A DNA stretch of 64,000 nucleotides from a virus. The notes below the pieces were generated by a model. It was not told where the DNA came from. It made no database searches and was given only the letters and a program-made list of their open reading frames with translations. Location of the stretch: the IMG/VR virus record IMGVR_UViG_3300049734_000491, positions 63,993 through 127,992 of that record. One strand, given 5' to 3'. Below, one piece after another: positions 1 to 64,000 of this stretch. Each line of letters starts with the position of its first letter. Positions within the stretch are counted from its first letter, which is position 1. The position numbers were made by a program, and so were the translations under genes.

Positions 1-81
1 CCGCGGCAGGTCCGCCATCCCGGCATCAAGGCCAACCCGTTCCTGACCGACGCCCTGCAGAAGGTGTTCGGACACCTCTGA
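1..81 (+). CDS. 3' end of an HK97 gp10-like neck/tail-completion protein (partial)
   Basis: Frame 1 reads ...VRHPGIKANPFLTDALQKVFGHL*, a C-terminus typical of actinophage gp10-like proteins; lies just upstream of the tail chaperone. Confidence 0.55.
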   Translation, partial: PRQVRHPGIKANPFLTDALQKVFGHL

Positions 82-293
82 TCCCAGCTCAGCCAACTGG
101 TAGCGTTGGAGGTACTCCGACGACATCGGTCCCAGGTGGACCACCCTCGGATGGCCCGGCAGGACCGCCGTGTGCCATCCCATCAGGATGGGACCTGCAT
201 GTTCTCGTCGGCATCGCCACTCCAGAACCTCGTGCTTGGTACCGTCCCACGGAGCCAGATCACCGACCACGAGCAGGTTCAGGAGACACGACC

Positions 294-653
294 ATGGTCA
301 AGCGCAGGTCATTCGGGACAGTCCAACAGCCCCTCGAGCCCATCGAGATCGAGGTCAACGGCGAGGTCTTCACGGTCAACCAGAAGATCCCCGGACCCAC
401 GATGCTCAACTTCCTGGCTGGGGCCGACGAGACCCGTCCCGACAAGATGGCTGCGTCCCTGCAGCAGTTCCTCCAGATCGCCATCGAGTACGAGGATCGG
501 GAGCGCTGGGAGAAGTTCATCGAGAACCCCGACAACGGGGTCACGCTCGACATCCTGGCTGAGATCGCCGGCTACCTCGTCGAGACCCTCAGCGGAGGGG
601 GTGAGGCAACCCGCCCTACCCCGCCGTCGTCGCCGTCTACCTCTCCCTCCTAG
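294..653 (+). CDS. Tail assembly chaperone (gpG-like)
   Basis: 119 aa, AGGAG RBS, two ORFs upstream of the tape measure gene, ends ...TRPTPPS. Confidence 0.75.
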   Translation: MVKRRSFGTVQQPLEPIEIEVNGEVFTVNQKIPGPTMLNFLAGADETRPDKMAASLQQFLQIAIEYEDRERWEKFIENPDNGVTLDILAEIAGYLVETLSGGGEATRPTPPSSPSTSPS

Positions 654-973
654 AGAACTGGGAGGAGGTGAGCGGCCGGTACACGATGGCGACCGGCCTG
701 CGCCTCGAGGATCTCGAGGCCGACCTGTTGTTCAACGTCGCCATGGCCGAGTTGTACCGCCATGCCGAGCTATCGGCCGAGGCGCACTTCGCCCGCAGCC
801 AGGTCGAATTGGCCATCCTGAAGGCGACCCAGCCAGTCGAGGAACCCGCGATCCCGGATTGGGGGATCCCCACCGCCGACCAGTTGGGTCCCCAGATGGA
901 TCTCTCCAACATCCCGACAGGGCGGCAGATGGGGTCCTTCGACGATCTCGTCCTCAACGAACCGCTCCTTTGA
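605..973 (+). CDS. Tail assembly chaperone extension (gpT-like), probably reached by -1 frameshift
   Basis: The -1 frame is open from 605 to 973, overlaps the chaperone 3' end and precedes the tape measure gene. Confidence 0.6.
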   Translation, partial: GNPPYPAVVAVYLSLLENWEEVSGRYTMATGLRLEDLEADLLFNVAMAELYRHAELSAEAHFARSQVELAILKATQPVEEPAIPDWGIPTADQLGPQMDLSNIPTGRQMGSFDDLVLNEPLL

Positions 974-991
974 TCGACAGGACGGCCAGCC

Positions 992-3900
992 ATGCCTGAA
1001 ATCGTCGGTACCGCGTATGTGCGGATCAAGGCCATCACCGACGGGGTGGCCAAGGACATCCAGTCCGGTCTGGACAAAGGTGCTGCCGATGTCGACGGCT
1101 CGGGGGCCGGCAGGAGAGTCGGCACGACCTTCACCCAGGGTGTGGTCGACGGGATCGACAAGGGTGGGGACGACGTCGATGCCAAACTCGGGTCGCTCGG
1201 CAAGGACGCCGATGACTCAAGTGGTTTCACCTTCGCCCAGAGATGGGCATCCAAGTTCTACCTCGGGCTCGAGAAGGCGACTGACAAGAAGAAGGAAGAC
1301 GGCTTCTTCAAGGGTCTGACCAAGAACCTCGACAAGCTCAACGACAAGCTGAAGGTTCCGAGAATTGCCCTCGCCGGCCTCTTCGGCGCACCGGCGATCG
1401 GTGGAGCGGTCCAGGCACTCGGGGGCTACATCGTCTCGATCGTCGGCCAACTCGGATACCTGAGCACCGCTGCGATCGGTGCAGCAGCCGGCATCACGGG
1501 AGCCTTCGGTGCCGCGGCGTTGGCCATCGGTCCGCTCATGCTGGCCTTCAAGGCTCAGACACCGGAGTTGGACGTCTTCCAGGCCAAGGCCTCGGCGATC
1601 GGTGACATCTGGAAGGACGTGGGTGTCGCCACCCAGAAGTACCTGCTCCCTGCCCTGACCGAGGCCATGGAGTCGTCGCTCGAGTTGGTGCCGACCTTCG
1701 AGGTCTTCGGAGAGAGCATCGGCGCCGTCTCGGGGATGCTCGCCAAGTTCGCGACGGAGATGTTGACCTCGAACCAGGTCAGCGAGCTCCTGCACAACAT
1801 CCTCGATGCCGCGATCCCGATCTTCGAGTCGTTGGGTCTGGCAGCGGTCGCCTTCGCCAGAGGGATGCTCGAGCTGTTCGATGCGGTGATCCCCTTGGCC
1901 TCACGGTTCGCCGGCACGATCCAGCACATGGCAGGGCAGTTCGCCCTGTTCATGACGGCGCAGAACCGCTCCGGTCAGCTGACCCAGACGCTCACCGAGT
2001 GGTACGACCGAGCCGAGTTGGTGGGCCAGGCGTTCATCGACTTCGGCAAGATCATCTGGAACGTGTTCAAGGTCGGTGCTGACGCAGCCACGCCGTTCTT
2101 CGAGACGTTTGCTGCGTTCGCCCAGAAGTGGGCCGACTTCTCGAAGACCGAGGTCGGGCAGGCCAAGATCAAGGGGATCTTCGAGGAGGCGGTCCCCGTC
2201 GCCCAGTCGATCAATGCCCTGCTACGGGACATCATCGGCTGGATCGTCCAACCGATCGGTAAGGACAGCTCGGGGATCGTCCGGTTCTTCGACACCCTGC
2301 GGACGGTCATGCTGCCGTCGATCCAGAAGATCGCCGAACAACTCACCGGAAACTTGTCTGGGGCCCTGGACACCTTCGTGCAGTCCATCCTGGGATTCCT
2401 GGAGGCAACTGCCTCTTCCGGATCACTTGAGGCATTCTTCGGGGTTCTCGGTCAGGTCCTCAACGTCCTCACCGCCATCATGCAGATCCCGGGGCTGGAC
2501 ACCTTCGTCGGCCTCATGCTGACCCTCGGCGGGGCGTTCAAGGCCGTCCACTTCGCGGCGAAGCCGTTCATCGCGGTCATGACCGGCTTCAAGGATCTCC
2601 TCTCGAGCAGCATGGGCAAGGCAGCGTTCAAGCCGGTGATCGAGGGCTTCGAGGCGTTCATCACCAACCCGAAGGGCGGTCTGACGGCGGCCAAGGACGG
2701 ACTCAGCACGTTCATCGGGTCCATCGGCGGAGTTGGCCTCGCCATGGGCGGGATCACCATCGCGGCCGCGGTCGGGGCTGCGGCCTTCATGGCGTGGCAG
2801 ACCAACGTCAAACGAGTTGAACAAGAGTCGAAGACCTTCGCCCAGACCCTCCTGAACGGCGGTGACGCCCTCGAGGAGCTCGACAAGAGCTACCGGAACA
2901 TCCTCAACACCCGGCAGTCCTTCGACTCCTCGATGGAGAAGAGTGGGATCAGCATCGCCCGTGTCACCAACTTGGTCAACGAGAACACCGGTGACGTGGA
3001 CAAGTTCCGGGCGGCATGGCACCACGCCGGAGGTGGCTTCAAGCAGTTCCGTGAGGAGGGCGGCAAGGTCCCCGCCTCGATGCAGGGCATCATCGCCCAC
3101 CTCGAGAAGCTGGGCGAAGCCGGCACCATGAGCCAGGGCGAGATCAATGAGGTCATCGACGGGATGACCGATCTCGACAAGCAGGCCCAGGCAGCCCAAG
3201 CTGGGATCGCAGCCCAAGCAGATCAACTGCTCAAGGCGGGAGAGGCTGCTGGCCTCAGTGCGGATCAGATGAAGTACTTCGCCGAGGCGGCAGATACTTC
3301 TGGGACGCTCGAGGAACAGAACGAGGCGCTACAACAGGGTATCGCTCTGTATCCGGTGATCGCCGAAGAAGCCGGTGTGTCGATGCAGACCATCACCCAG
3401 GTTTCCCAAGAGGTCAACCGGCAGTTCCAGTCCATCATCGACAAGCTCGACAAGTTGGCTGGTCGACAACTCAACGCTGATCAGGCCACCAGGGACTTCG
3501 CCCAATCCCAGATCGAGTTGAGCGAGAAGTTCGCCACGACCGGCGGCGTGCTGGCCGGCCAAACCAAAGAGGCCCTCGCCAACCGGGACGCCCTTGATGG
3601 CATGATCGCATCGGGCAAGCGGGCGGCTGAGGCTCAAGCATCGGTTGACTCGACCGGACAGAGTTCGATCGCTACCTTGAAGGGTTTGCAGCAACAGATC
3701 ATCCTGCTCGGACAAGCTGGTGGGTTGAGCACCGACGAGGTCAACGCCCTGCTCGATTCGTTCGGACTCTTGGACGACCAGCAGATCCAGGCCCAGGTGA
3801 GCGTTGCCACCGACCAGGCCATCACCGACACGGAGGCTCTCAAGAAAGAGATCCGTGAGATGGACGGGGTGACCGAGCCGGTGCGGCTCCGTCTCAACGC

Positions 3901-4744
3901 CTTGGTCGACAGCGGTTCCGTTGACCAGGCCAGGGCCGCGATGGAGGCCTTCAAGAAGCAGCAGGCCGCCGAGGACATCCTGCTCGCGGTCCACGGTGAC
4001 ATCTCGAAGGCGGAGAACGACATCTTCGCCCTGTTGGGGTGGACCAAGGAGCAGGACGGCACCGTCAACATCGAGGGCAACAAGTACCCGTACGAGGAGG
4101 CGGTCAAGGCTGCCAAGGAGTACGCCGAGGGCACCACAGGCACCGTCACCATCACCGGTGATGACGGTGAGGCCCGGGTCGTGGCCCAAGGTACGCAGTC
4201 CTACATCAACAGCCTGACCGGAACGATCAACCTCACCGCCACGATCAGGAAGGAAGAGCTCCAGCGGATGACCCGCGAGGCGGCCCGCATCGTGGAGGAT
4301 GCTGCCGGACGGCAGATGACGGTCGGGCAGGCCGACAAGGGCACGTCCCTCATCACGATGGGGGTTGGCGGTGTGGTGATCCCCACTGCCGCAACGGCGT
4401 TCGGGGGTCCGACGTTCAGTCCCGCCGTGGTCGGTACATCACTTCGTTCCACGATCGCACAGGGACGAGCGATGGGGGCCCCGTCCGCCGGCGGCATGTC
4501 CGGTCTGCTGGCCAAGGGCGGGGCGATCGGACCGTTGGCGTCGGGCCACCACGGAGCTGGTGGTGACACCGGATCGGTGGAGGACTCGACGAACGTCGCC
4601 GTGCCGTCGGATGGCGGGGGAAGTGCGACCCCGACGGTCAACATCATCGTGAAGATCGGTGACCGTGACATCACCGACATCGTGGACGTGCAGATGAACG
4701 GGCGGATGGGTCAACTCGCCACAGCGATGAGGAGGGCCGGCTGA
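992..4744 (+). CDS. Tape measure protein
   Basis: 1250 aa, Ala/Gly-rich and helical; N-terminal VGTAYVRIKA motif; follows the chaperones. Confidence 0.92.
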   Translation: MPEIVGTAYVRIKAITDGVAKDIQSGLDKGAADVDGSGAGRRVGTTFTQGVVDGIDKGGDDVDAKLGSLGKDADDSSGFTFAQRWASKFYLGLEKATDKKKEDGFFKGLTKNLDKLNDKLKVPRIALAGLFGAPAIGGAVQALGGYIVSIVGQLGYLSTAAIGAAAGITGAFGAAALAIGPLMLAFKAQTPELDVFQAKASAIGDIWKDVGVATQKYLLPALTEAMESSLELVPTFEVFGESIGAVSGMLAKFATEMLTSNQVSELLHNILDAAIPIFESLGLAAVAFARGMLELFDAVIPLASRFAGTIQHMAGQFALFMTAQNRSGQLTQTLTEWYDRAELVGQAFIDFGKIIWNVFKVGADAATPFFETFAAFAQKWADFSKTEVGQAKIKGIFEEAVPVAQSINALLRDIIGWIVQPIGKDSSGIVRFFDTLRTVMLPSIQKIAEQLTGNLSGALDTFVQSILGFLEATASSGSLEAFFGVLGQVLNVLTAIMQIPGLDTFVGLMLTLGGAFKAVHFAAKPFIAVMTGFKDLLSSSMGKAAFKPVIEGFEAFITNPKGGLTAAKDGLSTFIGSIGGVGLAMGGITIAAAVGAAAFMAWQTNVKRVEQESKTFAQTLLNGGDALEELDKSYRNILNTRQSFDSSMEKSGISIARVTNLVNENTGDVDKFRAAWHHAGGGFKQFREEGGKVPASMQGIIAHLEKLGEAGTMSQGEINEVIDGMTDLDKQAQAAQAGIAAQADQLLKAGEAAGLSADQMKYFAEAADTSGTLEEQNEALQQGIALYPVIAEEAGVSMQTITQVSQEVNRQFQSIIDKLDKLAGRQLNADQATRDFAQSQIELSEKFATTGGVLAGQTKEALANRDALDGMIASGKRAAEAQASVDSTGQSSIATLKGLQQQIILLGQAGGLSTDEVNALLDSFGLLDDQQIQAQVSVATDQAITDTEALKKEIREMDGVTEPVRLRLNALVDSGSVDQARAAMEAFKKQQAAEDILLAVHGDISKAENDIFALLGWTKEQDGTVNIEGNKYPYEEAVKAAKEYAEGTTGTVTITGDDGEARVVAQGTQSYINSLTGTINLTATIRKEELQRMTREAARIVEDAAGRQMTVGQADKGTSLITMGVGGVVIPTAATAFGGPTFSPAVVGTSLRSTIAQGRAMGAPSAGGMSGLLAKGGAIGPLASGHHGAGGDTGSVEDSTNVAVPSDGGGSATPTVNIIVKIGDRDITDIVDVQMNGRMGQLATAMRRAG

Positions 4745-7700
4745 TGGCGATCAAGTTCAAGGGTCTGTCATCGGTTCCACTTGGGACTCGGACCAACACC
4801 ACGTTCAGCATCCCATCTGGAATTGATAATGGTGACGTTCTCATCCTCGTGTTCCTGACGAGGAACCAGGGCGAGGCAGTCGATCCCAGTGGACTCACCA
4901 GCGCATCGGTCGGCTGGAACGAGCACGGATCCTCTCCCTGGTCAGTCACGACAGCTTCCGGCGTGGAAGCCGAGATGCGGCTGTACAGCAAGACCGCCCG
5001 CAACGAACCGACGACGTACACGGCAACACACGCAGAATCTGAAACACAGGTCGTGTGCCTGCACTACACGGGCATCAGCACCCTCGACGTCAGCTACGAC
5101 GGCGGTCTGTCCGCAACCGGTGCTGGTTCAACTTCGACAGTGCCGGACAACCAGTCCGACCGAAATCCCGAGAACTTCATCTTGTGGCTCGGCTGTGACT
5201 GGGCCGACAACGCCAACGATCGTCGACCACCTTCCGGAGACGATCCCACCTTCACCGAACGATTCGATTCCCAACTCCTCTACGTCGCGGACGGCGTGAA
5301 GACCCAACGAGGAGTTATTGGAGTTCGATCAACGACCAACCAGTCCAGTGCCACGAACTCGTGGATCGCTGCGATGCCGAACTACCGGTCAGAGAGGTCT
5401 GATGGCGGGTACCTCGGCACAACCGGTACCACGTTGGAGGCACAGAACACTGTGCCATCAGCGACGCTGAAGGTGCCGAGCACGGGGTATCCGGTTGGGA
5501 CCACGCTGATAGCGCTGCTCGGAACTGAGCACGTTGATCCCCCCGTCATGTCCGCCAGTGATGTTCGGGGGAACGTCTGGACGTTGCTTCAGTCCGCCCA
5601 AACAGACCCCAGAGAGCTTGCTGGACACCTGCTCACCACCAAGGTCACGACAGCACTCCAACCCAATGACCTCATCACGTTCACGACGAGCATCCCCACC
5701 TACCGCTGGGTCATCACCCTCTCTGCTTTCAGCGACGATCTCACGCCTACCACAGGTGCTGCAACCAACTACAACAACTCGTCGGTCAACGATCTTCTCG
5801 TCCAGCTCAACACGACTGCCCCAAACAGTTTGGTCTTCGGTGGCCACGTCGTTGATCCGAACAGCGTCGGTGTCCAAGCCATCGACGTCGATGCGAATGC
5901 CTGCCAGACCTGGCCGCTCTACACCCCCTATCCAGCAGGGACGTTCGACTACGTCCAGGTCACGGGCCAGTACCAGTACGTCGGACCGGGACTCTTCAAC
6001 TTCAGGGCACGGCAGAGGGGTGTGTCCGGAAGTGCCGTCACGCTCGCTCATGCTTTCACAACGTCGCTACCACCAGCAGAATCACAATCACCGATCCAGC
6101 TCCGTAGCTACACGTCCGTACCTCGAGCACTTCGCACCAACACCGTCGTCGACTACCCAGCCGGCGTGCAACCGAGCGACCGGTTGTATCTCGTCTTCAC
6201 GTCAGAGAACCTCACCGAAGCGGTTGATCCATCAGTTGGAAGCTCTGGCTGGGAGCTGATAACCAGCGCCTTGGGTGCCACCGTGGCTGGCACCGAGATG
6301 GAAACCCGTGTGTACGGGAAGAACCACTACGGCGAAGCGTCATCCCTGACACTGACTCACGCCGAATCAACCACCCAAGCGGTCATGGTGGCGTACTCCG
6401 GTGCCGCCAACCTGCGGGGCGTCACTTGGTTGACCCAAACGGGGACAGGAACATCGTCCACGCTTGCCAACACCCAAATCGAAGTCCCCAACGGGAAGGC
6501 TGTGTCGTTTTCCTGGGATTGGGGTGATGGAGGCAGGGCGAGAATTCCACCCTCAGGCTATACTGCACGCTTCGATTCTGAGCGTCTGTATGTCGTGGAT
6601 TCCCCGATGCGATATGTCGGGCAAACCACAGCCAGGGCACTTACGAACAACTCGTTGGCAACCTCGCCGTGGGGAACATGGCACGGCAGCCTCGATCCGC
6701 AACTGAGGGTCGGCGGACACGTCAACACCACTGGCGCAATCCGCTCAGGTTCATCGACAACGGGAACCTGTGTCGTGCCCCCCGGCGGATATCCGGTTGG
6801 AATCAACCTCTTCGCTCTGATCTCGACCAGCCACGCAGCAGCGACGACCATGACGGCCAGCGATCCCGGTGGCAACACCTGGAACATGGTGCAGTCCACA
6901 ACGAACACGGTCGGGGGAATCTCCCTCTACCTGCTGTGGACGAAGGTCACTACGGCCCTCACTGAAGGTCAGGTCATCACTTTCACTTCTGGAACAGCCG
7001 CTACGAAGTTCGCTGTCAACCTGTCTGCGTTCACCGGCAACCTGATCCCGACCACTGGTACAGCAAACAATTACAACAACACAACAGGCGTCGGAGCGAA
7101 CAACACCCTCACCTCAGGAATGGTCACCACGACGGCCGACCAGTCGCTGTTGATCGGTGGTCACGGTCACGTCTCGTCGACTCTTGTTGTCCTGCCGTCC
7201 GATGGAGGCATCGGTACGTTCAGGGTTAGCACATTCGGTGGATCTGACAGGGTCGCACAAGGTCAGTACAAGTACGTTGGTCCGGGTACGACAGATCTTC
7301 ATGCTGATGCTGTCTCGAACGGGACGTTCGTCTCCCTCGCTCAAGCGTTCGAGGTCGGACCGGACACCGTTCCGACAACGCCCGTCCCACCCGGCGAAGC
7401 CATCGAACCGAATCCAAGTTACGCATATGCAGCCGGTCGTGACTACGGCTTCTACCTGGACAAGAACGGCGAGCTCAAGGTCTTCGGGGCCCTGTGGTCC
7501 TACAACCTGCCCCAGTCCGATGGGCAGCCGTACCTCGGCAACAAGGCGGTCATCGCCGTCGAGGAACCGGAGGAGGGAGGAGTACGCCCCCAGGCCGGTG
7601 GCTTCATGCTGGGCTACGAGGGCCACGTCATCGGGATCGGGTACTACGACCAGGACTACTGGCGGGGCTTCCCGCCCGACGAGCAGCAGGACACACCTGA

Positions 7701-9825
7701 GCTCCAGATCACCGAGGGTGTCTCCGGCTACACCGCCATCGCGGGCAGCTCGCAGATGGGGACGTGGGCGCTGGACTCTGTCGGCCAACCCCAGTTGGTC
7801 TACATCTCCCCGCTGGCCACGAACTACACGGCGATCTTGGCTGGGGTCTTCCCCCGACCCAAGCCCAGTGGCTCCGGCTACGTCGGGATCGCGGTCGGCT
7901 CCAACAACGTGTACCTCCTTGATGCAGCCGGTGGCCTCTCGGCGTTCGGATTCGGGCTTCCTCCGGCGGGGGGTGCTGGGCCCAGCGGTGGCAAGTGGAT
8001 CAAGGTGGTGGCCAGCGCCACCCACTACGGAGTGCTCTCCGACCAAGGTCAGATCTACTGGGACATCGAGGTTCCCGGCGACAACGCCACGATCGCCGCC
8101 ATCCAGGCCCCGCCGACGGAGAAGATCTTCGCTGACGTCGCCGTGGGGTACCACCACACCTACGCGTTGCTGAATGCCAGCCAGACAGCTCCAGGCCAGG
8201 TCTATGGGTACGGCACGCCCTGGAACACGAACATCGGTGAACACACCGTCCTGACCAACCCCGGACACACCGGCATCGGCGCCGGACCACCGGTCGGAAC
8301 TTGGGGATTCGCGGTCGTCTCCGAGACCGATACCCGTCCCTTCGGCCTCACCGTGTTCGGACCGGATGCTCCTGACATCCCACCGGCCACCTCGGCCCCG
8401 GGGGCACCGAACAACTTCAGGGTCATCAACTACAACGGAAGTACCGACACCGGCGGGACCCACAACACGGTGACTCTCGAGTGGGAGCGTCCGCTGTCCG
8501 GTCAGATGCCGGCCTGGTACGAGATCACCTACACACCCATGACCGAGGGGGCCCCGCCGACCTCCCCACCGATTGGGTCGGTCATCGCGACCGTTCCGGA
8601 CAACGGAGAGGTCCGACAGACGGCAACCATCGAGTTGCCCGCCGGACTGCACGGTCCGATGTACTACATGATCCGTTCGATCGGACAGGGCGGGGTCTCC
8701 GCCGGCGGTGCGTCGTTTTGGGTCCTGACCACCTACGACAACACCCTGTTGCTCGGTGACTGGCGGAAGGTCCGTGTCACCCTCGTCGACTACAGCTGCG
8801 ACCAGGGCGGCTACGTCATCATGTTCGAGATCGACGAGATCGTCGGGGGCACCGACGGATGGACCGGGGCCCAGATCGACTTCGACATGATCCCGGAGGG
8901 AACCTTCTACTTCCCCGTCAACTCGAAGGTCTCCGTCGCCCGTCAGTTCGGACCCTGCATCGCCGGTCGCCCGACCACGGCGTTCCACATCGCCGGCCTC
9001 GAGCACATCACGGTGCCGCCGAGTCCCCAGAACATCGTCAAGGTGATCATCGACTACTCGATCTGCGTCGAGGACGGATACGCATACTGGGTCCATGATG
9101 ACAGCCAGTCGATCCAGAGCGGCAACGAGAACCGGATCGACGTGCCCCCGCTCTACGAGCACTGCAAGACGATGATGCCCAAGGTGCAGTACCTGCGTGA
9201 CCTGCACAGCCCATTCGTCGTCTCGGACTTCTGCCTCGGAGCACTCGACAGCTTCCAGTACGACATCCGTTCCGGTGTGTTCTCCGTGCTCGGACGCCCG
9301 GCTCCGGTGGTGGTGGTCGACTCTCGTTCGACTGCCAGTGGTCAACTCATCTTCATCAACCAAGGGTCTGGGGCAGAAGGACGAAGTGCGCTTCTCGCCC
9401 TACAAGATCTGTTCCGCAGCGGCCACCCCATGCTGCTCCAAGTCTTGAGTGACTACGAGGTCGGCCACGGTGAGTTGTACTTCCAGCCAACTTCCATCAA
9501 CGACCGGTGGATCGGTCCCGACGCTCGTCGACCCGAGCACGCCCTCGAGGTCAACTTCATCGAAATCGATCCCCCCAAGGGTCAGGTCATCCTCTACCAG
9601 ATCGGCATTCCGTTGTCGGCCGAGCCCGGCACGGAGCTGGTGAAGACGCCCGAGTACGTCGACTGGCCCGGTGACACGAACCCGTTGTTCGGGATGAGGT
9701 TCTGTGAGGGTGGCTTGAAGGAGCGATACGACACCTGTGATGGGGTGCTGTACAAGGACATGACGACCGGAACCAAGCGGACCTGCAACGAGGTGTTCCA
9801 CTCACCGGAAATGACGACCTGCTGA
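4744..9825 (+). CDS. Large multidomain tail protein: repeated beta domains, RCC1-like repeats, Fn3-like domain and C-terminal distal-tail-like domain
   Basis: 1693 aa directly after the tape measure gene; internal A-B-A-B repeats; IAVG..H repeats; C-terminal GVFSVLGRPAPVVVVDSRST. Confidence 0.7.
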   Translation: MAIKFKGLSSVPLGTRTNTTFSIPSGIDNGDVLILVFLTRNQGEAVDPSGLTSASVGWNEHGSSPWSVTTASGVEAEMRLYSKTARNEPTTYTATHAESETQVVCLHYTGISTLDVSYDGGLSATGAGSTSTVPDNQSDRNPENFILWLGCDWADNANDRRPPSGDDPTFTERFDSQLLYVADGVKTQRGVIGVRSTTNQSSATNSWIAAMPNYRSERSDGGYLGTTGTTLEAQNTVPSATLKVPSTGYPVGTTLIALLGTEHVDPPVMSASDVRGNVWTLLQSAQTDPRELAGHLLTTKVTTALQPNDLITFTTSIPTYRWVITLSAFSDDLTPTTGAATNYNNSSVNDLLVQLNTTAPNSLVFGGHVVDPNSVGVQAIDVDANACQTWPLYTPYPAGTFDYVQVTGQYQYVGPGLFNFRARQRGVSGSAVTLAHAFTTSLPPAESQSPIQLRSYTSVPRALRTNTVVDYPAGVQPSDRLYLVFTSENLTEAVDPSVGSSGWELITSALGATVAGTEMETRVYGKNHYGEASSLTLTHAESTTQAVMVAYSGAANLRGVTWLTQTGTGTSSTLANTQIEVPNGKAVSFSWDWGDGGRARIPPSGYTARFDSERLYVVDSPMRYVGQTTARALTNNSLATSPWGTWHGSLDPQLRVGGHVNTTGAIRSGSSTTGTCVVPPGGYPVGINLFALISTSHAAATTMTASDPGGNTWNMVQSTTNTVGGISLYLLWTKVTTALTEGQVITFTSGTAATKFAVNLSAFTGNLIPTTGTANNYNNTTGVGANNTLTSGMVTTTADQSLLIGGHGHVSSTLVVLPSDGGIGTFRVSTFGGSDRVAQGQYKYVGPGTTDLHADAVSNGTFVSLAQAFEVGPDTVPTTPVPPGEAIEPNPSYAYAAGRDYGFYLDKNGELKVFGALWSYNLPQSDGQPYLGNKAVIAVEEPEEGGVRPQAGGFMLGYEGHVIGIGYYDQDYWRGFPPDEQQDTPELQITEGVSGYTAIAGSSQMGTWALDSVGQPQLVYISPLATNYTAILAGVFPRPKPSGSGYVGIAVGSNNVYLLDAAGGLSAFGFGLPPAGGAGPSGGKWIKVVASATHYGVLSDQGQIYWDIEVPGDNATIAAIQAPPTEKIFADVAVGYHHTYALLNASQTAPGQVYGYGTPWNTNIGEHTVLTNPGHTGIGAGPPVGTWGFAVVSETDTRPFGLTVFGPDAPDIPPATSAPGAPNNFRVINYNGSTDTGGTHNTVTLEWERPLSGQMPAWYEITYTPMTEGAPPTSPPIGSVIATVPDNGEVRQTATIELPAGLHGPMYYMIRSIGQGGVSAGGASFWVLTTYDNTLLLGDWRKVRVTLVDYSCDQGGYVIMFEIDEIVGGTDGWTGAQIDFDMIPEGTFYFPVNSKVSVARQFGPCIAGRPTTAFHIAGLEHITVPPSPQNIVKVIIDYSICVEDGYAYWVHDDSQSIQSGNENRIDVPPLYEHCKTMMPKVQYLRDLHSPFVVSDFCLGALDSFQYDIRSGVFSVLGRPAPVVVVDSRSTASGQLIFINQGSGAEGRSALLALQDLFRSGHPMLLQVLSDYEVGHGELYFQPTSINDRWIGPDARRPEHALEVNFIEIDPPKGQVILYQIGIPLSAEPGTELVKTPEYVDWPGDTNPLFGMRFCEGGLKERYDTCDGVLYKDMTTGTKRTCNEVFHSPEMTTC

Positions 9826-11798
9826 TGTACCTCTACGGCGGCGGTCCGGATGGAACCCCCGAGGTGCCGGGGGACGAACGGTTCCGGCTGCACAAGGACG
9901 TCAAGGCGATCACCAACGAACAGATCATCGAGATCTCCGAGATCGTCCAGAGCTCACACCACATCAACACCAGAGTGATGCGATGCGTGGCCGAGCCCAT
10001 GGTGAAGGTGGCGCTCAAGGGAGCAGAGGCCAACGGGTGCCGGACCCAGCCCTACTTCTGGTCCCGCTGGGATCCTTCGTACTGGACGCCGGTCACCTTC
10101 TTCATCGAGTCGGGATCGATCAGTGAGTCCCTGACCGACGAGACCACCCGTTCGCTCAGCCTGACCTGCCACTCCGAACACTGGACCACCTTCGAGTCGT
10201 TCCAGAACGAGATCTCTCCGTTCCACACCCTGCTGCGGGTCGAGCGAGGGGTCGAGGTCGCCACTTCGACCAGTACGGATCCACCCAGTCCCGGTGAACC
10301 TGTCACCATCTGGATCCCGCTCGGGATCTACCGGGTCCACAAGGTCAACTTCAACCGGGACCACACCGCCGACATCGAGGCGTACTCCCTCGAGCAGGTG
10401 TTGAAGGACTTCCTGTACGAGAAGATCCCAGCACCGCTCGCGTCGGCCAGGCCGTGGATGGGGTTGTGGGAGGAAACCTGGCTGCCCGGTGGTCTCGACA
10501 ACACCGACCCGAACGCCCGGGACTGGTCCCACGTCACCTACGAGCTCAGCAACTCGATCACACCGGATGCGGCAGCCAAGGTGGCTGGGGAGACCTTCCA
10601 GTCAGGATTCCAGGTCGGGACGTCCTTCGCTCGGTGGACCGGGATCCGGGACATGCTCGAGGCCCGCCACTTCAACCTCTACGTCAATCGGGTCGGCAAG
10701 CCGATCGTGGTCCGGATCCCAGAACCACAGGATGCTCCGGCGGACTGGGTTCCACAGGAGATCCAGAACCAGCTCATCATGAACGAGGGTGGCGGGGCCA
10801 ACCTCGGCAACATCGTCAGCCGAACCGAGGACTTCAACCGCGACGGCCTCTTCAACACGATCGTGGCCTACGGGGAAATCGAGGTCGAGAGCAACGCGGA
10901 CGGATCGGCAGGTTCGCCCAGCAAGGCGGGAACACCCGTCGTCACCATCGTCACCGACGACAATCCGGCTTCACCCACCTACGTCGGCGGGCCCTTCGGA
11001 CAGATCGGCATCGAGCTCCACGTCGAGAGTTTGCTGGCGGCCGGCAAGCTCGAGGTCGAGGGCAAGGCGAAGTTGGCTCGGTCCAAGATCCTGACCACTC
11101 GCACCAACCTGTCGCTGCTGCCGAACCCCACCATCGAGGTCGGTGATCGGATCAAGGTCCACTACCCCGACGGGTCGTACCGGTTCTTCATCATCGAGTC
11201 GGCCGACATCCCCCTCACCGTCGACTCCGAGCTCTCGGTGCAAGCCTTCACCTACGACAACAGCCGGACCCTCGCCTGCATCGGCATCCCGACCGACATC
11301 CAGATCTCATGGGGCCCGACCGACTCGGCGATCCGGCTCAACTTCTTGGGGGTGGACGGAGCTACGGGCTATGAGTGGACCTCGGACGCCGCCCTGTTCT
11401 GGAATCCCATCGTCACGACGAACCTCCCGAACGGTCGGGTGGAGATGGAGATCACTGGGCTTCGTCCTCTGACCGACTACTCGATCCGGCTCCGGACCGT
11501 CATGGACAACGACTACGAATGTCCACCCATCCAGTTGATCGACGACGAGTTCGGCATCGCCAGGATCCCGGGAAGTCTGTTAGTGGCCGAAGCCGGCTGG
11601 CCGGGGAGGTTCCAGGACCCGATGGCCACCCCAGCCAACATTGTCATGGCCAACCTGTACGGTGCGTTCCACATCCTGCCGTTGGCTGGGAGCTTGGCTG
11701 GGGTGAACAGCCCGTGGGACCAAGGTGCGTACATTCTCATGGCCGACGGCATGGAAGCGACGTGGACCGGTGACCGGTTCGTCCAGAGGATCGGCTGA
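9825..11798 (+). CDS. Minor tail / baseplate hub protein (DUF5047-like) with C-terminal Fn3-like domain
   Basis: WIPLGIY, SPTYVGGPFG and LPNPTIEVGDRI motifs typical of actinophage minor tail proteins. Confidence 0.75.
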   Translation: MYLYGGGPDGTPEVPGDERFRLHKDVKAITNEQIIEISEIVQSSHHINTRVMRCVAEPMVKVALKGAEANGCRTQPYFWSRWDPSYWTPVTFFIESGSISESLTDETTRSLSLTCHSEHWTTFESFQNEISPFHTLLRVERGVEVATSTSTDPPSPGEPVTIWIPLGIYRVHKVNFNRDHTADIEAYSLEQVLKDFLYEKIPAPLASARPWMGLWEETWLPGGLDNTDPNARDWSHVTYELSNSITPDAAAKVAGETFQSGFQVGTSFARWTGIRDMLEARHFNLYVNRVGKPIVVRIPEPQDAPADWVPQEIQNQLIMNEGGGANLGNIVSRTEDFNRDGLFNTIVAYGEIEVESNADGSAGSPSKAGTPVVTIVTDDNPASPTYVGGPFGQIGIELHVESLLAAGKLEVEGKAKLARSKILTTRTNLSLLPNPTIEVGDRIKVHYPDGSYRFFIIESADIPLTVDSELSVQAFTYDNSRTLACIGIPTDIQISWGPTDSAIRLNFLGVDGATGYEWTSDAALFWNPIVTTNLPNGRVEMEITGLRPLTDYSIRLRTVMDNDYECPPIQLIDDEFGIARIPGSLLVAEAGWPGRFQDPMATPANIVMANLYGAFHILPLAGSLAGVNSPWDQGAYILMADGMEATWTGDRFVQRIG

Positions 11799-12406
11799 TG
11801 CCCAAGAAGAGCTCTGCCTCCGCTCCGGTCCAGTTCAGGACCAGTGCTCCTCCTCCGGTGCTGTCGATGAAGCACATCGGTCGGACGAGCTTGGTCGTGA
11901 CGTGGCCCCACGTCTACGGCGTGTCGGAGTTCATCGACAAGTACCGAGTCACCCTCATGCCCGGAGGCACGTGGGACACCGGACGGCTCAGCAACGAGGG
12001 CGACGCGAAGGAGTGGACCTTCAGCGGTCTCGCCATGAACTACCCGTACGCCATCTCGGTGCAGGCGGTGAACACACCGGTCGGGAAGCCCGAGGCCGTC
12101 GGACCGCCGGGGACGATCTCGGTCTCGACGCTGCCGCAGTGGGCCGAGCCTCCAGCACAGGGGATCGACGGATGGACCGGATCGGCGTACGTGGCCGGTC
12201 GGACGAACCTTCGCTACAACCAGTCAGGGATCTTCGACACCGTGGACAACTGGGCCAAGGCCCAGATCGGTGGGATCCTGGCTGCCGGCGACCCGACGGT
12301 CGATCGCAGGGAGGGCATGACGTGGATCGAGTTCGGGATCAACCATGCTCCCGAGCTCCAGATCCTCGCTGTGGTGATGCGGGCGGGTGACACATGGCCG
12401 GAGTAG
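11798..12406 (+). CDS. Fn3-domain virion protein
   Basis: SLVVTW...YRVTL...FSGL...YAISVQAVN pattern. Confidence 0.6.
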   Translation: MPKKSSASAPVQFRTSAPPPVLSMKHIGRTSLVVTWPHVYGVSEFIDKYRVTLMPGGTWDTGRLSNEGDAKEWTFSGLAMNYPYAISVQAVNTPVGKPEAVGPPGTISVSTLPQWAEPPAQGIDGWTGSAYVAGRTNLRYNQSGIFDTVDNWAKAQIGGILAAGDPTVDRREGMTWIEFGINHAPELQILAVVMRAGDTWPE

Positions 12407-12415
12407 GAGGACCTG

Positions 12416-13141
12416 ATGTCAGCTGTAGGTGACGCGATCGCACAAGAAGCACTCAATGGTCTCGGGACGTGCGAGAACAGTCGTGGGTTGGCGCCGCCCT
12501 ACACCGACACCATCGGAGCACAGGCATGGTGCGGGTCCTTCATCGAGTACTGCTATCGGGTCAACGGCGTGAACCTCCACAGCTACACGTCCAATCCGTA
12601 CTACGTGTCGACGTACTGGGCGGACATGAAGAAGCGAGGGTTCAACCTCGCCCCCAGCCAAGCCGAGCCGGGTGATGCGGCCTTCTACAACTGGGATGGC
12701 GGTCGTGAGGATCACGTCGAGATCGTGATCCAGAACAAGGGGAACGGCGTCCTCGACTGTGTGGGCGGGAACGTCAGCAACTGCGTGAAGCGACAGGACC
12801 GGAGTGGGCACACGCTGATCGGCGTGGCTCGAGTCCCAGAGCTGCGGAGCAGCGACTCCGGAGGAACCGGTGGTCCGGGTGACCCCGACGTGCCCACCCT
12901 GCCAGATCCCATCGGCATGGACTACGGACTCAACATCTACTCCGCCGAGGAACGGAACAACCGCCTCTACGAAGGACCGCTGCAGTACTGCGCCCACAAC
13001 AGCCTGTTGGGGTGGGACGTCTCAGCGATGGGACGGGGAGTGGCGGCGACCAAGTTCAGCATCTGGACCCAGCGGGGGAACTACTGCCTCGACACCGTGT
13101 CGGTGGTGTGGGACTTCGCTGGCAAGCCAAACCCAGATTGA
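12416..13141 (+). CDS. CHAP-domain amidase/peptidase (tail-associated or lysin)
   Basis: AWCGSF (catalytic Cys), PGD, DHVEIV (His) and GGN motifs. Confidence 0.8.
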   Translation: MSAVGDAIAQEALNGLGTCENSRGLAPPYTDTIGAQAWCGSFIEYCYRVNGVNLHSYTSNPYYVSTYWADMKKRGFNLAPSQAEPGDAAFYNWDGGREDHVEIVIQNKGNGVLDCVGGNVSNCVKRQDRSGHTLIGVARVPELRSSDSGGTGGPGDPDVPTLPDPIGMDYGLNIYSAEERNNRLYEGPLQYCAHNSLLGWDVSAMGRGVAATKFSIWTQRGNYCLDTVSVVWDFAGKPNPD

Positions 13142-13150
13142 GGTACTGAA

Positions 13151-13501
13151 ATGCCCATGGACGACAGAAAGTCCCTCCACGCAGGTGCGGTCAAGGGACC
13201 GTCATTCGACAAGCTCGACGGGTTCAAGGACTTCCTCGGTGTGCAGTCGGAGTCCAGCGACCGGGACAACACAGTTCCACAGGTCGTGCTCCGGTACGGC
13301 ATCTTTCGTGGCTGGCGTCCCAACACGCCCACTGGGCAACCCCACCTGGCCATGGTTGATGTCGGTGGTGGGAACACGATCTACGCCCACGTGGTGCACA
13401 CCGATCCCACGTATCCCACTCTGCCGACCGACAGTCGTGTGGTGGTCATGACGTGGGGCGTAGCCCAGGCAATCCTTCTCGGTAGGCTCTATCACGACTG
13501 A
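13151..13501 (+). CDS. Small tail protein (spike OB-fold-like)
   Basis: 116 aa in the tail operon, ends ..RVVVM...ILLGRL. Confidence 0.45.
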   Translation: MPMDDRKSLHAGAVKGPSFDKLDGFKDFLGVQSESSDRDNTVPQVVLRYGIFRGWRPNTPTGQPHLAMVDVGGGNTIYAHVVHTDPTYPTLPTDSRVVVMTWGVAQAILLGRLYHD

Positions 13502-13512
13502 TCGGAATTCCA

Positions 13513-14889
13513 ATGCCCAAGCCCTACAAGACCTTCATCATCCCGACCGGACAGGATGAAGCGAACATCCCCTTCATCTTCGAGCAGTTCATCGACTCCG
13601 GTCTCAAGACCGGCTCGGTCATCGCCCACTTCGCCAGCATGGCTGATGCTGACGCGGCTGCGGCGACGGGAGCGTTCCCCTACGGGTCGATGGCTTGGGT
13701 CAACGCCGTGCTCTGCCGCAGCACGGGCACGAGGTTCGAGCCGGTGCTCAGCCCCTACATGAGCACCTATGCGTACTTCAACTCTGTGTCGGGACGGGAC
13801 GACTTCTTCCTGAACGACGCAGAGGGTGGAACGCCGGCGATCGGACAGCTCGCGGTGGTCGGGCCAGCCAACGAGATCAACCTGACGGTCTACGACGGGA
13901 CCAAGTGGTTGAGTGCGACCGACTACATGTACCGACAGGGCCGACTTCTCGGGGACCACACGGGGAACACCGTGAACATCGGTGACCCGAACAACCCCAA
14001 GGGGACGCCGTACAACCCAGGTGGGTTCCGAGATGCTGAGGGATGGGCGATCAACCTCGCCGGCAACACGTTCGTGGACGGTGCGATGAACGTCCACGAC
14101 CCATTGGGTGCCTACGACGAGTTCCATACCCATGGACCAGTGAACTTCCGAGACGGTGCCATCACGGTCCACGGCAGCACCTCCTTCGACGTCCACACGT
14201 GGACCAACTTCTGGCGGAACGTCAGTCTCAAGGGGGACGTCTATATCGAAGCCAACAAGATGTACTCGTGGGATTCCTTCATCGGGAACATCTACCCGAA
14301 CGGTGGAGAGAACGGGTACATCCACTCCCGCGGCAACCACAAGATCTGGAACACGCTCATCGTCAACCAGGCTGCATACATCACCGGCGGAATCGTGATG
14401 AACGTGGGTAGCAACCTCAGTGGAGGTGACAACGTCGACGCCAACTCGATCACCGGCAACGTGCTGTGGTCTCGTGGAAGCGTTCTCGGCACTGCGTTCA
14501 TCACGACCTCCGACAGTCGGCTCAAGTCCGACATTCGCTCCGCACCGGTCGGGGCGCTGGACATCGTCGAAGCGGTACCGACCAAGAGCTATTCGATGGA
14601 CGGAGCGAAGACGACCTTCGGTTGGCAGGCGGAGCGGGTACAGGAAGTCCTTCCCACTGCTGTTGTGGAGACCGACACCACTGCCTACGCTCCGCCCCCG
14701 ATCGATTCCAGCCAGGTTCCTGAAGGATTCTCGGTGCCCGAACCGCCAGACGGTCCAAACTTCACCGATCTCAAGTCGATCAACTTGAGCGAGATGACCG
14801 CCACGCTGTGGAAGGCGGTGCAGGAGCTCTCGGCCGAGGTGCGCGATCTCAAGACGCAGTTGGCTGGCCTGACAGGTCCTCCGGCCTGA
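13513..14889 (+). CDS. Tail fibre/spike with C-terminal peptidase S74 intramolecular chaperone
   Basis: TSDSRLKSDI autocleavage motif, FGWQAERVQEVLP, terminal coiled coil KAVQELSAEV. Confidence 0.85.
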   Translation: MPKPYKTFIIPTGQDEANIPFIFEQFIDSGLKTGSVIAHFASMADADAAAATGAFPYGSMAWVNAVLCRSTGTRFEPVLSPYMSTYAYFNSVSGRDDFFLNDAEGGTPAIGQLAVVGPANEINLTVYDGTKWLSATDYMYRQGRLLGDHTGNTVNIGDPNNPKGTPYNPGGFRDAEGWAINLAGNTFVDGAMNVHDPLGAYDEFHTHGPVNFRDGAITVHGSTSFDVHTWTNFWRNVSLKGDVYIEANKMYSWDSFIGNIYPNGGENGYIHSRGNHKIWNTLIVNQAAYITGGIVMNVGSNLSGGDNVDANSITGNVLWSRGSVLGTAFITTSDSRLKSDIRSAPVGALDIVEAVPTKSYSMDGAKTTFGWQAERVQEVLPTAVVETDTTAYAPPPIDSSQVPEGFSVPEPPDGPNFTDLKSINLSEMTATLWKAVQELSAEVRDLKTQLAGLTGPPA

Positions 14890-14985
14890 GAATTGGCGGT
14901 TCTCCACGTGGTTCGACCTCGGTATCTGTAGTACCTTGGCATTGGTCTGATGTGGCAGATCAACACCCACCGAACATCGTGAAGG

Positions 14986-15576
14986 ATGGAAATGGCCAAG
15001 GTCACAACCGAACGAATCGCCCGTGCGCGTCTGAAGAAGGAAGAAGCGATCCAGAACCTGAAGGATCTGGTCGTCCAGTCCGTCAACGACGGGGTCCTGC
15101 TGCGTGACGCCTCCGAAGCGGCTGGGGTCACCTACGAGACCGTCCGGCTCTGGAGGCTCGAGGCCGGCCAGGTCGTCGATGCCCGCCGCAAGGGCACCCC
15201 GACCGCCGAGACGAAGAAGCGGATGCAGTCCGCGAAGCGCGTCGCCGAGCAGATCCGTGCCAACGGAATCGCCCCGACGGCCGCTGCTCCAGCCAAGAAG
15301 AAGGCCCCAGCCAAGAAGAAGGCCTCGGCGCCCGTGGCCCCAGAAGCACCCCCCACCGAAACCGAGGCCCCAACGGCGCCGGTGAGGAAGGCTCCGGCCA
15401 AGAAGAAGGCTGCTCCGAAGACGGCGAGGAAGTCCACGACGACCAAGGCGCCTGTTCCCCTTCCGGCCACGGCTGCAGCTCTCAACGGAGGCGGTGAGCT
15501 CACGACGGCCCAGCGTCGGCGCCTCGAGGCGGCCGAGGCCGCTCGGGCCAAGAAGCTGGCCGCAGCAGGCAAGTGA
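14986..15576 (+). CDS. HTH DNA-binding protein with histone H1-like PAKK tail
   Basis: LRDASEAAGVTYETVRLW HTH; repeated APAKKKA. Confidence 0.7.
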   Translation: MEMAKVTTERIARARLKKEEAIQNLKDLVVQSVNDGVLLRDASEAAGVTYETVRLWRLEAGQVVDARRKGTPTAETKKRMQSAKRVAEQIRANGIAPTAAAPAKKKAPAKKKASAPVAPEAPPTETEAPTAPVRKAPAKKKAAPKTARKSTTTKAPVPLPATAAALNGGGELTTAQRRRLEAAEAARAKKLAAAGK

Positions 15577-15755
15577 TGCGGCTCCGGATCACGGTGCGGG
15601 GCACCGACACGGAGCTCAGGGGCTACATCGACATCGATGACGACATGGAGCGGTTGAAGGCGTTCGCCGCTGCGATGGAGCCCTTCGGACTCGTGCTGGC
15701 CTCAGAAGCCGATGAGGACTACGACCCCTTCGTCTGGGTCGATCCGGGAACCTGA
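15573..15755 (+). CDS. Hypothetical protein
   Basis: GTGA overlap with the upstream gene; phage-like codon usage. Confidence 0.5.
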   Translation: MMRLRITVRGTDTELRGYIDIDDDMERLKAFAAAMEPFGLVLASEADEDYDPFVWVDPGT

Positions 15756-15898
15756 CCCCATACGCGGAACGACCGCCCCGAAGGACGGCCGTTCCACACA
15801 ACAACAACAGGACAACCACATCCCGTTGTCGATGAGTGTAGCACCAACCGTTTCACCCACGCCAGTCCCTTCACGAATCCTGAGGGAATCTGCAGAAC

Positions 15899-16423
15899 TC
15901 ACGACTGACGCTGCCGAGCCCTCCAACGTCGACCAGCTTCTCGCTGACACGTTCGACAACGACGAAACCCTTTCGGGTCGATGTACGTGTTCGCTGTGTC
16001 GTAGGGATGTCCGAACGGACAGCTGGTCATGTGTTCGTAGCGTCGACGTAGGTTCTCGGAGCGCGTAACCGGCTCGAGATGCTCAGGATTCACACACAGC
16101 GTGTTGAGGCAGAGGTGATCAAGGTCCAAGTCATCTGGAACCTTGGGTCCAAGCGCTTCGTAGATAAGTCGGTGTGCTCGATGAGTGCGACCCTGCCACT
16201 TGATCTGACCGTACCCATCACTACTGACTGTTCCTTTCCACTGCCAACAACCTGAGCTAGGGACAATTTCGTAGAGACGGTGTAAACGATCTTCAAGAGT
16301 CTCGTCACGAAATGCCCCACCAGCGTAAGGATCACCGTACCGCGACTGTCGATAGTGGTGAGGTCCGCAAAATCCATCTGCTCTGATCGGACGAGAGCAG
16401 TCTGGCAGCAAGCACTCAGACAT
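15899..16423 (-). CDS. HNH homing endonuclease
   Basis: CWQWKG..DGYG..AHRL..DHLCLNTLCVNPEHLEPV..EN. Confidence 0.88.
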   Translation of the reverse strand: MSECLLPDCSRPIRADGFCGPHHYRQSRYGDPYAGGAFRDETLEDRLHRLYEIVPSSGCWQWKGTVSSDGYGQIKWQGRTHRAHRLIYEALGPKVPDDLDLDHLCLNTLCVNPEHLEPVTRSENLRRRYEHMTSCPFGHPYDTANTYIDPKGFRRCRTCQREAGRRWRARQRQS

Positions 16424-16434
16424 CAACGTGAACT

Positions 16435-17736
16435 CTAATCGTACGGAAGCTCCAAGTGCTTCAGAATGTGGTACGCCAACCAACGTGCCACCGGTGAAGC
16501 GATCCCATTACCAATCATCTTGTATCGTGCACTATCTGGGATTTCGTTGCCACTTGAATCCCATCTAGTATGATCATCCGGCCAGCCCTGCAGTCGCTCA
16601 CACTCCCGAGGCGTGAGCCGTCGAACCCCGATCATGTCCCCAGCTACCTGTGGGACACCAGCTCCGTTGGCCACCCGTAGCGTCGGGGTGAACTTGTCCG
16701 ACACCTGCTCGTCGTGCAGGTTGTTCCCGTTGAACGAGACCACCGCCGGAGCGTGGCCGTCCGCCGGCAGCGTGGGCGAAGGATCCCCGGGCTTGGGATG
16801 GGATCGGTTGGTCTTGCTGGTGATCTGGGCGGTGTCGAACGGCATCGGCTCAGCCACGACCGTGTACATCCCCTTGTCGAGGCGGGTGGGGATCCCCTTG
16901 TAGTCGCGAGCTGTCAGCGTGTTGGCCATCTCTGGGATGAAGGTCATGCGCTCGGTGTCGGGTGACCAGCCACGTCGACCGGACCCCCCGCCCAGCGTGC
17001 CGGCCACGTCGGGGATCAAGTGGTTGGCTTGGGCGGAGTTGTCATCCGCGCCGCAACCTGCTCCAACGCCGTTTGCAGTGAGGGCGGAAGCGATCGTCCC
17101 CGACTTGCTGCCCTTCGCAGGATCCCGGCGCACCCTTTCGGTGACAGGAAGTATTTGGGGTCCACCGACTCTTCCAAGATCGAAGCAAGCGACGACGAAC
17201 ACTCGTCGGCGCCGTTGGGGGACTCCGCAGAAACGAGCATCCAGCACTCGCCACTGGATGTCCACCGCCCCGCATTCGGCCAAGAGGTCGAGGACTTGCG
17301 CGAAGTCGTCGCCCTGAGAGCTTGAGAGGGCGCCTCCGACGTTCTCCCAGACAGCATATGAGGGGATTCGTCCAAGGTCACGGTACTCCTTGATGATCCT
17401 GATCGCCTCGAGGAACAACCCCGAGCGAGTTCCTTCCTTCATGCCAGCTCGTTGACCCGAGATCGACAGATCTTGGCACGGGCTGCCGAAGCTGATGATG
17501 TCGCAGGGCGGCAGGTCCACTGCCTTCACGTCGGAGACATCGCCCCAGCGAGGTGTGTCCGGCCAGTGCCGAGCCAGGATCTCGTTGCACCACGAGTCCC
17601 ACTCGACCAGTCCCACGGTGTTGGCCCCGACTGCCTCGAAACCGAGATCCATGCCACCGACGCCGGCGAACAGGGAGAGGTGGTCGGCCCGAGGAGTGGC
17701 GATCCGTCGCTGTCGTCGGCGAGTTGGGGTAGCCAT
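16435..17736 (-). CDS. DNA (cytosine-5)-methyltransferase
   Basis: Motif I FAGVGG, motif IV GSPCQD, motif VI ENV, motif VIII QRRRRVF, LTPRECERLQG, motif X GN. Confidence 0.95.
   Translation of the reverse strand: MATPTRRRQRRIATPRADHLSLFAGVGGMDLGFEAVGANTVGLVEWDSWCNEILARHWPDTPRWGDVSDVKAVDLPPCDIISFGSPCQDLSISGQRAGMKEGTRSGLFLEAIRIIKEYRDLGRIPSYAVWENVGGALSSSQGDDFAQVLDLLAECGAVDIQWRVLDARFCGVPQRRRRVFVVACFDLGRVGGPQILPVTERVRRDPAKGSKSGTIASALTANGVGAGCGADDNSAQANHLIPDVAGTLGGGSGRRGWSPDTERMTFIPEMANTLTARDYKGIPTRLDKGMYTVVAEPMPFDTAQITSKTNRSHPKPGDPSPTLPADGHAPAVVSFNGNNLHDEQVSDKFTPTLRVANGAGVPQVAGDMIGVRRLTPRECERLQGWPDDHTRWDSSGNEIPDSARYKMIGNGIASPVARWLAYHILKHLELPYD
17016..17381 (-). CDS. Overprinted alternative-frame methyltransferase subunit (M.EcoHK31I beta-like)
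   Basis: SSLASILE..KYFLSPKGCAGILRRAASRGRSLPPSL, nested in the methyltransferase on the same strand in another frame. Confidence 0.65.
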   Translation of the reverse strand: MTLDESPHMLSGRTSEAPSQALRATTSRKSSTSWPNAGRWTSSGECWMLVSAESPNGADECSSSLASILEESVDPKYFLSPKGCAGILRRAASRGRSLPPSLQTALEQVAARMTTPPKPTT

Positions 17737-17763
17737 GGTCGGAGCTTACTCGGTCGACCAGGC

Positions 17764-18048
17764 TCAGCCGGGAATGGTCAACTCATTTCGGCGCTTCCGT
17801 CGTCGGCTCGTCTGGCGGTTCTTGGCCTCATCGGTGGTGGGCCCCTCCATCATCACGACGCGGACGAGCCACTGGCGGCGGCACCGAGTGTTCACGCACT
17901 GCACCACCGTCACGGCCGTGTCGGTGGAGGGTTCCTGACCCGTCTTGTGGGTGTCCCCATCACGGTCGGACTGGAAGGTGTTGCTGTTCACGTGGTCGAC
18001 CTGTCCACCACAGCGGAGGCAGGTCACATCGAGTTGGTATCGGCTCAC
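17764..18048 (-). CDS. Zinc-ribbon protein
   Basis: CLRC...CVNTRC; TAGTAT box 6 nt before the GTG start. Confidence 0.55.
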   Translation of the reverse strand: MSRYQLDVTCLRCGGQVDHVNSNTFQSDRDGDTHKTGQEPSTDTAVTVVQCVNTRCRRQWLVRVVMMEGPTTDEAKNRQTSRRRKRRNELTIPG

Positions 18049-18079
18049 AGGGCCATACTACAACTCATTGGTGAAACCC

Positions 18080-18358
18080 CGCCACCGCCGGCCGTGATTC
18101 CTGTGGCTGTCGGTGGGCTTTTGTCCGACGGTGGCGTGAGATGCCCCGCACCGCCAACCGCTCCTCGAAAGGCTGTCGAGGTAACTTCAGGTTGACGGTG
18201 CGGGAACCCGATGATCGCCACTGGTCTTGGCTGTCGATGCGACATCGGATCATTGGGTCGAGGGAGGGGCGGCTGTCGGATGTCCAATGGACCCTAGAAG
18301 GTGTCACCGCTGGCCGGAGTGCTTACAGCTGTCGCGAACTCTATGGGCCAGCGGTGAC
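18080..18358 (-). ncRNA. TIGR-like stem-loop guide array 1 (five units)
   Basis: Five hairpins whose loops read, on the - strand, NNN-N9-CGACAG-CYN-N9-CG with different spacers (one second spacer is 10 nt); directly downstream of the Tas-like gene. Confidence 0.85.
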
Positions 18359-18363
18359 GAGTA

Positions 18364-19218
18364 TTACAGACCCTCCTCTGACTTCCAGCGGGGCGGGAGG
18401 CCCGAAGCGACACGCCACAGGTCGATGCCGATCTGCTTGGCGGTGAACCGGAGGGCGGCGTTGTGCTTGTGGGCCTGCGTCCACTCCTCGCGGGCCTCGT
18501 ACTTCGCCTTGGCCTGATCGTAGGCATCACGGTAGGGAGACCGACGACGGGGCGCCCGTGTTACGGCTGTCGCGGCATTCGCGGCCGCGTCGTCGGTCAG
18601 GATGACGGGATCATCGGTACCACCACCGGTCGCGCACAGCCCAGCTCCCGTAACCACATCGGACTCGGTGGTGGTACCGGCCGAGCCGATCTGCTTGACG
18701 CAGGACTCGGCGAGCAGGTGGAGCAGCATCTTCGCCACGGGGTTGCCCAGAGCGAGGGTGTCTGCCTGGTCCATCCCCTTGCGGCGCTTGGCCGCGGGGT
18801 CGCCGTGGCCGCAGTAGGCCAGCAGCTGGCGGGGCGTGCGGTCGAACGGCTCGAGCGCCACGAGGTGGCGATCCTTGCCGCAGCGGAACGAGCACTCGTG
18901 CCCCTCGGGGGACTCGTCCATCCAGATCCACGGCTCGGCGTGGATGGGATCACCGATGGCACCGAGCAGGCGAGCCACGGTGTGCTCACCCAGTCCGACG
19001 GTGTCTCGGGCCCACGCGTAGAGCTCGGGGGCGGCGACACGGAAGGTCCGCTTCATCGCCAGCGCCAGCATCTTCTCGGTGGCCTGCAGGTTGGTCACGT
19101 GCTGGGTCATGGCCTCGGGGGCCGCTGGGATGTGGCGGAGTCTGTGCTCCGTGGCGATCCGCAGCTTCTGGGCATCGTGATAGCTCTCGGCGATCACCTT
19201 CAATTGGTCGTAGCTCAT
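18364..19218 (-). CDS. TasA-like Nop-domain RNA-guided DNA-binding protein 1 (IS110 C-terminal-like, no RuvC)
   Basis: Coiled coil, GLGEHTVARLLGAIG, QLLAYCG, GNPVAKMLL, SPYRDAYD..K, HKHNAALRFTAK; no DEDD domain; adjacent array. Confidence 0.8.
   Translation of the reverse strand: MSYDQLKVIAESYHDAQKLRIATEHRLRHIPAAPEAMTQHVTNLQATEKMLALAMKRTFRVAAPELYAWARDTVGLGEHTVARLLGAIGDPIHAEPWIWMDESPEGHECSFRCGKDRHLVALEPFDRTPRQLLAYCGHGDPAAKRRKGMDQADTLALGNPVAKMLLHLLAESCVKQIGSAGTTTESDVVTGAGLCATGGGTDDPVILTDDAAANAATAVTRAPRRRSPYRDAYDQAKAKYEAREEWTQAHKHNAALRFTAKQIGIDLWRVASGLPPRWKSEEGL
18540..18679 (-). ncRNA. Two guide hairpins embedded in frame in Tas-like gene 1
   Basis: CCG-ATGTGGTTA-CGGGAG-CTG-GGCTGTGCG-CG (18615-18679) and CCG-CGAATGCCG-CGACAG-CCG-TAACACGGG-CG (18540-18597), each closed by a long stem. 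Confidence 0.8.
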
Positions 19219-19252
19219 TGTCTTGTCCTTTGGTCGTTGTCGTTGTCGTTGG

Positions 19253-19747
19253 TCAGTTGTCGAGGTCAGCGAGACAGGTCACGCCGGCCGCGATGATGGT
19301 CTGTGCAGCCTCCTCGTGGGCGAGGCGGGTGTCACGGATGGAGTTCTCTTGGGTGAGCAGCCAGCCCGCACGGGCGAGATGGTCGTCGGCGGTTGCCTTC
19401 AACCATTCAACCCATCGTCCATCGGGCAGGATGAACGACTGCTCCATGAGCAGCCGACGGGCGGTAGTGGGGTCGGCTCCGGCCGCGATGTCGGTCCGGA
19501 CTCGGATCTCGGTCCGACGAACCTCGGCCCGCTGAATGCGGGACACCTCGTAGCGCACGAGCTGGAGCAGCCAGCGCCGTCGCTCGGACTCGGTGAGCGC
19601 AGCGATGGCTGCCTCGGCGATGTCCTGCTGATCTTCGAGACCCGAAGCGATCGCAGCCTTGATGTGGGCGTAGAGCGACGTGGGTGTCGTGACAGCCGAC
19701 GGGAGGGTAGTGGTTGTCGGTGTTGTTGGTGGTGCTTGGAACGTCAT
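19253..19747 (-). CDS. Tas-associated partner protein 1 (function unknown)
   Basis: DGRWVEWLKATADDHLARAGW...IAAGVTCLADL; paralog of 60863-61561. Confidence 0.7.
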   Translation of the reverse strand: MTFQAPPTTPTTTTLPSAVTTPTSLYAHIKAAIASGLEDQQDIAEAAIAALTESERRRWLLQLVRYEVSRIQRAEVRRTEIRVRTDIAAGADPTTARRLLMEQSFILPDGRWVEWLKATADDHLARAGWLLTQENSIRDTRLAHEEAAQTIIAAGVTCLADLDN

Positions 19748-19818
19748 GGCGGTGACTATAACACACGGTCCTTCGCTGCTGACAAATTACCTGTGGTATC
19801 CACAGGAAGGAGCTCGCT

Positions 19819-19944
19819 GTGAGTCCCCGAGGAAGAGATCCTGATGACCCAGACGAGTTCCTGCTGTTCGTGCTGGTCGGCCTCGCTTGCCTGGTCCTGC
19901 TGTTCTACTGGTTCCTGTGGTGGTACCGAACAGGCGGGTCGTAA
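19819..19944 (+). CDS. Small membrane protein
   Basis: AAGGAG RBS; MSPRGRDPDDPDEFLLFVLVGLACLVLLFYWFLWWYRTGGS (41 aa, one TM helix). Confidence 0.5.
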   Translation: MSPRGRDPDDPDEFLLFVLVGLACLVLLFYWFLWWYRTGGS

Positions 19945-19949
19945 CAGGA

Positions 19950-19978
19950 TTGACACGAACGGAACCCATCTGTAGTAC
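19950..19978 (+). promoter_or_regulatory. SigA-like promoter for the transglycosylase gene
   Basis: TTGACA-17 nt-TAGTAC. Confidence 0.65.
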
Positions 19979-20064
19979 CCTGCCACAAACGAACGGAGCG
20001 ACCCCCCCTGCCAAGAGAAGGTCGCTCCGTTGTCCTAATCATCCACTGAAAGGACCCGCCGATT

Positions 20065-20517
20065 ATGGCACGCCCCAAGGCGCTCCGGCGAAAGATTCTG
20101 CTCGCAATCGGAGCCCTGCTCAGCTTCGGTACCCTCGCAGCCTGCTCGCCACACCAGATCGCTGTGTTCAACAGCCTCTCTCCCGAAGGACAGACTGCAG
20201 TGCTCCAGGAGCTGCAGCGTCAACAGGGCGGAGGAGGAAGTGGTGGTGACTGCTACAGCGCCATCGAACAGGTCTGGCCCGGACATCTCCAGGCCAAGGC
20301 TCGGACCATCGTGTCCCGCGAGTCCGGCAACAACCCCAGTGCCCAGAACCGTTCATCATCCGCGGCGGGTTGTTGGCAAATCCTGACTGGCTCGTGGATC
20401 GACCCCGGCGGCTGCCCGAGGTCAACTCGTTACGACGCCGTGTGCAACACCCGTGCAGCGCTGGCGCTCTACAACTCGGCCGGCGGTTGGTCGCCGTGGA
20501 GGCTGACCGCCTACTGA
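20065..20517 (+). CDS. Secreted lipoprotein, lytic transglycosylase (SLT/Rpf-like)
   Basis: Signal peptide with LAAC lipobox; IVSRESG..P.AQN..SSAAGCWQI; GWSPW. Confidence 0.8.
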   Translation: MARPKALRRKILLAIGALLSFGTLAACSPHQIAVFNSLSPEGQTAVLQELQRQQGGGGSGGDCYSAIEQVWPGHLQAKARTIVSRESGNNPSAQNRSSSAAGCWQILTGSWIDPGGCPRSTRYDAVCNTRAALALYNSAGGWSPWRLTAY

Positions 20518-20655
20518 TGTTCACCCTGTCGTAACGGACCATTCCGGTAGGGTTCCGGCAGATCGATCCCCCCTGGTCGATTCGGATGGCGGGTAGCGTG
20601 GCCCCCCTCGCTGCCCGCCATCTGCGCGTCCGGCCACTGGAGAGGATCAAGGCTG

Positions 20656-20766
20656 ATGGGCGACGTCCCGCGCGAGATGGCCGTGATCATGGCGTGGTTC
20701 GTCGGTCTGGTGATCGGCTACTTCCTCATCGAGACTGTGGTGCTCTGGCTGGTATTCCGGTTGTAG
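20656..20766 (+). CDS. Small membrane protein
   Basis: MGDVPREMAVIMAWFVGLVIGYFLIETVVLWLVFRL with AGGA RBS. Confidence 0.4.
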   Translation: MGDVPREMAVIMAWFVGLVIGYFLIETVVLWLVFRL

Positions 20767-20918
20767 TCACCCCTCCAGCCAGCTCGGCCAGTAGGATTTC
20801 GCTGTGTCTGGCGAATCCAAGGAAGAGCGCGAGAAACGCTACGACCGTGAAGACCGCGAGGACCGTCAAGAGCCAGACCCCGATGGCGGGTACCTCGAGG
20901 ATCCTGAGGAGGTAGCCC

Positions 20919-21140
20919 GTGAGCGACGACGACTCAGACGGCGACGAGCGAACCCTCCGAGAGCGGATCGGTGATGCTGTCGAAGGTCTCGGTGAACGGA
21001 TCGGCGGCAGTGACGAAGCCGAGTTCTTCGAGGACGTTGAGGAGAACGAGGAAACCGACGAGCGCGGGATCTTCCGCAGGTTCGCCGGCCGGCTTCCCCT
21101 CCGGCGTCATCCTGACTCAGTGGACGAAGATGAGCGCTGA
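20919..21140 (+). CDS. Small acidic hypothetical protein
   Basis: GAGGAGG RBS; 73 aa. Confidence 0.5.
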   Translation: MSDDDSDGDERTLRERIGDAVEGLGERIGGSDEAEFFEDVEENEETDERGIFRRFAGRLPLRRHPDSVDEDER

Positions 21141-21508
21141 CGTCGTTCCTCACGACAGATCCGGCACGTCCTTGACACGTAGCCGTCAGTGCCTCGCTGC
21201 CAGTACGTGGACTCTTCGGTGTAAGGATGACCGTGGATGCACGCCACCTTGCGTTCATTCCGACGTCGCCGGTTCTCGGCGAGGGTGACAGCCTCAAGAT
21301 GGCCAAGGTTCACACAACCTCGGTTGCCGCACAGGTGGTCGACTTCCCAGCCAGGTTCGAGAGGACCGTTGGCTTCGATCCACACCCAGCGGTGAGCCGG
21401 CGTTGTGGTGGCACGTCCATCGACCTTGATGTGTTTCGTCCCGTACCCGTTGGGTTTCAGGGCGCCAGACCACAATTCACAGTCTTCAGTGTTCACTCCG
21501 ATACCCAT
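21107..21508 (-). CDS. HNH homing endonuclease
   Basis: [35 protein letters not shown]. Confidence 0.88.
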
Positions 21509-21543
21509 CCTTGGATCATGACAGGAATGGAGGTGTAACGACA

Positions 21544-22242
21544 ATGTCTTGGTATGTTGCTCAGTCGCTCGATCAGCTGCTCGATGAGATCAACGCCAGT
21601 GCCCCCGGCAGGAGCAAGGCCTCCGACGGGAGCATCGGCGATGCAGATCACAGCAGCCGTACGAGCGACCATTAGCGCAATCCCTGCGATTGCCACCGAG
21701 CTGTCTGTGCTCGGGACTTCACACACGATCCCGGCGGCGGCTTCGACTCCTACGCGTTCGCCCACTGGTTGGCTGAGCGAACCAAGGGCCCCGAGACCAG
21801 GGTCAAGTACATTATAAGCAATGGTCAGATTGCTAGCGGACAGGGGCAGGACTACCCAGCTGGCGTCTGGCGGCCCTACACGGGAAGCAACCCCCACGAC
21901 CATCACGTCCACGTGTCGGTACGCCACGGCTCCGAGCTGTTCGACAACGCCGCAGGCTGGAGTTGGTCGGGAGCGGCGCCAGGCCCCGGCCCCGGCCCGG
22001 AGCCGCCAGAACCAGAGATCCCACAAGGAGTATTCGACATGTTCGTTCTGATCGCCGACCAAAAGCCCGGTGCGTTGCTCGGCAACGTCTACTTCGAGTT
22101 CGCCATGGAGGAGTACCTCGCGGCGCAGAAGTACTCGCCGAACGTGCCGGTCATGCAGATCGGCCCGGAAACGAACGGCCTTGGCCGTCAGTGGCTGGTC
22201 GATCGTCTCCGCGAGCAGTCGGCCAAGGCAACCGGAACCTGA
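21544..22242 (+). pseudogene. Endolysin (Zn peptidase-like, HVHVS family) interrupted by an in-frame TAG at 21673-21675
   Basis: [62 protein letters not shown], all in one frame. Confidence 0.75.
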
Positions 22243-22322
22243 TTGGTGTGGGTGACGGCTTGGACGGCACTCATCGTCTTGGCTCTCGCCCTGCTCTACA
22301 TCTGGGCGACCGGCTATGACCC

Positions 22323-22559
22323 ATGACGACGAGTTCCGCCCCGAGTTGGTCAAGCTCTGCCTCTAGAAGTGCAGATGAAGGACCATCGTTCATCACGCTG
22401 CTCTCCCTGATCTTGGGAGTGTTGCTGATCATCGAGGCCTTCCGCACCGACGATGCGATCTGGGCTGTTCTCGGCGGGGTGTTCCTCGGGATCCCGGGCA
22501 TCACCGAGCTCGTGAGCTACGTCCGGAACTGCGAGCCAACCGTGGGGAGAGAGCAGTGA
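22323..22559 (+). CDS. Putative holin (two TM helices)
   Basis: Two hydrophobic segments; downstream of the endolysin. Confidence 0.5.
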   Translation: MTTSSAPSWSSSASRSADEGPSFITLLSLILGVLLIIEAFRTDDAIWAVLGGVFLGIPGITELVSYVRNCEPTVGREQ

Positions 22560-22831
22560 AGTCCGTGACGTGGCTCAGCCTCGTGGCGTTCTTCGTCGTC
22601 GTGCTGGTGGTGTCGACGATGTCCACGGTCTCGGTTGACGAACTCCGAGATCGGCTCGGCCCGATGGCCGACTGTCTGGCCGAGAAGAGATGCGAGATCG
22701 TGCCGGTCACCGCTCCCGCCATAGAGCAGCCAACCGCCTGCCCACTGGGATCGACACTGACCCCGTTCTCGGTTTATCAACGCCAGCCGGTCGAGGCCGA
22801 CCGAACGATCCTGGTCTGCGTTCCGGACTAG
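22556..22831 (+). CDS. Membrane-anchored protein of the lysis cassette
   Basis: N-terminal TM helix, Cys-containing ectodomain, GTGA overlap. Confidence 0.45.
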   Translation: MKSVTWLSLVAFFVVVLVVSTMSTVSVDELRDRLGPMADCLAEKRCEIVPVTAPAIEQPTACPLGSTLTPFSVYQRQPVEADRTILVCVPD

Positions 22832-23769
22832 AGCTCAACTCCCGCACGACGGAGTTGGGCCCGCAGGTTCTTGATCGACCGGTGGTCCGAAGGCGTGCTC
22901 GGTCCGATCAACGTCCTCGTGCCGTTCCCGTTCTGAGGGATCATCTTGACGTGTCCACCGCCGGAGCGCTCCAGCGTGTAGCCCTGCGCCGCCACGGTGC
23001 CGTACAGGTTCCGCAGGTCCTTGTCGGTGACCGACGAGGGGACCGCTGAGAGCCTCGGCTTGACCGTCTTGTCCTTCTTCTCGGTTCCGTCCGAGTCCCC
23101 GTCCATCTCGGGCAGGAGATCCATGACGATGGGGTCGTCGTCAGTGGTCTCCTGCAGCAGGCTCTCGATCCGGTCGATCTTCTCGGTCATCTCCAGCCAC
23201 GCTGCGAAGGTCTCCGAGACGAAGTTCTGGAGCTGGTCGGTCATCTGCCGGTAGCCCTCGATCAGGACTGCGATCTGGCTGGGCTCGAGCGCAGCCGGCG
23301 GAGGAAGCTCGCTGAGGTCAGCCAGGATTTGAGCGGCTCGGCTGGCTGGCAGTTCCACGCTCACCCTGACCAACGGCTCATTGCTCAGATCGACGGGCTT
23401 GATGTCCGGGACCGACGGGAGTTCGGCAGCCGAAGGAATCTCAGCCACCTTTTCAGGTTCCGTTGACACTTCTGGCTCCAACGCTCCTTGAACCTCGTGG
23501 GGAGATCCAAGCTCTTCTCGGGTCGCAGGAGCCAAGTCGATCCTGGTCGAGATTCGGGATGACTTGCGCTCCACCACGACCCGACCACTCTTCTCGAGGT
23601 TCTTGACGTGGAAGAACCACGAGGCGTTGGAGACCTTGTACTCGGGATGCTCGTCCAGCATCTGCTGGGAGATCTCCCACGCCTTCTTGATGGCGTTGGC
23701 TCTGGTTGGTCGATGGTCCTTGATGGGTCCGTGTTCCCGTAGGAAGTCGATGAGTGTGTCTTGATTCAT
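22828..23769 (-). CDS. Protein with N-terminal wHTH-like and C-terminal HicA-like domain
   Basis: C-terminus GYTLERSGGGHVKM...PSTPSDHRSIKNLRAQLRRAG. Confidence 0.6.
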   Translation of the reverse strand: MNQDTLIDFLREHGPIKDHRPTRANAIKKAWEISQQMLDEHPEYKVSNASWFFHVKNLEKSGRVVVERKSSRISTRIDLAPATREELGSPHEVQGALEPEVSTEPEKVAEIPSAAELPSVPDIKPVDLSNEPLVRVSVELPASRAAQILADLSELPPPAALEPSQIAVLIEGYRQMTDQLQNFVSETFAAWLEMTEKIDRIESLLQETTDDDPIVMDLLPEMDGDSDGTEKKDKTVKPRLSAVPSSVTDKDLRNLYGTVAAQGYTLERSGGGHVKMIPQNGNGTRTLIGPSTPSDHRSIKNLRAQLRRAGVEL

Positions 23770-23818
23770 GGTTTTGTTCCTTGTCGTCGTCTGTGTCGGG
23801 GTCTGGTGAATGCTGCTG

Positions 23819-25286
23819 TCAGGCTGCTGGCAGGTTGGTGAGCCACTCCTGAGCCGTGATCAGGTTCCCCTTCCACAGGACGTCTGCGCGCCCCATCGAA
23901 GAGGTCTCACCGTCAGGATCAAGTCGTTCAACCAGTTGACGGGTTACGGTGACCAGAACCTGCTCGCGCTGCTTCTCGGTCCGGGTCAGGAGACCCGAGG
24001 TCTCGCCCAACCGCATCGCTCTCTGAATGGCCGTGGTGATGTTTTCGTTCTCACCCTCGACCACACGCGTCACGAGCGACGGTGGGTCATCCGGATTCAT
24101 GGCCGGCACCATCAGTGTGATCGCCATCATGTTGTCGTTGTTCTCCTTGGTAATTACGAACGCCCAGGTGCGTCGAGGAACGCCCTGAGCCTGTGCCAAC
24201 ACTCTACTTCCACAGATGAGTTGACCCAACCGACGCCTGAGAAGAGGTCCTCGAGGTGGCGGGCGTGGGAAGTAGGCACGCCCCAGACGAAGCTCGGCTG
24301 GGTCGGTGTGATGGGCGTACTCCCCACACCCGCGCTCGGGTCCCGCGCCAGATCCTCACGATGCTGGATCACATCACGGATGGTGAGGTTCAGGAGCCGG
24401 TGGACGTGATGATCGCGGTAGCCGGCGATGAAGAGGTTGTTGGTCCAGATGACCTCGTCGACAGCGAGATCACCGAACCGCCGAAACTGACCACCGATCC
24501 CCAGCTCGGTCACTTCAGGCACTCGCCCGTCGCAGGTCGACATCAAGATCGGGATAGACAGCCAGCACCTCTTGGCGGGCGTCCTCCACCATCTCTGCCC
24601 AGAGTTCGGGATCGTTCTGCTTGATCCACCGAACAGCTGCAGTCGTCGCCTTCCGCTGGCTGAGCTGGCTCAGACGGGTACGGCCACGCTTGTTGGCCCG
24701 AACCTCCGCCATCTTGGCGGAAGCAGCTGCTGTGCAATCTTCGCAACGGCACTTCCACCTCTGGTACGTCGACGCGGAGATGGGCAGGTCTGGCGATACG
24801 TGCACTACCTGGGCCGTTGACACAGCTGTACCTTTGGTCGTGTTCGTGCGTACGGTTCCGAACCTCTCGGACACGTACCCACTACAAGAGTAAGGCATCC
24901 ACGAACTGTCTCAAAGAATTTCATGCACGAAGTTCACACGGTGTTCACAGGATCACTACCAGCGGTTAGTCGCTGAGTAGATCAACCATCTCGCGAGTGG
25001 CCTCGTGGCAGTCCCGACACCGGCAGCCGAGGAAGAAGGCGTCCCAGTGCGGAGGCCCGAACTCGATGATGTGCCGGAGCGAAGTCACCCGCCGACGTGA
25101 CGACGGACTCCAGCAATCGTCCACGGTGGTTCCGCAGATGCTGCACTGACCTTTCGACCTTCGCTGGGCTAGCACCAGCTCTTGGATCTCTGGTTCGGCA
25201 TCGTTCATGAGCTCGGTGAGGCACAGGCAGCAGATTCTCAACGGCTGATGTTTCAGCCGAGAGAGCCGATGGACTCTGAACGGCAT
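23819..25286 (-). CDS. Four small hypothetical genes (23819-24229, 24154-24546, 24515-24898, 24966-25286); two carry CxCxxC zinc motifs
   Basis: Adjacent or overlapping - strand ORFs; CRCEDC and CRCRDC motifs. Confidence 0.5.
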
Positions 25287-25297
25287 GACCGATGAGG

Positions 25298-27124
25298 TCA
25301 GTCAGCCAGGAGTTCGGCGAACTCTTCGTCCCGGAGAACCTCTTGGGCCCGTCGGGACTTGTCGAACAGCATACGCAGTTGCTTCTGCTCCACAGAGTCC
25401 TCCACGAGGTAGTCGATGTACCGGATGTGCTCGTGGATCTCCGATCCGATCCGAAGATTCCGAGCCTGGACCTGCCAGTGAACGACCGATGACCACGGCC
25501 TTACGAGCCTCACCATCGTATCGGCTGCGGTGAGGGTGATGCCCTCGGAACCGGCCCTCGTGATGACGATCATCTTGTACTCGCCGGACTGGAACTCGTC
25601 GATCACCTTCTGCCGATCGTCACCCGTCACGTCCCCGTTGATGTAGCCGTGGGGAATGTCGTCGGCGGTCAGGGCGGCATCCAACAGGTTCGCCACCTGA
25701 CGGCTGTCGGAGAACACGATGAGGCCGGCAGCGCTGTCGTAGTCGCCCGACTCGTAGTCCTCGAGGAACGCCTCGACCTTGAACGACGACGTCATCTGGA
25801 GCCGGACCGACACCTCGCCGGTCTCGGGGTCGGTGTCCTCCTCCACCGTGCCCGTGCCGTTGGCCAGCTGGATGAGCCGGTTGGCCGCCTCCATGCGGGT
25901 GGCCGAGGTGAGCGTGCCCTCGCCCCCCGACTCGGCCATGTTGGCGATCAGCTTGCGCTTCATGTCCTTGTAGACCTTGCGAGCCTGCGCCGGCATCTCG
26001 ACCCAGCGCTCCTCGAAAGAGTGCTCGGGCAGGAACGGAGCCACCATCTTGGTGGTGAGCCGCCTCGAGTAGGCGTCGATGATCGTCAGGAACTCGTCCT
26101 TGTGGATCGGGTTGAGTCCGTCGATCGTGCGGCCTCCCCAAACGTTTTCACCTACCAAGAGGAACCGATCCAGGTACTGAGTTTTGCGGGTGAAGGCCTC
26201 GGGGTCGATGAAGTAGAGCACCGACCACAGATCCTCGGGCGTGTCCTGGATGGGCGTGCCGGTCAGACCGATCCGGTACGGAGCTGAGCCGGCCGCGGCC
26301 CACAGCGCTCGGGTGGTCTGGGACTTCGGGGTCTTGGCTCGATGGACCTCATCGGCGATCACCGTGCGGAAGTCGATCTGCTGGAGCTCCTTGGGCTCCT
26401 TCTGCTTGTCCGTGAGCTTGGTCGAGCCGAACGGGGCGAGCCGGCTGTGTCCAGCCAACCCTCCGTAGCCGATCACGTACACGTCGGCGCCCGGATCCAA
26501 GGCCTTGCGGCGGTTGGTGGGGGTGCCCTGCACGACCCTGATGTCGGCTGACGGCAGCCACTTCTCGAGCTCCCGCCGCCAGTTGATCACTACCGACTTC
26601 GGACAGACGATCAGTGCAGGAAATGGATCATCAAGTGACAGCATCCCGGCGATGGCCGTGCGGGTCTTCCCTGCTCCGGTCTCGTCGTACAGCATGAACC
26701 GCCCGTTGGAGCCGTAGATCATCTGGGCCCCGACCTTCTGGGCCGACAGCAGGTGGATCCACTGGTGCTCGTGGTCGGGATCGTTCAGCAAGCCGACCTG
26801 GCTGGCCCAGAAGTCCGAGCTGGAATCCTCCAGCGAGGTTCGCAGCTCAGTCATCCTCTCGATGCGAGCCTTCTCGGCGTACGCCCACTTGGTCAGGTGG
26901 GGCCCGATCGAGAGTTGCTCACCGAGCTCGGCCCGTAGCGCCAGACAGGTCTGCCAGCGGAGGGGGAACACCCACAGCCGGCTTCCGTCGGTCTGCCAGT
27001 GGCCCGAGAGCACCGCCTTCATCGACTCCACGAGCCGGTAGTCCGACTCCACCGAGATCACTCCCGGCCGGTCCTCTCGGATCTCGGCGTAGGCCCGAGC
27101 TGTCATCGTCGTCGTCGTTGTCAT
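25298..27124 (-). CDS. SNF2-family (SF2) DNA helicase
   Basis: DETGAGKT, DEVH, LTGTP, GSEGITLT, Q..AR..RIG. Confidence 0.92.
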   Translation of the reverse strand: MTTTTTMTARAYAEIREDRPGVISVESDYRLVESMKAVLSGHWQTDGSRLWVFPLRWQTCLALRAELGEQLSIGPHLTKWAYAEKARIERMTELRTSLEDSSSDFWASQVGLLNDPDHEHQWIHLLSAQKVGAQMIYGSNGRFMLYDETGAGKTRTAIAGMLSLDDPFPALIVCPKSVVINWRRELEKWLPSADIRVVQGTPTNRRKALDPGADVYVIGYGGLAGHSRLAPFGSTKLTDKQKEPKELQQIDFRTVIADEVHRAKTPKSQTTRALWAAAGSAPYRIGLTGTPIQDTPEDLWSVLYFIDPEAFTRKTQYLDRFLLVGENVWGGRTIDGLNPIHKDEFLTIIDAYSRRLTTKMVAPFLPEHSFEERWVEMPAQARKVYKDMKRKLIANMAESGGEGTLTSATRMEAANRLIQLANGTGTVEEDTDPETGEVSVRLQMTSSFKVEAFLEDYESGDYDSAAGLIVFSDSRQVANLLDAALTADDIPHGYINGDVTGDDRQKVIDEFQSGEYKMIVITRAGSEGITLTAADTMVRLVRPWSSVVHWQVQARNLRIGSEIHEHIRYIDYLVEDSVEQKQLRMLFDKSRRAQEVLRDEEFAELLAD

Positions 27125-27181
27125 CCGGTCAGACTACACTGTCGTGAAGGCGTCGTGATCATTTCAGGTAGGGCTGTCGAC

Positions 27182-27766
27182 ATGTGCAGGGTTGATGGAT
27201 GTGATCGTCTACCGAGCGTTCGAGAGATGTGCAGTGCTCACTACGCTCGATGGAGAAAGGGCACAGATCTGACTGTTCCCCTGCGTCGGCACTTCCCATC
27301 GGGAGAGGCTTGGCAGCACTTCCTTGATCACTATATGCAATCGCAAGAAGAGTGTCGGATCTGGCTGTACGGATACAGCATGGGGGGTTATCCAATAGTC
27401 GGTGTTCCAGAGGTGGGTGTGCGTACTGTACACACCCTCGTTTGTGAACTGACTGAAGGACCGAAGCCGTTCAAGAAGGCACATGCTGCACACAGCTGTG
27501 GCGTCAAGTCCTGCTGGAACGCAGCTCACATTCGTTGGGCCACACCAGCAGAGAACTCCGCTGATCGACTTGCTCACGCAAACACTCCTGGCAAGGAGCG
27601 GGATCGTACTGCCAACCTCAAGCTGATGCCTGATCAGGTCCGCAGGATTCGGAACTCGTATGCCGAAGGTTCGATCACTCAGAGGGAGCTGGGAGAACAT
27701 TTTGGTGTGAGCCAAGACACCATTAGCCGCATCGTGAATCGGAAGACTTGGGACTGGCTGGATTGA
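27182..27766 (+). CDS. HNH endonuclease with C-terminal HTH
   Basis: AHSCG..CWNAAHIRWATPAEN; TQRELGEHFGVSQDTISRI. Confidence 0.85.
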   Translation: MCRVDGCDRLPSVREMCSAHYARWRKGTDLTVPLRRHFPSGEAWQHFLDHYMQSQEECRIWLYGYSMGGYPIVGVPEVGVRTVHTLVCELTEGPKPFKKAHAAHSCGVKSCWNAAHIRWATPAENSADRLAHANTPGKERDRTANLKLMPDQVRRIRNSYAEGSITQRELGEHFGVSQDTISRIVNRKTWDWLD

Positions 27767-27769
27767 TCA

Positions 27770-28192
27770 TCATACACGGCGTGTAAGGGTTCGTAAGTAG
27801 AGGAGAGCATGTCGTGCAGCATCACGAGCGTGCTCACCCTTGACGTAGGCACCTAGATCCTTGAGGTTCTCGTTTCCGAAGGCCGCCTTGGCATCGGCCG
27901 GCGACTGCATCCGGATCGGGATCTCCCGATTGACCCCGATGCACAGTGCCGCCCCGATCACGTACACGGCGTCGTACTGGCTGGACAGCTTCGTGGTGCG
28001 GGGAGTGAACACGAATCGCTCGATCCCGATGCCTTCCACGGTCAGCATCACGGCTGAGTCGTAGAGCCACCGCATCGCTGCCTCGAGAGCGAGCTCAAGA
28101 CTGTCGACGACCTCAACCGTCTTGTTGTAGCTGTCCCACTCGAGGACGGCCAGTCCCGTAGTTCCGCCTGGGTCGACCCCGAGGACTCTCAT
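27770..28192 (-). CDS. RuvC-like Holliday junction resolvase
   Basis: VLGVDPGGTTG, IERF, HARDAARH. Confidence 0.85.
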   Translation of the reverse strand: MRVLGVDPGGTTGLAVLEWDSYNKTVEVVDSLELALEAAMRWLYDSAVMLTVEGIGIERFVFTPRTTKLSSQYDAVYVIGAALCIGVNREIPIRMQSPADAKAAFGNENLKDLGAYVKGEHARDAARHALLYLRTLTRRV

Positions 28193-28210
28193 TTGATCAA
28201 CCCTCCACGA

Positions 28211-30304
28211 TCAGATCCATGCTGAACCATCCCACACCTTCGCCGAGCCGAGTACCCACGCAGCACCATCCCACACCTTCGGGTTGCCATCGACCCACGT
28301 CGAGCCATCCCACACCTTCAACCCGCTGGCCGGCGGTGCCGGCCCGCTCACGGTGAATGCCTGGGCGAACGAGACGACCGGACCGGTCACGGTGCAGGCG
28401 AGTTGGAGCTCGTAGGTCCCGGGTGCCTTGTACCGGTACTGACCTCTCACCGACCTGATCGGCAGGCTGGTCCCAGCCGGCAGCCACCACGTCGAGATGA
28501 CCGCGTCGTCACCGGTCTGCTGGCTGATCGCCTGGAGCTGGTTCCCGCTGGCATGACCACCGAAGATGAGGCTGTTCGTAGCGGTCGTCGTGATCGGTCC
28601 CGACGTGTACGTCACCGGGGCGCTGCCGTTGCCGTAGTTGTTCACGACGCCGTGCGATGGGGTGATGTCATCGCTGAACGACGAGATCGTGATGCTCCAC
28701 CGTGTTGCCGCCGCGGATGCCGTGAAGGTGATGAGGTCACCGCCCACCAGCGCGGTCGTCACCTTGGTGTGGATGAGCCACCCGGCGACACCCGGGCTGG
28801 CCGAGGTGTTGAACCCTGACTGGAGCGTCGTCCATGTGTTGCCACGAGGATCGGTGGCCGTCATGGTGGTCGCCGCGACGTGGGTCGTCCCGACGAGTGC
28901 CATGAGCGAGGTACCGACCGGGTAGCCCTCGGGCGGGACCTCCACCGTCAACGAGGTCACTGATGCCGTGGTGGTGTTCCCGGTCGTCCGGAGATACCCG
29001 TCGAACTTCTCCTCGAAGTTGAGTCGTGCGATCTCAGCAGACCAGCTGCTCGTAGCGAGGGAGTTGTTCGTCATCGAACGACTCGTCATCGTGGTCGACA
29101 CGTTCCTGATGCCGTCAGCGATGAAGACCGGACCAACGTCGTACCGCTCGGTGAACACAGGATCGGTTCCACCCGGCGGTACTCGGTCGATCCCGGCATC
29201 GGCCCAGTCCAACCCTGCCCACAGGAGAAGCTGACCGGCTGAAACCACGCCGGTCGGACTCACCGTCGAGGTCGTGCCGGTTCCCGCCGCGGTCTGCATC
29301 TGGTTGTAGGTGGAACTGGGATCAACTCCCGTGTAGTGCAGCATCACCGCCTGCGTGTCGGACGATGCGTGGGTGATCGTGAGGGTCGCTGGTTCGTTGA
29401 GGGCTGTCCTGTTGTAAAGACGAAGCTCGGCGTTGACCCCGCTCAAGGAGATGTCGAGCGCTGACCCGTTCTGTGCCCAGCCGATCGGAACGGACGGATT
29501 GACCGCCTCAGTCGGGTTACGGGTCAGGAGATACAGAACCAGCCCGTCACCGTTGGCGATGCCGGTCGGGATGTCGATGGTCGTGTTCGTACGAGTGGCG
29601 AGCGGCACCGTGGTCATCGACTGGAAGGTGACCGGCACCGGGGACGAGTTGTACGTCCGGACCTGAAGGTTGGAACCTGCTCCGACGAAGAACCCGGGAG
29701 CGTCTGCCGTCGCCGCCAACGTGGTGTTCGCCATCGCCACGACGTACTGGAACTCCACCTGAACGGCGATGTCGTTGGTCCCAGCAGTGGTCGCCACCTT
29801 CCCGGTGTCGATCCACGGCGCCGGGATGGTCAGGGTTCGGGCAGCATCGAAGAACCCGAACGAGCCAACGACGATGTTCGACGGGATTGATCCGCCCCAC
29901 GCAACCGGGAGACCAAGGTTGGTGACTGCCGTCTCGCTGTAGTCACTCGCCGTCACGCCGAGGGCGGTGATGTTGTCCTCGGCCGAGAAAGCGAGAACTG
30001 ACGCCGCCATCCGTGCCGATGCTGTCGAGGTGCTGAAGGTGATCACGTCCCCAGCGTTGAGCGCCGTCGTGATCTTGGTACCGAGCTGGCGCATCGCCAT
30101 CCCACCGGAGTACGCCTGACCGGTGTAGTCGCTCCACACGTTGCTGCCCGGATCGGAGCCGCTGACCAGCACGGTCGATCCATGAGCGGTGGCAACACTC
30201 GCGATGAGCTGGGTTCCCTCCGGGTATCCGCCGGCCGGAACCGTGGCAGTGACCGACGTCCCGCTGACGTTGGAGATGCCGGAGAACTGCCCGAGGAAGG
30301 CCAT
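28211..30304 (-). CDS. Virion appendage protein, paralog of the N-terminal half of 4744-9825
   Basis: Shared PxGYPVGTxL, DPRGNTW, TKVTTAL and PLxTRTNTT domains; terminal KVWDG repeats. Confidence 0.7.
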   Translation of the reverse strand: MAFLGQFSGISNVSGTSVTATVPAGGYPEGTQLIASVATAHGSTVLVSGSDPGSNVWSDYTGQAYSGGMAMRQLGTKITTALNAGDVITFSTSTASARMAASVLAFSAEDNITALGVTASDYSETAVTNLGLPVAWGGSIPSNIVVGSFGFFDAARTLTIPAPWIDTGKVATTAGTNDIAVQVEFQYVVAMANTTLAATADAPGFFVGAGSNLQVRTYNSSPVPVTFQSMTTVPLATRTNTTIDIPTGIANGDGLVLYLLTRNPTEAVNPSVPIGWAQNGSALDISLSGVNAELRLYNRTALNEPATLTITHASSDTQAVMLHYTGVDPSSTYNQMQTAAGTGTTSTVSPTGVVSAGQLLLWAGLDWADAGIDRVPPGGTDPVFTERYDVGPVFIADGIRNVSTTMTSRSMTNNSLATSSWSAEIARLNFEEKFDGYLRTTGNTTTASVTSLTVEVPPEGYPVGTSLMALVGTTHVAATTMTATDPRGNTWTTLQSGFNTSASPGVAGWLIHTKVTTALVGGDLITFTASAAATRWSITISSFSDDITPSHGVVNNYGNGSAPVTYTSGPITTTATNSLIFGGHASGNQLQAISQQTGDDAVISTWWLPAGTSLPIRSVRGQYRYKAPGTYELQLACTVTGPVVSFAQAFTVSGPAPPASGLKVWDGSTWVDGNPKVWDGAAWVLGSAKVWDGSAWI

Positions 30305-30305
30305 C

Positions 30306-31022
30306 TCAAAGGTTGGTGTCCACCCAGACCGTGCCGACCGAAGGTGATGCTGGGGGAGTGTTACCTGAGTACACCGGAACACCTTCTGGTGGGATCGAAT
30401 CAATGACGAGATCTTGACCGTTGTTCTGCACCGACATCGTGGTGCCGGGCGGGAACATGATCCGACTGAACCCGTGGCCCAGTGCCATCGAACCACCGGT
30501 GACACCCCAGTAGAGCTCACGCTGGTTGAACGTCCCGAGGACGGCCCAGCCAGCTGCTGGATCCCAGGCGTAGTAGTGGCGATCCGCGTCGAGAGAGTTG
30601 ATGACGTAGGCGATGTCCCCAGGATTGCCCGGTAACGGTAGGTCTTCATCTTCGGTGTAGACGGGAACTGATCCCGCTGATGGAGGATCTCCCCACGAAG
30701 TGTCGTAGTCGGTGCCGCTCGTCTTGGTCAGAACCTGGCCAGCGGTTCCTCCGGTTGCGACACCGGGGCCGGCTGGGCCTTGAGCTCCGTCCTCACCCGG
30801 AAGTCCGGGTGGGCCCTCTGGTCCGGGCACGGTCGAATCGGCACCGGGCGGACCCTGTGATCCGGGATCACCTTGTGGACCTGCTGGTCCTTCCGGACCG
30901 GGCACAGTCGAGTCAGCACCGGGAGGTCCTGGATCACCTTGCGGGCCCGGCGGCCCAGTTGGACCTGTGCCACCTTGAACTGGCTGCCAGGTCCCACCGA
31001 CGTTGGCGTAGAGGACTCCCAT
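30306..31022 (-). CDS. Collagen-like (Gly-X-Y) minor tail/whisker protein
   Basis: GPxGPx repeats; [10 protein letters not shown] motif. Confidence 0.75.
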
Positions 31023-31043
31023 GTCAGCTCCCGAGAACTTGCG

Positions 31044-31352
31044 TCAGGCCTCTGGTTCCGGCGGCCAGTGGGCGACGATGGCCGCGGTGATGTTGCCATC
31101 GGAGATCACGCCCTCGTCACCACCTGGGTTCGGGTTGTCCTGATCGACGGCGTAGGCGTATTCCGTCTCGTAGTCGATGGCGACCGGCCAGCTGAACCAC
31201 GTGATGGCGTTGCCCGGACCCTCACGGAGCTGGCGAGCTCGTTCGGTGTCCTTGAGGGTGGCGTTCTCTTGCGCCTCTCGCTGGGCGGCAGCCACGATCC
31301 GGTCGATCAGGGCTTGGTCCTGCGTGGCGGCGTACATGGTCGTATGGCTCAT
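31044..31352 (-). CDS. Small tail-associated protein
   Basis: DQALIDRIVAAAQRE..PGGDEGVISDGNITAAIVAHWP; AGGAGG RBS. Confidence 0.55.
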   Translation of the reverse strand: MSHTTMYAATQDQALIDRIVAAAQREAQENATLKDTERARQLREGPGNAITWFSWPVAIDYETEYAYAVDQDNPNPGGDEGVISDGNITAAIVAHWPPEPEA

Positions 31353-31366
31353 TGGTGTGATTCCTC

Positions 31367-32110
31367 CTACGTCGACAGGTAGACACCGTTCCACTGGGTC
31401 AGCTGTTTCCCACCAGTGACGGTCTTGGATGCTCCCGGCGCAGCCACAAACAATTTGATGTTCCAAGTTGAACCTGCAGTCACCGGAACTGCTGTGCACA
31501 GCGTCATGCTGTGGTTCGGATTGTTGTTGGAGTTGGCGCCACCCACAGCACTCCCACGGAAGACATCTCCTCCTGCCGTGTGTAGACCGAAAGCTAGGTC
31601 GTAGAAAGCAGCCGTACCGGTCATTCGGAAGTCGAGCATGGCGCTGAACAGAACGACACCAGCCACGGGAGCGGTGAACGTCGTTGACGTTGCCAGCATG
31701 TTGTACGGATCATCACGTGCATCCCACTGAATGTCGTTCCAGACGCTGTCAGGACCGATGCCGTAGTTCGCGGTCCGCCATGTCTGGAATCGGCGACGTG
31801 TCTCCCCCGATGATCCCCAGCCTTCGGCACGGTACATCTGCAACGTCGGTGGGTCCCCCACGACAGCCAACTGACCGAGTACCGGTGCTGGGATCGCAGC
31901 ATCTCGAGCTGCGGCCGTGGCGAACTTCGGGACGTGATCCGTGTACTTGGTGTCGTGGTCGAAGTAGACCAGCGTGTCGGAACCAAGCGTGATGTCGTTG
32001 CCGGCGTTGGCCGACACGGCGTTGGGGCCCGGTGGTCCCATCGGTCCAACTGGACCTTGGGATGGCATGTCGACCCAGGTACCATCCACATTGATACGTA
32101 GAACGCCCAT
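31367..32110 (-). CDS. Fibre protein with C1q-like C-terminal head
   Basis: Short collagen stretch; FATAAARDAAIPAP; TFTAPVAGV. Confidence 0.6.
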   Translation of the reverse strand: MGVLRINVDGTWVDMPSQGPVGPMGPPGPNAVSANAGNDITLGSDTLVYFDHDTKYTDHVPKFATAAARDAAIPAPVLGQLAVVGDPPTLQMYRAEGWGSSGETRRRFQTWRTANYGIGPDSVWNDIQWDARDDPYNMLATSTTFTAPVAGVVLFSAMLDFRMTGTAAFYDLAFGLHTAGGDVFRGSAVGGANSNNNPNHSMTLCTAVPVTAGSTWNIKLFVAAPGASKTVTGGKQLTQWNGVYLST

Positions 32111-34107
32111 TACTGTCCACCAGTGCTGATGATGTACCTGACCACGATGTAGGGCTGGAGATTCAGGTGCGATACGTTGCTGCCCGCAGAGCCAGTTGTC
32201 CCACCACCATCGGGTGAACCAAGATTCGACCAACGTGGTGTGGCTACTGTTGCGCCGAAAGCAACGTGGTCGCCACCTGAAGCTGGAGCCGCTCCGAAGT
32301 CATAATCCCTGGTGTAGACCGTGTGATCATGAGCTGGAGTGGTGTGGGTGTGAGCAGGAATCTGAGCTGCTGAAAGTGTGACCGTATTTGCTCCACCGGT
32401 TTTAGCGAGAGCATCGAACTCTGTCTGAGCTGCATCCAGACCAGCAGGCACACGACCTTTCAAGTTAGGCAGATTGAAGGTGGTCGATCCATCACCCGTC
32501 CCATATGCAGTACCGACTGCCGCATACAACAAACTGTATGTGGTACGAGAAACTGCCGAACCATCGCACAACAACCAGCCAGACGGAATCACACCAGTTC
32601 CCATCCATTGCGTCATGGCTGCAGCAGGCAGAACAACGGTTCGCCATGCCACGGCGTAGTCGACGTCCGTCGCCTTGGTAAGAAACTGACCGGCGGTGCC
32701 TCCAGGTGGCAGGACGCCGACCGCCGCTGTGTCAGGAGCGTCCTTGTCGTACCAGATGTCGAAGGCCAGACCGGGGTCGGTATCCTGAACCGCCACCTCG
32801 TTGCCGGTCGACGCAGCGGTGTCGACGTACCTCTTCGTCGCCACCTCGAGATCGGCTGTCGGGTCGTTGTTGACATAGACCCGATGAGTTGCTGCACCCA
32901 GCATGATCTGGTTGTTCACAGTTGCCACGGCTGACTTGCCGAGGGCAACACTGTTGGACCCCTGAGCCTGGGCCCTCGAGCCGATGGCAACACCATCCGA
33001 GTTAGCCACCGCGTAGTAGCCGACGGCGACGATCTCGTTCCCGGTGCCGGCGCTGTAGGCACCGGAGTCTCGACCGACCGCCGTCTGGTTACTGGCCGTC
33101 GTGGTGGCGTTCCCGACAATCCCGGCAGGAGTCTGGAGAGCTCCGTACCCGACAGCAGTGTTCGCACCGGCCGTTGTCATTGACTGCCCAGCGAGAGCTC
33201 CGATGAGCGTGTTGTAGCTGCCGGTCGTCGCCGTTCCTGCGAGGTATCCGACGAGCGTCAGACTGACCCCGTTTGCGACGTTGCCCGCCATGTATCCGAT
33301 CGCGGTGCTGAATCCGCCGGTCGTCGCAGCCCCCAACGCGTTGTATCCGATGGCGACGATACCGCCCCCCGTTGTCAACGCCTTCGCCGCCCCGTAGCCG
33401 ATGCTCACCATGTAGTTGCTCACGGCGTTCTGGAGTGCCTGGAACCCGATCCCGACCGATCCCGTCGTCGTTGCTAGTGACTGCGCCTGGTAGCCGACTC
33501 CCACGTTGTAGCTCTGGGTGGTGAACGCCTGACCAGCCTGATATCCAATCCCGACGTTTCGGAGACCAGTCGTCACCGAGTCGAGGGCATTCGCTCCAAC
33601 CGCCACGTTGTGGTCGCCGTCGGTGATGACCTGTAGTGCTCGGTACCCGATGGCGATGTTGTCGGTCGCACCCACCAGTAAGGATCCACCGGACCCACCA
33701 GAGTCGACACCGTACCGAGTGTTCCGTTGGGCATCAGACTGCGGTGGGAGCTGTGCGGCAACGACGAACCCCGACGCATCGAGTGCGGCATATCCGTTGA
33801 CCACACCCTTCTCGGACCGCAACTGGGCAACAGCCGCATCCACCGAGATGGCATCCGCCGCCACGATGATGCCGGAGCCGGCTCCGACGTCGATGGTCCG
33901 ATCAGCCGACAGGTCACCACCACCGGTCAGGCCCTGCCCCGCCGTGATGATCCGAGAGGTGGGAGCTCCTTCCGACTTCTTCCACGACGTTCCATCCGAG
34001 AGGTACAACACATTTTCTGTGGTGTTGTAGTACGTCGAACCAGCGGGCCCGACCGCTGGTGCGGCTGGCCACGGAGCTACGTTCGTCTTGCCGTAGTCCC
34101 GAGCCAT
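32110..34107 (-). CDS. Tail fibre with beta-roll repeats and tail-collar domain
   Basis: NxAxGYxA repeats; PSGWLLCDGSAVSRTTYSLLYAAVGTAYGTGDGSTTFNLPNLKGRV; HLNLQPYIVVRYII. Confidence 0.85.
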   Translation of the reverse strand: MARDYGKTNVAPWPAAPAVGPAGSTYYNTTENVLYLSDGTSWKKSEGAPTSRIITAGQGLTGGGDLSADRTIDVGAGSGIIVAADAISVDAAVAQLRSEKGVVNGYAALDASGFVVAAQLPPQSDAQRNTRYGVDSGGSGGSLLVGATDNIAIGYRALQVITDGDHNVAVGANALDSVTTGLRNVGIGYQAGQAFTTQSYNVGVGYQAQSLATTTGSVGIGFQALQNAVSNYMVSIGYGAAKALTTGGGIVAIGYNALGAATTGGFSTAIGYMAGNVANGVSLTLVGYLAGTATTGSYNTLIGALAGQSMTTAGANTAVGYGALQTPAGIVGNATTTASNQTAVGRDSGAYSAGTGNEIVAVGYYAVANSDGVAIGSRAQAQGSNSVALGKSAVATVNNQIMLGAATHRVYVNNDPTADLEVATKRYVDTAASTGNEVAVQDTDPGLAFDIWYDKDAPDTAAVGVLPPGGTAGQFLTKATDVDYAVAWRTVVLPAAAMTQWMGTGVIPSGWLLCDGSAVSRTTYSLLYAAVGTAYGTGDGSTTFNLPNLKGRVPAGLDAAQTEFDALAKTGGANTVTLSAAQIPAHTHTTPAHDHTVYTRDYDFGAAPASGGDHVAFGATVATPRWSNLGSPDGGGTTGSAGSNVSHLNLQPYIVVRYIISTGGQ

Positions 34108-35810
34108 CAGCCCATCACAACGACACGGCAGCCAGCGCCGAGGGCGGGGTTGAAGTTAAGGGTCACGGTGTTGGTGGTCGTCGCTGTCCAGTCGACGTCG
34201 ATCGCAGTGTTGGCTGAGTCACGAACCTGGACGATCACATCTTGGGTGGCGAGGTTGTGGGTGACCACCTCGGACGAGCCCGATCCGGTGAGGGCCGCTG
34301 CGTACTTCTTCGCAGTGCTAGTGATGGCACCGTCGACGTAGGCACGGGTCGCGATCACCGTCGTATCGACCGCCACCGTGTCAGCAGCGACCGTGATTCC
34401 AGTGCCGGCCCCCACGGCGAGGACGTTGGCGGCGAGGGTGAGGCCGTTGCCTCCAACCGCTGCAGCGAGGTCTGGGTTCGGGTAGTTCCCGGTCAGAGTT
34501 CCACCAGCAGCGCCGGTCGGTGGACCACCGGTCGCCGGAGCCGGACCCCACGTCCCGTCACCGTGGAGGACATCGGTGGCAACACCGGTCGATGTGGGAA
34601 CGACACCCTTCGCCGATGACGTGAAGACATCGAGCATCGCCGTGACCTGCGTAGCAGTAAGGTCGATCGAAACACCGGCAGTACCCGCGTTGTTGCCCTT
34701 CAGGGTGCCGGGGGCCATGTTGTACAGGTTGTAGTTCGAGATTGTGTTATCAGCGATCTTGGGACCCGTGATGGTGCCAGCCAAGATCTTGAGGCCAGTG
34801 ACGGCGTAATCCTGAAGTTGGGTGGTGCCGACGCTGTTGGCTGCCAACTTGGCGTTGGTTACCGCACCGGCGTCGATGGTCAGTGTCGTGCCGTTCCCGC
34901 CGACGGTGATGTCGCCCTTGTCCCCGTCGGGACCGAGCGTGTCAGTCCCAGCAGAGAACTGGACGAAGGTGAGAGGCGTAGAACCGACAGAGATCGGGGC
35001 ATCGGTGGTGTTCACCCACGCTGTGTCGTGGTTGACGGTTCCGTTGGTGACGAAGACCGCCATCGCAAGAACCTCGTCCTCTACGTCAGCATCGGGAGGA
35101 CGTGTCCACGATCCGGACGCTGCGATCCAGATTCCGTTCGTACCGCCGACACTTTGGTTCTTGACAAGGATCCGATCTCCTGCAACCGGTGTGTACCCGT
35201 CGATCACCGTGAGGCCACTGAGAGGGATGTTCACTGTGGTCGCTGCCACCACGGCGTCCTTCCAGGACAGACCGTTGACGAGGCTGTCGACGTACAGCTT
35301 CGTTGCAGCATCGGTCGTATTCGTCGGTACGCCGAGACTGGTGATCTTCATCCCGTTGAAGCTGACGTTGGCCTGTGGTGGAGCAAGAGCACTGAGCCAG
35401 ATGGATGAGTGTGCTGCGTTGTCGTGAGCCGGCGTGCCGTGGGTGTGGTCATTGCGGGCGAACAGCACGCCGGTGCCGCTGGATGACGCAGCGCCGAAGG
35501 TCATCTGAGCGGTGACAGCGCCCCAGTCCGGTATGTCGTGGACGTGGTCAGCTCGAGCCACCGTGGTCGCCACGCCGGCGGCACCGGGAGTCGTCGGGGT
35601 GAGCGCTGGCGGCACTCCACCGAGAGCAGGAGCAGACCCCTTCGCCGCCACCCAGCTCGTGCCGTCCCAGTAGTAGAGGGTGTCATCGGCGCTGTTGAAG
35701 TAGATCTGGCCTTCCACCGGCGCTGCCGGAGGCGTCGCGAGAGTCTGGATCGCAGCGTTCTGTAGTTCGTTCTTGCTGAGGTCGATACTCGTGAGGAACT
35801 TGCGGGCCAT
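34107..35810 (-). CDS. Tail fibre / head-fibre protein
   Basis: DAATKLYVD, GDRILVKNQ..NGIW, VTHNLATQDVIVQV. Confidence 0.75.
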   Translation of the reverse strand: MARKFLTSIDLSKNELQNAAIQTLATPPAAPVEGQIYFNSADDTLYYWDGTSWVAAKGSAPALGGVPPALTPTTPGAAGVATTVARADHVHDIPDWGAVTAQMTFGAASSSGTGVLFARNDHTHGTPAHDNAAHSSIWLSALAPPQANVSFNGMKITSLGVPTNTTDAATKLYVDSLVNGLSWKDAVVAATTVNIPLSGLTVIDGYTPVAGDRILVKNQSVGGTNGIWIAASGSWTRPPDADVEDEVLAMAVFVTNGTVNHDTAWVNTTDAPISVGSTPLTFVQFSAGTDTLGPDGDKGDITVGGNGTTLTIDAGAVTNAKLAANSVGTTQLQDYAVTGLKILAGTITGPKIADNTISNYNLYNMAPGTLKGNNAGTAGVSIDLTATQVTAMLDVFTSSAKGVVPTSTGVATDVLHGDGTWGPAPATGGPPTGAAGGTLTGNYPNPDLAAAVGGNGLTLAANVLAVGAGTGITVAADTVAVDTTVIATRAYVDGAITSTAKKYAAALTGSGSSEVVTHNLATQDVIVQVRDSANTAIDVDWTATTTNTVTLNFNPALGAGCRVVVMG

Positions 35811-35842
35811 GACTCTCTCCTAGCTCAGGTACGATCCATGGA

Positions 35843-36391
35843 ATGGTGGAACGCAACTGTTCAATCGAAGGGTGTGATCAGCCCTACGAATCTCATGGTT
35901 GGTGCCACAAGCACTACATGCAGCAATACAGCTGTGGTAATCCCCTGATTTCCAAAGCAGTGTCAACGTGTTCGGTCGAAGACTGCGATCGACCTCATTA
36001 CGCTCGTGGCTTGTGTCGAGCGCACTACCAGCGGCAACGGAAGGGTCGATCACTGGAAGCACCCCTCCAAGATCGGGCAGCGAAGGGAACTGATGTTCTC
36101 ACACGAATCATGAACCGAGTGGTGGAGGACGATGACTGTTGGATCTGGACAGGAGCCAGGTTCACCAACGGTTATGGCGAGATCAATATTGCGGGTCGTC
36201 CTCAACCGGTACATCGCATGATGTACGAAGCCAAGATCGGTCCGATACCGAAGGGCAGGATTGTGATGCACTCGTGCGACCGACCACTGTGTGTCAATCC
36301 ACTGCACTTGTCCGCTGGGACATACCGAGACAACTCGCTCGACATGATGTCCAAGGGACGTGGACGTAAGCAGTTCGGTCATGATAGGTAG
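35843..36391 (+). CDS. HNH homing endonuclease (antisense insertion)
   Basis: Two CSxxxC..G.C..HY repeats; [23 protein letters not shown]. Confidence 0.88.
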
Positions 36392-37320
36392 GCCGAACCG
36401 CTGAACGGAGCCGAGAACACGATCGTGAGGTTGTCGACGTCGTCGTAGGTGACATCACCCTCAACATCACTCCCAGCCGAGTCGATGACGGAGACGTTCG
36501 GATTGAACCCGAGATTGTGGTTGATGACCCACGTGGCTGACACAACAGATTGGTTGTGGGTGTAGGACCCTGCTACGCCGCCAGTCGCGCTGTCGATCTG
36601 AGCCTGCATGGCGTCCAGACGTTCAGCCAGGTCGACGTAGCCGGCGAGGACGTCGGTGAAGTCCTCTGGGAAATCCTTGTCGATCTGGATCCCACGACGA
36701 TCGAACTCTTCGCGGGTGTAGACCGGCATGTCGACCCACTCGTACTCATCTGCCTTGGTCAGACTGATCGTCAGAACCTGGCCGGGTTGGCCGGCTGGGA
36801 TCTCCGGCTCGTCGCCCACAGCATCTGGGTCGTACCACAACTCATACCCGGTTCCCGTTCCGGGATCGGTGAGCGAGACGAGTACCTCGTCGCTTCCCGG
36901 ACCAGGTGGGCCCTCTGGGCCCTGTTCGCCTTGTTCACCCTGTGGACCAGGCGGCCCCGGGGCTCCGTCAGCTCCGGCTGGGCCGGGGTCACCTTGGGGT
37001 CCTGTGGCTCCAGTGACGCCCGGTGGCCCGGGATCACCCGTCTCGCCTTGGGGACCTGCTGGACCGTCTGCACCCGGCGGCCCTGCTGGGCCGGGATCAC
37101 CCTCTGGCCCCGGTGCTCCGGGAGCGCCGGCTGGGCCTGTCGGACCTGCTGGACCTGTCGCACCGGGCGGGCCCGGAGGTCCGGGCGTTCCCGTGATGAT
37201 GTCGATGACCGGAGTCTCGTCCTCAATGATGTCGATCAGGACGGTCCTCGGATCGGGGTCGATGACGTCGACGACAATCGTGCCCTCGTCGGTGACTTCG
37301 ACCTCGATCACGTCGGTCAT
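36379..37320 (-). CDS. Collagen-like fibre protein
   Basis: About 30 Gly-X-Y triplets; [14 protein letters not shown]-terminus. Confidence 0.78.
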
Positions 37321-37321
37321 C

Positions 37322-37762
37322 TCACCGGCCCGATCTGAGCGTCATGCCCGGTCGGATCGACCTCGTGTGGGTCGAGGTCGGGGGGTTGCAGGGAGCTCCG
37401 GAGTTGGTGACGTCTTGGGTAACCGTGACCTCCCCAGCCATCTTCGTCTGGACAACGTTGCCCGGGAACGTGATCTCGAGATCCCAGACCCCACCGGCGG
37501 ATGGGAACCCAGCCCACATCTCAGGCCACATCCGCATGTCCACGAAGTTCGGCAGCACGATCTCGCACTCGAGGTACACGATCGAAGATCCGTGGTATCT
37601 GTCCCGGATCTCGGCCTCCGCCACGGCGTCGGTGAGGTTCGTGGGTTGGGTTTTCTCCTTGTCGTCCCAGAGCCGGAACCGCCAGGCGTGATAGTCGCCT
37701 CGGTACAGCTCCAGGTCGTAATTTCCGGGGTTCACGACGTCAGCGCTCCTGTGAGGGGACAC
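37322..37762 (-). CDS. BppU-like baseplate/adaptor protein
   Basis: LELYRGD..NLT...[21 protein letters not shown]. Confidence 0.6.
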
Positions 37763-37825
37763 CGGAGATCCAAGCCCTCAGGGGAGAAATCTAGACGCCA
37801 CCGCCCCCCAACGGGCGGTTCCGAG

Positions 37826-39592
37826 CTACTTCGCGTCCCCCCAGCGGGACACGGGTGGGGAGCAGCCGGCGGTGAGCGGGATCCGGAAGTCGTGGTTGGT
37901 CATCGAGGCCTCCAAGATGTGGGAAACCTCCTCGGTGTCCTCGGGGGCTACCGACACCACGATCTCGTCGTGGACCGTGATCAGCAGGGCGTCCTCGAGG
38001 CCGGCCTGGGCGATGTCGATCGTGGCTCGCTTCAGGATGTCGGCTGCGGTGCCCTGGATCAGGTAGTTCGTCGAGGCGTAGATCTTCTCCTCGTCCACGG
38101 GCAGAACCCGGCCGTAGGCGGTCGTGACGGTGAAGTCGTTCTGTCGAGCCAGGTTCTGAACCTGGCTGCCGAGCCGGGCGTACTGGGGGTACGCGGCTGT
38201 AATTCCTCGGCTGATGACCTCCATCTCCGACACCGGCACCTTGGCTGTGGCAGCCATCTTCGGCACGCCGGCGCCGTAGAGGTTCGAGTACCAGAAGTTC
38301 TTGATCGGTGACCGGCGGGGATCGGCCTTCGTGGCCTCGGGATCGCCATGCACGGCCCGCACCGACTGGGTGAAGAAATCCAGGCCACCTTCTTCGTCAG
38401 CCAACCTGAACGCCTCGATCAGCGCAGCGTCGTTCGCCATCGACCCAGCGAGCCGGAGCTCGATCTGGTCGGCATCGCAGGCGAGGATCACCTCGTCCTC
38501 GTAGCGGGGGAGCATGGCCTGGCGGACAGCTCGAGCCTCGGGGGACGGATCTCGGCTGGGGAGTGTCTGGAGGGCCGGCGACGAGACACTCTGCCGACCG
38601 GTGCGGGCCCCGAGCGTACGGATCTCGGGGTGCAGCAGGTTGTCGGCGTCAGCCATGTCGATGAAGTTCTCGAAGTAGGTCCCAGCCAACTTGTCGAGCG
38701 TCCTGATCCGCAGCGCCTGGTCGATCACGTCCGCCACCAAGCCGGGATTCTCGAGCCGGATCATCTCGAGGGCATCCTTGTCGACCTGCGGGGCGTTGTT
38801 CTGGGTCCACCGCTTCGGGGGGATCTCCATCGTGTCGTGGATCCAGTGCCCGAGTTGGCTGTTGGAACGGGGGTTGTCGATGGCCGAACCGGTCAACTCG
38901 GCGATCCGGAGCACCGAGAGTTCGGTCTCGCGGCGGAGAGCATCGGCCTGCTCCTGGCTGAACTTCACATCGACCCGCATCCCGTTGCGTTCGATCGTGT
39001 TGGCGATCCGACGAAGGTCCATCTCAAGGGCGAACACCGGCGAGCGGGCCCCACGACGGATCTCCTCGGACTCCCAGATGCGGGAGAGCAGGATCACGTC
39101 CAGAGCGGCGTAGTGCAGATATACCGGATTGTCGATGGGGACGGTGTCCCAGAACCAGCCCGTCTTGGCGAACAGCTCCTGCAATTCGACCTGCGCCGCG
39201 GCGGCACCGTGGGAGGTGTACTGGGTGGCGAGTTGCTTGAGGCTGGATGAACGGCCGGGGCTGGCGAGTTGGCTGGCCAGCATCGTGTCGACCACGGTTT
39301 CCCATGGGAACTTCACACCCATTGCGTGCAGAGCGTGTGCGTCATAGCTGGCGTTGTGCCAAAGCGACACACCCTTGAACTTGGCAAGAGCGTCCTCTGC
39401 AACACCGAGCCATCGACGTGTGTCAATCAACCACGCTTCGTTGACGTTGCCCGCCTGCACCAACCGAACCTTGAAGTTCGCATCATGGACATTCAATCCG
39501 GTAGTTTCAGTATCCCATGCTATAGTGTCCTGCTCTGAGAGCCAGCGGAAGAAGGCGTCGATGTCCGACGTCGTCTCAATCACGGTCAGCAT
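37826..39592 (-). CDS. polA: DNA polymerase I (family A) with 3'-5' exonuclease
   Basis: [43 protein letters not shown]. Confidence 0.95.
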
Positions 39593-40175
39593 GTGACCAC
39601 GTCTTTCCGGAGCAGATCTTGTAGATCGTGGACGGACTGACACCAAATTCTTCGGCGATTTCTCGACCGATCCAACCAGACTTCTTGAGAACCCGAATCA
39701 CCACCACGTCATCCTCGGTGAGGATGGTCTCGTAGTGGGCAGATCCACACACCTGACGACCCTTCCTGTCCCTGTCAGCGGTGTTGTCCTGTGTGGTTCC
39801 CAAGAACAGGTGGTGTGGATTGCAGCACGGAGGGTTGTCGCAGTCGTGGCAGATGAACAAATTCTCGGGGGTCTCTGGGATGGGTCCGAAATGAATCTCC
39901 CACGAGATTCGATGTGCCCCCACCTTCTTTCGTTGACCGTCGTCACCCCTGATCCACATTCGTCCATACCCGTAACTACCTGATGCTGTCCAAGGCCAGC
40001 AGGAGTCAGGCCCTCCACTCCGATCCACGTTGGCCCAAAACCGAGCAACGTGGTCCTCCCTGCTGGGGTGACAACCGAGTGGATCTCCGTACTGCTGGTA
40101 CTTCCAGTAGTGCTTCCGGCACCAACCCAGAGCCTTGTGGGGGCTTTCACACCCTTCCACCGAACAGGTCCGCAC
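39576..40175 (-). CDS. HNH endonuclease with C-terminal HTH
   Basis: CWPW..GYG..AHRISW..CHDCDNPPCCNPHHLFLGT..DN. Confidence 0.9.
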   Translation of the reverse strand: MRTCSVEGCESPHKALGWCRKHYWKYQQYGDPLGCHPSREDHVARFWANVDRSGGPDSCWPWTASGSYGYGRMWIRGDDGQRKKVGAHRISWEIHFGPIPETPENLFICHDCDNPPCCNPHHLFLGTTQDNTADRDRKGRQVCGSAHYETILTEDDVVVIRVLKKSGWIGREIAEEFGVSPSTIYKICSGKTWSHADRD

Positions 40176-40697
40176 CTACTCCACCACTTCGACCCGATAT
40201 GCACTGGCCACTTCAGGGTACCGTTCAGAGAGTGCCTCGAGCACGCCTTGAGCGAAGTAGGGCAAACGCCTTGTGCCATTCTTCCGGCGGTGCACGGCCT
40301 CCACGAGGGCATCCACGTCCTGGCAGATCGAAGCCCAGTACCGATCCTCCTCGGCGAGCAGGGTGGTGAAGTCGTACACCTCGGGCACGCACTCGCAGAA
40401 CACGTACCCGTCGTCGGGATCGTGGCCGGGGTGGGCCTCTTGGAACCGCGGCAGCTTCTCGGTCTGCACCCGTTCGCAGCCGGGTTCGTGCACCACTGTC
40501 GAGCGTCCGACCTTCTCAACGATCCACGATCCACCCTTGGACCGATACACCCGCAGTTCGGTCCAGCGACCCTTGCTCGAGGGATTGGCCGAGGAAGCTG
40601 AGGCCACCAGCTCACCCTGGAAGGTGATCACCCTGCGTCCGTCACGGGCGGTGTGCTGTTCAGGGGCCATCAGATCCGTCATTCGTCCATCGTCCAT
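40176..40697 (-). CDS. Hypothetical protein
   Basis: RWTELRVYRS.GG motif; strong codon bias. Confidence 0.55.
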   Translation of the reverse strand: MDDGRMTDLMAPEQHTARDGRRVITFQGELVASASSANPSSKGRWTELRVYRSKGGSWIVEKVGRSTVVHEPGCERVQTEKLPRFQEAHPGHDPDDGYVFCECVPEVYDFTTLLAEEDRYWASICQDVDALVEAVHRRKNGTRRLPYFAQGVLEALSERYPEVASAYRVEVVE

Positions 40698-40790
40698 GTT
40701 GTCATCTTGACAGGTTCACCGTTCTCAACGGCGACACCGCCGCCCGAGGAACCCCTGGCCTCCTCGGGCGACGATGCCATGATGTGGTCG

Positions 40791-41309
40791 TCAGAACGGA
40801 CGAGGCGGCCCATCCCCACTGGCGGCAGCGGTCGCCGGCTGGGGACTCGGAGCGGGCGGTGCCGGTTCGGCCGACGGCGACGGGGCGTCGGGCACGGCGG
40901 ATTCCGCACGCTTGAAGTTCTTGACCTCGTTGCGTTCCTCTCCCTGGTACATCTTCGTGCCGACCGTCGCCACGGCGATCATGCCGACCATCTTCTCGGC
41001 CACCTGCACGAGGCTGGGGTTCTGGGTCCGGAGCCAGTCGGGGTCGACACCGATGGCCTGGATGTTCCGGACCGAGATCTGGCGGGCCTGTCCCTCCTTC
41101 ATCACGAGGTTGGTCCAGAGCCAACGACCGGCGTGGGGGCCGTTCAGCACCCCGAGCTTGAGCTTCAGGCCGGTCGTGCCCGACGAGAAGGTCGTCGCCT
41201 CGGCCTCGATGACCGACACGTCGTAGTCGTCAGGCGGGATGGGCCCGAAGGAGTTGTTGTCTGATGCGTCCTGGAGCACTGCACCCCAGTCGACGTCGTA
41301 CTGAGCCAT
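40791..41309 (-). CDS. DUF669-like ssDNA-binding protein
   Basis: PIPPDDYDV..GPHAGRWLW..YQGEERNEVK; Pro-rich tail ending PF; follows the AAA gene. Confidence 0.75.
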   Translation of the reverse strand: MAQYDVDWGAVLQDASDNNSFGPIPPDDYDVSVIEAEATTFSSGTTGLKLKLGVLNGPHAGRWLWTNLVMKEGQARQISVRNIQAIGVDPDWLRTQNPSLVQVAEKMVGMIAVATVGTKMYQGEERNEVKNFKRAESAVPDAPSPSAEPAPPAPSPQPATAAASGDGPPRPF

Positions 41310-41367
41310 GGAGGCCTCTTTCTCTAGCGGTTGATGGTTGTCTGCTCTCCGACGGGATCCGTCGCGA

Positions 41368-42183
41368 TCAGGACGCCACTTCCTCGACAGGAGCGGCGGT
41401 GGGCTCGAGCTCCGGTTCGGGCTCGGGCAGTGAACTTTCGGCACCCTCGGCGGGGAAGACCAGAGTGAGCATCTGATCGAGTCGTGGGTTCTCCACGATG
41501 CGGGGGATGCGTCCACCGACCCGTTCGCCGGCCTCGAAATCCGAGGTGGCACGGGTCAGCAGCTTGCGGGTCTCGGTCACTTCGCCGGACAGTGGATCGG
41601 TCACGGGGTCAATGTACAAGTACCCTGTGACATCCAAGAGGTACGGCAGCACGGTGGCGACCTGACCGACCAGCCACGGGTGCCAGCGACCGTCCTGACC
41701 CTGCCGGGCCATAGCGACCATCACCACCTGCGTGATCGGGTTGATGGGGTGGACCGTCAGGTCACGGATGTCCCGCACCAGACCGCCCACCGCTCGGTAG
41801 GCCGCCCCGTAGTTCTGCATGGTCGGCTGGGTCCGACCGGCCTCTTGCTCGAGGAAGCGGTTCTGGAGCTCGCTGATGCTGTCGATGATCACCGAGCGGA
41901 ACGGGTGGCGGCCCGAGGCCAACCACTGGTAGCCGCGTTCGACGTCCTTCCACGATCTGGTGTTGACGACGGCGGTGTCCCAACTCCCGTCGTACTCGGG
42001 CGGGGGATCACTCGGGTCCCACACCACCCGTTTGATCGGAAGGAACCGGGAGGCGGCCTCCACGTCGAACATCAGTCTCGGTTCGACGGTCGTGGCGGCC
42101 AGGGTGGACTTGCCAGCCTTGCTGGCGCCGTACAACAGGACTGTCAAGGAACAGTCCGTGCACGACGCGGGAACGTCCCACAT
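41368..42183 (-). CDS. AAA_24 / Sak4-like ATPase recombinase
   Basis: YGASKAGKST, IIDSISELQ, LPYLLDVTGYL. Confidence 0.85.
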   Translation of the reverse strand: MWDVPASCTDCSLTVLLYGASKAGKSTLAATTVEPRLMFDVEAASRFLPIKRVVWDPSDPPPEYDGSWDTAVVNTRSWKDVERGYQWLASGRHPFRSVIIDSISELQNRFLEQEAGRTQPTMQNYGAAYRAVGGLVRDIRDLTVHPINPITQVVMVAMARQGQDGRWHPWLVGQVATVLPYLLDVTGYLYIDPVTDPLSGEVTETRKLLTRATSDFEAGERVGGRIPRIVENPRLDQMLTLVFPAEGAESSLPEPEPELEPTAAPVEEVAS

Positions 42184-42375
42184 CTCGTTTTCTCCTCGCT
42201 GGGGTGTGCAGTTTCTTCTCTCGTCGTTCTGCTCTGGGAGCCAACGCAGGGGTGAAATCTACCAGGGCGGTGTGACGGTGTCGCGGACTGTTCGGGGAAA
42301 TTTGGGGTCGAGGATCAGCTGCAGACTCCGATCCACGAGCTAGGTTCGAGACAACTCGGATCATTTGGAGGAGTT

Positions 42376-42927
42376 GTGACCACCACCAACGTCGAACCAG
42401 TCCGCGTCGAACCACTCCACCTCAGGGCGGCCCTTGCCTTCACAGCGTTCGTGGGGTGCGTGTGGGGTGCCAACTGGGCACTGGGTCGGTTCGGGATCGT
42501 GCCGTTCCTCGGCTGGTCGGCGCTCATGGTCCCCGCCGGCACCTACTTCGCCGGCCTGACCTTCGGGATCCGGGACGTCCTGCACGAGTGGGGCGGTCGG
42601 GTGTGGGTGTACGCCGCCATCATCAGCGGAGCAGTCCTGTCCTACGCCCTCGAGGACGCCAGGAAGTTCGCCATCGCCTCAGGTGTGGCGTTCCTCGTCT
42701 CCGAGACCGTCGATGCTCTGATCTACACACCACTGCGTGAACGGAACTGGCCGGTAGCGGTCACCCTCTCCAACGTGGTGGGTTCGCTGTTCGACTCGTT
42801 CCTGTTCCTCACGCTCGCCTTCAGTTGGGGTGCGGCGAAGGACGGCTGGTTCGACCTCACGGTCGGCAAGGCGTTGATGACCGTCCCGATCCTCGCCATC
42901 ATGGTGTGGGTCCGACGGCGGCGGTGA
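42376..42927 (+). CDS. VUT/YhhQ-family queuosine-precursor transporter
   Basis: Multiple TM helices; PAGTYFAG..RDVLHE, ASGVAFLVSE..D, SN.VG..DS.LFL. Confidence 0.85.
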   Translation: MTTTNVEPVRVEPLHLRAALAFTAFVGCVWGANWALGRFGIVPFLGWSALMVPAGTYFAGLTFGIRDVLHEWGGRVWVYAAIISGAVLSYALEDARKFAIASGVAFLVSETVDALIYTPLRERNWPVAVTLSNVVGSLFDSFLFLTLAFSWGAAKDGWFDLTVGKALMTVPILAIMVWVRRRR

Positions 42928-43553
42928 TCTACTACGCCAACCCGTCCACCCCCAAGATCAGAGCGCAGATGGATCGAGGGGCCCTCGGCTGCATCCTCAC
43001 ACCGGGCCAGGGGAACGCCCCAGACTACGACCGCTGGGACGTGATCGCCGACAACGGGTGCTTCGCGAACAACTGGGACGCCAAGAACTGGTGGAAGTGG
43101 TTGCTGAGCCGGTCACGCAACATGCGGTTCGCCGTGTGCCCCGACGTGTACGACCCCAGCGGGGCTCCGTGCCACGTCCCCACCGTGCGGCGGTGGAAGA
43201 AGTACGCCCCCCGGATGAGAGACGAGGGGTTCGTCCCCGCCTTCGTCTGCCAGAAAGGTGCCACCGCCTACAACGTGCCCGATGACGCCGAGGTGCTGTT
43301 CCTCGGGGGGTCGACCGAGTTCAAGCTCGGTGGTCAGGCCGAGCAGATCGCCATCGCCGCCCAGTACCGAGGGCAGTGGGTCCACATGGGACGGGTCAAC
43401 TCCAAGAAGCGGATGTCCCTCGCCCACGAGTGGGGTGTCTCCTCTGTCGACGGCACCTACCTCAAGTGGGGGCCCGACGTGAACCTCCCGAAGCTGCTCC
43501 GTTGGCTGGGGGAGATCCCGACTACCGAAAGTACTCTGCCGGATCGTGGATGA
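42924..43553 (+). CDS. TGT/DpdA-like base-exchange transglycosylase (compact)
   Basis: DNGCF, PDV, Q.G, LGG, HMGRVNS and DGT motifs; GTGA-coupled to the VUT gene. Confidence 0.65.
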   Translation: MIYYANPSTPKIRAQMDRGALGCILTPGQGNAPDYDRWDVIADNGCFANNWDAKNWWKWLLSRSRNMRFAVCPDVYDPSGAPCHVPTVRRWKKYAPRMRDEGFVPAFVCQKGATAYNVPDDAEVLFLGGSTEFKLGGQAEQIAIAAQYRGQWVHMGRVNSKKRMSLAHEWGVSSVDGTYLKWGPDVNLPKLLRWLGEIPTTESTLPDRG

Positions 43554-46095
43554 CCGGGGCTGTTTGTCGGCCTCTCCACGAACCGAGGTTCATGCTCCTC
43601 GTTTCCTGGCGGGCTCGGCTGTTCACCCCGTCCAGGAGTCGGGTGTCATCCAGCGAGGCGATGGTCATGCGGGAGTACGGACGCAACGGCCGGTCGTCGA
43701 TGAGCACCGCGGTCACGGCGTGGACCAAGGCGTCGAGCCGGTCGGGGGACCATTTGGAGCTCGGCTCCCACTCGGTGAGTTGGCCGGTGAGCTCGGGGAA
43801 GTCCTCGGTGTGGAACACCCGGCCACGTCGGTAGGCCAGCACGACCGGCTCGGCTCGAGCGGCCTTGGACTTCACCGAGGGAATCAGGGCGACAGGGATG
43901 GCGGGATCAGCTGACTGGATCACCGTGCGGACCATCTCGCCGCCCTGATTCTTCTCGGCCACCACGACGGTGAGGTGGTCTTCGTTGCTCTCGTGGTACA
44001 GGTCGGCCACGGCCTTGGCCCACTGCTCGGGCGGACCCTGCACGGAGCGATCTGCGGTGACCCACGCCCTTCGCTGGGAGATGTGCTCGTCCCGTTGCCG
44101 AGTGGTCTGCACCCGGACGATCCCGGTCTCGTCACCACCGGAGCTGGCTGAAGGGTCCACCCCGATCACGGTCACGAACTCGGGCTTGTTCGGACCGAAG
44201 ATGTCGTGGGCCATCTTGTCGGGGATGTTCCACCCCGGCGGCAACGGAGCGATCACGAAGTCCCGGTCCTTCCAGAGCGAGCCTTCGACCACCAGCACGA
44301 GGCGGCCGTAGAGCTCCTGCTCCTCCAGCGCCGTGCCGGCGTAGAGGTCGATCAGTGTCTGGAGGTACTCCGAGGACAAGTTGGCTCGGTTGTCGTAGGT
44401 CGAACCGGTCACGATCAGCACGTCGCTCTCGGGTTGCTGGGCTCGGTCGACCAGCTCCCGGATCAGAGGGATCCGCTTGGGTGTGGTGGTCACGAAGATC
44501 TGGGGGTGCTCGCCGAGACGGGTCGAGATCGTGATCTGCTCCCAGGCGTTCACGTCGGAACGGGACAGCTTGAACGCTGCGAGCTCGTCGGCCCAGGTGA
44601 AGTGCGACTGGGGGCCCCGCAACTGGTCCGGCGATTCCGACGAGAAGGTGATGGCCACCGTCGAGTTCGGCCAGATGACCTTGCGTATGGACGGCACGTA
44701 TTGGGGCATGAAATCTGGTGGTGACAACGCCAGGATCCCGGAGTTGTGTGTCGGAACCAGCGTCCGACCGACGAGGAACAGATGATCATCGTTGTCAACG
44801 GCGATGCATCGGACTGGGACCGACTCGGTGGGCTGCACATCGACGATGTACCGAAAGCCGTGTTCGGATGATCGTGGTGGCACAAGCCGTTCAACCTTGC
44901 GCCGGATCGTGAAGACCGGAAGACCGGTGCAGAAGCCGACACGATGAAGTGGGAGGTGTCCGATCTTCGATGGTTGGACACGCCAACGGCTCCTGAGACC
45001 GAGACTGGCGACCAGTTCAACCACAGCTTGAGCCAAGTGTTCGTTCGTGTTGGAGAACTCCACTCGTCCCGTTGCGTCGATCGACCCATCGGTGTCGAGC
45101 AGCCCACGTAGAAGATCCAGACGTTGCTGGTAAGAACTTCGGAAGTAGGCATCTGGGACGTGTTTGTTCGCGAGCAGTCCTGTGTTCTTGAGCAATCGAG
45201 ACAGTCCGAGAATCCCATAGGTACGTGCTCTTCCTTGCTGACCGTGGTCGGACCACTCCGTAAGAGCGAACCCATCAGCTGCGACCCCTGCAAGAACTTC
45301 GGGGTCCATCGTGGTGATGCCAGCGTGGTACGAGTGCCCATCTCCCAGCCACGCGCCCAACGTGTAGGGCGGGATCGGCAGGTCACACGGCTTGAGGTCG
45401 AGTGGTTGGGTGTTCGCAATGGCGTGATTCACCTGTCCGTTCGGCATCCGGAGGGTGTGGGTGATGTCCTCAGTCCGAACGACTTCAGGTTGGTGCTTGC
45501 TTGACAACGAGTTGAATCGACGGGCTTGGTGGGTCCACGTCAGCCACTTGTGGTTAGCATCAGCAATGATCTGTTCTCCGTCACTAAACACGATGCTGAA
45601 ACAGGGTCGATTGACATGAATCTCGGACACCCACGACACGACGACTGGGTATCCATCAGCACCCAGAACCTGATCACCAGCACGAAGATCGCCCATCGTT
45701 GCCCAACCCGTAGGCGTTGCTACTGGTGTGTCCAATGCCAGAGCTTCACCTTGGACCATGACATCGCGCACATCAGCGACGGTCCGCCCGACGAGGTGGA
45801 TCCTGGCCCCCGGGTTCTCCTTGGCCTTCTGGTTCACCCAGTTGGAGCCGGTCCGGGTCTTGCCGCCGCCGCGACCGGACAGCATCACGACCGTGCTCTC
45901 GCTGGCGTTCAGGGCGGAGAGCTGGTCGTTCGGTCTGAGCCAGAAGGCAGCGCTGTGCTCGAGGTCGGGCTCCTCCATCGCGAGTTCAGCCAGGATCTCG
46001 GCTCTCTGGTCGGGGTTCCTGACCAGGGCCACCCGCTCGGCCATCGACAGGTTGCCCTTCCCGCCGGGTCCTGAGTCCGAAAAGATGAGCGGCAT
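43522..46095 (-). CDS. terL: Terminase large subunit containing an intein
   Basis: GRGGGKT, LRGPQ..WADE, TTTP, GVDP, EKNQGG, SPDRLDA. Confidence 0.92.
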   Translation of the reverse strand: MPLIFSDSGPGGKGNLSMAERVALVRNPDQRAEILAELAMEEPDLEHSAAFWLRPNDQLSALNASESTVVMLSGRGGGKTRTGSNWVNQKAKENPGARIHLVGRTVADVRDVMVQGEALALDTPVATPTGWATMGDLRAGDQVLGADGYPVVVSWVSEIHVNRPCFSIVFSDGEQIIADANHKWLTWTHQARRFNSLSSKHQPEVVRTEDITHTLRMPNGQVNHAIANTQPLDLKPCDLPIPPYTLGAWLGDGHSYHAGITTMDPEVLAGVAADGFALTEWSDHGQQGRARTYGILGLSRLLKNTGLLANKHVPDAYFRSSYQQRLDLLRGLLDTDGSIDATGRVEFSNTNEHLAQAVVELVASLGLRSRWRVQPSKIGHLPLHRVGFCTGLPVFTIRRKVERLVPPRSSEHGFRYIVDVQPTESVPVRCIAVDNDDHLFLVGRTLVPTHNSGILALSPPDFMPQYVPSIRKVIWPNSTVAITFSSESPDQLRGPQSHFTWADELAAFKLSRSDVNAWEQITISTRLGEHPQIFVTTTPKRIPLIRELVDRAQQPESDVLIVTGSTYDNRANLSSEYLQTLIDLYAGTALEEQELYGRLVLVVEGSLWKDRDFVIAPLPPGWNIPDKMAHDIFGPNKPEFVTVIGVDPSASSGGDETGIVRVQTTRQRDEHISQRRAWVTADRSVQGPPEQWAKAVADLYHESNEDHLTVVVAEKNQGGEMVRTVIQSADPAIPVALIPSVKSKAARAEPVVLAYRRGRVFHTEDFPELTGQLTEWEPSSKWSPDRLDALVHAVTAVLIDDRPLRPYSRMTIASLDDTRLLDGVNSRARQETRSMNLGSWRGRQTAPVIHDPAEYFR
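44743..45744 (-). mobile_element. Class 3 intein (334 aa) with LAGLIDADG endonuclease
   Basis: Ala1 (ALALDT), HKW, VRCI, THN|S, LRGLLDTDG; exteins rejoin as VQGE|SGIL. Confidence 0.88.
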
Positions 46096-46097
46096 GG

Positions 46098-46391
46098 TCA
46101 GGATTCCAGCTTGAAGCCCGACGACGGGTGGGACAGCACCACGGCGATCCGGTTGCGGAGCACCGTCAGTCGTTCCCGTGACGCATCCAGGATGGCCAGC
46201 CGACCTTGGAGCACGTCCGCCGAACCCCTCACGAGCTGAGTCGAGCTCTCGAGCTCATCGAGCAGATAGTCGATGATGTGGAGTTGGCTGAAGATCGTCG
46301 AAGTGTCGTCCGCCGGTTTGTCTGCTGGGTTCTCTGCCATCGCCATCCAGCCATCAAACACCATCAACGGTGTGTGCCACGCGGATGTCAC
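46098..46391 (-). CDS. Hypothetical coiled-coil protein
   Basis: Immediately upstream of the terminase gene. Confidence 0.4.
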   Translation of the reverse strand: MTSAWHTPLMVFDGWMAMAENPADKPADDTSTIFSQLHIIDYLLDELESSTQLVRGSADVLQGRLAILDASRERLTVLRNRIAVVLSHPSSGFKLES

Positions 46392-46731
46392 CAGCGATCG
46401 TCTCGACGTGCGGGTGGTGTTCGATCCATTCGTGCACCGAGTGGATGGGTAGGTGAAGCGCCCGGGCTACCGCGACCTGGGCCCTGGTTTCGACGGAGTG
46501 GTTCCAGTACGGGAGCACGGCCATCCCCTCGGACCAATGGCAGATGGCTCTGAGGTTCCGATCCAGGGTTTCCCGGGGATCGAAGCCGTGGTCCCGGTAC
46601 ATCTCAGTCGAGTACACGACATCGAAGCCGTGTCGTTGGAGCGCATCCCGAGCCTCCTCGAAGGCTCCGAGGTTGAAGTAGGCATGGCCGGCCGTCGGAC
46701 CGGACAGGAAGAGTTTGTACTGAGCCAACAT
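46354..46731 (-). CDS. DUF4406 / nucleoside deoxyribosyltransferase-like protein
   Basis: FLSGP.G..FN..AF..A..L...G; LPYWNHS..RAQV.VA..L. Confidence 0.7.
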   Translation of the reverse strand: MLAQYKLFLSGPTAGHAYFNLGAFEEARDALQRHGFDVVYSTEMYRDHGFDPRETLDRNLRAICHWSEGMAVLPYWNHSVETRAQVAVARALHLPIHSVHEWIEHHPHVETIAGDIRVAHTVDGV

Positions 46732-47488
46732 CAGTACCCCCTTCGTCGACACTCCGGTTGAAACTGCTGACTGGCATCGTCCCACGCCAGCACGCAGGAC
46801 TCGGGGTCAGCTCTGGCCATCTTCGGCGGCAGCGTCACATCCACCGTGTTGTAGGTCTGGAAGATCACCATCTTCTGGCAGTGGGCGCAGCTCGATCCGA
46901 TCAGGATCTGGTCGCAGAGCCGCATGACCGCCTGCATGGGGGTGAACCCGCAGGCCGCCTCGAAGAAGAACTCCTGGGCCTCGGTTCCGTTGCTCGAGGA
47001 GGAGGCCGAACCCGGCAGGACGTAGAGGTTGTTGTACTGAGGATTCCGGTACCTGGCCAACGTCACCCACACCATCGGGTCGTCATCCTGCGAGCACCGC
47101 AGTTGGAACCCACCCGCTCCGGTGCGGGCGAGCAAGTTCAGGCCGGCCCGGAAGGCGGGGTGGTTGATCTCCTTGTTCAGGTCCGGCGGCACGTCGTCCA
47201 TCAGCTGTCCTCCAGTCTGGTGAACCCCCACTGCCACGCGGCAGGTGGGGTCGTCACCCGAGCCCGCAACCGGAAGATCATGCCCTCCATGACCGCGACC
47301 ACGGTGTCCTGCTCGAGTTGGGGATCCAGCCGGCTGTCGATCTCGATGTGGCGCTCGATCCAGTGGGGTCCGGAGCGCAGGGTGATCCGCATCGGCGTGA
47401 TGGGACGGGAACGGTCATCGGACCGGGCTTCCTCCAGCACTCGTCGGCTCAGCGAACCAACGTTCAGAGAGGAGCTCTCTCGGTCCAT
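46731..47488 (-). CDS. Two hypothetical genes (46731-47201 and 47201-47488)
   Basis: Stop/start-coupled ORFs; TAGCCT box before 47488. Confidence 0.5.
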
Positions 47489-47915
47489 GGTCCAAGGCTA
47501 GACCTGAGGGATGGCTGGGTGGCGGTAGCTGAATTCGGGTATGAGTGAGGCGATTACTGAGACGAAACCCAATTTATTTGTGGTAGCGAAGAAAGGCTGT
47601 GTACACTGTGGACACCATGAGCAAGCAATCCAAGACCATCAAGACAGAGTTCCGAACCACCGCGAGCGGACGGCGGGCGTGCCAACTGTGCGACCTGCCT
47701 GCCGTGGAGGCCCTCCTCCTCGACGAGACCACCGCGTTCCCCATCCCGCTGTGCCGGAACCACGCACGGCGAGGTCGGAAGTACGAGGCCGAGCTCAAGC
47801 GCCGCAAGCGTGAGGAGCGCAACGCCGACATCCGGAACCACGTGTCGGAGGTTGGTTTGCTCTGAACCACAAACTAGACTGACCAACGACAACGACAACG
47901 ACCACGGAGACAACC

Positions 47916-49151
47916 ATGACAGAGAGGACACGACGGGCCACTGAGGCGGTCGACACCCACGTCACCTACCTCGAGGCCCAACGGGTCGGCACCGCGGTGC
48001 ACGAGATCGAACGTCGACTGCTGGATCCCGCCGTGGATCCCAGCGACGTCCGCTTCGGCCACCAGGACTTCCTGTACGCCAAGTACGAGGAGCACACCTT
48101 CACCGGGATGATGAGGGAGATCGTCAACAAGGCGATGACCTTCACGGTGACCACCGACCTGATGCGGGAGATCGTGCTCACCACCGAGATGATGACCGAG
48201 GAGGGCATCGACTGGCTGCCGCTCCTGCCCCATCACGTCCCAGCCAGGACTGGTCTGATCCTCTTCCCCTACGGCGTCGAGATCACCGACTTCTACACCC
48301 GACCCATGCACGAGGAGCGAGTCTTCGACAAGCGGGACGGCCAGTTCCACACCTACGTCCTGGATCAGGGCGGCGGCGACCGCTGGTTCATCGACGGGTT
48401 CCTCTGGGAGCACTCCGACCGCGTCTCGAAAGACGGCCACGCCGGCACGCCCTCGAACGGTCTGATGATCTACCCGCTCACCCGTTGGCGGGGTCGGGAC
48501 GACGATCGTCCGTTCCGTGGCCTTCGTCACCACAACCCCGAGATGCATCCTCCGGAGCTCGTGGCCTCGGACAGCACGGCGTGGGCCTTCGACCAGCCCG
48601 GTGAGGTGGAGTGGATCGACCCCGTCGTGAACTGGGAGATCAGCCACGAGAACGGCACGGTCAAGATCCCGTCGGACCAGCTCGACGAGGAGGGCATCGC
48701 AACGCTCAACCTCGTGCGCTGGCAGACCCGTTCATTGATCTGGTCCACCTTCCGCTGGCTGATGGACGAGGTCTGGATCGACGAGTGGGCCGACCGTGCT
48801 GCGACCAAGCGCATGAAGCGGGCCCGTCCCATCATCCACGAGAACCCTCTGCAGGAGGACGGTCAGATCGTGATCGTGGACCTGCGGGCCGAGCGCAAGG
48901 AGTTCGTCGCCAAGTTCGGGCCGTCCGAACCGCCGTGGTGGCGTTGCCGCTGGACGGTCCGGGGTCATTGGGCCAAGCGTCGCTACGCCATCCGCGACGA
49001 GAAGGGCAAGGCGGTGGGACCCACACGCGGGGCCGGCGCCATCGAGGGTGAGACCTACTACATCAAGCCGAAGTGGATCGAGGAGTTCGAGAAGGGTCCG
49101 GACAATGCCCCCCTGATCCTCAAGGATAAGGTCGGGGTGCTCGACCGATAG
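47916..49151 (+). CDS. Conserved phage protein with VRGHW motif
   Basis: 411 aa; RWTVRGHW..KWIEEFEKGP. Confidence 0.6.
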   Translation: MTERTRRATEAVDTHVTYLEAQRVGTAVHEIERRLLDPAVDPSDVRFGHQDFLYAKYEEHTFTGMMREIVNKAMTFTVTTDLMREIVLTTEMMTEEGIDWLPLLPHHVPARTGLILFPYGVEITDFYTRPMHEERVFDKRDGQFHTYVLDQGGGDRWFIDGFLWEHSDRVSKDGHAGTPSNGLMIYPLTRWRGRDDDRPFRGLRHHNPEMHPPELVASDSTAWAFDQPGEVEWIDPVVNWEISHENGTVKIPSDQLDEEGIATLNLVRWQTRSLIWSTFRWLMDEVWIDEWADRAATKRMKRARPIIHENPLQEDGQIVIVDLRAERKEFVAKFGPSEPPWWRCRWTVRGHWAKRRYAIRDEKGKAVGPTRGAGAIEGETYYIKPKWIEEFEKGPDNAPLILKDKVGVLDR

Positions 49152-49393
49152 GACGGTCGATGCTGACCAAGAACAGGACGGTGACATGAGGGTGAACGAT
49201 CGGGTGAGGCCGGATGGTCTCATCTACCGGACCGGCATGGGGACGATCGTGGGGCTCCGTTCAGGGGACATCACGTCCTTCCAGGTGGAAGTCCGCTGGG
49301 ACGACGAGGCCGGCATTTGCCTCCACCGAGCAGAGGATCTGCAGGTGGTGAAGGATGTGGGTCCGGACTGGCAACGACAGGGAGATGATGACC

Positions 49394-49804
49394 ATGACCG
49401 AGAACTTGCGGAGTGAAGGCTGGATTGATGAGTCGCTGGTTGAGCCGTTGGCGGCGGCCCGCGACCTTGTCGCAGCCGGCTGGACCCAGGGGAGCTACGC
49501 CCGATCCGCCTCAGGTGACCCAGTGGCAGTGTCCGATCCCGAAGCCGCCGAGTGGTGCGCCATCGGAGCCTGTAGCGCAGTCACCGTGCTCCACGACTGG
49601 ACCGACGGCGAAGGACGGGACATCCAGGGTGGGGCGCTGGCGTTCGAGTTGATCGGCTGTCTGGTGGACGTGTTGGACGATGACTTCGCCGACCTGCAGC
49701 CCGGAGCTGCGCTGGTGGGTTACAACGACCAGCCGGGCACCACCCAAGGGGACATGGTCAAGGCATTCGAGCGGGCCATCACGGTGCAGCAGGCCAAGCC
49801 CTGA
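49394..49804 (+). CDS. DUF6197-like protein
   Basis: GWTQGSYA..WCAIGA..YNDQPGTTQGDMVKAFERA. Confidence 0.6.
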   Translation: MTENLRSEGWIDESLVEPLAAARDLVAAGWTQGSYARSASGDPVAVSDPEAAEWCAIGACSAVTVLHDWTDGEGRDIQGGALAFELIGCLVDVLDDDFADLQPGAALVGYNDQPGTTQGDMVKAFERAITVQQAKP

Positions 49805-49884
49805 CTCAAGAAGTAATTGATCCCAGTAATTACAACAAGTAGTTTCAGGAACTTAACAGTTCCAACACACGATGGAGTTGCACC

Positions 49885-52800
49885 ATGAGCCCAGCTAAGG
49901 ACACCTTCGAGTGGGCCGACCCGCCCCCGCCCAGCAAGTGGGATGAGATGGTCGGGCCCCTGAGCCTGTCCCCACTCGACAAGTTCTGCAAGCTCCTGGC
50001 TGAACGACCCGGTCAGTGGGCCGTCTTCAAGCGGGACTGGAAGGGCCGCGGTGTGGGCCAGCTCACCCGCCGGCACTCCGACGTGGAGTGGGTCATGCGG
50101 AAGAACCCCGACTCCGAGTGGGACACCGACAAGAAGGGTCGCAAGCGACCCACGAGCACGATCTACGGACGGTTGAAGGTCGGACCAGACGGTCGACCTG
50201 TTCCGCCCACCCCGTGACCCGACGGCAGCAGGACATCATTCTTCTGATCATCACTGCTGCCTTCGTTCTCGCCCTCCTCCTGTTCAGCATCGCTACCTCG
50301 GAGGGGTGGCTCACACTCTGACAACCGACCAAGACCAAGGACGACAACATGACTGCACTCGATCACCCCTGCCCGTACTGCCACGCCGAGGTGCACCACC
50401 TCTGCCGAGTGGTCCGGAGCCGGACCCGCGCGGACGGGTTCCCGTACAACTCGGAGTGGGGCTACATCCACGCCGCCCGCCGCAAGCTGGCTGAGGTCTG
50501 ACATGGCGGAGAAGCTGATGATCGCGTGCGACAATCCGAAGTGCTCGTCGGTCGGGGACCCCGAGTGGGTGCCCGGACAGGACGGCAAGCGCAAGCGGAA
50601 GGGTCAGGTTCCCACCGGCCCGTACGGCTGGCACCAGGGATCAGGCTGGCTGGTCGGTTGCGGACCGGACTACGTCTACTACGCCTGCTCGTCGGAGTGC
50701 GTGGGGCCGGCCATCAACGAGGTGGTGGACGAGATCCGACGGAAGGAACAGGAGCGGTGGTCATGAACGACGAAATCCGAACGATGGATGGCTCGTACTC
50801 ACAGAAGATCCCCAACTCAACTGCCACCGTGGACGTGACGCTCACCGTCGAGTGGGCGCATGACAGCGACGGACCCTTGATCGTGGTTCGACGGAGTTCC
50901 CACGCTCCCGAGAGGGAGAAGTGGACCTACGTCGACAACGAGAACGGTGCCAAGTTCTTTGAGGCAGATTGGGGCGTTCCACTTCCTGCCCGTCCCGAAC
51001 CCGAGCATGAGTGGGTGGAGGTGGGCGGCCAACGGTGGTGGAAGGACGCTGACGGCTCGTGGATCAACACCGACCGAACGAAGAACGACGTTGCCGCCGG
51101 CTCGCAACTCGAGCAGGCACTTACCGAGATCCATCGTCTGCGGGAGGTCGTCACCGAGATCAACGAGCAGTGGCGGGAGGACCAGGGGATGGAACTGACG
51201 TGAGCGACGACGACATTGTGACCCGACTCGAGATGTACGAGTGGTGGGACACCCCGACCGAAGCGACCGATCTCATGAACGAGGCTGCCGCTGAGATCAA
51301 GCGGCTGCGTGGCCTGCTGCCCGCGGTCGATCTGGATGGTGTCCACATCGTGACCAAGAGCGGACGGGTGATGACCGTGGCCGAGTTGCAGGCTCTGGCC
51401 GATGAAGCGGGGTTGCCCGATGAGTGACGAGATGATCGGCGGTGAGACAGTCGATGAGTATATGCGTCGATTGCGAGACGTGGGGCCTATCCGCCGTGCG
51501 AGTGACGACATCACTGTGACGGTCACGCTGCCACGGGAACAGGCGCAGGCGTTCGTGAAGAACGACATCGAAGCTCTGGAATGGCACCGGGAATACGCCG
51601 ACCTGTGGCATGAGGCGCAGGAAACCGTCGCCCGTGCCCTCGCTGACGCACTCGGAGAGGACGGCGATGAGTGACGACATCGTGGGCCGGCTGCGGGCGG
51701 TCGAGCACTACGAGTGCAGCGACTGCTGGTATTCCTGCCCCAACTCCAAGGACGGGTGCTGTGACGACACCGTCAAGAGGTGCATCTGCAACGCCCCCTT
51801 GATCTGGGAGGCCGCGGACGAGATCGAAACACTGCAGAAGATGGTTGTTGTCGATGGGATGGTGAAGGTCGCTCTCAACAACGAGGTCGAACGGCTGCGG
51901 GCATCGGGCGATGCCCATGTGTTCGTGTCCGATGACAACGGCGGGACAGTCAAGATCCTCGGTGATCCCGACGCTGTTGCTGCCGTCGAAGAACTGAAGT
52001 TGCTGACCGACGACCTGGCTGACGTGTTGGCTCGCATGGTCATCGGCTGGGAGGACCGCCTCGGGGTCGACCTCGCCCAGCATCCCGACGTGCAGCGGGT
52101 GATGGCCAGGTACCGCAGGAGCGTCGGACGTGAGTGACAACACCCGATCATCCGAGTTCATCTGCTGGGACTGCGAGGAGCAAGACCACGAGTCCTGTCG
52201 CCGAAATGGTGGCTGGCCGTTCCAGGACACCAACGAACGGTGCGGTTGTCATCAGAGTGGCCACCGGCTCGACAACCGACGGAAGACGCATGAGTGACGA
52301 CATCGTGGACCGCCTCCGCAAGTCGGCCAGCGCAATCCACATCGCCGTTGAACCCGAGGTGGCGCAGGATGTGGCTGCGATCATGACCGACGCCGCTGCC
52401 GAGATCGAGGAGTTGCGACACTACGTCGTGCTGATGGAGGTCACCTTCCTCAGTGATCCGGAGAACGTCGATGCGCTCCGGAAGCAGGCTGCGGTCGACA
52501 GGGAGACGAAGAAGATGGATGACGAACAGGACAACTTCCACGGGCACCGCAACCAGGATCGGCATCGCACGCTGGGCCCGCACCGGGCGTCGTGCGAGTG
52601 TGGGGTCTACTGCTACCCGCGGATCGAGGCTGCTTGCTACTGCTGCAAGGAGCAGATGGCCGACGAGGACCCGTGCCCGCACTGCGAGGGCACCGGCATC
52701 AACCCGAACCCCGAGTACGAGCCGGAGCTGGCGTGATCGCTCATCTCGGAGATCAGGACGACTAATGGGAGCACGGGACGACTCGGCTGCACGTTCACGA

Positions 52801-55800
52801 GCGCTCAACCGTCTGGCACGCCTGTACCCCGGTGTGTTCAAGCGCCTTCTCGCCGAGGAGCTCCAGAGCATCGGATGGGAGCAGAAGAAGCGGCTGGTGG
52901 CCCAGTGTGGGACGCCCTCTGGTGCCCATCGCCACCAGCGGCTCGGTGAGCCCATGTGCGATCCGTGCCGTGAGGCGACCAACGCCTACCAGCGGAGCCT
53001 GCGGGCTCGGAAGCGGGCTGATCTCAGTGGAGAAGAACATGACTGACATCGTCGACCAGCTCCGTCGGTCAGCACAGGCGATCCATCTTGCTACTGAGGA
53101 GGATGTGGCTCGGGACGTGTCCGAACTCATGCGGACCGCAGCCCACCTCATCGTGGAACTCCGTCGGGACGCTGCCTATCACCTCGATGCTGTCACAGAG
53201 ATCCAGAAGGTCTTGAAGGAGCGCTATGACTGACTTGTTGTGGTGCCTGTCGGTCGTGGCCTTCGCTGTGGCGATGGTGATGATCCGACTTCGGCTGGAC
53301 CGGGAGCGTGACCGCTGTGACTGAGGAGAAGCAGGACATCGTGGTTCGGATCCATGGAGCTCGGTCGTGTCCCATGGTCGAGCACTGCGATCACACCGAT
53401 TCGCTGTACGACGTGCTGACCGACGCCGCGGCCGACATCAAGAACCTGCGGGTTCTGCTCCAGCAGGCCATCGAGGACCGGCGGAAGCTGGCTGATGCGG
53501 GTCGCACCGGTGAAAGCGAAATGGAGCTGATGTGAACACCTACATCCTCGAGGTGCTGACCTCGACCCACAACGTGCTGGAACGTCGCCGGATGCACCTC
53601 CTCGACGTGCTCGAGGGGCGAGGTGCGGTGTCCAGTGACGACCGGCGGCTGCAGGAGTTGTGCGACATCTCTCGACTCATCGGGCAGATCGACGCCCTTT
53701 CGGCGTACTTCATGCAGGACGGGAGCGAGGCAGATGCTGGCTGGGATCCGGTGTCCGGCATGTCGGGCTGAGCTCGGGGCCCACACCTGCATCGACCTCA
53801 GCGAGGCACAGCCAAGTCCGGGCGATCCCTCGGTCTGCCTGTACTGCGCCTCGTTGTGCGTGTTCGATGATGTCCTGCAGCTCCGGTTCCCAACCGACGA
53901 GGAGTTGGAGGTCTTGGCCCATCACCCCGGGGTACGTGTTGCACGGGCAACCGCCCTCGCCTTCATCCGTGATGGAGGAACGCCACCGGGAGGTTGGTGA
54001 TGTGTGGTACCTGATGATGTGAAACCGGACGCGGCGTGAAAGGACCGGAGATGGCCAGCCACGATTGGGACGACCTCGAGCCCGAGACCCAGATGTCCAT
54101 CGAACTCGAGCGCACCGACGACAAGGGTGATCCCATCTGTGGGTGTGCCGTGGCTCGGGACGGCTCGTGGTTCCTCTGTACGTACCACAATGGATACAAC
54201 TCGGGGGCCTACGAGGTGCGCCTGCAGCATGAGCTCGATGCTTGAACAGACGCCCTGCTCGCTGTGCGGGGGCACCGAGGACGAGATCAACGAGTACATC
54301 GAACGCGACGGTTCTCGTGTCTGGTACCACAACCGATGCAAGAACCAGATGCTGCGGGACACCCTGCCCAGCCGGCTCCGGCGATCTGGACTGGTGTCGG
54401 CTCACCAGGCTGCCGACGAGTTGGAAGAACTTCGCTGGCTGGCCAAGGACTTGGCTCACGAGCTGAGCCGGATGCTCTATCACTGGGATGCCGAGTTCGG
54501 ACCGGACACGGGCGGTGGTGGCGTGTGGGAACCCACGAGACGGGTGCTGGAGCGCTACCGGAAATGGCGGAAGAACCTTCCGAACTAGGGCTGGTGTGGT
54601 AGTCAGGACAGATGATCTGCGACCAGTGCGTCCATCTCCAGCACTCTCGTTGTGAGGGGGACCTCAACCAGCACTGCGAGTGTCCCGCCTGCTACGGCGA
54701 TCCCGACCGTTCCCCGTTCTACGTGCCTCCGGACGGTACCCCAAATGATGAAGGAGTGAAGTGACAGATCGTGTCGGGATCCTGGTGCTGTGTGCGGTGC
54801 TGGTCGTGGCTGCGGTGACGGGTTGGTTGACCGGAGGCCGGCTGGGTGCCCTGTTGAAGCGGTGGATTCATGGCTGACCACGACGACGAGGAGCGCATCC
54901 TGATGGTGCCGCTGCGGGTCGAGTGGGACACCGTGTTCGGCACCGTGGTCATGCGGATGTTCCGGTCCGACGGGGCCGAGATCGGGGAGTTCTCCGTGGA
55001 GCGGTTCAAGGAGCGGTGGGGGGTCGATCCTCCTCCTCCGCCACCCGACATCTGGATCGACCCGCTCGGGGCCGGCCTGAGCCGCGAGCACGCCGAGTCG
55101 TTCGTCGAGATGTGGGCCAACGGCAATCGGGAGCTGACCCGCCTCGACACCGAAGCCGGCCGACTGATCACAGATCGTCTGCAGGGTGCCTTGGGTGGGG
55201 AGGATCGTGACTGACCAGATCCTCCGCCGACTTGTGGAGGTCTCGCTGCTGGATGACATGACCCTCGAGCGGGCCCGTCACGTGGCTGCCGATGCTGCGG
55301 TGGAGGTCGCCATCCTGCAGGCCATGGTTCGGGAGCTCGAGAGCACCCTCGACGGGCTGCTGGTGGGCAGGGATGGCTAGCAAGGATCTCCACGAGTTCT
55401 TCGAGGGGCGGACCATTGGCTATCAGGGCTGGGGTGGCGGCGACTGGACGTGGCGGGGCGAGGGCTACGACGAGGGCTGGAACCCCGTCTACCTGGCTGA
55501 GCTGTTGGAGCTCCATCGTTTGCTGACCGACTACCTCGGTGAGCAGGATCGCCTCGGTCCCAAGGGTGAGCCGTTAGGTTGATGTCCTGAGGGTCACCTG
55601 TGGTGTCCCGTACCTGTTGCACAGCCCATTTGGGGTAGCTGTGCTACAGTGTCCGACCGGACAACGACAAAGGAGACAACCATGGACATGGACGAGGAAC
55701 GACAGAGCCGACAGAAGGGCGCCAGCGAGATCGTCATGATCGCCGGCGAGCAGGTCACCACCTTCATGGAAGGCGAAGGCGGTATCGAGAAGGACGACTT

Positions 55801-57019
55801 CACCATCACTCGTGAGCGGTGGTGGCACTACTGGCCATCGGGCACGGTGGTCCTCGACCACCACCGCGAGATCCTCGGCTTCAAGCTCGGGCGGGTCTGG
55901 CTGGATCCCTTGGGGTTGGAGATCACCAACTTCGCCAAGCTGATCTCGGCGCCCATCCTCATCCAGATCTCCGAGGATCAGCAGGACGAGTTGCGCCAGA
56001 AGTTCGCCACCCTCTACTCCGCTCGTCGCTCCTATGCACGTGTGCTGGACGAAGCCGTCTGCGGTGCCTTGGAGGGGGGAGACGAGGAGGCCGACACGTG
56101 ATCCGGTTCCGCATGAACCTGGAGACCCGTCACCTCGAGTTGGTCGACAGCCGGCTGGACGACAAGGTCGTCGAATCGTGGCCGGCCAACGTGGTGCAGT
56201 GGTCCAATGACTACTTCGGCGGGGTCCCCGGCATCACCGAGGGAAGCAACGGGATGGGGGGTCGGCCGTACTTCAGCCGGACCGTGCAGGTGGTCTCTGA
56301 TGCCGGCTGGCGGGTGTCGGTGCTGTGGGGCACGTGGACGTGGTCCTCCAACCACGATCTCGTCGCTGGGGTGGAGGACTTCACCGAGGAGCCCATCACG
56401 GTGGAGTGCATCGTGCTCCCCGACGACCACAGCGAGGCCATCACGGTGAGTCGTGGTCCGAGGTTCTCCGACACTGACACGATCGTTCCGAACGTGGACG
56501 GTGAGACGTTCACCAAGTTGCTGGAACGAGCTGGGGAATTTTTCGCAGAACAAGGATCTGAACATGGCAGGAGTGCTGTACTTGATCTCCGGTAGGGGGG
56601 CTGCGGCTCTTGAGGGAGATCGGGAGGGAAGATACATGATGGTTCCGAGCGATCGCGCCCTGGTGGTGGAACCGAATGGGCGAATGCTGGTGCACGACCG
56701 TGACACGGATGAGTGGTCCGAGCTGTCGACCGACACCGACGTGAAGCGCATGGTCGAGGAGGTCGGCCCGACGCGGATCGTCGTGGTGGTCGGCGCCGAG
56801 GATCGTCCGCTGTTCGGCGGTCTCGACCTGTCAGCGGATCCAGAGGCGGATGCCCGTGAGACACGGGTGACGCTCGCTTGGCGCCGCTGGCGCCGGCTCC
56901 AGGACGAGTTGAACCGGAACACCGGACAACTCGCCTCCGTTCAATTCAGTGAGTTGAAGGACATCACCGAGCGGGCCTTCTGGCGGTGGATGGCGCTCGA
57001 GGAGGCGGAGCTCCCCTGA
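49885..57019 (+). CDS. Cluster of about 25 small, tightly coupled early/accessory genes, several Cys-rich
   Basis: ATGA/GTGA overlaps, e.g. 50503, 50763, 51200, 51420, 51667, 52290, 53039, 53308, 53532, 54238, 54870, 55682, 56098, 56564. Confidence 0.6.
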
Positions 57020-57103
57020 GTGGTGCAAACCACTTCGTGTTCGACTACCTTCTCCGCTGACCGAGACGGCGACAACGACAGCGACACGTGGCAGTGAAGG
57101 AGA

Positions 57104-57493
57104 GTGATGGCACGGCGACCAGCAAAGGCCGATGCGTCCGACGAGATCCCCTCCGGCTATGAGCGGAGGTTCCTCAAGTGCCGAGCTTTGGGACACTCGT
57201 GGCTCCACTCCACCGACGTGGTCACCAACCCCACCATGTCGTGGGTCCGTGGTTTGTCATCGGTCTGCTCTGGGTGTGGCACGGTGCGGACCCGCTGGCT
57301 GAGCCGTGACGGCACCCGTTGGGGAATGTCCTACACGTATCCCGACGGCTATCAGATGAAGCGGACGAGCACCAACGGCGATCTGCCGAGGCCCGCACCG
57401 CCAGCTCAGGAGTGGCGGCGGGAGTTCATCTCCCACCTCCCCTTCCCCGAACAGGCTGCACCGCTCCGACAGCCAGCGTCACGTCGGCGCTGA
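57104..57493 (+). CDS. Zinc-binding phage protein
   Basis: CRALGHSW..CSGCGTVR..YTYPDGY. Confidence 0.6.
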   Translation: MMARRPAKADASDEIPSGYERRFLKCRALGHSWLHSTDVVTNPTMSWVRGLSSVCSGCGTVRTRWLSRDGTRWGMSYTYPDGYQMKRTSTNGDLPRPAPPAQEWRREFISHLPFPEQAAPLRQPASRRR

Positions 57494-57535
57494 GCAGGAC
57501 AGTCAGACAAACGACCAAGAAGGACAAGGACAGAC

Positions 57536-58159
57536 ATGACAGAGAACAAGATGACCCACCTCGCCGTGCTCAAGGACGGGACGCTGCGGCTGGTCCGCTC
57601 CGACTCGGTTGGGGGCCCGATCGAGGAAGTTGCCGCCCTTGCGGTGGACGACCATGCCTCGCTGGACGACGTGATGTCGGCCTGCGTGGTCCTCACCGAG
57701 ATGAGCGCTGTCCTCCTGCAGGAGGGACGGACCAACGGCAGCACACCGCCTTCGGCGGCTCCGGCTCCGAAGGCCACCCCTGCGACGGCGAAGAAGGCAC
57801 CCGCTCGTCGGAAGCGGTCCAGGGTGAAGGGTGCCACCGAGACCCGCTTCGACCGTGACGACATCCTCATCATCGTGGGGGCCCACAACGAGACCGGCGG
57901 CCTGCGGACCAACGAGATCGCCCGCATGATCTGCCGGTCGCTGGGCATCGACTACCACCACGACCATCCGGTGGCCCGTGCGGTCGGCAACCGTGTCTCG
58001 GCGCTGGCCAAGGACGGCAGGCTCACCAAGGTGGCTGATGGCCGCTATGTCCGGACCGCCGAGGAGAGTTCTGGGGATGCAAACGTGGCTGAGGACTCGG
58101 TCGCGTTGGACGAACTCTCGGAGCATCCCAGCCCATCTGGCACCACTTCAGCTGTCTGA
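57536..58159 (+). CDS. wHTH-like DNA-binding protein
   Basis: GLRTNEIAR...VSALAKDGRLTKVADGRY. Confidence 0.55.
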   Translation: MTENKMTHLAVLKDGTLRLVRSDSVGGPIEEVAALAVDDHASLDDVMSACVVLTEMSAVLLQEGRTNGSTPPSAAPAPKATPATAKKAPARRKRSRVKGATETRFDRDDILIIVGAHNETGGLRTNEIARMICRSLGIDYHHDHPVARAVGNRVSALAKDGRLTKVADGRYVRTAEESSGDANVAEDSVALDELSEHPSPSGTTSAV

Positions 58160-58341
58160 TCGGCTTTGTGATCGGGCTGATCGGCGGACCGAAAGCTGGC
58201 TGGGCGATCTCGCGAGTTAGCTCGTCCAATAATCATCCAGTACGTATTCATTCACACTGGCTGCGTACTGGCCCGTATGCCCTCGGGTACCCATACGGGG
58301 TATGTGGTGCGGCGGAAGGGTGATGGGTCCGGACGCGAACC

Positions 58342-58376
58342 GCCCCTCTCCCCGGTGGGTGTTGGGGAGAGGGGCG
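58342..58376. terminator. GC-rich hairpin between convergent transcription units
   Basis: CGCCCCTCTCCCC...GGGGAGAGGGGCG inverted repeat. Confidence 0.55.
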
Positions 58377-58463
58377 ATCGCTCAGCGAAGGCTCATCGCT
58401 GATTCGGGGCGACGATCAAGGATCGATCGCTACCGTGCAGTGTAAGTGCTGGGCACGAGCTCG

Positions 58464-59603
58464 TCAGGCCGGTGCTGGAACCGACGTCTCGGCGTACCGC
58501 TGGTGGCGCTGGCCCGAGATGTAGTTCGGTGAGGTCGAGATCATGGCGATGGCCACGTCCGGTCCGTCGTCGGTGACGTCGCACGGTGTGCGGAAATCGC
58601 ACCAGCCGCAGGCATCGCTGGGGGACGGGAAGGCGTACCGCTCGGCCAGGTGCACCGTGGAGGGCTGGGCGGTCAGGGGCGTGACGTCGGCGGACGGGGG
58701 CGTGACCGGATCGAGCTGCAACGTGGCGTCGATGAGCTCGGCCACCACCGAGAAGATCTGCCGTCGGCGGCTGCGGCGCAGCGCCTGGGAGTGCGTGATC
58801 GGCAGGTCCCTCACCTCGGTGGGGGCATTTCTGGAGCGGGGTCGCTGGATGATCCGGTAGTTGAACTCGGCTGGGGGAGAGTTGGTTGAGATTGCCCGGG
58901 CCCGTGCCTCTTGGAGCGGAGCCGGTAGATCCTGAGCCATCTCCAGAAGCATGTCGTAGAAATACGACTGATTGGATCGCTGGAACCCCTCGTCCACCTG
59001 GAAGGTCCGGCCCGTCGTCTTCCAGTCCGTCATCCGGATCTGGGCGTAGCGGGGATCACTGGGATCGGGCGAGGTGTGCTGCTGAACCAGGTCGACCTTG
59101 CCCTGCAACCGGATCGCTGTGAAGCCCTGCTGCCGGAGTTGGGACGTCCGCTGGGCCACGGCGTGGGGGGAGTCGAGTTGTTCCCAGACGGGATCATCGA
59201 ACTCGAGGGTGTACCGCAACTTGGCTTCGGTGCAGACAGGATCCCACTGGGCGTCGGGTTGGTTCTCCTCCAGCCAGGTCACGTAGTCAGCCACCATCCG
59301 CCGACCGAGCAGCACATCCTCGTAGAGCTTGTCGCACACCCAGGGTGGCTGGCCGGTGCTCGAGGCCCGGGCGATGTCACGCTGGGCAAGCTCCTCGAAA
59401 AGCTGTCTGGGGTCTCTCGGGCCGGCTGGGTCGTAGTGACCCTCGAGCGCCTCGTGCACCCGGACACCGGCTGGGGCTGCTCCGACCGGGAACCGTGCAT
59501 CGCTGAACCCGAGCACGTAGTTGAACCAGAACTGTCTCCTGCACTGCAGGAAGCTGGCGATATCGGAATGGCTGATGTCAAAAGAACGGCCTGTACGAGT
59601 CAT
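58464..59603 (-). CDS. PD-(D/E)XK exonuclease (Cas4/RecB-like, Cys cluster)
   Basis: SHS..FLQCRRQ, G.RVHEALE, GKVDLV, DWKT, CGWCDFRTPC. Confidence 0.85.
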   Translation of the reverse strand: MTRTGRSFDISHSDIASFLQCRRQFWFNYVLGFSDARFPVGAAPAGVRVHEALEGHYDPAGPRDPRQLFEELAQRDIARASSTGQPPWVCDKLYEDVLLGRRMVADYVTWLEENQPDAQWDPVCTEAKLRYTLEFDDPVWEQLDSPHAVAQRTSQLRQQGFTAIRLQGKVDLVQQHTSPDPSDPRYAQIRMTDWKTTGRTFQVDEGFQRSNQSYFYDMLLEMAQDLPAPLQEARARAISTNSPPAEFNYRIIQRPRSRNAPTEVRDLPITHSQALRRSRRRQIFSVVAELIDATLQLDPVTPPSADVTPLTAQPSTVHLAERYAFPSPSDACGWCDFRTPCDVTDDGPDVAIAMISTSPNYISGQRHQRYAETSVPAPA

Positions 59604-59835
59604 GATCCGTACCGTTTCCTTGGTCCCAGCGGGAACGTGGATGGGTCTGGATCAGACTCGCACAGGCCTGTGACAAAATCGAGGATGGTCTACCTCTTGT
59701 TGGAGGGAGTGGACGATCCCCGTGGGGTGGTGTCTGCCGCGACCTTGGCGGTGCCGGTGCCGGCTCCGGTGCTGGTACCGATGCGGTAGACGCCCCGATC
59801 ACTCGCCCAGAGTACCTGTAATCAGTTGAGGAATA

Positions 59836-60011
59836 GTCCCCAGCGGCGGTCATCAAGGGGGTATCGCATCTTCTAAGGCCGCTGGGGACCGAGGATGCCA
59901 TCGACGGCGACTCTGGTTTGGGCATCGCTACTTCTACGACCGTCGATGGCGAAGGTGTCCCCGACGGCGGGGTATCGGTGGGTATCGCATGTGCTCCGAC
60001 CGTCGGGGACA
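59836..60011 (-). ncRNA. TIGR-like stem-loop guide array 2 (three units; a degenerate fourth at 59730-59793)
   Basis: Hairpins with loops NNN-N9-CGATRC-CCM-N9-CG; spacer pairs GAGCACATG/CCGATACCC, TAGAAGTAG/AACCAGAGT, TAGAAGATG/CTTGATGAC. Confidence 0.85.
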
Positions 60012-60017
60012 GACCAG

Positions 60018-60866
60018 TCACGCAAGCGTCGTCAGGTAGAGGTTATAGAGCCGACGAAGGAACTCCTTCGAGGTCCGCCGGATGGCGGCGTTGTCAGCGT
60101 GTCCCTTCGTCCAGCCGCGCTCTGAGTACATGAGCTTGGAGAGGTCGAGGTAGCAGCGGAGACAGAGGTCGTCCCGGACAGCGTCGCTACTGTGGGTGTC
60201 GGTCATACCATGACCGCCCGGGACGACGAAGGTGCCATCGACGGCGGGGCATCGGTGGGTGTCGTATGTGCTCTGGCCGTCAGGGAGATCGAGGACGCAG
60301 CCCGGAGTGTGCTCACCGGCCTTCCTGATCTGTGTCGTGTTCAAGTAGAGCAATGACTTGATGCGGACGTTGCCGGACGCCATCGCCTCGGACTGTGTCA
60401 TGCCCTTGGTGCGGCGGCGGGTCGGGTCGCCCAGAGCGCAGTAGGACCAGAGCTGGGAAACGGATCGGATCTGCGGCTCACCCTGCACCAACACCCGTTC
60501 GTCCGTGCTCCCCGCCTCGGATCCGGGAATCCACCACTTCGGGATGGCGACCACCGGATGTCCGATCGCTCCGAGGATCCGTGCGACGGTGTGCTCGCCG
60601 ACACCGCGCTGTGCCGCGACCCACTCCCGCACCGGTTCGGGAACGACATCACGGTAGGTCCTCTTCAGGGCCTTGCTGGCGGCCTTCTCGATCTCAGTCA
60701 ACAGATGGATCTGATCGTCGAAGAGACCAGCAGGAGCGTGTCTCAAACGATTACCGGTAGCGATCCTCATCAGCTGCATATCAGTGAACTGATCGGCGGC
60801 GAGACGCAGGAGCCGGTACTGATCATCAAGGGCGTCGATGGCATCGACATCCTTGAGGTCGATCAC
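60018..60866 (-). CDS. TasA-like Nop-domain protein 2
   Basis: GVGEHTVARILGAIG, SQLWSYCALGDP, GNVRIKSLL, GHADNAAIRRTSKEFL; paralog of 18364-19218. Confidence 0.8.
   Translation of the reverse strand: MIDLKDVDAIDALDDQYRLLRLAADQFTDMQLMRIATGNRLRHAPAGLFDDQIHLLTEIEKAASKALKRTYRDVVPEPVREWVAAQRGVGEHTVARILGAIGHPVVAIPKWWIPGSEAGSTDERVLVQGEPQIRSVSQLWSYCALGDPTRRRTKGMTQSEAMASGNVRIKSLLYLNTTQIRKAGEHTPGCVLDLPDGQSTYDTHRCPAVDGTFVVPGGHGMTDTHSSDAVRDDLCLRCYLDLSKLMYSERGWTKGHADNAAIRRTSKEFLRRLYNLYLTTLA
60168..60281 (-). ncRNA. Two guide hairpins embedded in frame in Tas-like gene 2
   Basis: CCA-GAGCACATA-CGACAC-CCA-CCGATGCCC-CG and TCA-TGGTATGAC-CGACAC-CCA-CAGTAGCGA-CG, each within a stem. Confidence 0.8.
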
Positions 60867-61561
60867 GCCAGCTCCTTCGGCGGGACAACCGTCAGGAGTG
60901 ATGCATCGGTCGACGGTGGCTCGGGACGCTTGGCCTCGGGCAATGCAGCGAGGTTGGGCACGCCGGCCTCAATGAGAGCATCGATCGCGTTCTGGTGCCG
61001 CTGGCAGTCGGTCTGGAGCGGTTCAATGTACCGCCGGTTGATCCAAGCGATCCGACCAGCGTGCTGTTCGATGGTCGCCTCAAGCCAGTCGACGTAGTCG
61101 GTGCCGTCGAAGAACTTGTACCCACCGAGTTGGTCCTTGGCGAGACGCGACCACGTCCGATGAACCGGTTCGGTCTCAGCCACCTCGACCTCCTCGGTGG
61201 GGATGTGTTCCGATTCACCGTTCTCTGCGGACTCACCCTCCTCAGTGGCAGGTGGGGGAGTGGTAACGGGGACGGTGGGGGTGTACGGATCGCCCACAGC
61301 ATTCTCGGCATCACGGGTCAGAGCCCGCTGCCACGTCTTGGCCTCCTTGATGAGCGAGGCGAGGACATACTTCTCGTACTCCGCTGTGGTCATCGCCTTG
61401 ATCGCCCGCTCAGCCAGCTTCTCCGGATCGGTGGTGTGGGGCTCGTCCCGATGTGGAACCGCCGAGGCGAAGATCTCAACCAGTGGTCGGATCTTCGGAG
61501 TGGATGACGACGAGGTCGTCGAAGTGGGCGTGGTCATCATCGTCACGTCGACGAGTTCCAT
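60863..61561 (-). CDS. Tas-associated partner protein 2
   Basis: DGTDYVDWLEATIEQHAGRIAW...IEAGVPNLAAL; GTGA-coupled to Tas-like gene 2. Confidence 0.7.
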   Translation of the reverse strand: MELVDVTMMTTPTSTTSSSSTPKIRPLVEIFASAVPHRDEPHTTDPEKLAERAIKAMTTAEYEKYVLASLIKEAKTWQRALTRDAENAVGDPYTPTVPVTTPPPATEEGESAENGESEHIPTEEVEVAETEPVHRTWSRLAKDQLGGYKFFDGTDYVDWLEATIEQHAGRIAWINRRYIEPLQTDCQRHQNAIDALIEAGVPNLAALPEAKRPEPPSTDASLLTVVPPKELA

Positions 61562-61686
61562 GAGATCTCCCTGTTGGTCTTGGTCTTGGTCTTGGTCTTG
61601 ATCATCGGCAGTTGGCCACATGAAGCAGGGAGACCAGTAGGTCATCTCTCACACCGACTGCCGCCTCGGGTTCAAGTAGGCGTTGG

Positions 61687-61715
61687 AGTATACGAGTTGT
61701 AGTGCATGATTGCAA
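61687..61715 (-). promoter_or_regulatory. SigA-like promoter of TIGR-like locus 2
   Basis: TTGCAA-17 nt-TATACT on the - strand. Confidence 0.7.
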
Positions 61716-61807
61716 ATCGGCGCTGGCGGTCACCACTATGCATAAGTAGACCGCAGCCAAGTTGAGGAATCGGGTCGCTCGGGGAAATTTTTCAGTAGGG
61801 TCCGAAG

Positions 61808-62530
61808 ATGGCTGAGACCCAGACACGAACACGGTCCATCGGCACCGTCACGGTCGCCCTTGCCCTGCTGCTCACCTTGGTGGGCGGTGCGTTGGGAGGT
61901 GGGGCCGTCGGGGCCCAGGAGACGGTCCCGCTCAACCCGGCCCACGTCGGGGCGGTCGGCTCGGAGTTCTCGGAGAACTGCACGGGGCTGCCCCGTCCGG
62001 TGGTGGGGAGCGAGGTGGCGTGGCACTTCGTGCTGCCCCAGCCGGAGCAGGGCGTGTTCGTGTCGCTGACCGTGGAGTTCGAGTTGGCCGGCGAGATCAC
62101 GATCACCACGTTCGGGCCCCCGACCGCGATGCACGCCTACGTGTACACACCGACCGACGACACGTTGTTGGGCGGGACGGCCGAGACCACGCAGAACCCA
62201 CCGGGATCGTTCTTCAACCTGTCGTCGGTGTGCGCCGGCAGTGGGACGACCACGAGCTCGTCCACGTCGAGCACGACCAGCTCCACGTCGTCTACGTCGA
62301 GCACGTCATCGTCGACCACGTCGTCAACATCGTCAACATCGTCATCGACGACCTCGAGCACGACGACAACGTCGAGCACGGTGCCCACGACCACGGGGTC
62401 GACCACGACCACCACGACCACGACGCGGCCACCTTCACCGCCTCCTGCGCCGCCTGTGACGAGTCCGCCGTCGTCACCACCTGTGGCGGCACCGCCCAGT
62501 GCCAGCCCTCCGTTGAAGTTCACGGGGTGA
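61808..62530 (+). CDS. Secreted Ser/Thr/Pro-rich surface protein ending in FTG
   Basis: Signal peptide, folded domain, S/T linker, C-terminal PLKFTG*. Confidence 0.7.
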   Translation: MAETQTRTRSIGTVTVALALLLTLVGGALGGGAVGAQETVPLNPAHVGAVGSEFSENCTGLPRPVVGSEVAWHFVLPQPEQGVFVSLTVEFELAGEITITTFGPPTAMHAYVYTPTDDTLLGGTAETTQNPPGSFFNLSSVCAGSGTTTSSSTSSTTSSTSSTSSTSSSTTSSTSSTSSSTTSSTTTTSSTVPTTTGSTTTTTTTTRPPSPPPAPPVTSPPSSPPVAAPPSASPPLKFTG

Positions 62531-62542
62531 GGGGCGCAGGGA

Positions 62543-62842
62543 TCACCAACTGAGTGGCAGGTCCTCCTCCGGGCGGGGGAGGAAGCCTGTCACGGTGATG
62601 CAGGTGTAGCCCTGCTCGGTGTCGTAGTCGGCGTCGTTGCGGAACAGGATCGGGCCGTCGAACCCGAGTTCGGTGGCCATGTCACGCGCGACCTTCTTCG
62701 CCATGCGTTGGCTCGAGGCGCAGTTGTACAGCTCGGAAGCCGGCTCGTTCTGGGAGACGTCGTTGATCTGGTCGAAGTCGATGAACCAGGCACCGTGGCG
62801 CTTGGTGATCTGGCCGATGGTCTGGCGGGGATGGGAAGTCAT
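62543..62842 (-). CDS. Hypothetical protein
   Basis: 99 aa with strong codon bias. Confidence 0.5.
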   Translation of the reverse strand: MTSHPRQTIGQITKRHGAWFIDFDQINDVSQNEPASELYNCASSQRMAKKVARDMATELGFDGPILFRNDADYDTEQGYTCITVTGFLPRPEEDLPLSW

Positions 62843-63020
62843 GGTGGGCCCTGTCGTCAGTGTAAATGATGGTTCGGAACACGCTGGGCCGCTTTCCTTT
62901 CGGCTGTCGAGAAGCCATTGGACCCAGCGTGTTCCTCACCACATACAGGCCGAGGGAGGGCGGGGATCCTTCGGGGCGGGGGAGATTTCCTGAGAGTCCG
63001 CTACCCATCGGAGTGGTGGA

Positions 63021-63476
63021 TCAACTGGCCTTGGCGTCCTCGGCCGCCTCGGTTGCGGCAATCGTGGCCGCGTCCATGATCTCCACCGTGTGTCGGGCGG
63101 ACCGCTCGAGTTCCCGGACCGTCCGACCGTCGGATGACCGACCGCTCGTACCCCGAACGCCCGAGGAGAAGATCGCGTGGACCGTCGTCATCAGACGCTT
63201 GGCGTACTTGAGCCTGTCGGCGCTCCACACCTTCGTCTCCCGCTCGAAGCCGGGGATCAGCATGATGCGGTGGGGCTCCCGCCATCCCTGCCGAACGGTC
63301 GGGATGTTGTGCTTCTCCTCCTCGCCGAGGTGGTCCCGCAGGTTCTGAACCGTGAGACGGGCAACCTGGACGGAGCAGCCGAGGAGGTCAGCCAACTCGG
63401 CGTAGGTGAAGCCGGCTGGGTTGGCCTTCAAGAGGTCGTACAGCTTCTCACGACGAAGGATCGTCCTGGACCTCAT
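63021..63476 (-). CDS. HTH protein
   Basis: FTYAELADLLGCSVQVAR. Confidence 0.6.
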   Translation of the reverse strand: MRSRTILRREKLYDLLKANPAGFTYAELADLLGCSVQVARLTVQNLRDHLGEEEKHNIPTVRQGWREPHRIMLIPGFERETKVWSADRLKYAKRLMTTVHAIFSSGVRGTSGRSSDGRTVRELERSARHTVEIMDAATIAATEAAEDAKAS

Positions 63477-64000
63477 GACAGCTCCCCGAGTCGGGCCAAC
63501 TCGGCATCCCAGTCGATGTCGTCGGTGCCCCCGAAGCGGAGCCCGATGAGGTCGATCAGAGCCTTGAGCTGGTTGACCGTGTCCCGCAGGAGCTCCATCT
63601 CGTCGTCGGAGAGGTCGACGTCGTGGGCCTCCTTCAGGGCATCGGTGAGGTTGCGCCGAGCCGTCATGAACCGACCCTCGAGCGACAGGTACACGAGGGT
63701 GTGGCCGGCCTTGCGGCTCTCCTCCACCCGCTTCGCGCGGGCCTTGTCCTTGGCCCGAGCAGAGGCGGCCTTGGGGATCTCCTCCTCCACGGTGGTGCCC
63801 TTGGCCTCGGCCCGTTCGCGGGCGTGGTGGACCACGTCAGCGATCTCGTTCCGATGGGCTCGTGTCACGTTGCCCGCCGTCGTGCCGGTCGCAGCAGCGA
63901 TGGCCTCGGCCGCTGCGGCCTTCTCGGTGGTGAGACCGGCCAGCTGAATCTGGTCGTTGAGGGAGTGGGTGATCGGGGCACCCCGATCACTCGCCTCCTT
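63473..64000 (-). CDS. Hypothetical helical protein (5' end outside the window)
   Basis: Frame open from 64000 to the stop at 63473; ATGA overlap with the HTH gene. Confidence 0.55.
   Translation of the reverse strand, partial: KEASDRGAPITHSLNDQIQLAGLTTEKAAAAEAIAAATGTTAGNVTRAHRNEIADVVHHARERAEAKGTTVEEEIPKAASARAKDKARAKRVEESRKAGHTLVYLSLEGRFMTARRNLTDALKEAHDVDLSDDEMELLRDTVNQLKALIDLIGLRFGGTDDIDWDAELARLGELS

Follow-up and report, generated by a model that had tools for sequence, protein, structure and literature searches.

This locus raises the question of whether a gene for a Nop-like protein and the row of hairpins directly behind it form an RNA-guided system and, if so, of which kind. It lies in the window, i.e. 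the whole 64,000-nucleotide stretch of DNA that was analysed, which is part of the 128-kb genome of an uncultured soil phage. The genome is nearly whole (CheckV 95%) and the host of the phage is probably an actinobacterium. Locus 1 is read from the minus strand and consists of a partner ORF of 164 aa (19747..19253), the tasA-1 ORF of 284 aa (19218..18364) and five hairpins extending from 18358 to 18080; for both ORFs and the array, the coordinates in an earlier note on this DNA all held on re-reading. We put the probability that locus 1 represents a stem-loop TIGR-TasA system at roughly 0.88. The system is a new example of a kind published in 2025–2026, and both the intragenic guides and the repression by TasA are already in print for that kind.

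Anatomy of the hairpin array

Reading of hairpins and motifs downstream of the tasA-1 ORF recovered the five hairpins described in the earlier note, with mutually unrelated stems and the single loop grammar C-N-N9-CG-ACAG-C-Y-N-N9-CG. The ten 9-nt spacers listed there are exactly those read by script, including the one additional base in spacer B of unit 3. Unit 1 (18303..18358, minus strand) has a 13-bp stem and a 30-nt loop. Unit 2 (18255..18294, minus strand) has a stem of only 5 bp, and its 3' arm shares 4 nt with the 5' arm of unit 3 (18206..18258, minus strand); the latter is characterized by an 11-position stem with one A-C position and by a spacer B one base longer than those of the other units. 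The stem of unit 4 (18144..18205, minus strand) comprises 15–16 bp, with G-U pairs that are possible on the minus strand only, and that of unit 5 (18080..18136, minus strand) comprises 12 bp, one of them a G-U pair. The loop core CGACAGC occurs five times in the 280-base array, always in the middle of a hairpin loop, and together with two further bases it makes up a 9-nt loop in all five units.

Both the core and the fold exceed chance expectation. On the two strands of the whole window CGACAGC was found 31 times, as compared with 17.9 ± 4.4 in shuffled sequences, and none of 100 shuffles reached 31. If the full grammar is defined strictly, as the core followed by CG 11 nt after it and enclosed by a stem of at least 5 pairs in a fixed register (±1), it is present four times in the window versus 0.10 in 30 dinucleotide shuffles (maximum 2), and 11 times in the whole genome versus 0.30 in shuffled sequences; array units 3 and 5 and an intragenic unit are off this strict register by 1–3 nt. 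The folding energy of the 306-nt array sequence was −136.3 kcal/mol, that of shuffled sequences −106.1 ± 5.3 kcal/mol (z −5.7), and none of 100 shuffles equalled the natural value.

A CRISPR-Cas array was considered and rejected, since only 7–9 nt are constant between the units, in place of near-identical direct repeats of at least 20 nt, and no Rfam family was found.

Units elsewhere in the genome and in related loci

The hairpin units are not confined to the array. About 27 of them were found in the 128-kb genome, namely the array of locus 1, two units inside tasA, one solitary unit, a remote array of about 15 units beyond the window, and those of a second, paralogous locus. The two units within tasA-1 are both located in the segment encoding an insert of the protein: the first (18615..18679, minus strand) has a 14-bp stem, the degenerate core CGGGAGC and 9+9 spacers and leaves the reading frame intact, and the second (18539..18598, minus strand) combines a stem of 11 bp with an exact CGACAGC core. 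The solitary unit (62876..62935, minus strand), located between genes at a distance of 44 kb from tasA-1, follows the locus-1 grammar exactly, with a 15-bp stem and the core CGACAGC. One stretch of the remote array (genome positions 3742-3881) has a period of 39–40 nt and a self-complementary shared edge, which brings it near to the dual-repeat form. The loop cores of the two loci differ, being CGACAGC in locus 1 and CGAYRCC in locus 2.

Alignment of all 27 units on the loop was possible without gaps and revealed an invariant C-G after each spacer and a C-N before it. With the core as the anchor of the alignment, 83% of the stem positions (180 of 216) paired in register, as against 62–110 of 216 (29–51%) when the arms were slid by 1–4 columns; the stem sequences change from unit to unit while the pairing stays. 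Among 258 stem positions, 243 are Watson-Crick pairs, 13 are G-U and two are A-C, so that the internal wobbles favour the tasA strand.

The same organization is seen beside homologues of TasA-1. In 35 of the 144 homologue-encoding loci that were fetched, at least three hairpin units have an 8-nt loop core in common, in most cases CGAYRCCC, and the 9+9 spacing is again the same; the remaining 109, many of which are short, have no array by this criterion of at least three units. The core CGACAGC is rare among the relatives, with two units in a single locus out of the 144 (L009). The metagenome scans for related loci gave relatives of TasA-1 with at most 42% identity, the closest homologues (P0002–P0009, 53–45%) not being among them. 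As for the phage itself, no nucleotide relative was found among cultured phages or among five IMG/VR records with tasA homologues, and no close relative of its DNA polymerase in viral_contigs.

These observations bear on the possibility that the hairpins are not guides at all and merely stand beside a Nop-like protein in a structural or regulatory role, for example as terminators, as palindromes bound by a protein or as hairpins affecting RNA stability. Hairpins as such are common in this GC-rich phage genome, the window containing 160 of them on both strands with stems of at least 9 pairs and loops of 26–42 nt, and the array matched no Rfam family at the gathering score, the tRNA scan also being empty. 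However, terminators or palindromic binding sites would not be expected to hold the 9+9 spacing and the loop constant while both the stems and the 9-mers vary, nor to repeat this grammar beside homologues in 35 of 144 loci, and the hairpins have no U tract. We consider this reading very improbable.

The TasA-1 protein and its relatives among RNA-guided systems

The product of tasA-1 (18364..19218, minus strand) was identified by profile comparison, AlphaFold modelling and Foldseek as a nuclease-less Tas protein. The model (pLDDT 87.2, pTM 0.81) consists of a coiled coil, formed by helices 3-28 and 35-62, and a C-terminal domain of the Nop type. Residues ~180–225 constitute a disordered insert (pLDDT 46–64) that falls in a gapped, variable part of the family alignment. 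A family profile built from 45 members matched TIGR-TasR (PDB 9MTY) with an E-value of 2e-24 and TasH with 8.3e-17; the alignment covers only the coiled-coil and C-terminal parts of TasR and TasH and begins at TasR residue 115, past the RuvC domain. Chains of TasR or TasH took all ten top places among the PDB folds, and ISCro4, IS621 and Nop5 came next, with a TM-score of 0.56 for the best TasR match and sequence identities of 15–18% to the solved Tas proteins in the fold alignments. The fold of Nop/IS110/Tas type that the earlier note had expected, and for which it had suggested searches of the HHpred and Foldseek kind, is therefore borne out.

The absence of a RuvC DEDD domain, also claimed there, is equally clear. 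Pfam returned no family for TasA-1 at E ≤ 1, hence no RuvC/DEDD, no HNH, no PF01548 and no PF02371, and PF01548, the IS110 DEDD domain, was not found in any of the six frames of the whole genome. In the model the coiled coil starts already at residue 3, and the last helix ends at residue 271, leaving a 13-residue tail without tyrosine or histidine.

Annotation would suggest another origin. TasA-1 falls into PHROG phrog_4285, annotated as "transposase" (E 2.6e-25), and its relatives in cluster-A-type mycobacteriophages are in many cases called "transposase", others being named "hypothetical protein" or "DNA binding protein". Together with the fold matches to IS621 and ISCro4, these names would fit a decayed IS110-type element, with a recombinase stripped of its catalytic domains and with hairpins left over from bridge RNAs. 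Against such decay speak 130 intact homologues with conserved columns, the lack of the DEDD domain from the protein and the whole genome alike, and Foldseek E-values of about 1e-6 for TasR and TasH versus about 1e-2 for IS110 recombinases; moreover, a bridge RNA is a single two-loop unit, as opposed to the 5–15 tandem units found here. A decayed element of this type is extremely improbable. A functional IS110 transposase with its bridge RNA was likewise rejected, with neither PF01548 nor PF02371 in the protein (E ≤ 1) and no PF01548 in the genome. What TasA-1 has in common with the bridge-RNA recombinases IS621 and ISCro4 is the fold of the RNA-binding domain (Foldseek E 5e-3 to 1.5e-2) and a guide logic in two parts; it differs from them in having no RuvC-like DEDD domain and no serine-recombinase part that could be seen, and in its many-unit arrays in place of one bridge RNA.

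A more distant similarity exists with the archaeal and eukaryotic box C/D sRNPs (Nop5-fibrillarin-L7Ae), which share the Nop-type fold (1NT2, E 0.59) and two guide segments framed by short boxes. In contrast to these, the phage has no fibrillarin, PF01269 being absent from all six frames of the 128-kb genome while control genomes were positive, and the published Tas relatives target DNA, not RNA. The dual-repeat systems of TasR and TasH (TaTasR, PDB 9MTY; SpTasH, PDB 9W04 and others) are closer. They have the Nop domain and the coiled coil in common with TasA-1, and in their guides, too, two spacers accompany a 9-nt loop and the C of box C is paired to the G of box D. Unlike them, the phage TasA has no RuvC, no HNH and no Y/H processing loop, and stems of unrelated sequence replace the conserved edge repeats.

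The closest resemblance is to the stem-loop TIGR-TasA systems, of which PlTasA (from a Peromyscus leucopus gut contig), BlTasA (Bifidobacterium longum) and MbTasA are known. Stem-loop arrays accompanied by TasA, with two spacers of 8–12 nt and variable palindromic stems, are described in the main account of Faure et al. 2025 (PMC12045711). Loops of mostly 9 nt, guides placed inside the coding region of tas in disordered segments, and guide-dependent repression by TasA are described in the main part of Xu et al. 2026 (bioRxiv 10.64898/2026.09.09.750476), and cryo-EM structures of PlTasA with a stem-loop guide in that of Guan et al. 2026 (bioRxiv 10.64898/2026.08.11.744272). In common with PlTasA, BlTasA and MbTasA, the phage has a coiled-coil protein of Nop fold that is devoid of a nuclease, and tandem hairpins with variable palindromic stems; it also shares the two short spacers in box C/D-like frames, the 9-nt loop between them, and the units in a disordered insert of the tas coding sequence. 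The short C-terminal tail, lacking a Tyr/His dyad or a processing loop, is likewise that of the stem-loop clades. The names box C and box D were assigned to the phage units by position and by analogy with the published systems. On the combined evidence of the profile and fold matches and of the array anatomy (a pair of 9-nt spacers with flanks resembling boxes C and D, a loop of 9 nt, and palindromic stems that vary), the earlier assignment as TIGR-Tas-like with a TasA devoid of nuclease is retained.

The phage nevertheless departs from the known stem-loop TasA systems in several respects. Its box D is C-G instead of U-G, and its CGACAGC core is rare even among its own relatives. The CUU motif at the stem base, published as the mark of the processing site, appears to be mostly absent; locus 1 has it in a single linker, the one joining units 1 and 2, the other linkers having UUC or CUC, and it is commoner in locus 2. 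Furthermore, the phage possesses two paralogous loci as well as remote and solitary units. Finally, a conserved partner gene goes without mention in the consulted passages of the stem-loop TasA papers.

Partner gene, predicted mode of action and biological meaning

The partner gene, tasA-1 and the array would constitute one operon on the minus strand, transcription probably starting at an extended −10 promoter and giving a leaderless mRNA. A promoter-like stretch before the partner gene (19755..19785, minus strand) was read by eye as TTGTCA, 19 nt and TGtTATAGT. Its extended −10 element ends 7 nt upstream of the partner ATG, which suggests that the mRNA may be leaderless. A consensus scan listed no sigma-70 site, the spacer being too long for it, and did list a terminator-like hairpin (19806..19790) of the gene upstream of the partner gene. 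A ribosome-binding site, AAGGA, is found 8 nt upstream of the tasA-1 ATG. Two contigs of 151 nt from one soil metatranscriptome library are identical to positions 18307-18457 and 18554-18704, spanning array unit 1 and the intragenic units; they are of read length, possibly derive from library DNA, and carry no strand, ends or level, and are thus a weak hint of expression. DNA runs from other soil samples revealed no differences in the array.

By comparison with the published relatives, the transcript would be cut between the hairpins into single-hairpin guide RNAs (tigRNAs), each containing two 9-nt spacers framed by a box C-like C-N and a box D-like C-G, with the loop CGACAGCYN between them. 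A TasA dimer, held together by the coiled coil, would be loaded with one guide and open an 18-bp DNA site, spacer A pairing with one strand and spacer B with the other. On one strand the target site would then consist of spacer A and, after it, spacer B in reverse complement, an order worked out from the C-5 rule of cleavage in the literature and from the 3' overhang of 8 nt. As it has no nuclease, TasA would be expected to stay bound to its site, in the host or in a rival element, and to obstruct transcription or some other process on that DNA; by analogy with other TasA proteins, for which experiments show this (bioRxiv 10.64898/2026.09.09.750476), the TasA of locus 1 would be a programmable DNA binder.

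The search for 18-mers of spacer A joined to the reverse complement of spacer B, put forward in the earlier note, gave no target beyond chance in the phage genome. With all 27 guides, the expected arrangement yielded one site in the 128-kb genome at ≤3 mismatches, inside the array itself, compared with two to five sites for each of five control arrangements; at 4 mismatches there were 31 sites versus 27–47 in the controls, i.e. no excess. In the large collections of host and phage sequence, exact matches to 18-mers would be expected by chance alone. A further 87 distinct guides from the arrays of 20 related loci, compared with the phage genome at ≤2 mismatches, gave one site in the expected arrangement and 0–2 per control (four in the five controls).

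The partner gene (19253..19747, minus strand) encodes 164 aa of no known family and is co-duplicated with tasA. In its AlphaFold model (pLDDT 90.8), a small β hairpin separates two long helices (53-88 and 120-154). Pfam returned no family for any of 12 members of the partner family, Foldseek no PDB fold at E ≤ 0.001, the profile search against the PDB nothing below E 0.02, and the ESM Atlas no usable match. The PHROG phrog_2342, of unknown function, was matched at E 0.0017, the matches in BFVD are uncharacterised proteins, including those of Mycobacterium phages Rich and Omega, and a large protein search gave eight matches, all unnamed. The partners of loci 1 and 2 share 33% identity over 72 aa, and tblastn placed the partner next to tasA in 29 of the 144 related loci.

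Two neighbours with recognisable enzymatic domains are also present: a C-5 cytosine methylase (PF00145, E 6e-54), which shares the strand of locus 1 and is encoded two genes downstream of it, and a PDDEXK_1 nuclease (E 4.6e-21) after locus 2. Their positions, the co-duplication of the partner and its adjacency to tasA in the related loci, and the methylase homologue 2.5 kb downstream in L009, the sole related locus with CGACAGC loops, would be consistent with a guide complex that brings a further activity to its site through the partner, the methylase or the PD-(D/E)XK nuclease. However, only 3 of the 144 loci have a homologue of the methylase close to tasA and none has the PD-(D/E)XK nuclease there, so neither belongs to a conserved module, and RNA-guided methylation or cleavage through these neighbours was rejected on that ground. 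In addition, the partner has no recognisable enzymatic fold (Pfam, Foldseek), and the published TasA proteins repress unaided (bioRxiv 10.64898/2026.09.09.750476). Delivery of a further activity is accordingly regarded as improbable, and we return to a TasA that would act by binding alone.

For the partner we offer a tentative suggestion, with the odds against it: it may be a subunit or helper of actinophage TIGR-TasA, for instance in guide maturation or in coupling the bound complex to an effect, and loci 1 and 2 may be two separate RNA-guided channels in one virus. The two channels are proposed on the basis of the different loop cores of the loci and of the remote array of about 15 units, which has the first core type.

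The system of locus 1 changes no concept, since its kind has been published and is already used as a tool. Its value is that of a natural case in a nearly whole genome, most known TIGR loci being on short contigs. Within one phage the guides are spread beside the gene, within the gene, in a solitary unit and in a distant array, two diverged Tas proteins coexist with loop variants of their own, and in this clade a partner gene of unknown fold travels with tasA. Three points are given as open in the literature, namely the natural targets, the processing factor and the growth of the arrays (PMC12045711; bioRxiv 10.64898/2026.09.09.750476; bioRxiv 10.64898/2026.08.11.744272), and a genome such as this one could address all three once its host is known.

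Organisation of locus 1 and its TasA protein

Locus 1 lies on the minus strand and consists of a partner ORF (19747..19253, 164 aa), the tasA-1 ORF (19218..18364, 284 aa), which starts 34 nt after the partner ORF and is preceded in this gap by an AAGGA ribosome-binding site, and an array of five hairpins (18358-18080), each with CGACAGC at the centre of the loop. This is the layout that the earlier note had placed from the sequence alone, and its pairs of 9-nt spacers (A and B) proved exact, including the extra base of unit 3. In the segment 19745-19806, an extended -10 element (TGtTATAGT) ends 7 nt ahead of the partner ATG, with a terminator-like hairpin, belonging to the upstream gene, just before it; a transcript beginning at the partner gene seems, from this arrangement, to be leaderless. 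Directly past the array, a 94-aa Cys-rich ORF is followed by a C-5 cytosine DNA methylase (PF00145, E 6e-54; window 16435-18048, minus strand). Of the 144 related loci that encode a TasA-1 homologue, only 3 have a methylase homologue in the neighbourhood of tasA.

The protein had been described in the earlier note as a Nop/IS110-like protein without nuclease. TasA-1 has no match in Pfam, and its PHROGs family is annotated as 'transposase' (E 2.6e-25). A large protein search yielded 130 homologues, nearly all of which lack a name; the top one other than the protein itself is 53% identical. The family profile, built from 45 of these 130, matched TIGR-TasR (9MTY, E 2e-24) and TasH (E 8.3e-17) among solved structures, with no other match below E 0.02, and its alignment to TasR begins past the RuvC domain of the latter. 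The AlphaFold model (pLDDT 87.2, pTM 0.81) starts straight with two long helices and has a helical domain at its end; its best folds in the PDB were TasR, TasH, ISCro4 and IS621, with Nop5 matching weakly. Neither a DEDD domain nor fibrillarin was found anywhere in the phage genome. The profile and fold matches, taken with the lack of a DEDD domain in the genome, identify the predicted protein as TasA, i.e. a Nop-type guide-binding module without nuclease, which bears out the earlier description.

The partner adjoins tasA in 29 of the 144 loci, as judged by tblastn, mainly in those with the closest TasA. Its model (pLDDT 90.8) comprises a long helical hairpin and a small beta hairpin and found no fold match in the PDB; the resemblances in BFVD are to uncharacterised proteins only, including proteins of the Mycobacterium phages Rich and Omega. 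A tasA partner of this sort was not found mentioned in the accessible parts of the TIGR-Tas papers.

Grammar of the hairpin array and its derived targets

The window contains 31 copies of the heptamer CGACAGC, as compared with 17.9 +/- 4.4 in shuffles, five of the 31 falling inside 280 bases. The folding energy of the 306-nt array is 5.7 standard deviations better than that of its dinucleotide shuffles. Under a strict grammar, which asked for the core, a C-G 11 nt past it and, in fixed register, a stem of at least 5 pairs, 4 units were counted in the window versus 0.10 in 30 shuffles, and 11 in the whole genome versus 0.30 in shuffles. When the phage's 27 units were all aligned at the loop, the result was the gap-free pattern stem, C-N, N9, C-G, ACAG, C-Y-N, N9, C-G, stem. 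Across these units the stem sequences are unlike one another, and pairing was found in register at 180 of 216 stem positions versus 62-110 of 216 with the partner column slid. The stems hold 13 G-U pairs on the tasA strand versus 2 A-C (G-U on the opposite strand), and the array RNA thus most likely has the same sense as the tasA gene. Read-length contigs of two soil RNA libraries match the window without a difference at 17807-17961, 18307-18457 and 18554-18704, two of the three stretches covering guide units; this is too little for calling expression.

The order of a target would be spacer A followed by the reverse complement of spacer B, as derived from the C-5 rule and the 8-nt 3' overhang of TIGR-Tas cleavage described in the accessible part of PMC12045711. 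A search of the phage's own genome for such 18-mers, proposed in the earlier note, gave no site standing out from control arrangements, and the guides of related phages, tried against this phage genome, gave no match beyond the level of the control arrangements.

Further units and a second locus

The disordered insert of TasA-1 (pLDDT 46-64) is a gap-rich variable region in the family alignment, and its DNA forms two more hairpin units (18679..18615 and 18598..18539, minus strand). A solitary unit with the exact locus-1 grammar is found at 62935..62876 (minus strand). About 15 units of the locus-1 type make up a remote array that lies outside the window (genome 3207-3979, plus strand), 650 nt past the gene of a DUF3987 protein; the array ends in a GC-rich hairpin, terminator-like by eye, where a consensus terminator scan listed none. 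Four of its units (3742-3881) recur at a 39-40-nt period with a self-complementary edge in common; they are close to dual-repeat TIGR arrays and look intermediate between the stem-loop and dual-repeat forms. Just upstream of the remote array, the low-G+C segment 2580-3030 carries repeated inverted repeats (GTTCTTGTAC, 8-9 nt, GTACAAGAAC) with related half-sites, and may be an origin, packaging site or operator region. Right past the closing hairpin, at 4060-4095, a short direct repeat of GCGTCG plus CGACAGC in two copies places the loop heptamer twice outside any hairpin.

Locus 2 (window 61645..59835, minus strand) encodes a 260-aa partner paralogue and TasA-2 (282 aa, 35% identical to TasA-1 over 275 aa), with two intragenic and three downstream units. 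The two partners have a C-terminal module in common (33% identity over 72 aa, E 1e-5). The loop core of the locus-2 units, including the intragenic ones at 60282..60239 and 60227..60168 (both minus strand), is CGAYRCC, which is also the usual core in relatives; each of the two spacers of one intragenic unit departs at a single base from its counterpart in downstream unit 1. At least three units with a loop core shared among them were present in 35 of the 144 homologue loci, nearly all with cores of the locus-2 type and CGACAGC in one locus only. A gene of the PD-(D/E)XK nuclease family (PDDEXK_1, E 4.6e-21; window 58464-59603, minus strand) lies 3' of the locus-2 array; such a nuclease was found near tasA in none of the 144 related loci.

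The phage and published TIGR-Tas systems

The IMG/VR record of the phage comprises 127,992 bases, is 95% complete according to CheckV, and has the window as its second half, with a G+C content of 61-65%. No nucleotide relatives were found among 50,697 cultured phage records, and the cultured-phage relatives of TasA-1 are 79 mycobacteriophages only, at about 30% identity. Ten of the 12 homologue loci from bacterial genomes are actinobacterial (Nocardioides, Streptomyces, Mycobacterium, Tsukamurella and others), and DNA of the phage is present in 12 soil metagenome runs from 12 studies. The large terminase (Terminase_6N and 6C, 857 aa; window 43522-46095, minus strand) contains a LAGLIDADG_3 domain at residues 326-380, which suggests an intein or homing-endonuclease insertion.

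In the accessible part of their preprint, Xu et al. 2026 (bioRxiv 10.64898/2026.09.09.750476) report 2,559 stem-loop arrays with loops mostly of 9 nt and a CUU motif at the stem base, guides within disordered segments of the tas coding sequence, and stem-loop systems without the Tyr/His processing loop; cryo-EM structures of TasA with a stem-loop guide are described in the part seen of Guan et al. 2026 (bioRxiv 10.64898/2026.08.11.744272). Every sequence-level feature of these published systems is found at locus 1 except CUU, which occurs in one linker only. The TIGR-Tas-like naming in the earlier note was correct, the protein matching TasR and TasH, and locus 1 is, as judged from sequence and predicted structure, a real stem-loop TIGR-TasA system of an already-published kind. 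TasA is a guide-dependent transcriptional repressor according to the same part of Xu et al. 2026 (bioRxiv 10.64898/2026.09.09.750476), and the mechanism of locus 1 would, by analogy, be that of its well-studied relatives.

Follow-up and report, generated by a model that had tools for sequence, protein, structure and literature searches.

In an uncultured soil phage, the gene tas1 specifies a nuclease-free TIGR-associated protein with a 51-residue disordered loop whose DNA is coded twice: at the protein level it is a linker under no constraint, and as RNA it forms two stem-loop units. We consider it probable that the insert consists of in-frame stem-loop guide units of the TasA protein that carries them, one of which (X2) is regular and the other (X1) drifted. 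The anatomy of the insert, the homology of the protein, the hypervariability of the insert among relatives and the recurrence of this layout in a paralogue and at other loci were established directly. The window analysed here is a stretch of 64,000 nucleotides, the second half of the 127,992-bp single-contig genome of the phage; soil-metagenome runs hold near-identical copies of that genome, and the G+C content of the window DNA is 61-66%. The features discussed below are the following:

18364-19218, minus strand: tas1, a 284-residue nuclease-free Tas protein of the TasA type, with a coiled coil and a Nop C-terminal domain
18541-18693, minus strand: coding segment of the tas1 insert, a hypervariable disordered insert (residues 176-226) that forms 'insertion 1' of the Nop domain
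18615-18679, minus strand: X1, a hairpin inside tas1, a degenerate guide-like unit
18539-18598, minus strand: X2, a hairpin inside tas1, a guide unit as judged by its grammar
18084-18358, minus strand: stem-loop TIGR array downstream of tas1, five units (U1-U5) with the loop repeat CGACAGC[CT]N
60018-60866, minus strand: tas2, a second TasA paralogue of 282 residues with two intragenic units
60240-60281 and 60168-60227, minus strand: the intragenic units of tas2, canonical under covariance model R1
59836-60011, minus strand: array downstream of tas2, three units with the loop repeat CGAT[AG]CCC[AC]
62876-62935, minus strand: an orphan guide unit, a hairpin with a stem of at least 11 bp that is matched by R1

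The guide array of tas1 starts within the gene and ends 280 nt beyond its stop codon. U1 begins 5 nt past the stop, and U1-U5 share an invariant CGACAGC at the same place as the loop repeats of X1 and X2. Megablast of positions 17000-20500 against GenBank phages gave no match, and Rfam returned nothing except a chance match to sX6 (13.6 bits, where the gathering score is 40). A scan of 17700-20100 for promoters of the sigma-70 type alone found none; the same region contains one terminator-like site (19806-19790, minus strand), upstream of the partner gene of tas1.

The identity of the protein is supported by both structure and sequence profiles. The AlphaFold2 model of tas1, built on 30 homologues (pLDDT 87.3, pTM 0.80), opens with a coiled-coil helix at residue 3, and its best PDB match in Foldseek is TIGR-TasR 9mty (chain 9mty_B, E 4e-7, TM 0.57), followed by eight TasH chains and then by IS110 recombinases and Nop5. 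A profile of tas1 homologues matches the TaTasR sequence (9mty_A) directly, with an E value of 1.2e-19. The NCBIfam model NF052498 TIGR_Tas_endo ('TIGR-Tas system RNA-guided endonuclease') aligns to tas1 from profile position 1 (E 2.2e-26), scoring 93.1 bits against a curated cut-off of 100, and a Pfam search gave no match at E <= 1 and no nuclease domain. As the protein opens with a coiled coil and lacks any nuclease domain, we assign it to the TasA type, and it is accompanied by a stem-loop array of its own. The first-pass annotation had placed its guide units within a Tas-like reading frame; the coordinates given there are correct, and the kind of protein is borne out by the Foldseek, profile and NCBIfam results.

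In PHROGs, tas1 falls into phrog_4285 (2.6e-25), which bears the label 'transposase', and some GenBank records use the same name for relatives of tas1. An assignment to the IS110 transposases was considered and rejected: nothing precedes the coiled coil in tas1, a RuvC-like DEDD domain is missing, and neither PF01548 nor PF02371 matches. A tblastn search against phages found just Mycobacterium phages, at ~30% identity over residues 3-178, and did not inform on the insert.

The insert (...GSAGTTTESDVVTG...TRAPRRR, residues ~176-226) is encoded by the two minus-strand hairpins. X1 (18679-18615) begins directly after the conserved Gly-Ser codons of tas1 and has a perfect stem of 14 bp followed by a bulged A and by three additional pairs, enclosing an inner loop of 30 nt (18661-18632); the 1-nt bulge is needed for X1 to attain this loop geometry. 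X2 (18598-18539) follows after a linker of 16 nt and has a perfect stem of 11 bp, one C.C mismatch and 3 further pairs around an inner loop of, again, 30 nt (18583-18554). Its 3' arm consists of the conserved Pro-Arg-Arg-Arg-Ser codons and its 5' arm of the complementary Thr-Asp-Asp codons. Both inner loops have the layout 2 + 9 + 9-nt repeat + 9 + 1 that is seen in U1, U2 and U4. For X2 the loop reads CG, nine bases, CGACAGCCG, nine bases and C, and the CGACAGCCG repeat is identical in U2 and the orphan unit. The corresponding repeat of X1 is CGGGAGCTG, which is the same as the U1 repeat at 7 of 9 positions.

In the protein model, residues ~176-227 have no secondary structure and a pLDDT of 44-60, while the conserved C-terminal helices continue in frame after the insert with a pLDDT above 90. 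This agrees with the first-pass annotation, which had held that the low-complexity segment is hairpin guide-like DNA read in frame, that the frame is preserved across it, and that a structure prediction should show a disordered loop. The two hairpins occupy the middle of the gene; the final two helices of the RNA-binding domain are encoded downstream of them. In the HMM alignment the insert falls between K246 and S250 of TaTasR and so corresponds to insertion 1, which Xu et al. (bioRxiv 10.64898/2026.09.09.750476, 11 Sept 2026; cited throughout from the available part of the preprint) define in their Methods as Q247-T249. The wedge, G210-K230 of TaTasR in the same account, is equivalent to residues ~137-163 of tas1.

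Hairpins of this kind are rare in the phage DNA outside the guide loci. The window contains 17 perfect hairpins with a stem of at least 9 bp and a loop of 24-48 nt; the seven with stems of at least 11 bp all belong to the two tas loci or to the orphan unit, and the longest perfect stem is that of X1. Over the full 128-kb genome there are 8 hairpins with stems of at least 11 bp, against a mean of 1.35 (range 0-3) in 20 first-order Markov simulations. The predicted RNA folds of X1 (-36.8 kcal/mol, z = -3.99) and X2 (-35.5 kcal/mol, z = -3.87) are likewise more stable than expected, and none of 200 shuffles was as low for either hairpin.

Two covariance models were used to compare the units with guides elsewhere. 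R1 was built from 70 distinct hairpins with 30-nt loops, which came from 38 viral loci with genes for homologues, and contains no window sequence; the family loop consensus is C-A-N9-CGAnACCCA-N9-C, and 66-69 of the 70 units agree at its fixed positions. R2 was built from four units of the window (U1, U2, U4 and the orphan unit) as 40-mers with 5-bp stems, fuller unit alignments being gapped in the 3' stems; X1, X2, U3 and U5 were held out. When R1 was run over the whole window with filters off, the best nine matches were all on the minus strand, each within one of the tas loci or on the orphan unit, and they include X2 and both intragenic units of tas2. X2 ranks eighth with 19.2 bits (E = 0.0014 within tas1), compared with 9.8 bits for the antisense strand, so that the match is sense-specific. 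Under R2 the best window matches outside the training set are U3 (22.6 bits), U5 (18.5 bits) and X2 (17.5 bits, rank 7). The scores of X2 under R1 and R2 are modest, at window-wide E values of 0.11 to 0.17 (0.11 under R1). Judged by its grammar, X2 is nonetheless a convincing and regular dual-spacer guide unit.

X1 behaves differently. R1 gives it 11.3 bits in the sense and 11.1 bits in the antisense direction, and we therefore conclude that the hairpin alone is recognised; the R2 search of the window did not find it. X1 is a strongly paired hairpin with X2-like geometry in which the box and loop motifs have drifted. The first-pass annotation had described two complete guide units; this holds for X2 on the strength of its grammar and both models, but for X1 it is the hairpin geometry that stands, whereas the loop motif is degenerate. 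The scores of the downstream array help to place this drift. Under R1, U1 reaches 26.9 bits and U5 17.6 bits, but U2 (11.1 bits) and U4 (10.3 bits) are weak and no better than X1, and because of this we regard the tas1 locus as a drifted variant of the family. Its loops depart from the family consensus at positions 2, 17 and 20, and since this applies to all of its units, the locus could be decaying.

The second paralogue, tas2, is 35% identical to tas1 and has an insert at the same site, with two canonical intragenic units. R1 scores them at 29.7 bits (60240-60281) and 23.5 bits (60168-60227, matched over 60174-60221), with within-gene E values of 1.2e-5 and 2e-4, and both matches are sense-specific. 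The unit at 60240-60281 is nearly a copy of the first unit downstream of tas2, with a 1-base difference in each spacer; the three units of that downstream array score 33, 25.8 and 28.7 bits.

Homologues of tas1 are numerous: 130 were found at 90% clustering, and 797 representatives have E <= 0.001 in a 50% library, most of which match in two stretches separated at query residue 175-180. The insert comprises 0 to 174 residues in the 245 homologues that were aligned; measured between K175 and S227, the stretch ranges from 1 to 174 residues, with peaks at 3 (47 homologues), 9 (33), 14 (24) and 20-23 residues (20), and longer ones at 37-45, 59-61 (12) and 81-86 residues (13). The steps of ~20 residues correspond to roughly one 60-nt unit, so that the site can hold from 0 to ~8 units. 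The segment is thus the hypervariable insertion that the first-pass annotation had expected. A scan of genome contigs yielded four loci, one in Nocardioides, one in a Rhodanobacteraceae MAG and two in an Actinomycetes MAG.

At loci that encode homologues, guide units are concentrated on the strand of the tas gene. A strict test of the grammar found 171 units on that strand versus 9 on the other (203,619 bases, 38 viral loci), and a looser detector found 726 versus 103 (431,389 bases, 118 loci). After removal of 23 duplicates from the 118 related loci, 95 remained. The commonest placements of units among these are upstream, downstream, or in the stretch of open frame that immediately precedes the conserved core. 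Units lie within insertion 1 at eight loci (L006, L018, L020, L057, L061, L069, L085 and L086), of which L057, with an insert of 3 residues, is probably a boundary mislabel, and within the wedge at three (L032, L036 and L038).

The way in which X2 is anchored on conserved codons also recurs. The insert DNA of L002, L044 and L045 folds with its arms on the conserved flanking codons, of the CVGS type on the 5' side and R-x-R-S on the 3' side. Among 97 homologues with inserts of at least 18 residues, 41 have an acidic pair 9-14 residues before the terminal RxR, with distances peaking at 11-14 residues; in 200 shuffles the mean was 8.5 and the maximum 16. As this spacing is kept, X2 looks like the conserved last unit of insertion 1 in the clade, a view that is drawn from the protein sequences.

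Parts of the locus, among them X1 and most of X2, are present in RNA libraries; from 17800-19900, only the stretches with such cover were taken as evidence. Two soil RNA libraries contain contigs of 151 nt, the read length, at a depth of 2 and with 100% identity to the locus: 18307-18457 and 18554-18704 in one library, the latter covering the whole of X1 and most of X2, and 18216-18366 in the other. Strand, ends and processing cannot be read from these contigs, and they may reflect carry-over of DNA. In the DNA runs X9 and X11 there are no differences within X1 or X2.

Xu et al. tie a CUU motif, in the linkers or at the base of the stem, to processing. CTT is absent from the flanks of X1 and X2 and from the 16-nt linker between them. 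In the linkers of related loci CCTTC or CCCTTC is commonest (15 of 115) and CTT as such is present in 32 of these 115; linkers of the CCTTC type also occur in the tas2 locus and after U1.

Targets were sought in the phage's own 128-kb genome as sites where spacers A and B match opposite strands, at most 40 nt apart and with at most 1 mismatch each. For the spacer pairs of X1 and X2 this search found none. It found three opposite-strand pairs for other units (U1, Y1 and V3), which is about the level of chance, with ~0.1 estimated for U1 alone. By simple arithmetic, 18 specified bases are expected to give ~17 chance matches in public collections of 596 Gb.

If the insert indeed consists of guide units, X1 and X2 would be released from the tas1 message or transcribed within it; Xu et al. 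allow for both sources of intragenic tigRNAs, processing of the tas transcript and promoters inside tas. X2 at least would then be loaded by a TasA dimer as a tigRNA, and the resulting RNP may bind DNA complementary to the two 9-nt spacers of X2 and repress its transcription, as other TasA proteins do, TasA being an RNA-guided transcription repressor in Xu et al. A plausible consequence is that guide release would be coupled to decay or translation of the tas1 mRNA. The negative autoregulation that the first-pass annotation had proposed, in which guide maturation cuts the message of its own effector, is likewise plausible, and if such feedback exists, it would give the phage a compact way to couple effector dose to guide supply.

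The most serious alternative is that the hairpins, and X1 above all, are relics: array units that were absorbed into the reading frame, are tolerated as a linker and are not used as guides. We regard this as unlikely for the insert, even though several observations are in its favour, namely that the X1 repeat is off consensus and recognised by neither R1 nor R2, that U2 and U4 also score low under the family model, that no CUU linker accompanies X1 and X2, and that their spacers have no target in the phage's own genome. Against it, uninterrupted stems of 14 and 11 bp should decay quickly if there were no selection on the nucleotide sequence, given that the stretch of protein they encode is itself unconstrained; the signature of the terminal unit is kept in 41 of 97 diverged homologues, and tas2 retains two canonical units at the same site. 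A different possibility, to which we give little credence, is that X1 and X2 are cis-regulatory sites at which binding of TasA blocks translation or triggers decay, with X1 serving as a decoy. The RNA-binding protein L7Ae exerts comparable feedback on its own message. Such a role would suit the mid-gene position of the units, ahead of the coding sequence for the two final helices of the RNA-binding domain, as well as the retention of stem and geometry by X1 despite the loss of its guide motifs, and Xu et al. raise the possibility that guide maturation is tied to translation of Tas. However, the spacers of X2 are fully variable and guide-like, and a site that holds from 0 to ~8 units per homologue fits the dynamics of an array better than a fixed operator.

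It could also be argued that the insert is selected as protein only, as an RNA-contacting insertion 1, and that the palindromes are a by-product or a chance outcome of GC-rich sequence. The DNA is indeed GC-rich (62-64% G+C), and Xu et al. report that the tigRNA loop is touched on its inside by insertion 1. We nonetheless disfavour this explanation as highly improbable: amino acids and length are hypervariable, yet the nucleotide grammar and the complementarity of the arms recur; ~1.35 such hairpins are expected per 128 kb, whereas the two found here are 16 nt apart; and the score of X2 is strand-specific. We thus prefer the explanation by in-frame guide units, X2 regular and X1 drifted. Beyond it, we can speculate that X2 is an ancient, vertically kept dual-coding element, built on the RRRS and acidic codons, and that TasA binds X2 as guide and X1 as decoy on the nascent mRNA and so sets its own level by guide release or by blocking the ribosome. 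This extended scenario is rather unlikely as a whole. If it were true, the loop with which TasA touches its guide would itself be encoded by a guide, and the effector mRNA would be guide precursor and feedback sensor at once.

With respect to known systems, tas1 is related to the IS110 bridge-RNA recombinases IS621 and ISCro4 through its RNA-binding domain (Foldseek E 7e-3 to 5e-2); unlike these, it has no RuvC-like DEDD domain, and its locus contains tandem hairpin units instead of a bridge RNA. The likeness to TaTasR (PDB 9mty) is closer, extending to the fold of the Nop domain, to homology at the profile level and to the arrangement CCA / N9 / (U/C)G around each spacer. TaTasR differs in having a RuvC nuclease domain, dual-repeat guides of 36 nt and an insertion 1 of three residues. 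Stem-loop TIGR arrays that accompany TasA were described by Faure et al. 2025 (PMC12045711), in the available portion of that paper on a contig from the Peromyscus gut, as tandem hairpins, each giving one guide and containing two spacers of 8-12 nt with box C/D-like flanks. The tas1 array resembles that one in its tandem dual-spacer hairpins and in a TasA without nuclease; the array of Faure et al. is intergenic, whereas that of tas1 continues into coding sequence.

Intragenic guide units were known before, and tas1 is a further example. Xu et al. describe intragenic in-frame stem-loop tigRNAs in disordered loops of Tas proteins, among them BlTasA of Bifidobacterium longum, for which two tigRNA-coding regions in the wedge loop were seen by small-RNA sequencing, along with a survey by TIGRFinder; since they describe both the intragenic units and the idea of a link between guide maturation and Tas translation, neither is new here. 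Like BlTasA, tas1 combines a nuclease-free TasA and a stem-loop array with two units that are set in frame into a disordered Nop-domain loop. Unlike in BlTasA, where the units are in the wedge loop, those of tas1 are in insertion 1, equivalent to TaTasR 247-249, and compared with the systems in the available part of Xu et al., tas1 has one degenerate unit, no CUU flanks and a box C relaxed to C[CT]N. The details that go beyond that part of the published account are the site in insertion 1, a last unit that appears anchored on conserved Arg codons across the clade, and a drifted X1 that keeps a perfect stem. With tas1 and tas2, the phage would add two paralogous cases to the natural instances of guide RNAs encoded within their own effector gene.

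Within tas1, the gene for the nuclease-free TasA-type protein Tas1, two sets of contigs from DNA runs X9 and X11 leave the window sequence: some follow it to position 18595 and then diverge into unlike sequence, while others follow it to 18860 before diverging. The breakpoint at 18595 falls exactly at the 5' arm of X2, the guide-like hairpin inside the gene, and co-occurring variants seem, from these contig sequences, to differ across the stretch that holds X1, the degenerate intragenic hairpin, and the preceding helix.

At the second locus, which encodes the paralogue Tas2, the first intragenic unit (60240-60281, minus strand) is close to a copy of the first downstream unit (59960-60007, minus strand); the two differ by one base in spacer A and one in spacer B, and this near-identity suggests that a unit was duplicated across the tas2 stop codon. 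Upstream of tas2, its partner gene (60863-61645) contains weak matches to R1, the covariance model built from stem-loop units of other viral loci, and lone units occur away from both arrays. These features, and a separate set of tandem repeats, are as follows.

Isolated hairpins, weak model matches and other repeats
61503-61541, minus strand: weak R1 match in the partner gene (16.5 bits, E 0.37)
61358-61397, minus strand: weak R1 match in the partner gene (12 bits, E 2.8)
62876-62935, minus strand: orphan guide-like unit, 13-bp stem (R1 28.1 bits, E 0.0019 in a whole-window search)
Genome 3662-3711, outside the window, plus strand: lone hairpin, 10-bp stem and 30-nt loop
28217-28333: three tandem 39-nt repeats, common sequence CCATCCCACACCTTC

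The orphan unit carries a repeat of the locus-1 type (CGACAGCCG), although 44 kb separate it from locus 1. It is enclosed by overlapping unannotated ORFs, and the locus-2 operon lies about 2 kb downstream of it. The lone hairpin outside the window is in the genome's other half, and its loop reads CG, nine nucleotides, CGACGGCCG, nine nucleotides and C; judged by its sequence, this plus-strand hairpin is a locus-1-like unit.

The spacer pair of U1, a unit downstream of tas1, matches 16409-16437, near the start of an HNH gene (15899-16483), with spacer B on the plus strand, spacer A on the minus strand, 11 nt between them and one mismatch in each match; by our own estimate, for U1 alone, about 0.1 such opposite-strand pairs would be expected by chance. 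In the array downstream of tas2, the spacers A of V2 and V3 (within 59848-59938, minus strand) agree at 7/9 bases and both start with TAGAAG, and spacer A of U1 (18316-18345, minus strand) begins TAGAG. As related guides, V2, V3 and U1 may be directed to related sites.

Beyond this genome, a protein with ~30% identity to Tas1 residues 3-178 is encoded in 79 Mycobacterium phage records in GenBank, for example those of Bethlehem, Pari and Rufus. These relatives are labelled 'transposase', 'hypothetical' or 'HTH', and may be unrecognised Tas-like proteins.

Follow-up and report, generated by a model that had tools for sequence, protein, structure and literature searches.

Stem-loop TIGR-TasA loci of a large clade carry a second conserved gene at the head of the operon. 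In all 82 testable loci the gene immediately preceding tasA, in the same orientation, is an open reading frame (ORF) of one protein family, here called the partner, and the linkage data show that the partner is functionally tied to the stem-loop TasA clade. TIGR-TasA itself is already known; what our results suggest to be new is a two-gene stem-loop TIGR-TasA subtype. We rather favour the reading in which the partner serves its cognate nuclease-less TasA as a dedicated protein cofactor without enzymatic activity.

The starting point was a window of 64,000 nt, the whole stretch of DNA analysed, which is the second half (positions 63993-127992) of a 127,992-bp virus record (IMG/VR IMGVR_UViG_3300049734_000491; CheckV completeness, 95%). 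The window has a G+C content of 63% and encodes tailed-phage functions (tape measure, tail proteins, terminase, DNA polymerase, helicase and a C5 methyltransferase). It holds two partner genes, p1 and p2, and two TasA-like genes, each with an array of stem-loop guide units (Table 1). All coordinates are those of the window unless stated otherwise.

Table 1. Features of the two partner-TasA loci in the window
Feature	Coordinates	Strand	Remarks
p1 (partner gene 1)	19253-19747	-	164 aa; ATG start; GC3 0.76; short, divergent family member
TasA-like gene 1	18364-19218	-	284 aa; Nop/IS110-C-type domain, no nuclease domain
Guide units, locus 1	18080-18598	-	loop motif CGACAGC; sequence and hairpin scan
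Locus 1 unit inside tasA CDS	18598-18539	-	hairpin scan
Locus 1 units downstream of tasA CDS	18358-18303, 18289-18243 (weak), 18205-18144, 18136-18080	-	
Promoter-like site, operon 1	19755-19785	-	TTGTCA, 19 nt, TGtTATAGT; putative, read by eye
Terminator-like hairpin just upstream of operon 1 promoter-like site	19806-19790	-	called by scan
p2 (partner gene 2)	60863-61561	-	232 aa from the ATG preceded by a ribosome-binding site; frame open to 61645 (260 aa)
TasA-like gene 2	60018-60866	-	282 aa; GTG start
Guide units, locus 2	59835-60282	-	loop motif CGAYRCCC; sequence and hairpin scan
Locus 2 units inside tasA CDS	60282-60239, 60227-60168	-	
Locus 2 units downstream of tasA CDS	60011-59956, 59950-59897, 59890-59835	-	
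Promoter-like site, operon 2	61687-61715	-	TTGCAA-17-TATACT; sequence scan

The two partner genes are real protein-coding genes and diverged paralogues. A first-pass annotation made from the sequence had noticed motifs and Thr-rich N-termini common to both, and these observations hold. BLASTP aligns p1 with p2 across 72 C-terminal residues at 33% identity (E=1e-5; 27% identity in the family alignment), and the motifs DG..V.WL.AT...H..R..W (with a one-residue indel in p2) and I.AGV..LA.L both lie inside that alignment. The N-termini are rich in Thr and Ser (10 Thr in residues 1-24 of p1; 7 Thr and 5 Ser in residues 1-26 of p2, counted from 61561) and have low AlphaFold confidence in both proteins. 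Since earlier profiles of the family contained p1 and p2, the profile was rebuilt from 57 members from other viruses with both excluded. This window-free profile matched p1 at E=1.4e-12 and p2 at E=1.8e-4 (Z=5725), and nothing else at E<=1 among all six-frame window ORFs of at least 50 aa. A closer homologue of p1, P0002, is 63% identical to it. GC-rich DNA does hold many spurious ORFs, and Thr-rich N-termini are of low complexity, but it is scarcely credible that p1 and p2 are chance open frames or by-products of RNA elements, given amino-acid conservation with foreign viruses at the profile level, the 4,339 clusters described below and a confident fold prediction; moreover, hairpin density in partner coding sequences is that of the background (1.1 per kb).

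Each partner gene directly precedes a TasA-like gene and one of the two pairs is translationally coupled, as had been noted at first sight: 34 nt separate the p1 stop codon from TasA-like gene 1, and the p2 stop codon overlaps the GTG start of TasA-like gene 2 as GTGA. For p2 the ATG at 61561 appears the likelier start over the longer frame, because it is preceded by a GGGAG ribosome-binding site and a CAAGAC-repeat leader and lies downstream of a promoter-like site. The consensus promoter scan did not call the operon 1 site, whose spacer is 19 nt. The p1 mRNA may be leaderless, since the ATG follows the -10 element of that site by only 7 nt.

Judged by sequence comparison, the genes downstream of p1 and p2 are true TasA homologues, and nuclease-less. 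TasA copy 2 is 35% identical to copy 1 (BLASTP, E=3e-37). A Pfam search of both proteins gave no match, and PHROGs labels them 'transposase' (phrog_4285). A TasA profile, A4, was built from 54 of 60 non-redundant TasA sequences (L026, L069, L071, L072, L078 and L079, with very long or truncated ORFs, were omitted). Searched against the PDB, it matched 9mty_A (E=6.4e-31) and TasH (21kl_A, E=6.7e-21, plus seven further entries), and these matches cover nearly the whole Nop-type domain (A4 positions 12-240 of 259). Entry 9mty_A is deposited as an IS110 C-terminal-domain protein. The Tas profile covers the window proteins from residue 6 or 20 almost to their C-termini, and the absence of a nuclease domain is concluded from their 284 and 282 aa being largely filled by it.

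Linkage was evaluated with 83 tasA genes: 78 IMG/VR loci found with a TasA alignment, the two of the window, and those of three GenBank phages (Gordonia phage Morrissey, Arthrobacter phage Talia1610 and Mycobacterium phage HermioneGrange) that took the top three tblastn ranks for TasA of 84 records. One gene (L046), with an upstream sequence of 16 nt, was excluded from the linkage count. A profile of six partners recognized 71 of the upstream ORFs at E<=1e-4 in round one and all 82 after three rounds, and adjacency was read after trimming of the start codons; the 82 partners reduce to 59 non-redundant ones at 90% identity. In at least 21 loci the partner stop codon overlaps the start of the next ORF by 4 nt. 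The whole viral records of 50 of the 78 IMG/VR loci were searched (21 are at least 90% complete). Each gave exactly one strong partner match, and two of the 50 gave a marginal one (~1e-4) as well. The entire record of the window phage gives two, p1 and p2, and two partner/TasA/array sets in one phage are thus unusual.

Beyond the pair, the neighbours vary. Around 57 loci, 45 downstream and 49 upstream ORFs were scanned against PHROGs (plus-strand ORFs of at least 60 aa with raised GC3, at most 700 nt away), and no family occurred in more than two of the 94. Partner and TasA have diverged together: their pairwise identities correlate (r=0.77; maximum of 999 permutations, 0.24) over the 53 loci common to the partner alignment A3 and the TasA alignment A4, as is also expected for any two genes sharing a genome history. 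The partner evolves faster, with a mean identity of 22% vs 44% for TasA.

Most of these counts rest on loci picked via tasA. When the partner was searched for first, tasA was adjacent in nine of ten checked loci. A back-translated motif pattern gave six stretches in IMG/VR, five of them true partners, with tasA adjacent in four (L086, L089, L091, and L087 through L092). The fifth, the orphan L090, has a partner homologue followed 130 nt downstream by a convergent ORF that reads as terminase-like in translation, and no tasA was found in its record (29.9 kb, 39% complete). The same pattern gave eight stretches in GTDB, of which three were true partners (in a Streptomyces, a Nocardioides and a Vicinamibacterales MAG), all three with tasA adjacent. 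A tblastn search of a phage collection with a representative partner returned seven records; two were checked, Chanagan (by coordinates) and prophiFSAT01-1 (by profile), and both are tasA-adjacent. In a sample of 401 genomes from the phylum to which the Streptomyces match belongs, that genome alone had a strong partner match, from which we conclude that the family is mainly virus-borne; two weak partial partner-like matches (E about 1e-7) fell in genomes without tasA. By this neighbourhood analysis it is not the case, in the sample examined, that partner homologues mostly occur without Tas genes or arrays, and the two-gene subtype that the first-pass annotation had envisaged gains the support of same-strand adjacency, partner-first loci, variable flanks and co-diversification.

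An unrelated phage early gene might travel beside tasA with no functional tie. The orphan L090 would fit such a history, as would the finding of no partner-TasA fusions among longer proteins (weak evidence by the search method), and a physical interaction of the two proteins is something that we infer. Nevertheless, this explanation is very unlikely: adjacency holds in every testable locus at a mean partner identity of only ~22%, start and stop codons frequently overlap, an array is sandwiched between the two genes, and the other neighbours change.

The family is large. An exhaustive profile search matched 4,339 representative 50%-identity clusters at E<=1e-3, 2,236 at 1e-10 and 550 at 1e-30; the best 150 listed of the 4,339 have lengths of 150-257 aa. 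The partners of the three GenBank phages (150-190 aa) resemble one another, can be aligned with p1 and p2, and are members of PHROG 4604, a family of unknown function (HermioneGrange gp75, E=2.7e-77; Morrissey gp43, E=4.9e-23; Talia1610 gp253, E=4.5e-13). Neither window protein matches PHROG 4604 directly, p1 reaching only phrog_2342 (E=0.0017) and p2 no PHROG, while the p1 relative P0002 reaches PHROG 4604 at E=0.0084; p1 and p2 are thus outlying members, linked through relatives. A Pfam scan of the 59 members at E<=1 gave no family that matched more than one of them, and the source names of ten representative partner proteins are 'hypothetical protein' or absent. The family is fast-evolving and single-sequence searches are too insensitive for it: neither tblastn with p1 as query against phages nor blastn with the locus gave a match, a word-based protein search returned one relative for p1 and merely a fragment of p2 itself for p2, and scanning single partner proteins in IMG/VR gave nothing new.

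The AlphaFold2 model of p1 (59 sequences; pLDDT 91.2, pTM 0.61) has two short helices (residues 25-34 and 40-49), a long helix (53-88), a further helix (93-101), a beta-hairpin (104-114) and a long C-terminal helix (120-154). That of p2 (pLDDT 73) has the same order of elements plus an acidic disordered insert of ~45 aa, so that N-terminal short helices, long helix, variable linker, helix, beta-hairpin and long C-terminal helix are the common architecture. Both proteins end in GV.TV.DL (alignment A3), and their top four BFVD matches are identical and in the same order, all of them uncharacterised phage proteins. No known fold was recognized: Foldseek of the partner model against the PDB gave no match at E<=0.001, a wide VIA-align search reached a best Z of 6.1 (5.7 on a second look) with generic helical hairpins throughout, the ESM Atlas gave no usable match, and PDB sequence searches with p1 and with profile A3 gave nothing convincing. 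A remote paralogy between the partner and the Tas coiled coil was considered and rejected (hhalign probability, 0.2).

In sequence character the family is mildly acidic (median pI 6.1; p1, 5.4; p2, 4.8). Its best-conserved positions are mostly hydrophobic with few polar ones, in S.K..IR..W and K.L.DCT..DL; p1 is without the S.K..IR segment and has several residues of the K.L.DCT..DL segment replaced. The conservation table shows no conserved catalytic-looking residues. The partner does not look like an enzyme, nor like a classical nucleic-acid binder. The first-pass annotation had proposed a dedicated accessory subunit that supplies a function which the nuclease-less Tas lacks. The dedicated part is borne out by adjacency, overlaps, variable flanks and co-diversification. 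The supply of a missing nuclease-like or effector activity finds no support in a mildly acidic protein with no known domain or fold and no catalytic-looking residues.

A small helical protein encoded first behind an operon promoter could also be a transcription regulator, of its own operon or of other phage genes, that binds DNA through its three N-terminal helices and is tied to tasA only genetically. Several helix-turn-helix proteins do occur among the weak fold matches (E>0.3), at the noise level to which all the fold matches belong (none by Foldseek at E<=0.001; VIA Z<=6.1). No helix-turn-helix family was detected in the 59 members, the protein is acidic overall, and a generic regulator is not expected to co-diversify with tasA and to stay adjacent to it while other neighbours change. 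We therefore judge this explanation quite improbable.

Guide arrays supply a third element of the cassette. Each window locus has five units, with stems of 7-16 bp and interiors of 30 nt in all five units of locus 2 and in two of locus 1 (33-38 nt in the other three). Stem-loop TIGR arrays of this architecture, including guides within the gene, are described in the accessible text of Faure et al. 2025 (PMC12045711) and of a later preprint (bioRxiv 10.64898/2026.09.09.750476). Across the clade, the spacer between the partner and the TasA core is 100-600 nt in most loci, and stem-loop units concentrate there: 189 in 18,464 nt (10.2 per kb), compared with outer-flank densities of 1.35 and 1.01 per kb and the background value in partner genes. 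Of 57 non-redundant loci, 44 have at least one unit between partner and TasA core. Partner, array, tasA is therefore the canonical order, of which the window loci, with the array in and behind tasA, are a variant. About half of the loci have a spacer with an uninterrupted frame from the partner stop codon into the TasA core, and its translation turns the repeated loop motif into recurring D-(T/S)-(Q/H) peptides. Between partner and tasA, public phage records annotate several short 'hypothetical proteins' that are probably guide arrays, not genes.

Three 151-nt records from two soil RNA libraries of two studies are identical to window positions 18216-18366, 18307-18457 and 18554-18704, and cover the locus 1 array with the unit inside the CDS. 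They are a weak hint of expression of that array, and no proof of transcription; none lies on the partner gene, and three records are too few to judge expression. Self-targeting was sought for six of the ~10 guide units, as 8-mers of both spacers at most 40 nt apart in the 128-kb genome. Two imperfect sites beyond the units were found (genome 52801-52849; window 16400-16450), which is about the number estimated for chance; their geometries disagree, and no target was identified.

The array begins right past the partner stop codon in most loci, a position that would suit a tigRNA maturation or loading factor, one that for instance recruits a host RNase or chaperones stem-loops onto TasA. Such a factor would also meet a need, in that stem-loop Tas proteins have no processing loop and their maturation goes unexplained in the accessible text of the preprint (bioRxiv 10.64898/2026.09.09.750476). 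On the other side, the family is acidic and has no catalytic-looking residues, the basic S.K..IR segment is absent from p1, fold searches found no RNA-binding fold, the window arrays are not adjacent to the partner, and the flank that aided processing in that preprint lay downstream of tasA, not upstream. A maturation role as such seems rather unlikely to us.

A protein cofactor of TasA is the most economical mechanism; it fits co-transcription, frequent coupling, co-divergence and the presence of two cognate sets in this phage. The cassette consists of a promoter, the partner as first gene, the stem-loop tigRNA array and tasA, with the array relocated into and behind tasA in the window phage. 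The partner, a helical and probably dimeric adaptor, would be produced together with TasA from a single transcript, would make contact with the dimer or the ribonucleoprotein of TasA, and would set or relay the action of the DNA-bound complex. The binding of partner to TasA, its stoichiometry and the adaptor role are inferred; complex prediction for TasA copy 1 with p1 (alignments A4 and A3) gave no answer (score 0.00 in two runs; controls not folded) and speaks neither for nor against them. The two diverged partner/TasA/array sets, with their differing loop motifs, would fit cognate specificity.

DNA binding as such does not need the partner, since TasA proteins of other clades work with no partner named in the accessible text of the reports on them. 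They bind DNA and repress transcription (bioRxiv 10.64898/2026.09.09.750476), and they work in E. coli and in human cells (bioRxiv 10.64898/2026.09.09.750476; 10.64898/2026.08.11.744272). A bolder reading, which we hold to be possible at a clearly lower probability than the cofactor, makes the partner an obligate second subunit. The very widespread actinophage TIGR-TasA clade would then be a two-protein RNA-guided system, with the partner as a tigRNA maturation or assembly factor or as an adaptor to replication, recombination or transcription. If this were true, the two sets in the window phage would be orthogonal channels.

In box C/D sRNPs the Nop-domain protein Nop5 is a scaffold that works with the small partner proteins L7Ae and fibrillarin. 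The likeness to our cofactor is one of analogy only: the partner is without sequence or fold resemblance to L7Ae or fibrillarin, and neither family is listed in the partner fold searches.

Within TIGR-Tas, the closest known systems are the stem-loop TIGR-TasA described in PMC12045711 and bioRxiv 10.64898/2026.09.09.750476, which, in the text accessible, have the same nuclease-less Nop-domain Tas and dual-spacer units, some of them inside tasA. There they are single-protein effectors, whereas in the window the operon begins with a second conserved gene. Faure et al. 2025 (PMC12045711) state in the text accessible that TasA has no clear protein associations except tasParB, and in the TIGR-Tas literature as accessible, supplementary neighbour tables aside, tasParB is the only TasA-associated protein described. 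The tasParB-tasA operons (PMC12045711) likewise have a second conserved gene and variable flanks, with arrays upstream, downstream or between, as far as that text describes them. However, tasParB is ParB-like and is described there with dual-repeat arrays, while the partner is a helical protein of ~160 aa with one beta-hairpin that goes with stem-loop arrays. The ParB family is not among the 25 of 46 Pfam families listed for the 59 partner members (hmmscan, E<=1).

The role of nuclease-less TasA in phages is posed as an open question in the Discussion of PMC12045711, as accessible. A second protein, conserved at practically all loci of a large clade, offers a concrete way to approach that role. 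The clade includes cluster A mycobacteriophages, which are easily manipulated in Mycobacterium smegmatis. Work that reconstitutes or engineers TasA by itself may lack a native component of the system.

Each of the two window tasA genes, which encode nuclease-less RNA-guided DNA binders, has a stem-loop guide (tigRNA) array of its own, and the loop motif differs between the two loci (table). One or two units per array fall within the tasA reading frame. At locus 2, the spacers of the unit at 60011-59956 are almost duplicated in the unit at 60282-60239. Three 151-nt records from RNA libraries (two soil libraries from two studies) are identical to positions 18216-18366, 18307-18457 and 18554-18704, and together cover the locus-1 array and its in-CDS guide unit, although this documents presence in an RNA library only.

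Features of the window loci and of related loci (L-numbers denote loci or records elsewhere)
Feature	Position	Strand	Details
Stem-loop guide array, locus 1	18080-18598	minus	loop motif CGACAGC
Stem-loop guide array, locus 2	59835-60282	minus	loop motif CGAYRCCC
Leader upstream of tasA-1	19219-19252		CAA/CGA/CAAGAC-rich, unstructured
Leader upstream of p2	61562-61610		CAA/CGA/CAAGAC-rich, unstructured
94-aa Cys-rich (zinc-finger-like) ORF	17764-18048	minus	directly behind array 1; no PHROG hit
C5 DNA methyltransferase	16435-17736	minus	phrog_116, E=7e-83; behind array 1 and the Cys-rich ORF
Cas4/RecB-like exonuclease	58464-59603	minus	phrog_1218, E=1e-18; after array 2
HermioneGrange gp74	L003:2335-2436		short 'hypothetical protein' CDS, partner-tasA spacer
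Talia1610 gp254	L002:1980-2243		short 'hypothetical protein' CDS, partner-tasA spacer
prophiFSAT01-1 gp26	L084:3321-3545		short 'hypothetical protein' CDS, partner-tasA spacer
Partner-family gene	L090:7229-7780	minus	E=2e-30

Elsewhere the array usually lies between the partner gene and tasA. Three genes annotated in this spacer in public phage records, gp74, gp254 and gp26, may be guide arrays annotated wrongly as genes, because stem-loop units are abundant in the corresponding spacer of related loci. Many tasA ORFs (L016, L019, L024, L048, L053, L063 and others) carry 100-250 additional open N-terminal codons. This extension begins by overlapping the end of the partner gene (ATGA-type) and spans the region from the partner stop to the TasA core, and its recurring D-(T/S)-(Q/H) peptides correspond to tigRNA loop motifs in translation.

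The window holds exactly two copies of the 11-mer ACGACACCCAC, both on the minus strand: one at 19680-19690 in the 5′ part of p1, the locus-1 partner gene, and one at 60255-60265, where it makes up the loop and flank of a guide unit at locus 2. If one mismatch is tolerated, it has seven window matches versus 2.9 expected, a count reached in 2 of 100 shuffles; the match between p1 and the guide unit is probably due to chance. Behind the leaders of tasA-1 and of p2, the locus-2 partner gene, comes a ribosome-binding site, AAGGA or GGGAG, and positions 61574-61600 form a perfect tandem repeat of a 6-nt unit (TTGGTC on the plus strand) in 4.5 copies.

Besides the Cas4/RecB-like exonuclease after array 2, a Cas4 exonuclease is encoded in HermioneGrange, two genes downstream of tasA; no exonuclease family accounted for more than two of the 94 ORFs that flank the loci.

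One partner-family gene was found in a record (L090; 29.9 kb, 39% complete) in which tasA had no match. A convergent ORF starts 130 nt downstream of this gene and appears terminase-like from a reading of its translation. A partner-tasA pair is also present outside Actinomycetota, on a contig (L097) whose title names an uncultured Vicinamibacterales MAG, and the cassette is therefore not restricted to actinophages.

Follow-up and report, generated by a model that had tools for sequence, protein, structure and literature searches.

A probable second stem-loop TIGR-TasA module, with its own loop core, in the genome of a soil phage

We analyzed a window of 64,000 nucleotides (positions 63,993 to 127,992 of IMG/VR record IMGVR_UViG_3300049734_000491) from a 128-kb soil phage genome, and found that a locus on its minus strand (locus 2, 59835-61715) is probably a complete stem-loop TIGR-TasA module, the second copy in this phage. 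The TIGR-TasA kind has already been published; what is unusual is that a single genome has two copies with different marks. In locus 2 the promoter, the partner gene (partner2), tasA2 and the hairpin units follow one another in this order (Table 1), as an earlier reading made from the letters and their open reading frames (the sequence-only reading) had described: the open reading frames of partner2 and tasA2 occupy 60863-61645 and 60018-60866, and the units downstream of them 60011-59835. That reading had let the locus extend to 59730; the stretch 59730-59834 contains no unit.

Table 1. Features of locus 2, locus 1 and the orphan unit, in window coordinates
Feature	Position	Strand	Basis
Sigma-70-like promoter, TTGCAA-17 nt-TATACT	61687-61715	-	Pattern match, promoter scan
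5' leader, (GACCAA)n run and GGGAG ahead of ATG	61562-61686	-	Tandem repeat search, sequence
partner2, 232 aa, unnamed family upstream of tas genes	60863-61561	-	ORF, similarity
tasA2, 282 aa, coiled coil and Nop-type RNA-binding domain	60018-60866	-	ORF, fold, profile match
Intragenic unit i1, 7-bp stem, core CGACACCCA, codes residues ~195-210	60239-60282	-	Pattern, covariance model
Intragenic unit i2, 15-bp stem including 3 G-U, core CGACACCCA, codes residues ~214-233	60168-60227	-	Pattern, covariance model
Unit u1, 13-bp stem, core CGATACCCA	59956-60011	-	Hairpin, pattern, covariance model
Unit u2, 12-bp stem, core CGATGCCCA	59897-59950	-	Hairpin, pattern, covariance model
Unit u3, 13-bp stem, core CGATACCCC	59835-59890	-	Hairpin, pattern, covariance model
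Locus 1: partner1, tasA1, guide units	18080-19747	-	ORFs, hairpins, pattern
partner1	19253-19747	-	ORF
tasA1 (intragenic unit at 18539-18598)	18364-19218	-	ORF
Locus-1 downstream units, CGACAGC(C/T)N loops	18080-18358	-	Hairpins, pattern
Orphan unit, locus-1 loop type, 15-bp stem, CGACAGCCG	62876-62935	-	Covariance model, E = 0.0029

The promoter pattern TTGCAA-17-TATACT has a single match in the window, the one in Table 1, and no match in 100 shuffled sequences, which agrees with the earlier assignment of a promoter to locus 2. A scan of 59300-63100 found this promoter, in two overlapping registers, as the sole sigma-70-like site (shuffle mean, 0.4). The same promoter architecture had also been claimed for locus 1, and this part failed, since the pattern has no second match in the window and 17600-20100 contains no promoter-like site. 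In the leader, the repeat reads TTGGTC on the plus strand (4.5 copies, 61574-61600). The likelier start of partner2 is the ATG at 61561 behind GGGAG, and the GTG start of tasA2 overlaps the TGA stop of partner2 as GTGA.

The product of tasA2 has the Tas/Nop-type fold, with coiled-coil dimerisation helices and a C-terminal RNA-binding domain in its AF2 model (pLDDT 83.3, pTM 0.80). When the model was searched with Foldseek, ranks 1-7 were TasR and TasH structures (five TasH entries), the best being TasR 9MTY (E = 1.3e-5, TM 0.54), and IS110-type recombinases ranked below; 9mty_A was also the best phmmer match among PDB sequences (E = 0.035, weak alone). The alignment to TasR begins at TasR residue 121, past the RuvC part. 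No Pfam domain was found in TasA2 at E <= 1, and neither RuvC nor HNH is present; the first helix starts at residue 7 and therefore leaves no space for a nuclease domain. The TasR/TasH-like fold together with the absence of a nuclease domain makes this 282-aa protein a TasA. TasA2 matches phrog_4285 (E = 3.8e-27), as does TasA1, and this family carries the label 'transposase'; an IS110-family transposase was considered and rejected, because TasA2 has no residues before the coiled coil and so no N-terminal RuvC-like DEDD domain, and because IS110 structures rank lower. The model is least certain at residues 198-222 (pLDDT below 50), where the intragenic units fall. Matches to TasA2 were found in 85 records, none covering 80% of the protein, and its relatives belong mostly to Actinomycetota. 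A megablast search with 58400-62600 for near-identical phages returned no match in 50,697 phage records.

The units of locus 2 follow one plan, in which a stem of 7-15 bp, free in sequence, encloses a 30-nt loop of approximately C-N, a 9-nt spacer, CGAYRCCC(A/C), a second 9-nt spacer and C. The sequence-only reading had counted three hairpin units, and three do lie 3' of the tasA2 stop; because its loop pattern CGA(T/C)(A/G)C-CC(A/C) also fits two units inside tasA2, the total is five. When the 128.4 kb of this genome were searched with a covariance model for which only the 130 units from related viral loci had been used, the five locus-2 units were its matches 1-5 (E = 5e-5 to 1.8e-3): u1 was the best in the genome (E = 5.1e-5), and the E values of the others were 0.00022 (u3), 0.00041 (u2), 0.00058 (i2, 60174-60221) and 0.0018 (i1, 60240-60281). 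Those 130 units have the consensus of a stem with CCA-N9-CG-AnACC-CA-N9-CG. The locus-2 units thus have the two 8-12 nt spacers (here 9 + 9 nt) and the box C/D-like letters (conserved C..CG / CC(A)..CG) of a guide array, and the variable palindromic flanks of the stem-loop class, with 7-15 bp stems of differing sequence in units that had been preselected as hairpins. In 14 units from this genome, pairing was seen in 98.4% of the 126 stem cells (shuffles, 55.3%), and two-sided changes in 52 cells (shuffles, 18.8) and in eight of the nine pairs; selection of the units as hairpins makes this count partly a matter of construction.

It is extremely unlikely that the hairpins are not guides at all, being instead terminators, attenuators or what remains of a duplicated tasA2 coding segment. 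The latter idea draws on the resemblance of u1 to the gene: u1 is a near-copy of i1, with one change per spacer, and shares 83% identity with coding positions 60222-60286, from which we conclude that the array grew by copying gene sequence. However, the exact 30-nt loop geometry and the conserved CG/CC positions match the 130 units found beside Tas genes in other phages; as for terminators, a scan found none 3' of the locus-2 array, and T tracts are absent at the hairpins. When the units were inspected for a stem-loop TIGR processing signal, u1, i1 and the first locus-1 unit were seen to continue after the 3' arm with ACCTTC, u2 with ATCCTC and u3 with TATTCC.

Some features of locus 2 might instead mark a decaying or silenced copy, with a diverged TasA and few guides that bind poorly. 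The stem-side box C adenine is missing in u1, u2 and u3 (CG, CG and CT where CA is expected), and in this genome it is present in four of 14 units. Among the 130 units from elsewhere its conservation reaches 90% or more, and in the PlTasA structure reported by Guan et al. (2026, 10.64898/2026.08.11.744272) it stacks on the protein. TasA2 and TasA1 each depart from 59 conserved columns at nine positions, none in common, and five of the nine departures of TasA2 are in the C-terminal helices, where several near-invariant residues are changed (Y236L, Y240L, D272R and W274Y). The branch of TasA2 in the phylogenetic tree is long (2.94), and the five units of locus 2 are few beside the approximately 20 motifs with the other loop type. 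Nevertheless, we regard decay as improbable: the frame of 282 codons is intact and its predicted fold confident, the stems of u1-u3 are free of mismatches and contain at most one G-U pair each despite their differing sequences, the five units lead the covariance-model ranking of the genome, and the locus retains its promoter, ribosome-binding sites and GTGA overlap.

Exact pieces of locus 2 also occur in RNA libraries, which likewise argues against a silenced copy. Five stretches (59857-60000, 59961-60139, 60171-60321, 60924-61109 and 61462-61663) are matched with zero differences by contigs from four metatranscriptome runs on soil; the runs had been found using this stretch itself, and their contigs carry no information on ends, strand or processing and may derive from DNA, which is possible in such libraries. 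In the flanks (58400-59812 and 61697-63100), the four runs gave no matching contig apart from 26 nt of an unrelated one of 1796 nt, absent cover being uninformative.

Locus 1, 41.6 kb from locus 2, has the second tas gene, and the two proteins are 35% identical (E = 6e-36). The two loci had been called paralogous, and this term is a loose one: both proteins belong to the Tas family, but in the tree TasA1 groups with a different phage's protein (support 94/89) rather than with TasA2, the placement of which is unsure because of its long branch. That the phage has two diverged RNA-guided binders, as proposed earlier, is supported by the TasA2 fold, the phrog_4285 match of both proteins, and the partners and hairpin guides that each possesses. 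Among ten related viral records of at least 100 kb, none has two tas genes, and no contig occurs twice among 58 related loci; co-resident or orthogonal Tas pairs are not described in the main texts of Xu et al. (2026) and Faure et al. (2025), the supplementary tables of which may list this contig or such pairs.

The loops divide the units strictly. CGAYRCCC is present in all five locus-2 units and CGAC(A/G)GC in all nine other aligned units, and the loop-side CCA is found in four of five locus-2 units versus two of nine others; the contrast drawn earlier between CGA(T/C)(A/G)C-CC(A/C) at locus 2 and CGACAG-CYN at locus 1 was thus confirmed (five of five units against none of nine). The direction of divergence was the reverse of that assumed, because comparison with the 130 units of other loci showed locus 2 to be typical of the family and locus 1 to be unusual. 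Loops of the CGACRGCC type are located at locus 1, in the orphan unit at 62.9 kb and in a 13-motif array outside the window; the clusters of CGACAGCC, which occurs 33 times in the genome versus 9.9 times in shuffles (max 16), lie at the same three places. In total, the phage invests in about 25 guides over four places. As claimed, the two loci have no spacer in common, the closest guide pair between locus 2 and the CGACRGCC type differing at 10 of 18 positions. Both unit types have in common the C before spacer A, the CG after each spacer and the paired stem. We also scanned viral_contigs for three copies of CGACAGCC spaced 35-62 nt, which gave 81 stretches. The 80 stretches examined (L079-L158) included none with at least two hairpins of correct geometry and, by tblastn (E <= 1e-5), no Tas relative; these are unrelated repeats and not locus-1-type arrays, and the scan may have omitted the phage's own record.

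The loop-type split, a correlation within one genome, is consistent with possible orthogonality of the two modules. We tentatively propose, well short of considering it probable, a natural orthogonal pair in which each TasA loads its own 9-nt core only (CGAYRCCCA versus CGACRGCCN), co-residence having driven the divergence (the loop in module 1, the C-terminal RNA-binding helices in module 2), with the partner (~150 aa, conserved) as an undescribed subunit of the TasA clade, such as a loader, a processing factor or an effector of DNA binding. An equally tentative reading is that both modules work and are not orthogonal, either TasA loading either hairpin from a larger shared guide pool, with the loop difference reflecting separate ancestry. 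Within other single loci, the central part of the loop is free to vary, as in L006 with CGAAGTCCA, CGGAGTCCA and CGTTGTCCA, so that a base-by-base reading of the cores is not required; moreover, the elements common to both types are the invariant ones, and the locus-1-type orphan unit lies upstream of locus 2, 1.2 kb from its promoter. Exchange of guides is less easily reconciled with the uniformity of the loop types in this genome, with the unequal distribution of the loop-side CCA, and with the different conserved positions at which TasA1 and TasA2 depart. A TasA1-TasA2 heterodimer, with one protomer on the stem side of the guide and the other on the loop side, had also been suggested; Tas proteins do dimerise on pseudo-symmetric RNA, and the halves of stem-loop guides are not equivalent. 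We consider it highly improbable, as no analysis gave it support: promoter region, partner and guides are separate for each of the two genes, the solved Tas complexes presented in Guan et al. (2026) and Xu et al. (2026) are homodimers, and the single tas gene in all ten other related records of at least 100 kb indicates that the family works without a second subunit.

The partner genes of the two loci are related (27% identity, E = 5e-6), and partner2 is similar to upstream ORFs of related loci. Of 58 related viral loci, 41 have a member of this family upstream of tas, a profile match joins the two clusters of upstream genes (97.4%, E = 1.2e-11), and 2081 representative proteins (clusters) belong to it at E <= 0.001. 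Pfam assigned no family to partner2, and none was common to any two of 33 members at E <= 1, ParB not being listed. The partner profile gave coiled-coil-like matches alone among PDB sequences (E >= 0.011); structure comparison by Foldseek had no match at E <= 0.001, and the highest VIA Z was 4.7. A remote homology to ParB may exist. In PHROGs, partner2 had no match and partner1 a weak one to phrog_2342 (E = 0.0017, unknown function); a word-based homologue search with the partner returned itself only, and ESM Atlas gave no usable match. A complex prediction of TasA2 with partner2 residues 24-212 (score 0.00, mark 0.32) counts neither for nor against binding. Xu et al. (2026, 10.64898/2026.09.09.750476) report that the processing enzyme of stem-loop TIGR systems is still unknown, and the partner family is a candidate for the missing component of these systems.

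One transcript from the promoter would probably carry partner2, the translationally coupled tasA2 and the five units, two of which are written in frame in the disordered insertion of TasA2 and three after its stop. Each hairpin would then be cut out and held by a TasA2 dimer, and of its two 9-nt spacers one may pair with each strand of an 18-bp site in DNA, by analogy with the 9-bp heteroduplexes on both strands in the structure of PlTasA (Guan et al. 2026). TasA has been reported to bind DNA and to repress transcription (Xu et al. 2026), and the TasA2 complex may likewise sit on DNA without cutting and block transcription or another process. Locus 1 would be a second, diverged module, and on the simplest reading each TasA would recognise its own guide set. 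Eighteen guides were compared with the phage genome in both tandem geometries, up to four mismatches being allowed. No match had two or fewer mismatches, and those with three (3 and 1, versus 2-3 in three control arrangements) or with 3-4 were as frequent as in the controls; the 9-mers of the spacers were neither depleted nor enriched elsewhere in the genome (35 versus 31 +/- 9 for shuffled spacers). As the phage genome lacks targets, these probably reside either in competing elements or in the host, for which an actinobacterium is most likely; that no guide aims at the phage itself points to control of a host or competitor. TIGR-Tas systems bind DNA under RNA guidance, need no PAM, are very small and are being actively developed into tools. 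If true, a natural pair split by a 9-nt loop signature would offer orthogonal channels, ready for use in multiplexed repression or activation, and would reveal which RNA letters TasA reads.

Among known systems, locus 2 resembles PlTasA from a Peromyscus leucopus gut contig, as described by Faure et al. (2025, PMC12045711) and Guan et al. (2026), in its nuclease-free Tas with a coiled coil and a Nop domain, its location in a phage, and its array of tandem hairpins with variable palindromic stems, two ~9-nt spacers and short box C/D-like letters. Compared with PlTasA as described there, this phage differs in having two modules, each with a distinct loop core, in the frequent absence of the stem-side box C adenine, and in the translational coupling of a partner gene to tasA. 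The intragenic tigRNAs of BlTasA (Xu et al. 2026) are like i1 and i2 in lying inside the tas frame in a disordered stretch and in having a 9-nt loop, although the unit embedded in BlTasA is in the wedge loop, whereas those of locus 2 lie in an insertion between later C-terminal helices (residues ~195-233). MbTasA, described with the TIGRFinder survey by Xu et al. (2026), is an RNA-guided repressor, and TasA is likewise expected to bind without cutting. Mycobacteriophage genes such as Bethlehem gp71 (NC_009878.1; 30.6% identical to TasA2 residues 16-184, E = 7e-11) are homologous to tasA2, occur in actinobacterial phages and are annotated as 'transposase' or 'hypothetical'. The TasA-TasParB operons in Faure et al. 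(2025) likewise have a small accessory gene directly upstream of tasA in an operon; as described there, they have dual-repeat arrays and a ParB-like accessory protein, in contrast to the stem-loop units of locus 2 and to its partner family, which has neither a Pfam family common to its members nor a clear fold match.

All the parts that the sequence-only reading had assigned to locus 2, namely a promoter, a partner gene, a Tas-like gene and three hairpins, were found on the minus strand at 59835-61715 (see table). The virus record has 127,992 bp with an estimated completeness of 95%, and the window is its second half. The promoter-like pattern matched once in the window and never in 100 shuffled sequences, and it was the only sigma-70-like site in 59300-63100 in a promoter scan. 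The GTG start of tas2 overlaps the stop codon of partner2 as GTGA, with GAAGGAG immediately upstream of the GTG. A motif-anchored census gave five guide units, three downstream of tas2 (u1, u2 and u3) and two inside it (i1 and i2). Immediately downstream of the array lies a gene of the PD-(D/E)XK nuclease superfamily (PF12705, E 4.6e-21), and a terminator scan found no terminator between array and gene. In the divergent ORF on the other side, the N-terminus is hydrophobic and a long repeat is rich in Ser/Thr, with tandem repeats at 62283-62425; no Pfam family was found in this ORF.

Features of locus 2, of its diverged relative locus 1 and of their surroundings (window coordinates unless stated)
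Feature	Position	Strand	Basis or remark
Promoter-like TTGCAA-17-TATACT	61687-61715	-	pattern search of window
Leader, (GACCAA)n run and GGGAG ahead of ATG	ATG at 61561	-	tandem-repeat scan, sequence reading
partner2, 232 aa	ATG 61561, end 60863	-	ORF
tas2, 282 aa	60866-60018	-	ORF
Intragenic unit i1, inside tas2	60282-60239	-	motif-anchored census
Intragenic unit i2, inside tas2	60227-60168	-	motif-anchored census
Hairpin u1	60011-59956	-	hairpin scan
Hairpin u2	59950-59897	-	hairpin scan
Hairpin u3	59890-59835	-	hairpin scan
PD-(D/E)XK gene	58464-59603	-	downstream of array
Divergent ORF, 240 aa	61808-62530	+	
Orphan guide hairpin	62876-62935	-	
partner1	19253-19747		locus 1
tas1	18364-19218		locus 1
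Second hairpin within tas1	18615-18679	-	
Noncoding guide array	L062:3233-3876	+	genome coordinates, outside window
RNA-library piece, u3-u1	59857-60000		exact contig match
RNA-library piece, u1 and end of tas2	59961-60139		exact contig match
RNA-library piece, both intragenic units	60171-60321		exact contig match
RNA-library piece, partner2	60924-61109		exact contig match
RNA-library piece, partner2 start and leader	61462-61663		exact contig match

We compared the hairpins with 58 viral loci encoding Tas2 relatives, in which hairpins with a CGAYRSC loop motif numbered 152 on the tas strand versus 29 on the opposite strand. The alignment of 130 distinct units drawn from these loci, all of them foreign to this phage, gave the consensus stem, C-C-A, N9, C-G, AnACC, C-A, N9, C-G (stem), with the half-site CCA-N9-CG occurring twice, which agrees with the two 9-nt spacers, 9-nt loop and box C/D-like letters in the published layout of tigRNAs, the guides of the RNA-guided TIGR-Tas systems (PMC12045711; 10.64898/2026.09.09.750476; 10.64898/2026.08.11.744272). 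When a covariance model of these foreign units was run over both strands of the whole genome (128.4 kb), the locus-2 units took all of the top five ranks (E 5.1e-5, 2.2e-4, 4.1e-4, 5.8e-4 and 1.8e-3). The next matches were at 62882-62929 (E 0.0029), at several units around genome position 3.4-3.8 kb (E 0.005-0.1) and at the tas1 intragenic unit (E 0.19). Over 14 units of the genome, 98.4% of the 126 cells of the nine inner stem pairs were paired, versus 55.3% after shuffling and 22-49% after sliding, with 52 double changes; since these units had been picked as hairpins, the covariance model is the more independent evidence. The locus-2 hairpins thus have the predicted form of tigRNA units of the family type. 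Each spacer of u1 differs from that of i1 at a single base, and identity between u1, flanks included, and the coding stretch 60222-60286 is 83%, indicating that the array expanded through duplication of an intragenic unit. The sequence ACCTTC comes after the 3' arm in i1, u1 and the first locus-1 unit (60018-60286, 59945-60009 and 18295-18303), and is absent from u2 and u3; it may correspond to the CUU mark that has been linked to processing of stem-loop tigRNAs.

A Pfam search with Tas2 found no family, and in PHROGs both Tas2 (E 3.8e-27) and Tas1 (E 2.6e-25) matched phrog_4285, labelled 'transposase'. The best PDB sequence match of Tas2, though weak (E 0.035), was chain A of the TIGR-TasR structure 9MTY, over the F.D.Q..RI.TGNRL and GHA.N.A.R..K.FL helices. 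With an AlphaFold2 model built on a 25-row alignment (pLDDT 83.3, pTM 0.80), Foldseek against the PDB ranked TasR 9MTY first (E 1.3e-5, TM 0.54), five TasH entries third to seventh and IS110-type recombinases from the eighth rank on. With its first helix beginning at residue 7, the protein has no space for RuvC or HNH, and Tas2 is of the nuclease-free TasA form. Model confidence is low over just one long stretch (residues 198-214 and 216-222, pLDDT below 50), which coincides with the part encoded by i1 and i2 (residues ~195-233), exactly such an arrangement as is described for intragenic tigRNAs by Xu et al. 2026 (10.64898/2026.09.09.750476).

Locus 1 is laid out like locus 2 (partner1, tas1, then hairpins), with Tas1 35% identical to Tas2 (E 6e-36) and partner1 27% identical to partner2 (E 5e-6). 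The loop core is CGA(T/C)(A/G)CCC(A/C) in 5/5 locus-2 units, and CGAC(A/G)GC followed by C or T and any base in the other nine of the 14 aligned units. The loop of locus 2 had been described as the different one, and the difference between the loci is real; however, the departure from the family is that of locus 1, since CGAYRCC, or more broadly CG-NNNN-CCA, is present in many of the 58 related loci, while the CGAC(A/G)GC core occurs in none of them in 30-nt-loop hairpins on the tas strand. As had also been noted for the two loci, no spacers are common to both loop types, the closest pair differing at 10/18 positions. From sequence, it is reasonable to suppose that TasA1 and TasA2 would be orthogonal, with separate guide pools: the loop types are strictly split, the loop-side adenine is retained in 4/5 locus-2 units versus 2/9 others, and among 59 columns with a conservation of at least 85% across 23 homologues each protein deviates at nine, with none in common (Tas2 mainly in the C-terminal helices, Tas1 around the VSQLW stretch). 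Nevertheless, loop middles vary within single arrays of other loci, which leaves room for redundant use, with guides shared across both modules. A heterodimer of TasA1 and TasA2 would be an unlikely further option: nothing observed here points to one, and the Tas complexes described by Xu et al. 2026 (10.64898/2026.09.09.750476) and Guan et al. 2026 (10.64898/2026.08.11.744272) are homodimers.

Maximum-likelihood analysis of 50 Tas proteins placed Tas1 and Tas2 within one 15-row clade (support 92/83); the sister of Tas1 was the protein of another phage's locus, L009 (94/89), and not Tas2. This placement argues against a recent in-genome duplication, within the limit set by the long branch of Tas2 (2.94). 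Two tas genes in one record are uncommon, 10/10 other related records of at least 100 kb having one. One Propionibacteriaceae metagenome-assembled genome carries Tas relatives on two contigs (L073 and L075) and may be another organism with two.

Guides of the locus-1 type are far more numerous than those of locus 2 and are scattered over the genome, in which CGACAGCC occurs 33 times versus 9.9 in shuffles (maximum 16); all units of locus-2 type that the covariance-model search of the whole genome placed lie in locus 2 itself. Five CGAC(A/G)GCC motifs lie in locus 1 and one in the orphan hairpin, which has a 15-bp stem and the locus-1-type loop CGACAGCCG and is flanked by two small genes on the minus strand, at a distance of 1.2 kb upstream from the promoter of locus 2. 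The phage's largest guide array, a noncoding run downstream of an 850-aa gene, ~79 kb from tas1 and far from both tas genes, holds 13 such motifs (within 3233-3848, spaced ~36-60 nt), at least nine of which form hairpin units of locus-1 type. The second hairpin within tas1 has a 14-bp perfect stem and a 37-nt loop, with no clear CGACAGCC core on the tas1 strand; the opposite strand reads GCGCACAGCC.

The locus-2 stretch is almost fully covered by soil metagenome runs, and contigs from four soil metatranscriptome runs matched five pieces of it exactly, all within the predicted transcription unit. These RNA-library matches are contigs from runs found by querying with the stretch itself, with DNA carry-over possible, and are only a hint that locus 2 is transcribed.

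Against the phage's own genome, the 9+9 spacers matched no better than controls in either tandem arrangement. The G+C content of 36 spacers is 49.7%, versus 63.8% for the genome, which may reflect targets in AT-richer DNA, e.g. promoters, or selection for easy melting. Relatives of Tas2 occur in phage records of Mycobacterium (83), Gordonia (1) and Rhodococcus (1), including Bethlehem gp71, annotated 'transposase', and in 12 bacterial genome loci, eight from Actinomycetota by their titles. This distribution makes an actinobacterial host likely, with that host or rival elements as the likely targets.

When the upstream ORFs of the 58 loci were clustered, 19 sequences (17 loci, partner1 and partner2) formed one cluster and 24 loci another. 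The two cluster profiles match each other (97.4% probability, E 1.2e-11, 153 columns), and thus one family stands upstream of tas in at least 41/58 loci. Its conserved core is F.LPDG..V.WGEAT.EQH..R, after which come two helices with G..CL.DL at their end. Searched with the family profile, 1.84 billion representatives yielded 2081 proteins at E<=0.001, of which 1573 reached E<=1e-10; most have ~150 aa, and the family appears widely conserved and undescribed. No Pfam family was common to any two of 33 members scanned, the profile met only coiled-coil-like noise among PDB sequences, and Foldseek found nothing at E<=0.001 for the AlphaFold2 model (pLDDT 70.3), whose highest VIA Z was 4.7. For these reasons the partner is not recognisably TasParB, which Faure et al. 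2025 (PMC12045711) describe as ParB-like; remote homology is possible.

Locus 2 is a genuine and apparently intact stem-loop TIGR-TasA module with the canonical loop, and we infer from its homologues that TasA2 would carry out RNA-guided binding and repression. It is of the kind published in 2025-2026; less ordinary are the co-resident diverged module 1, with a loop signature of its own and four times the number of guides, scattered over the genome, and the widely conserved partner gene, so far undescribed.
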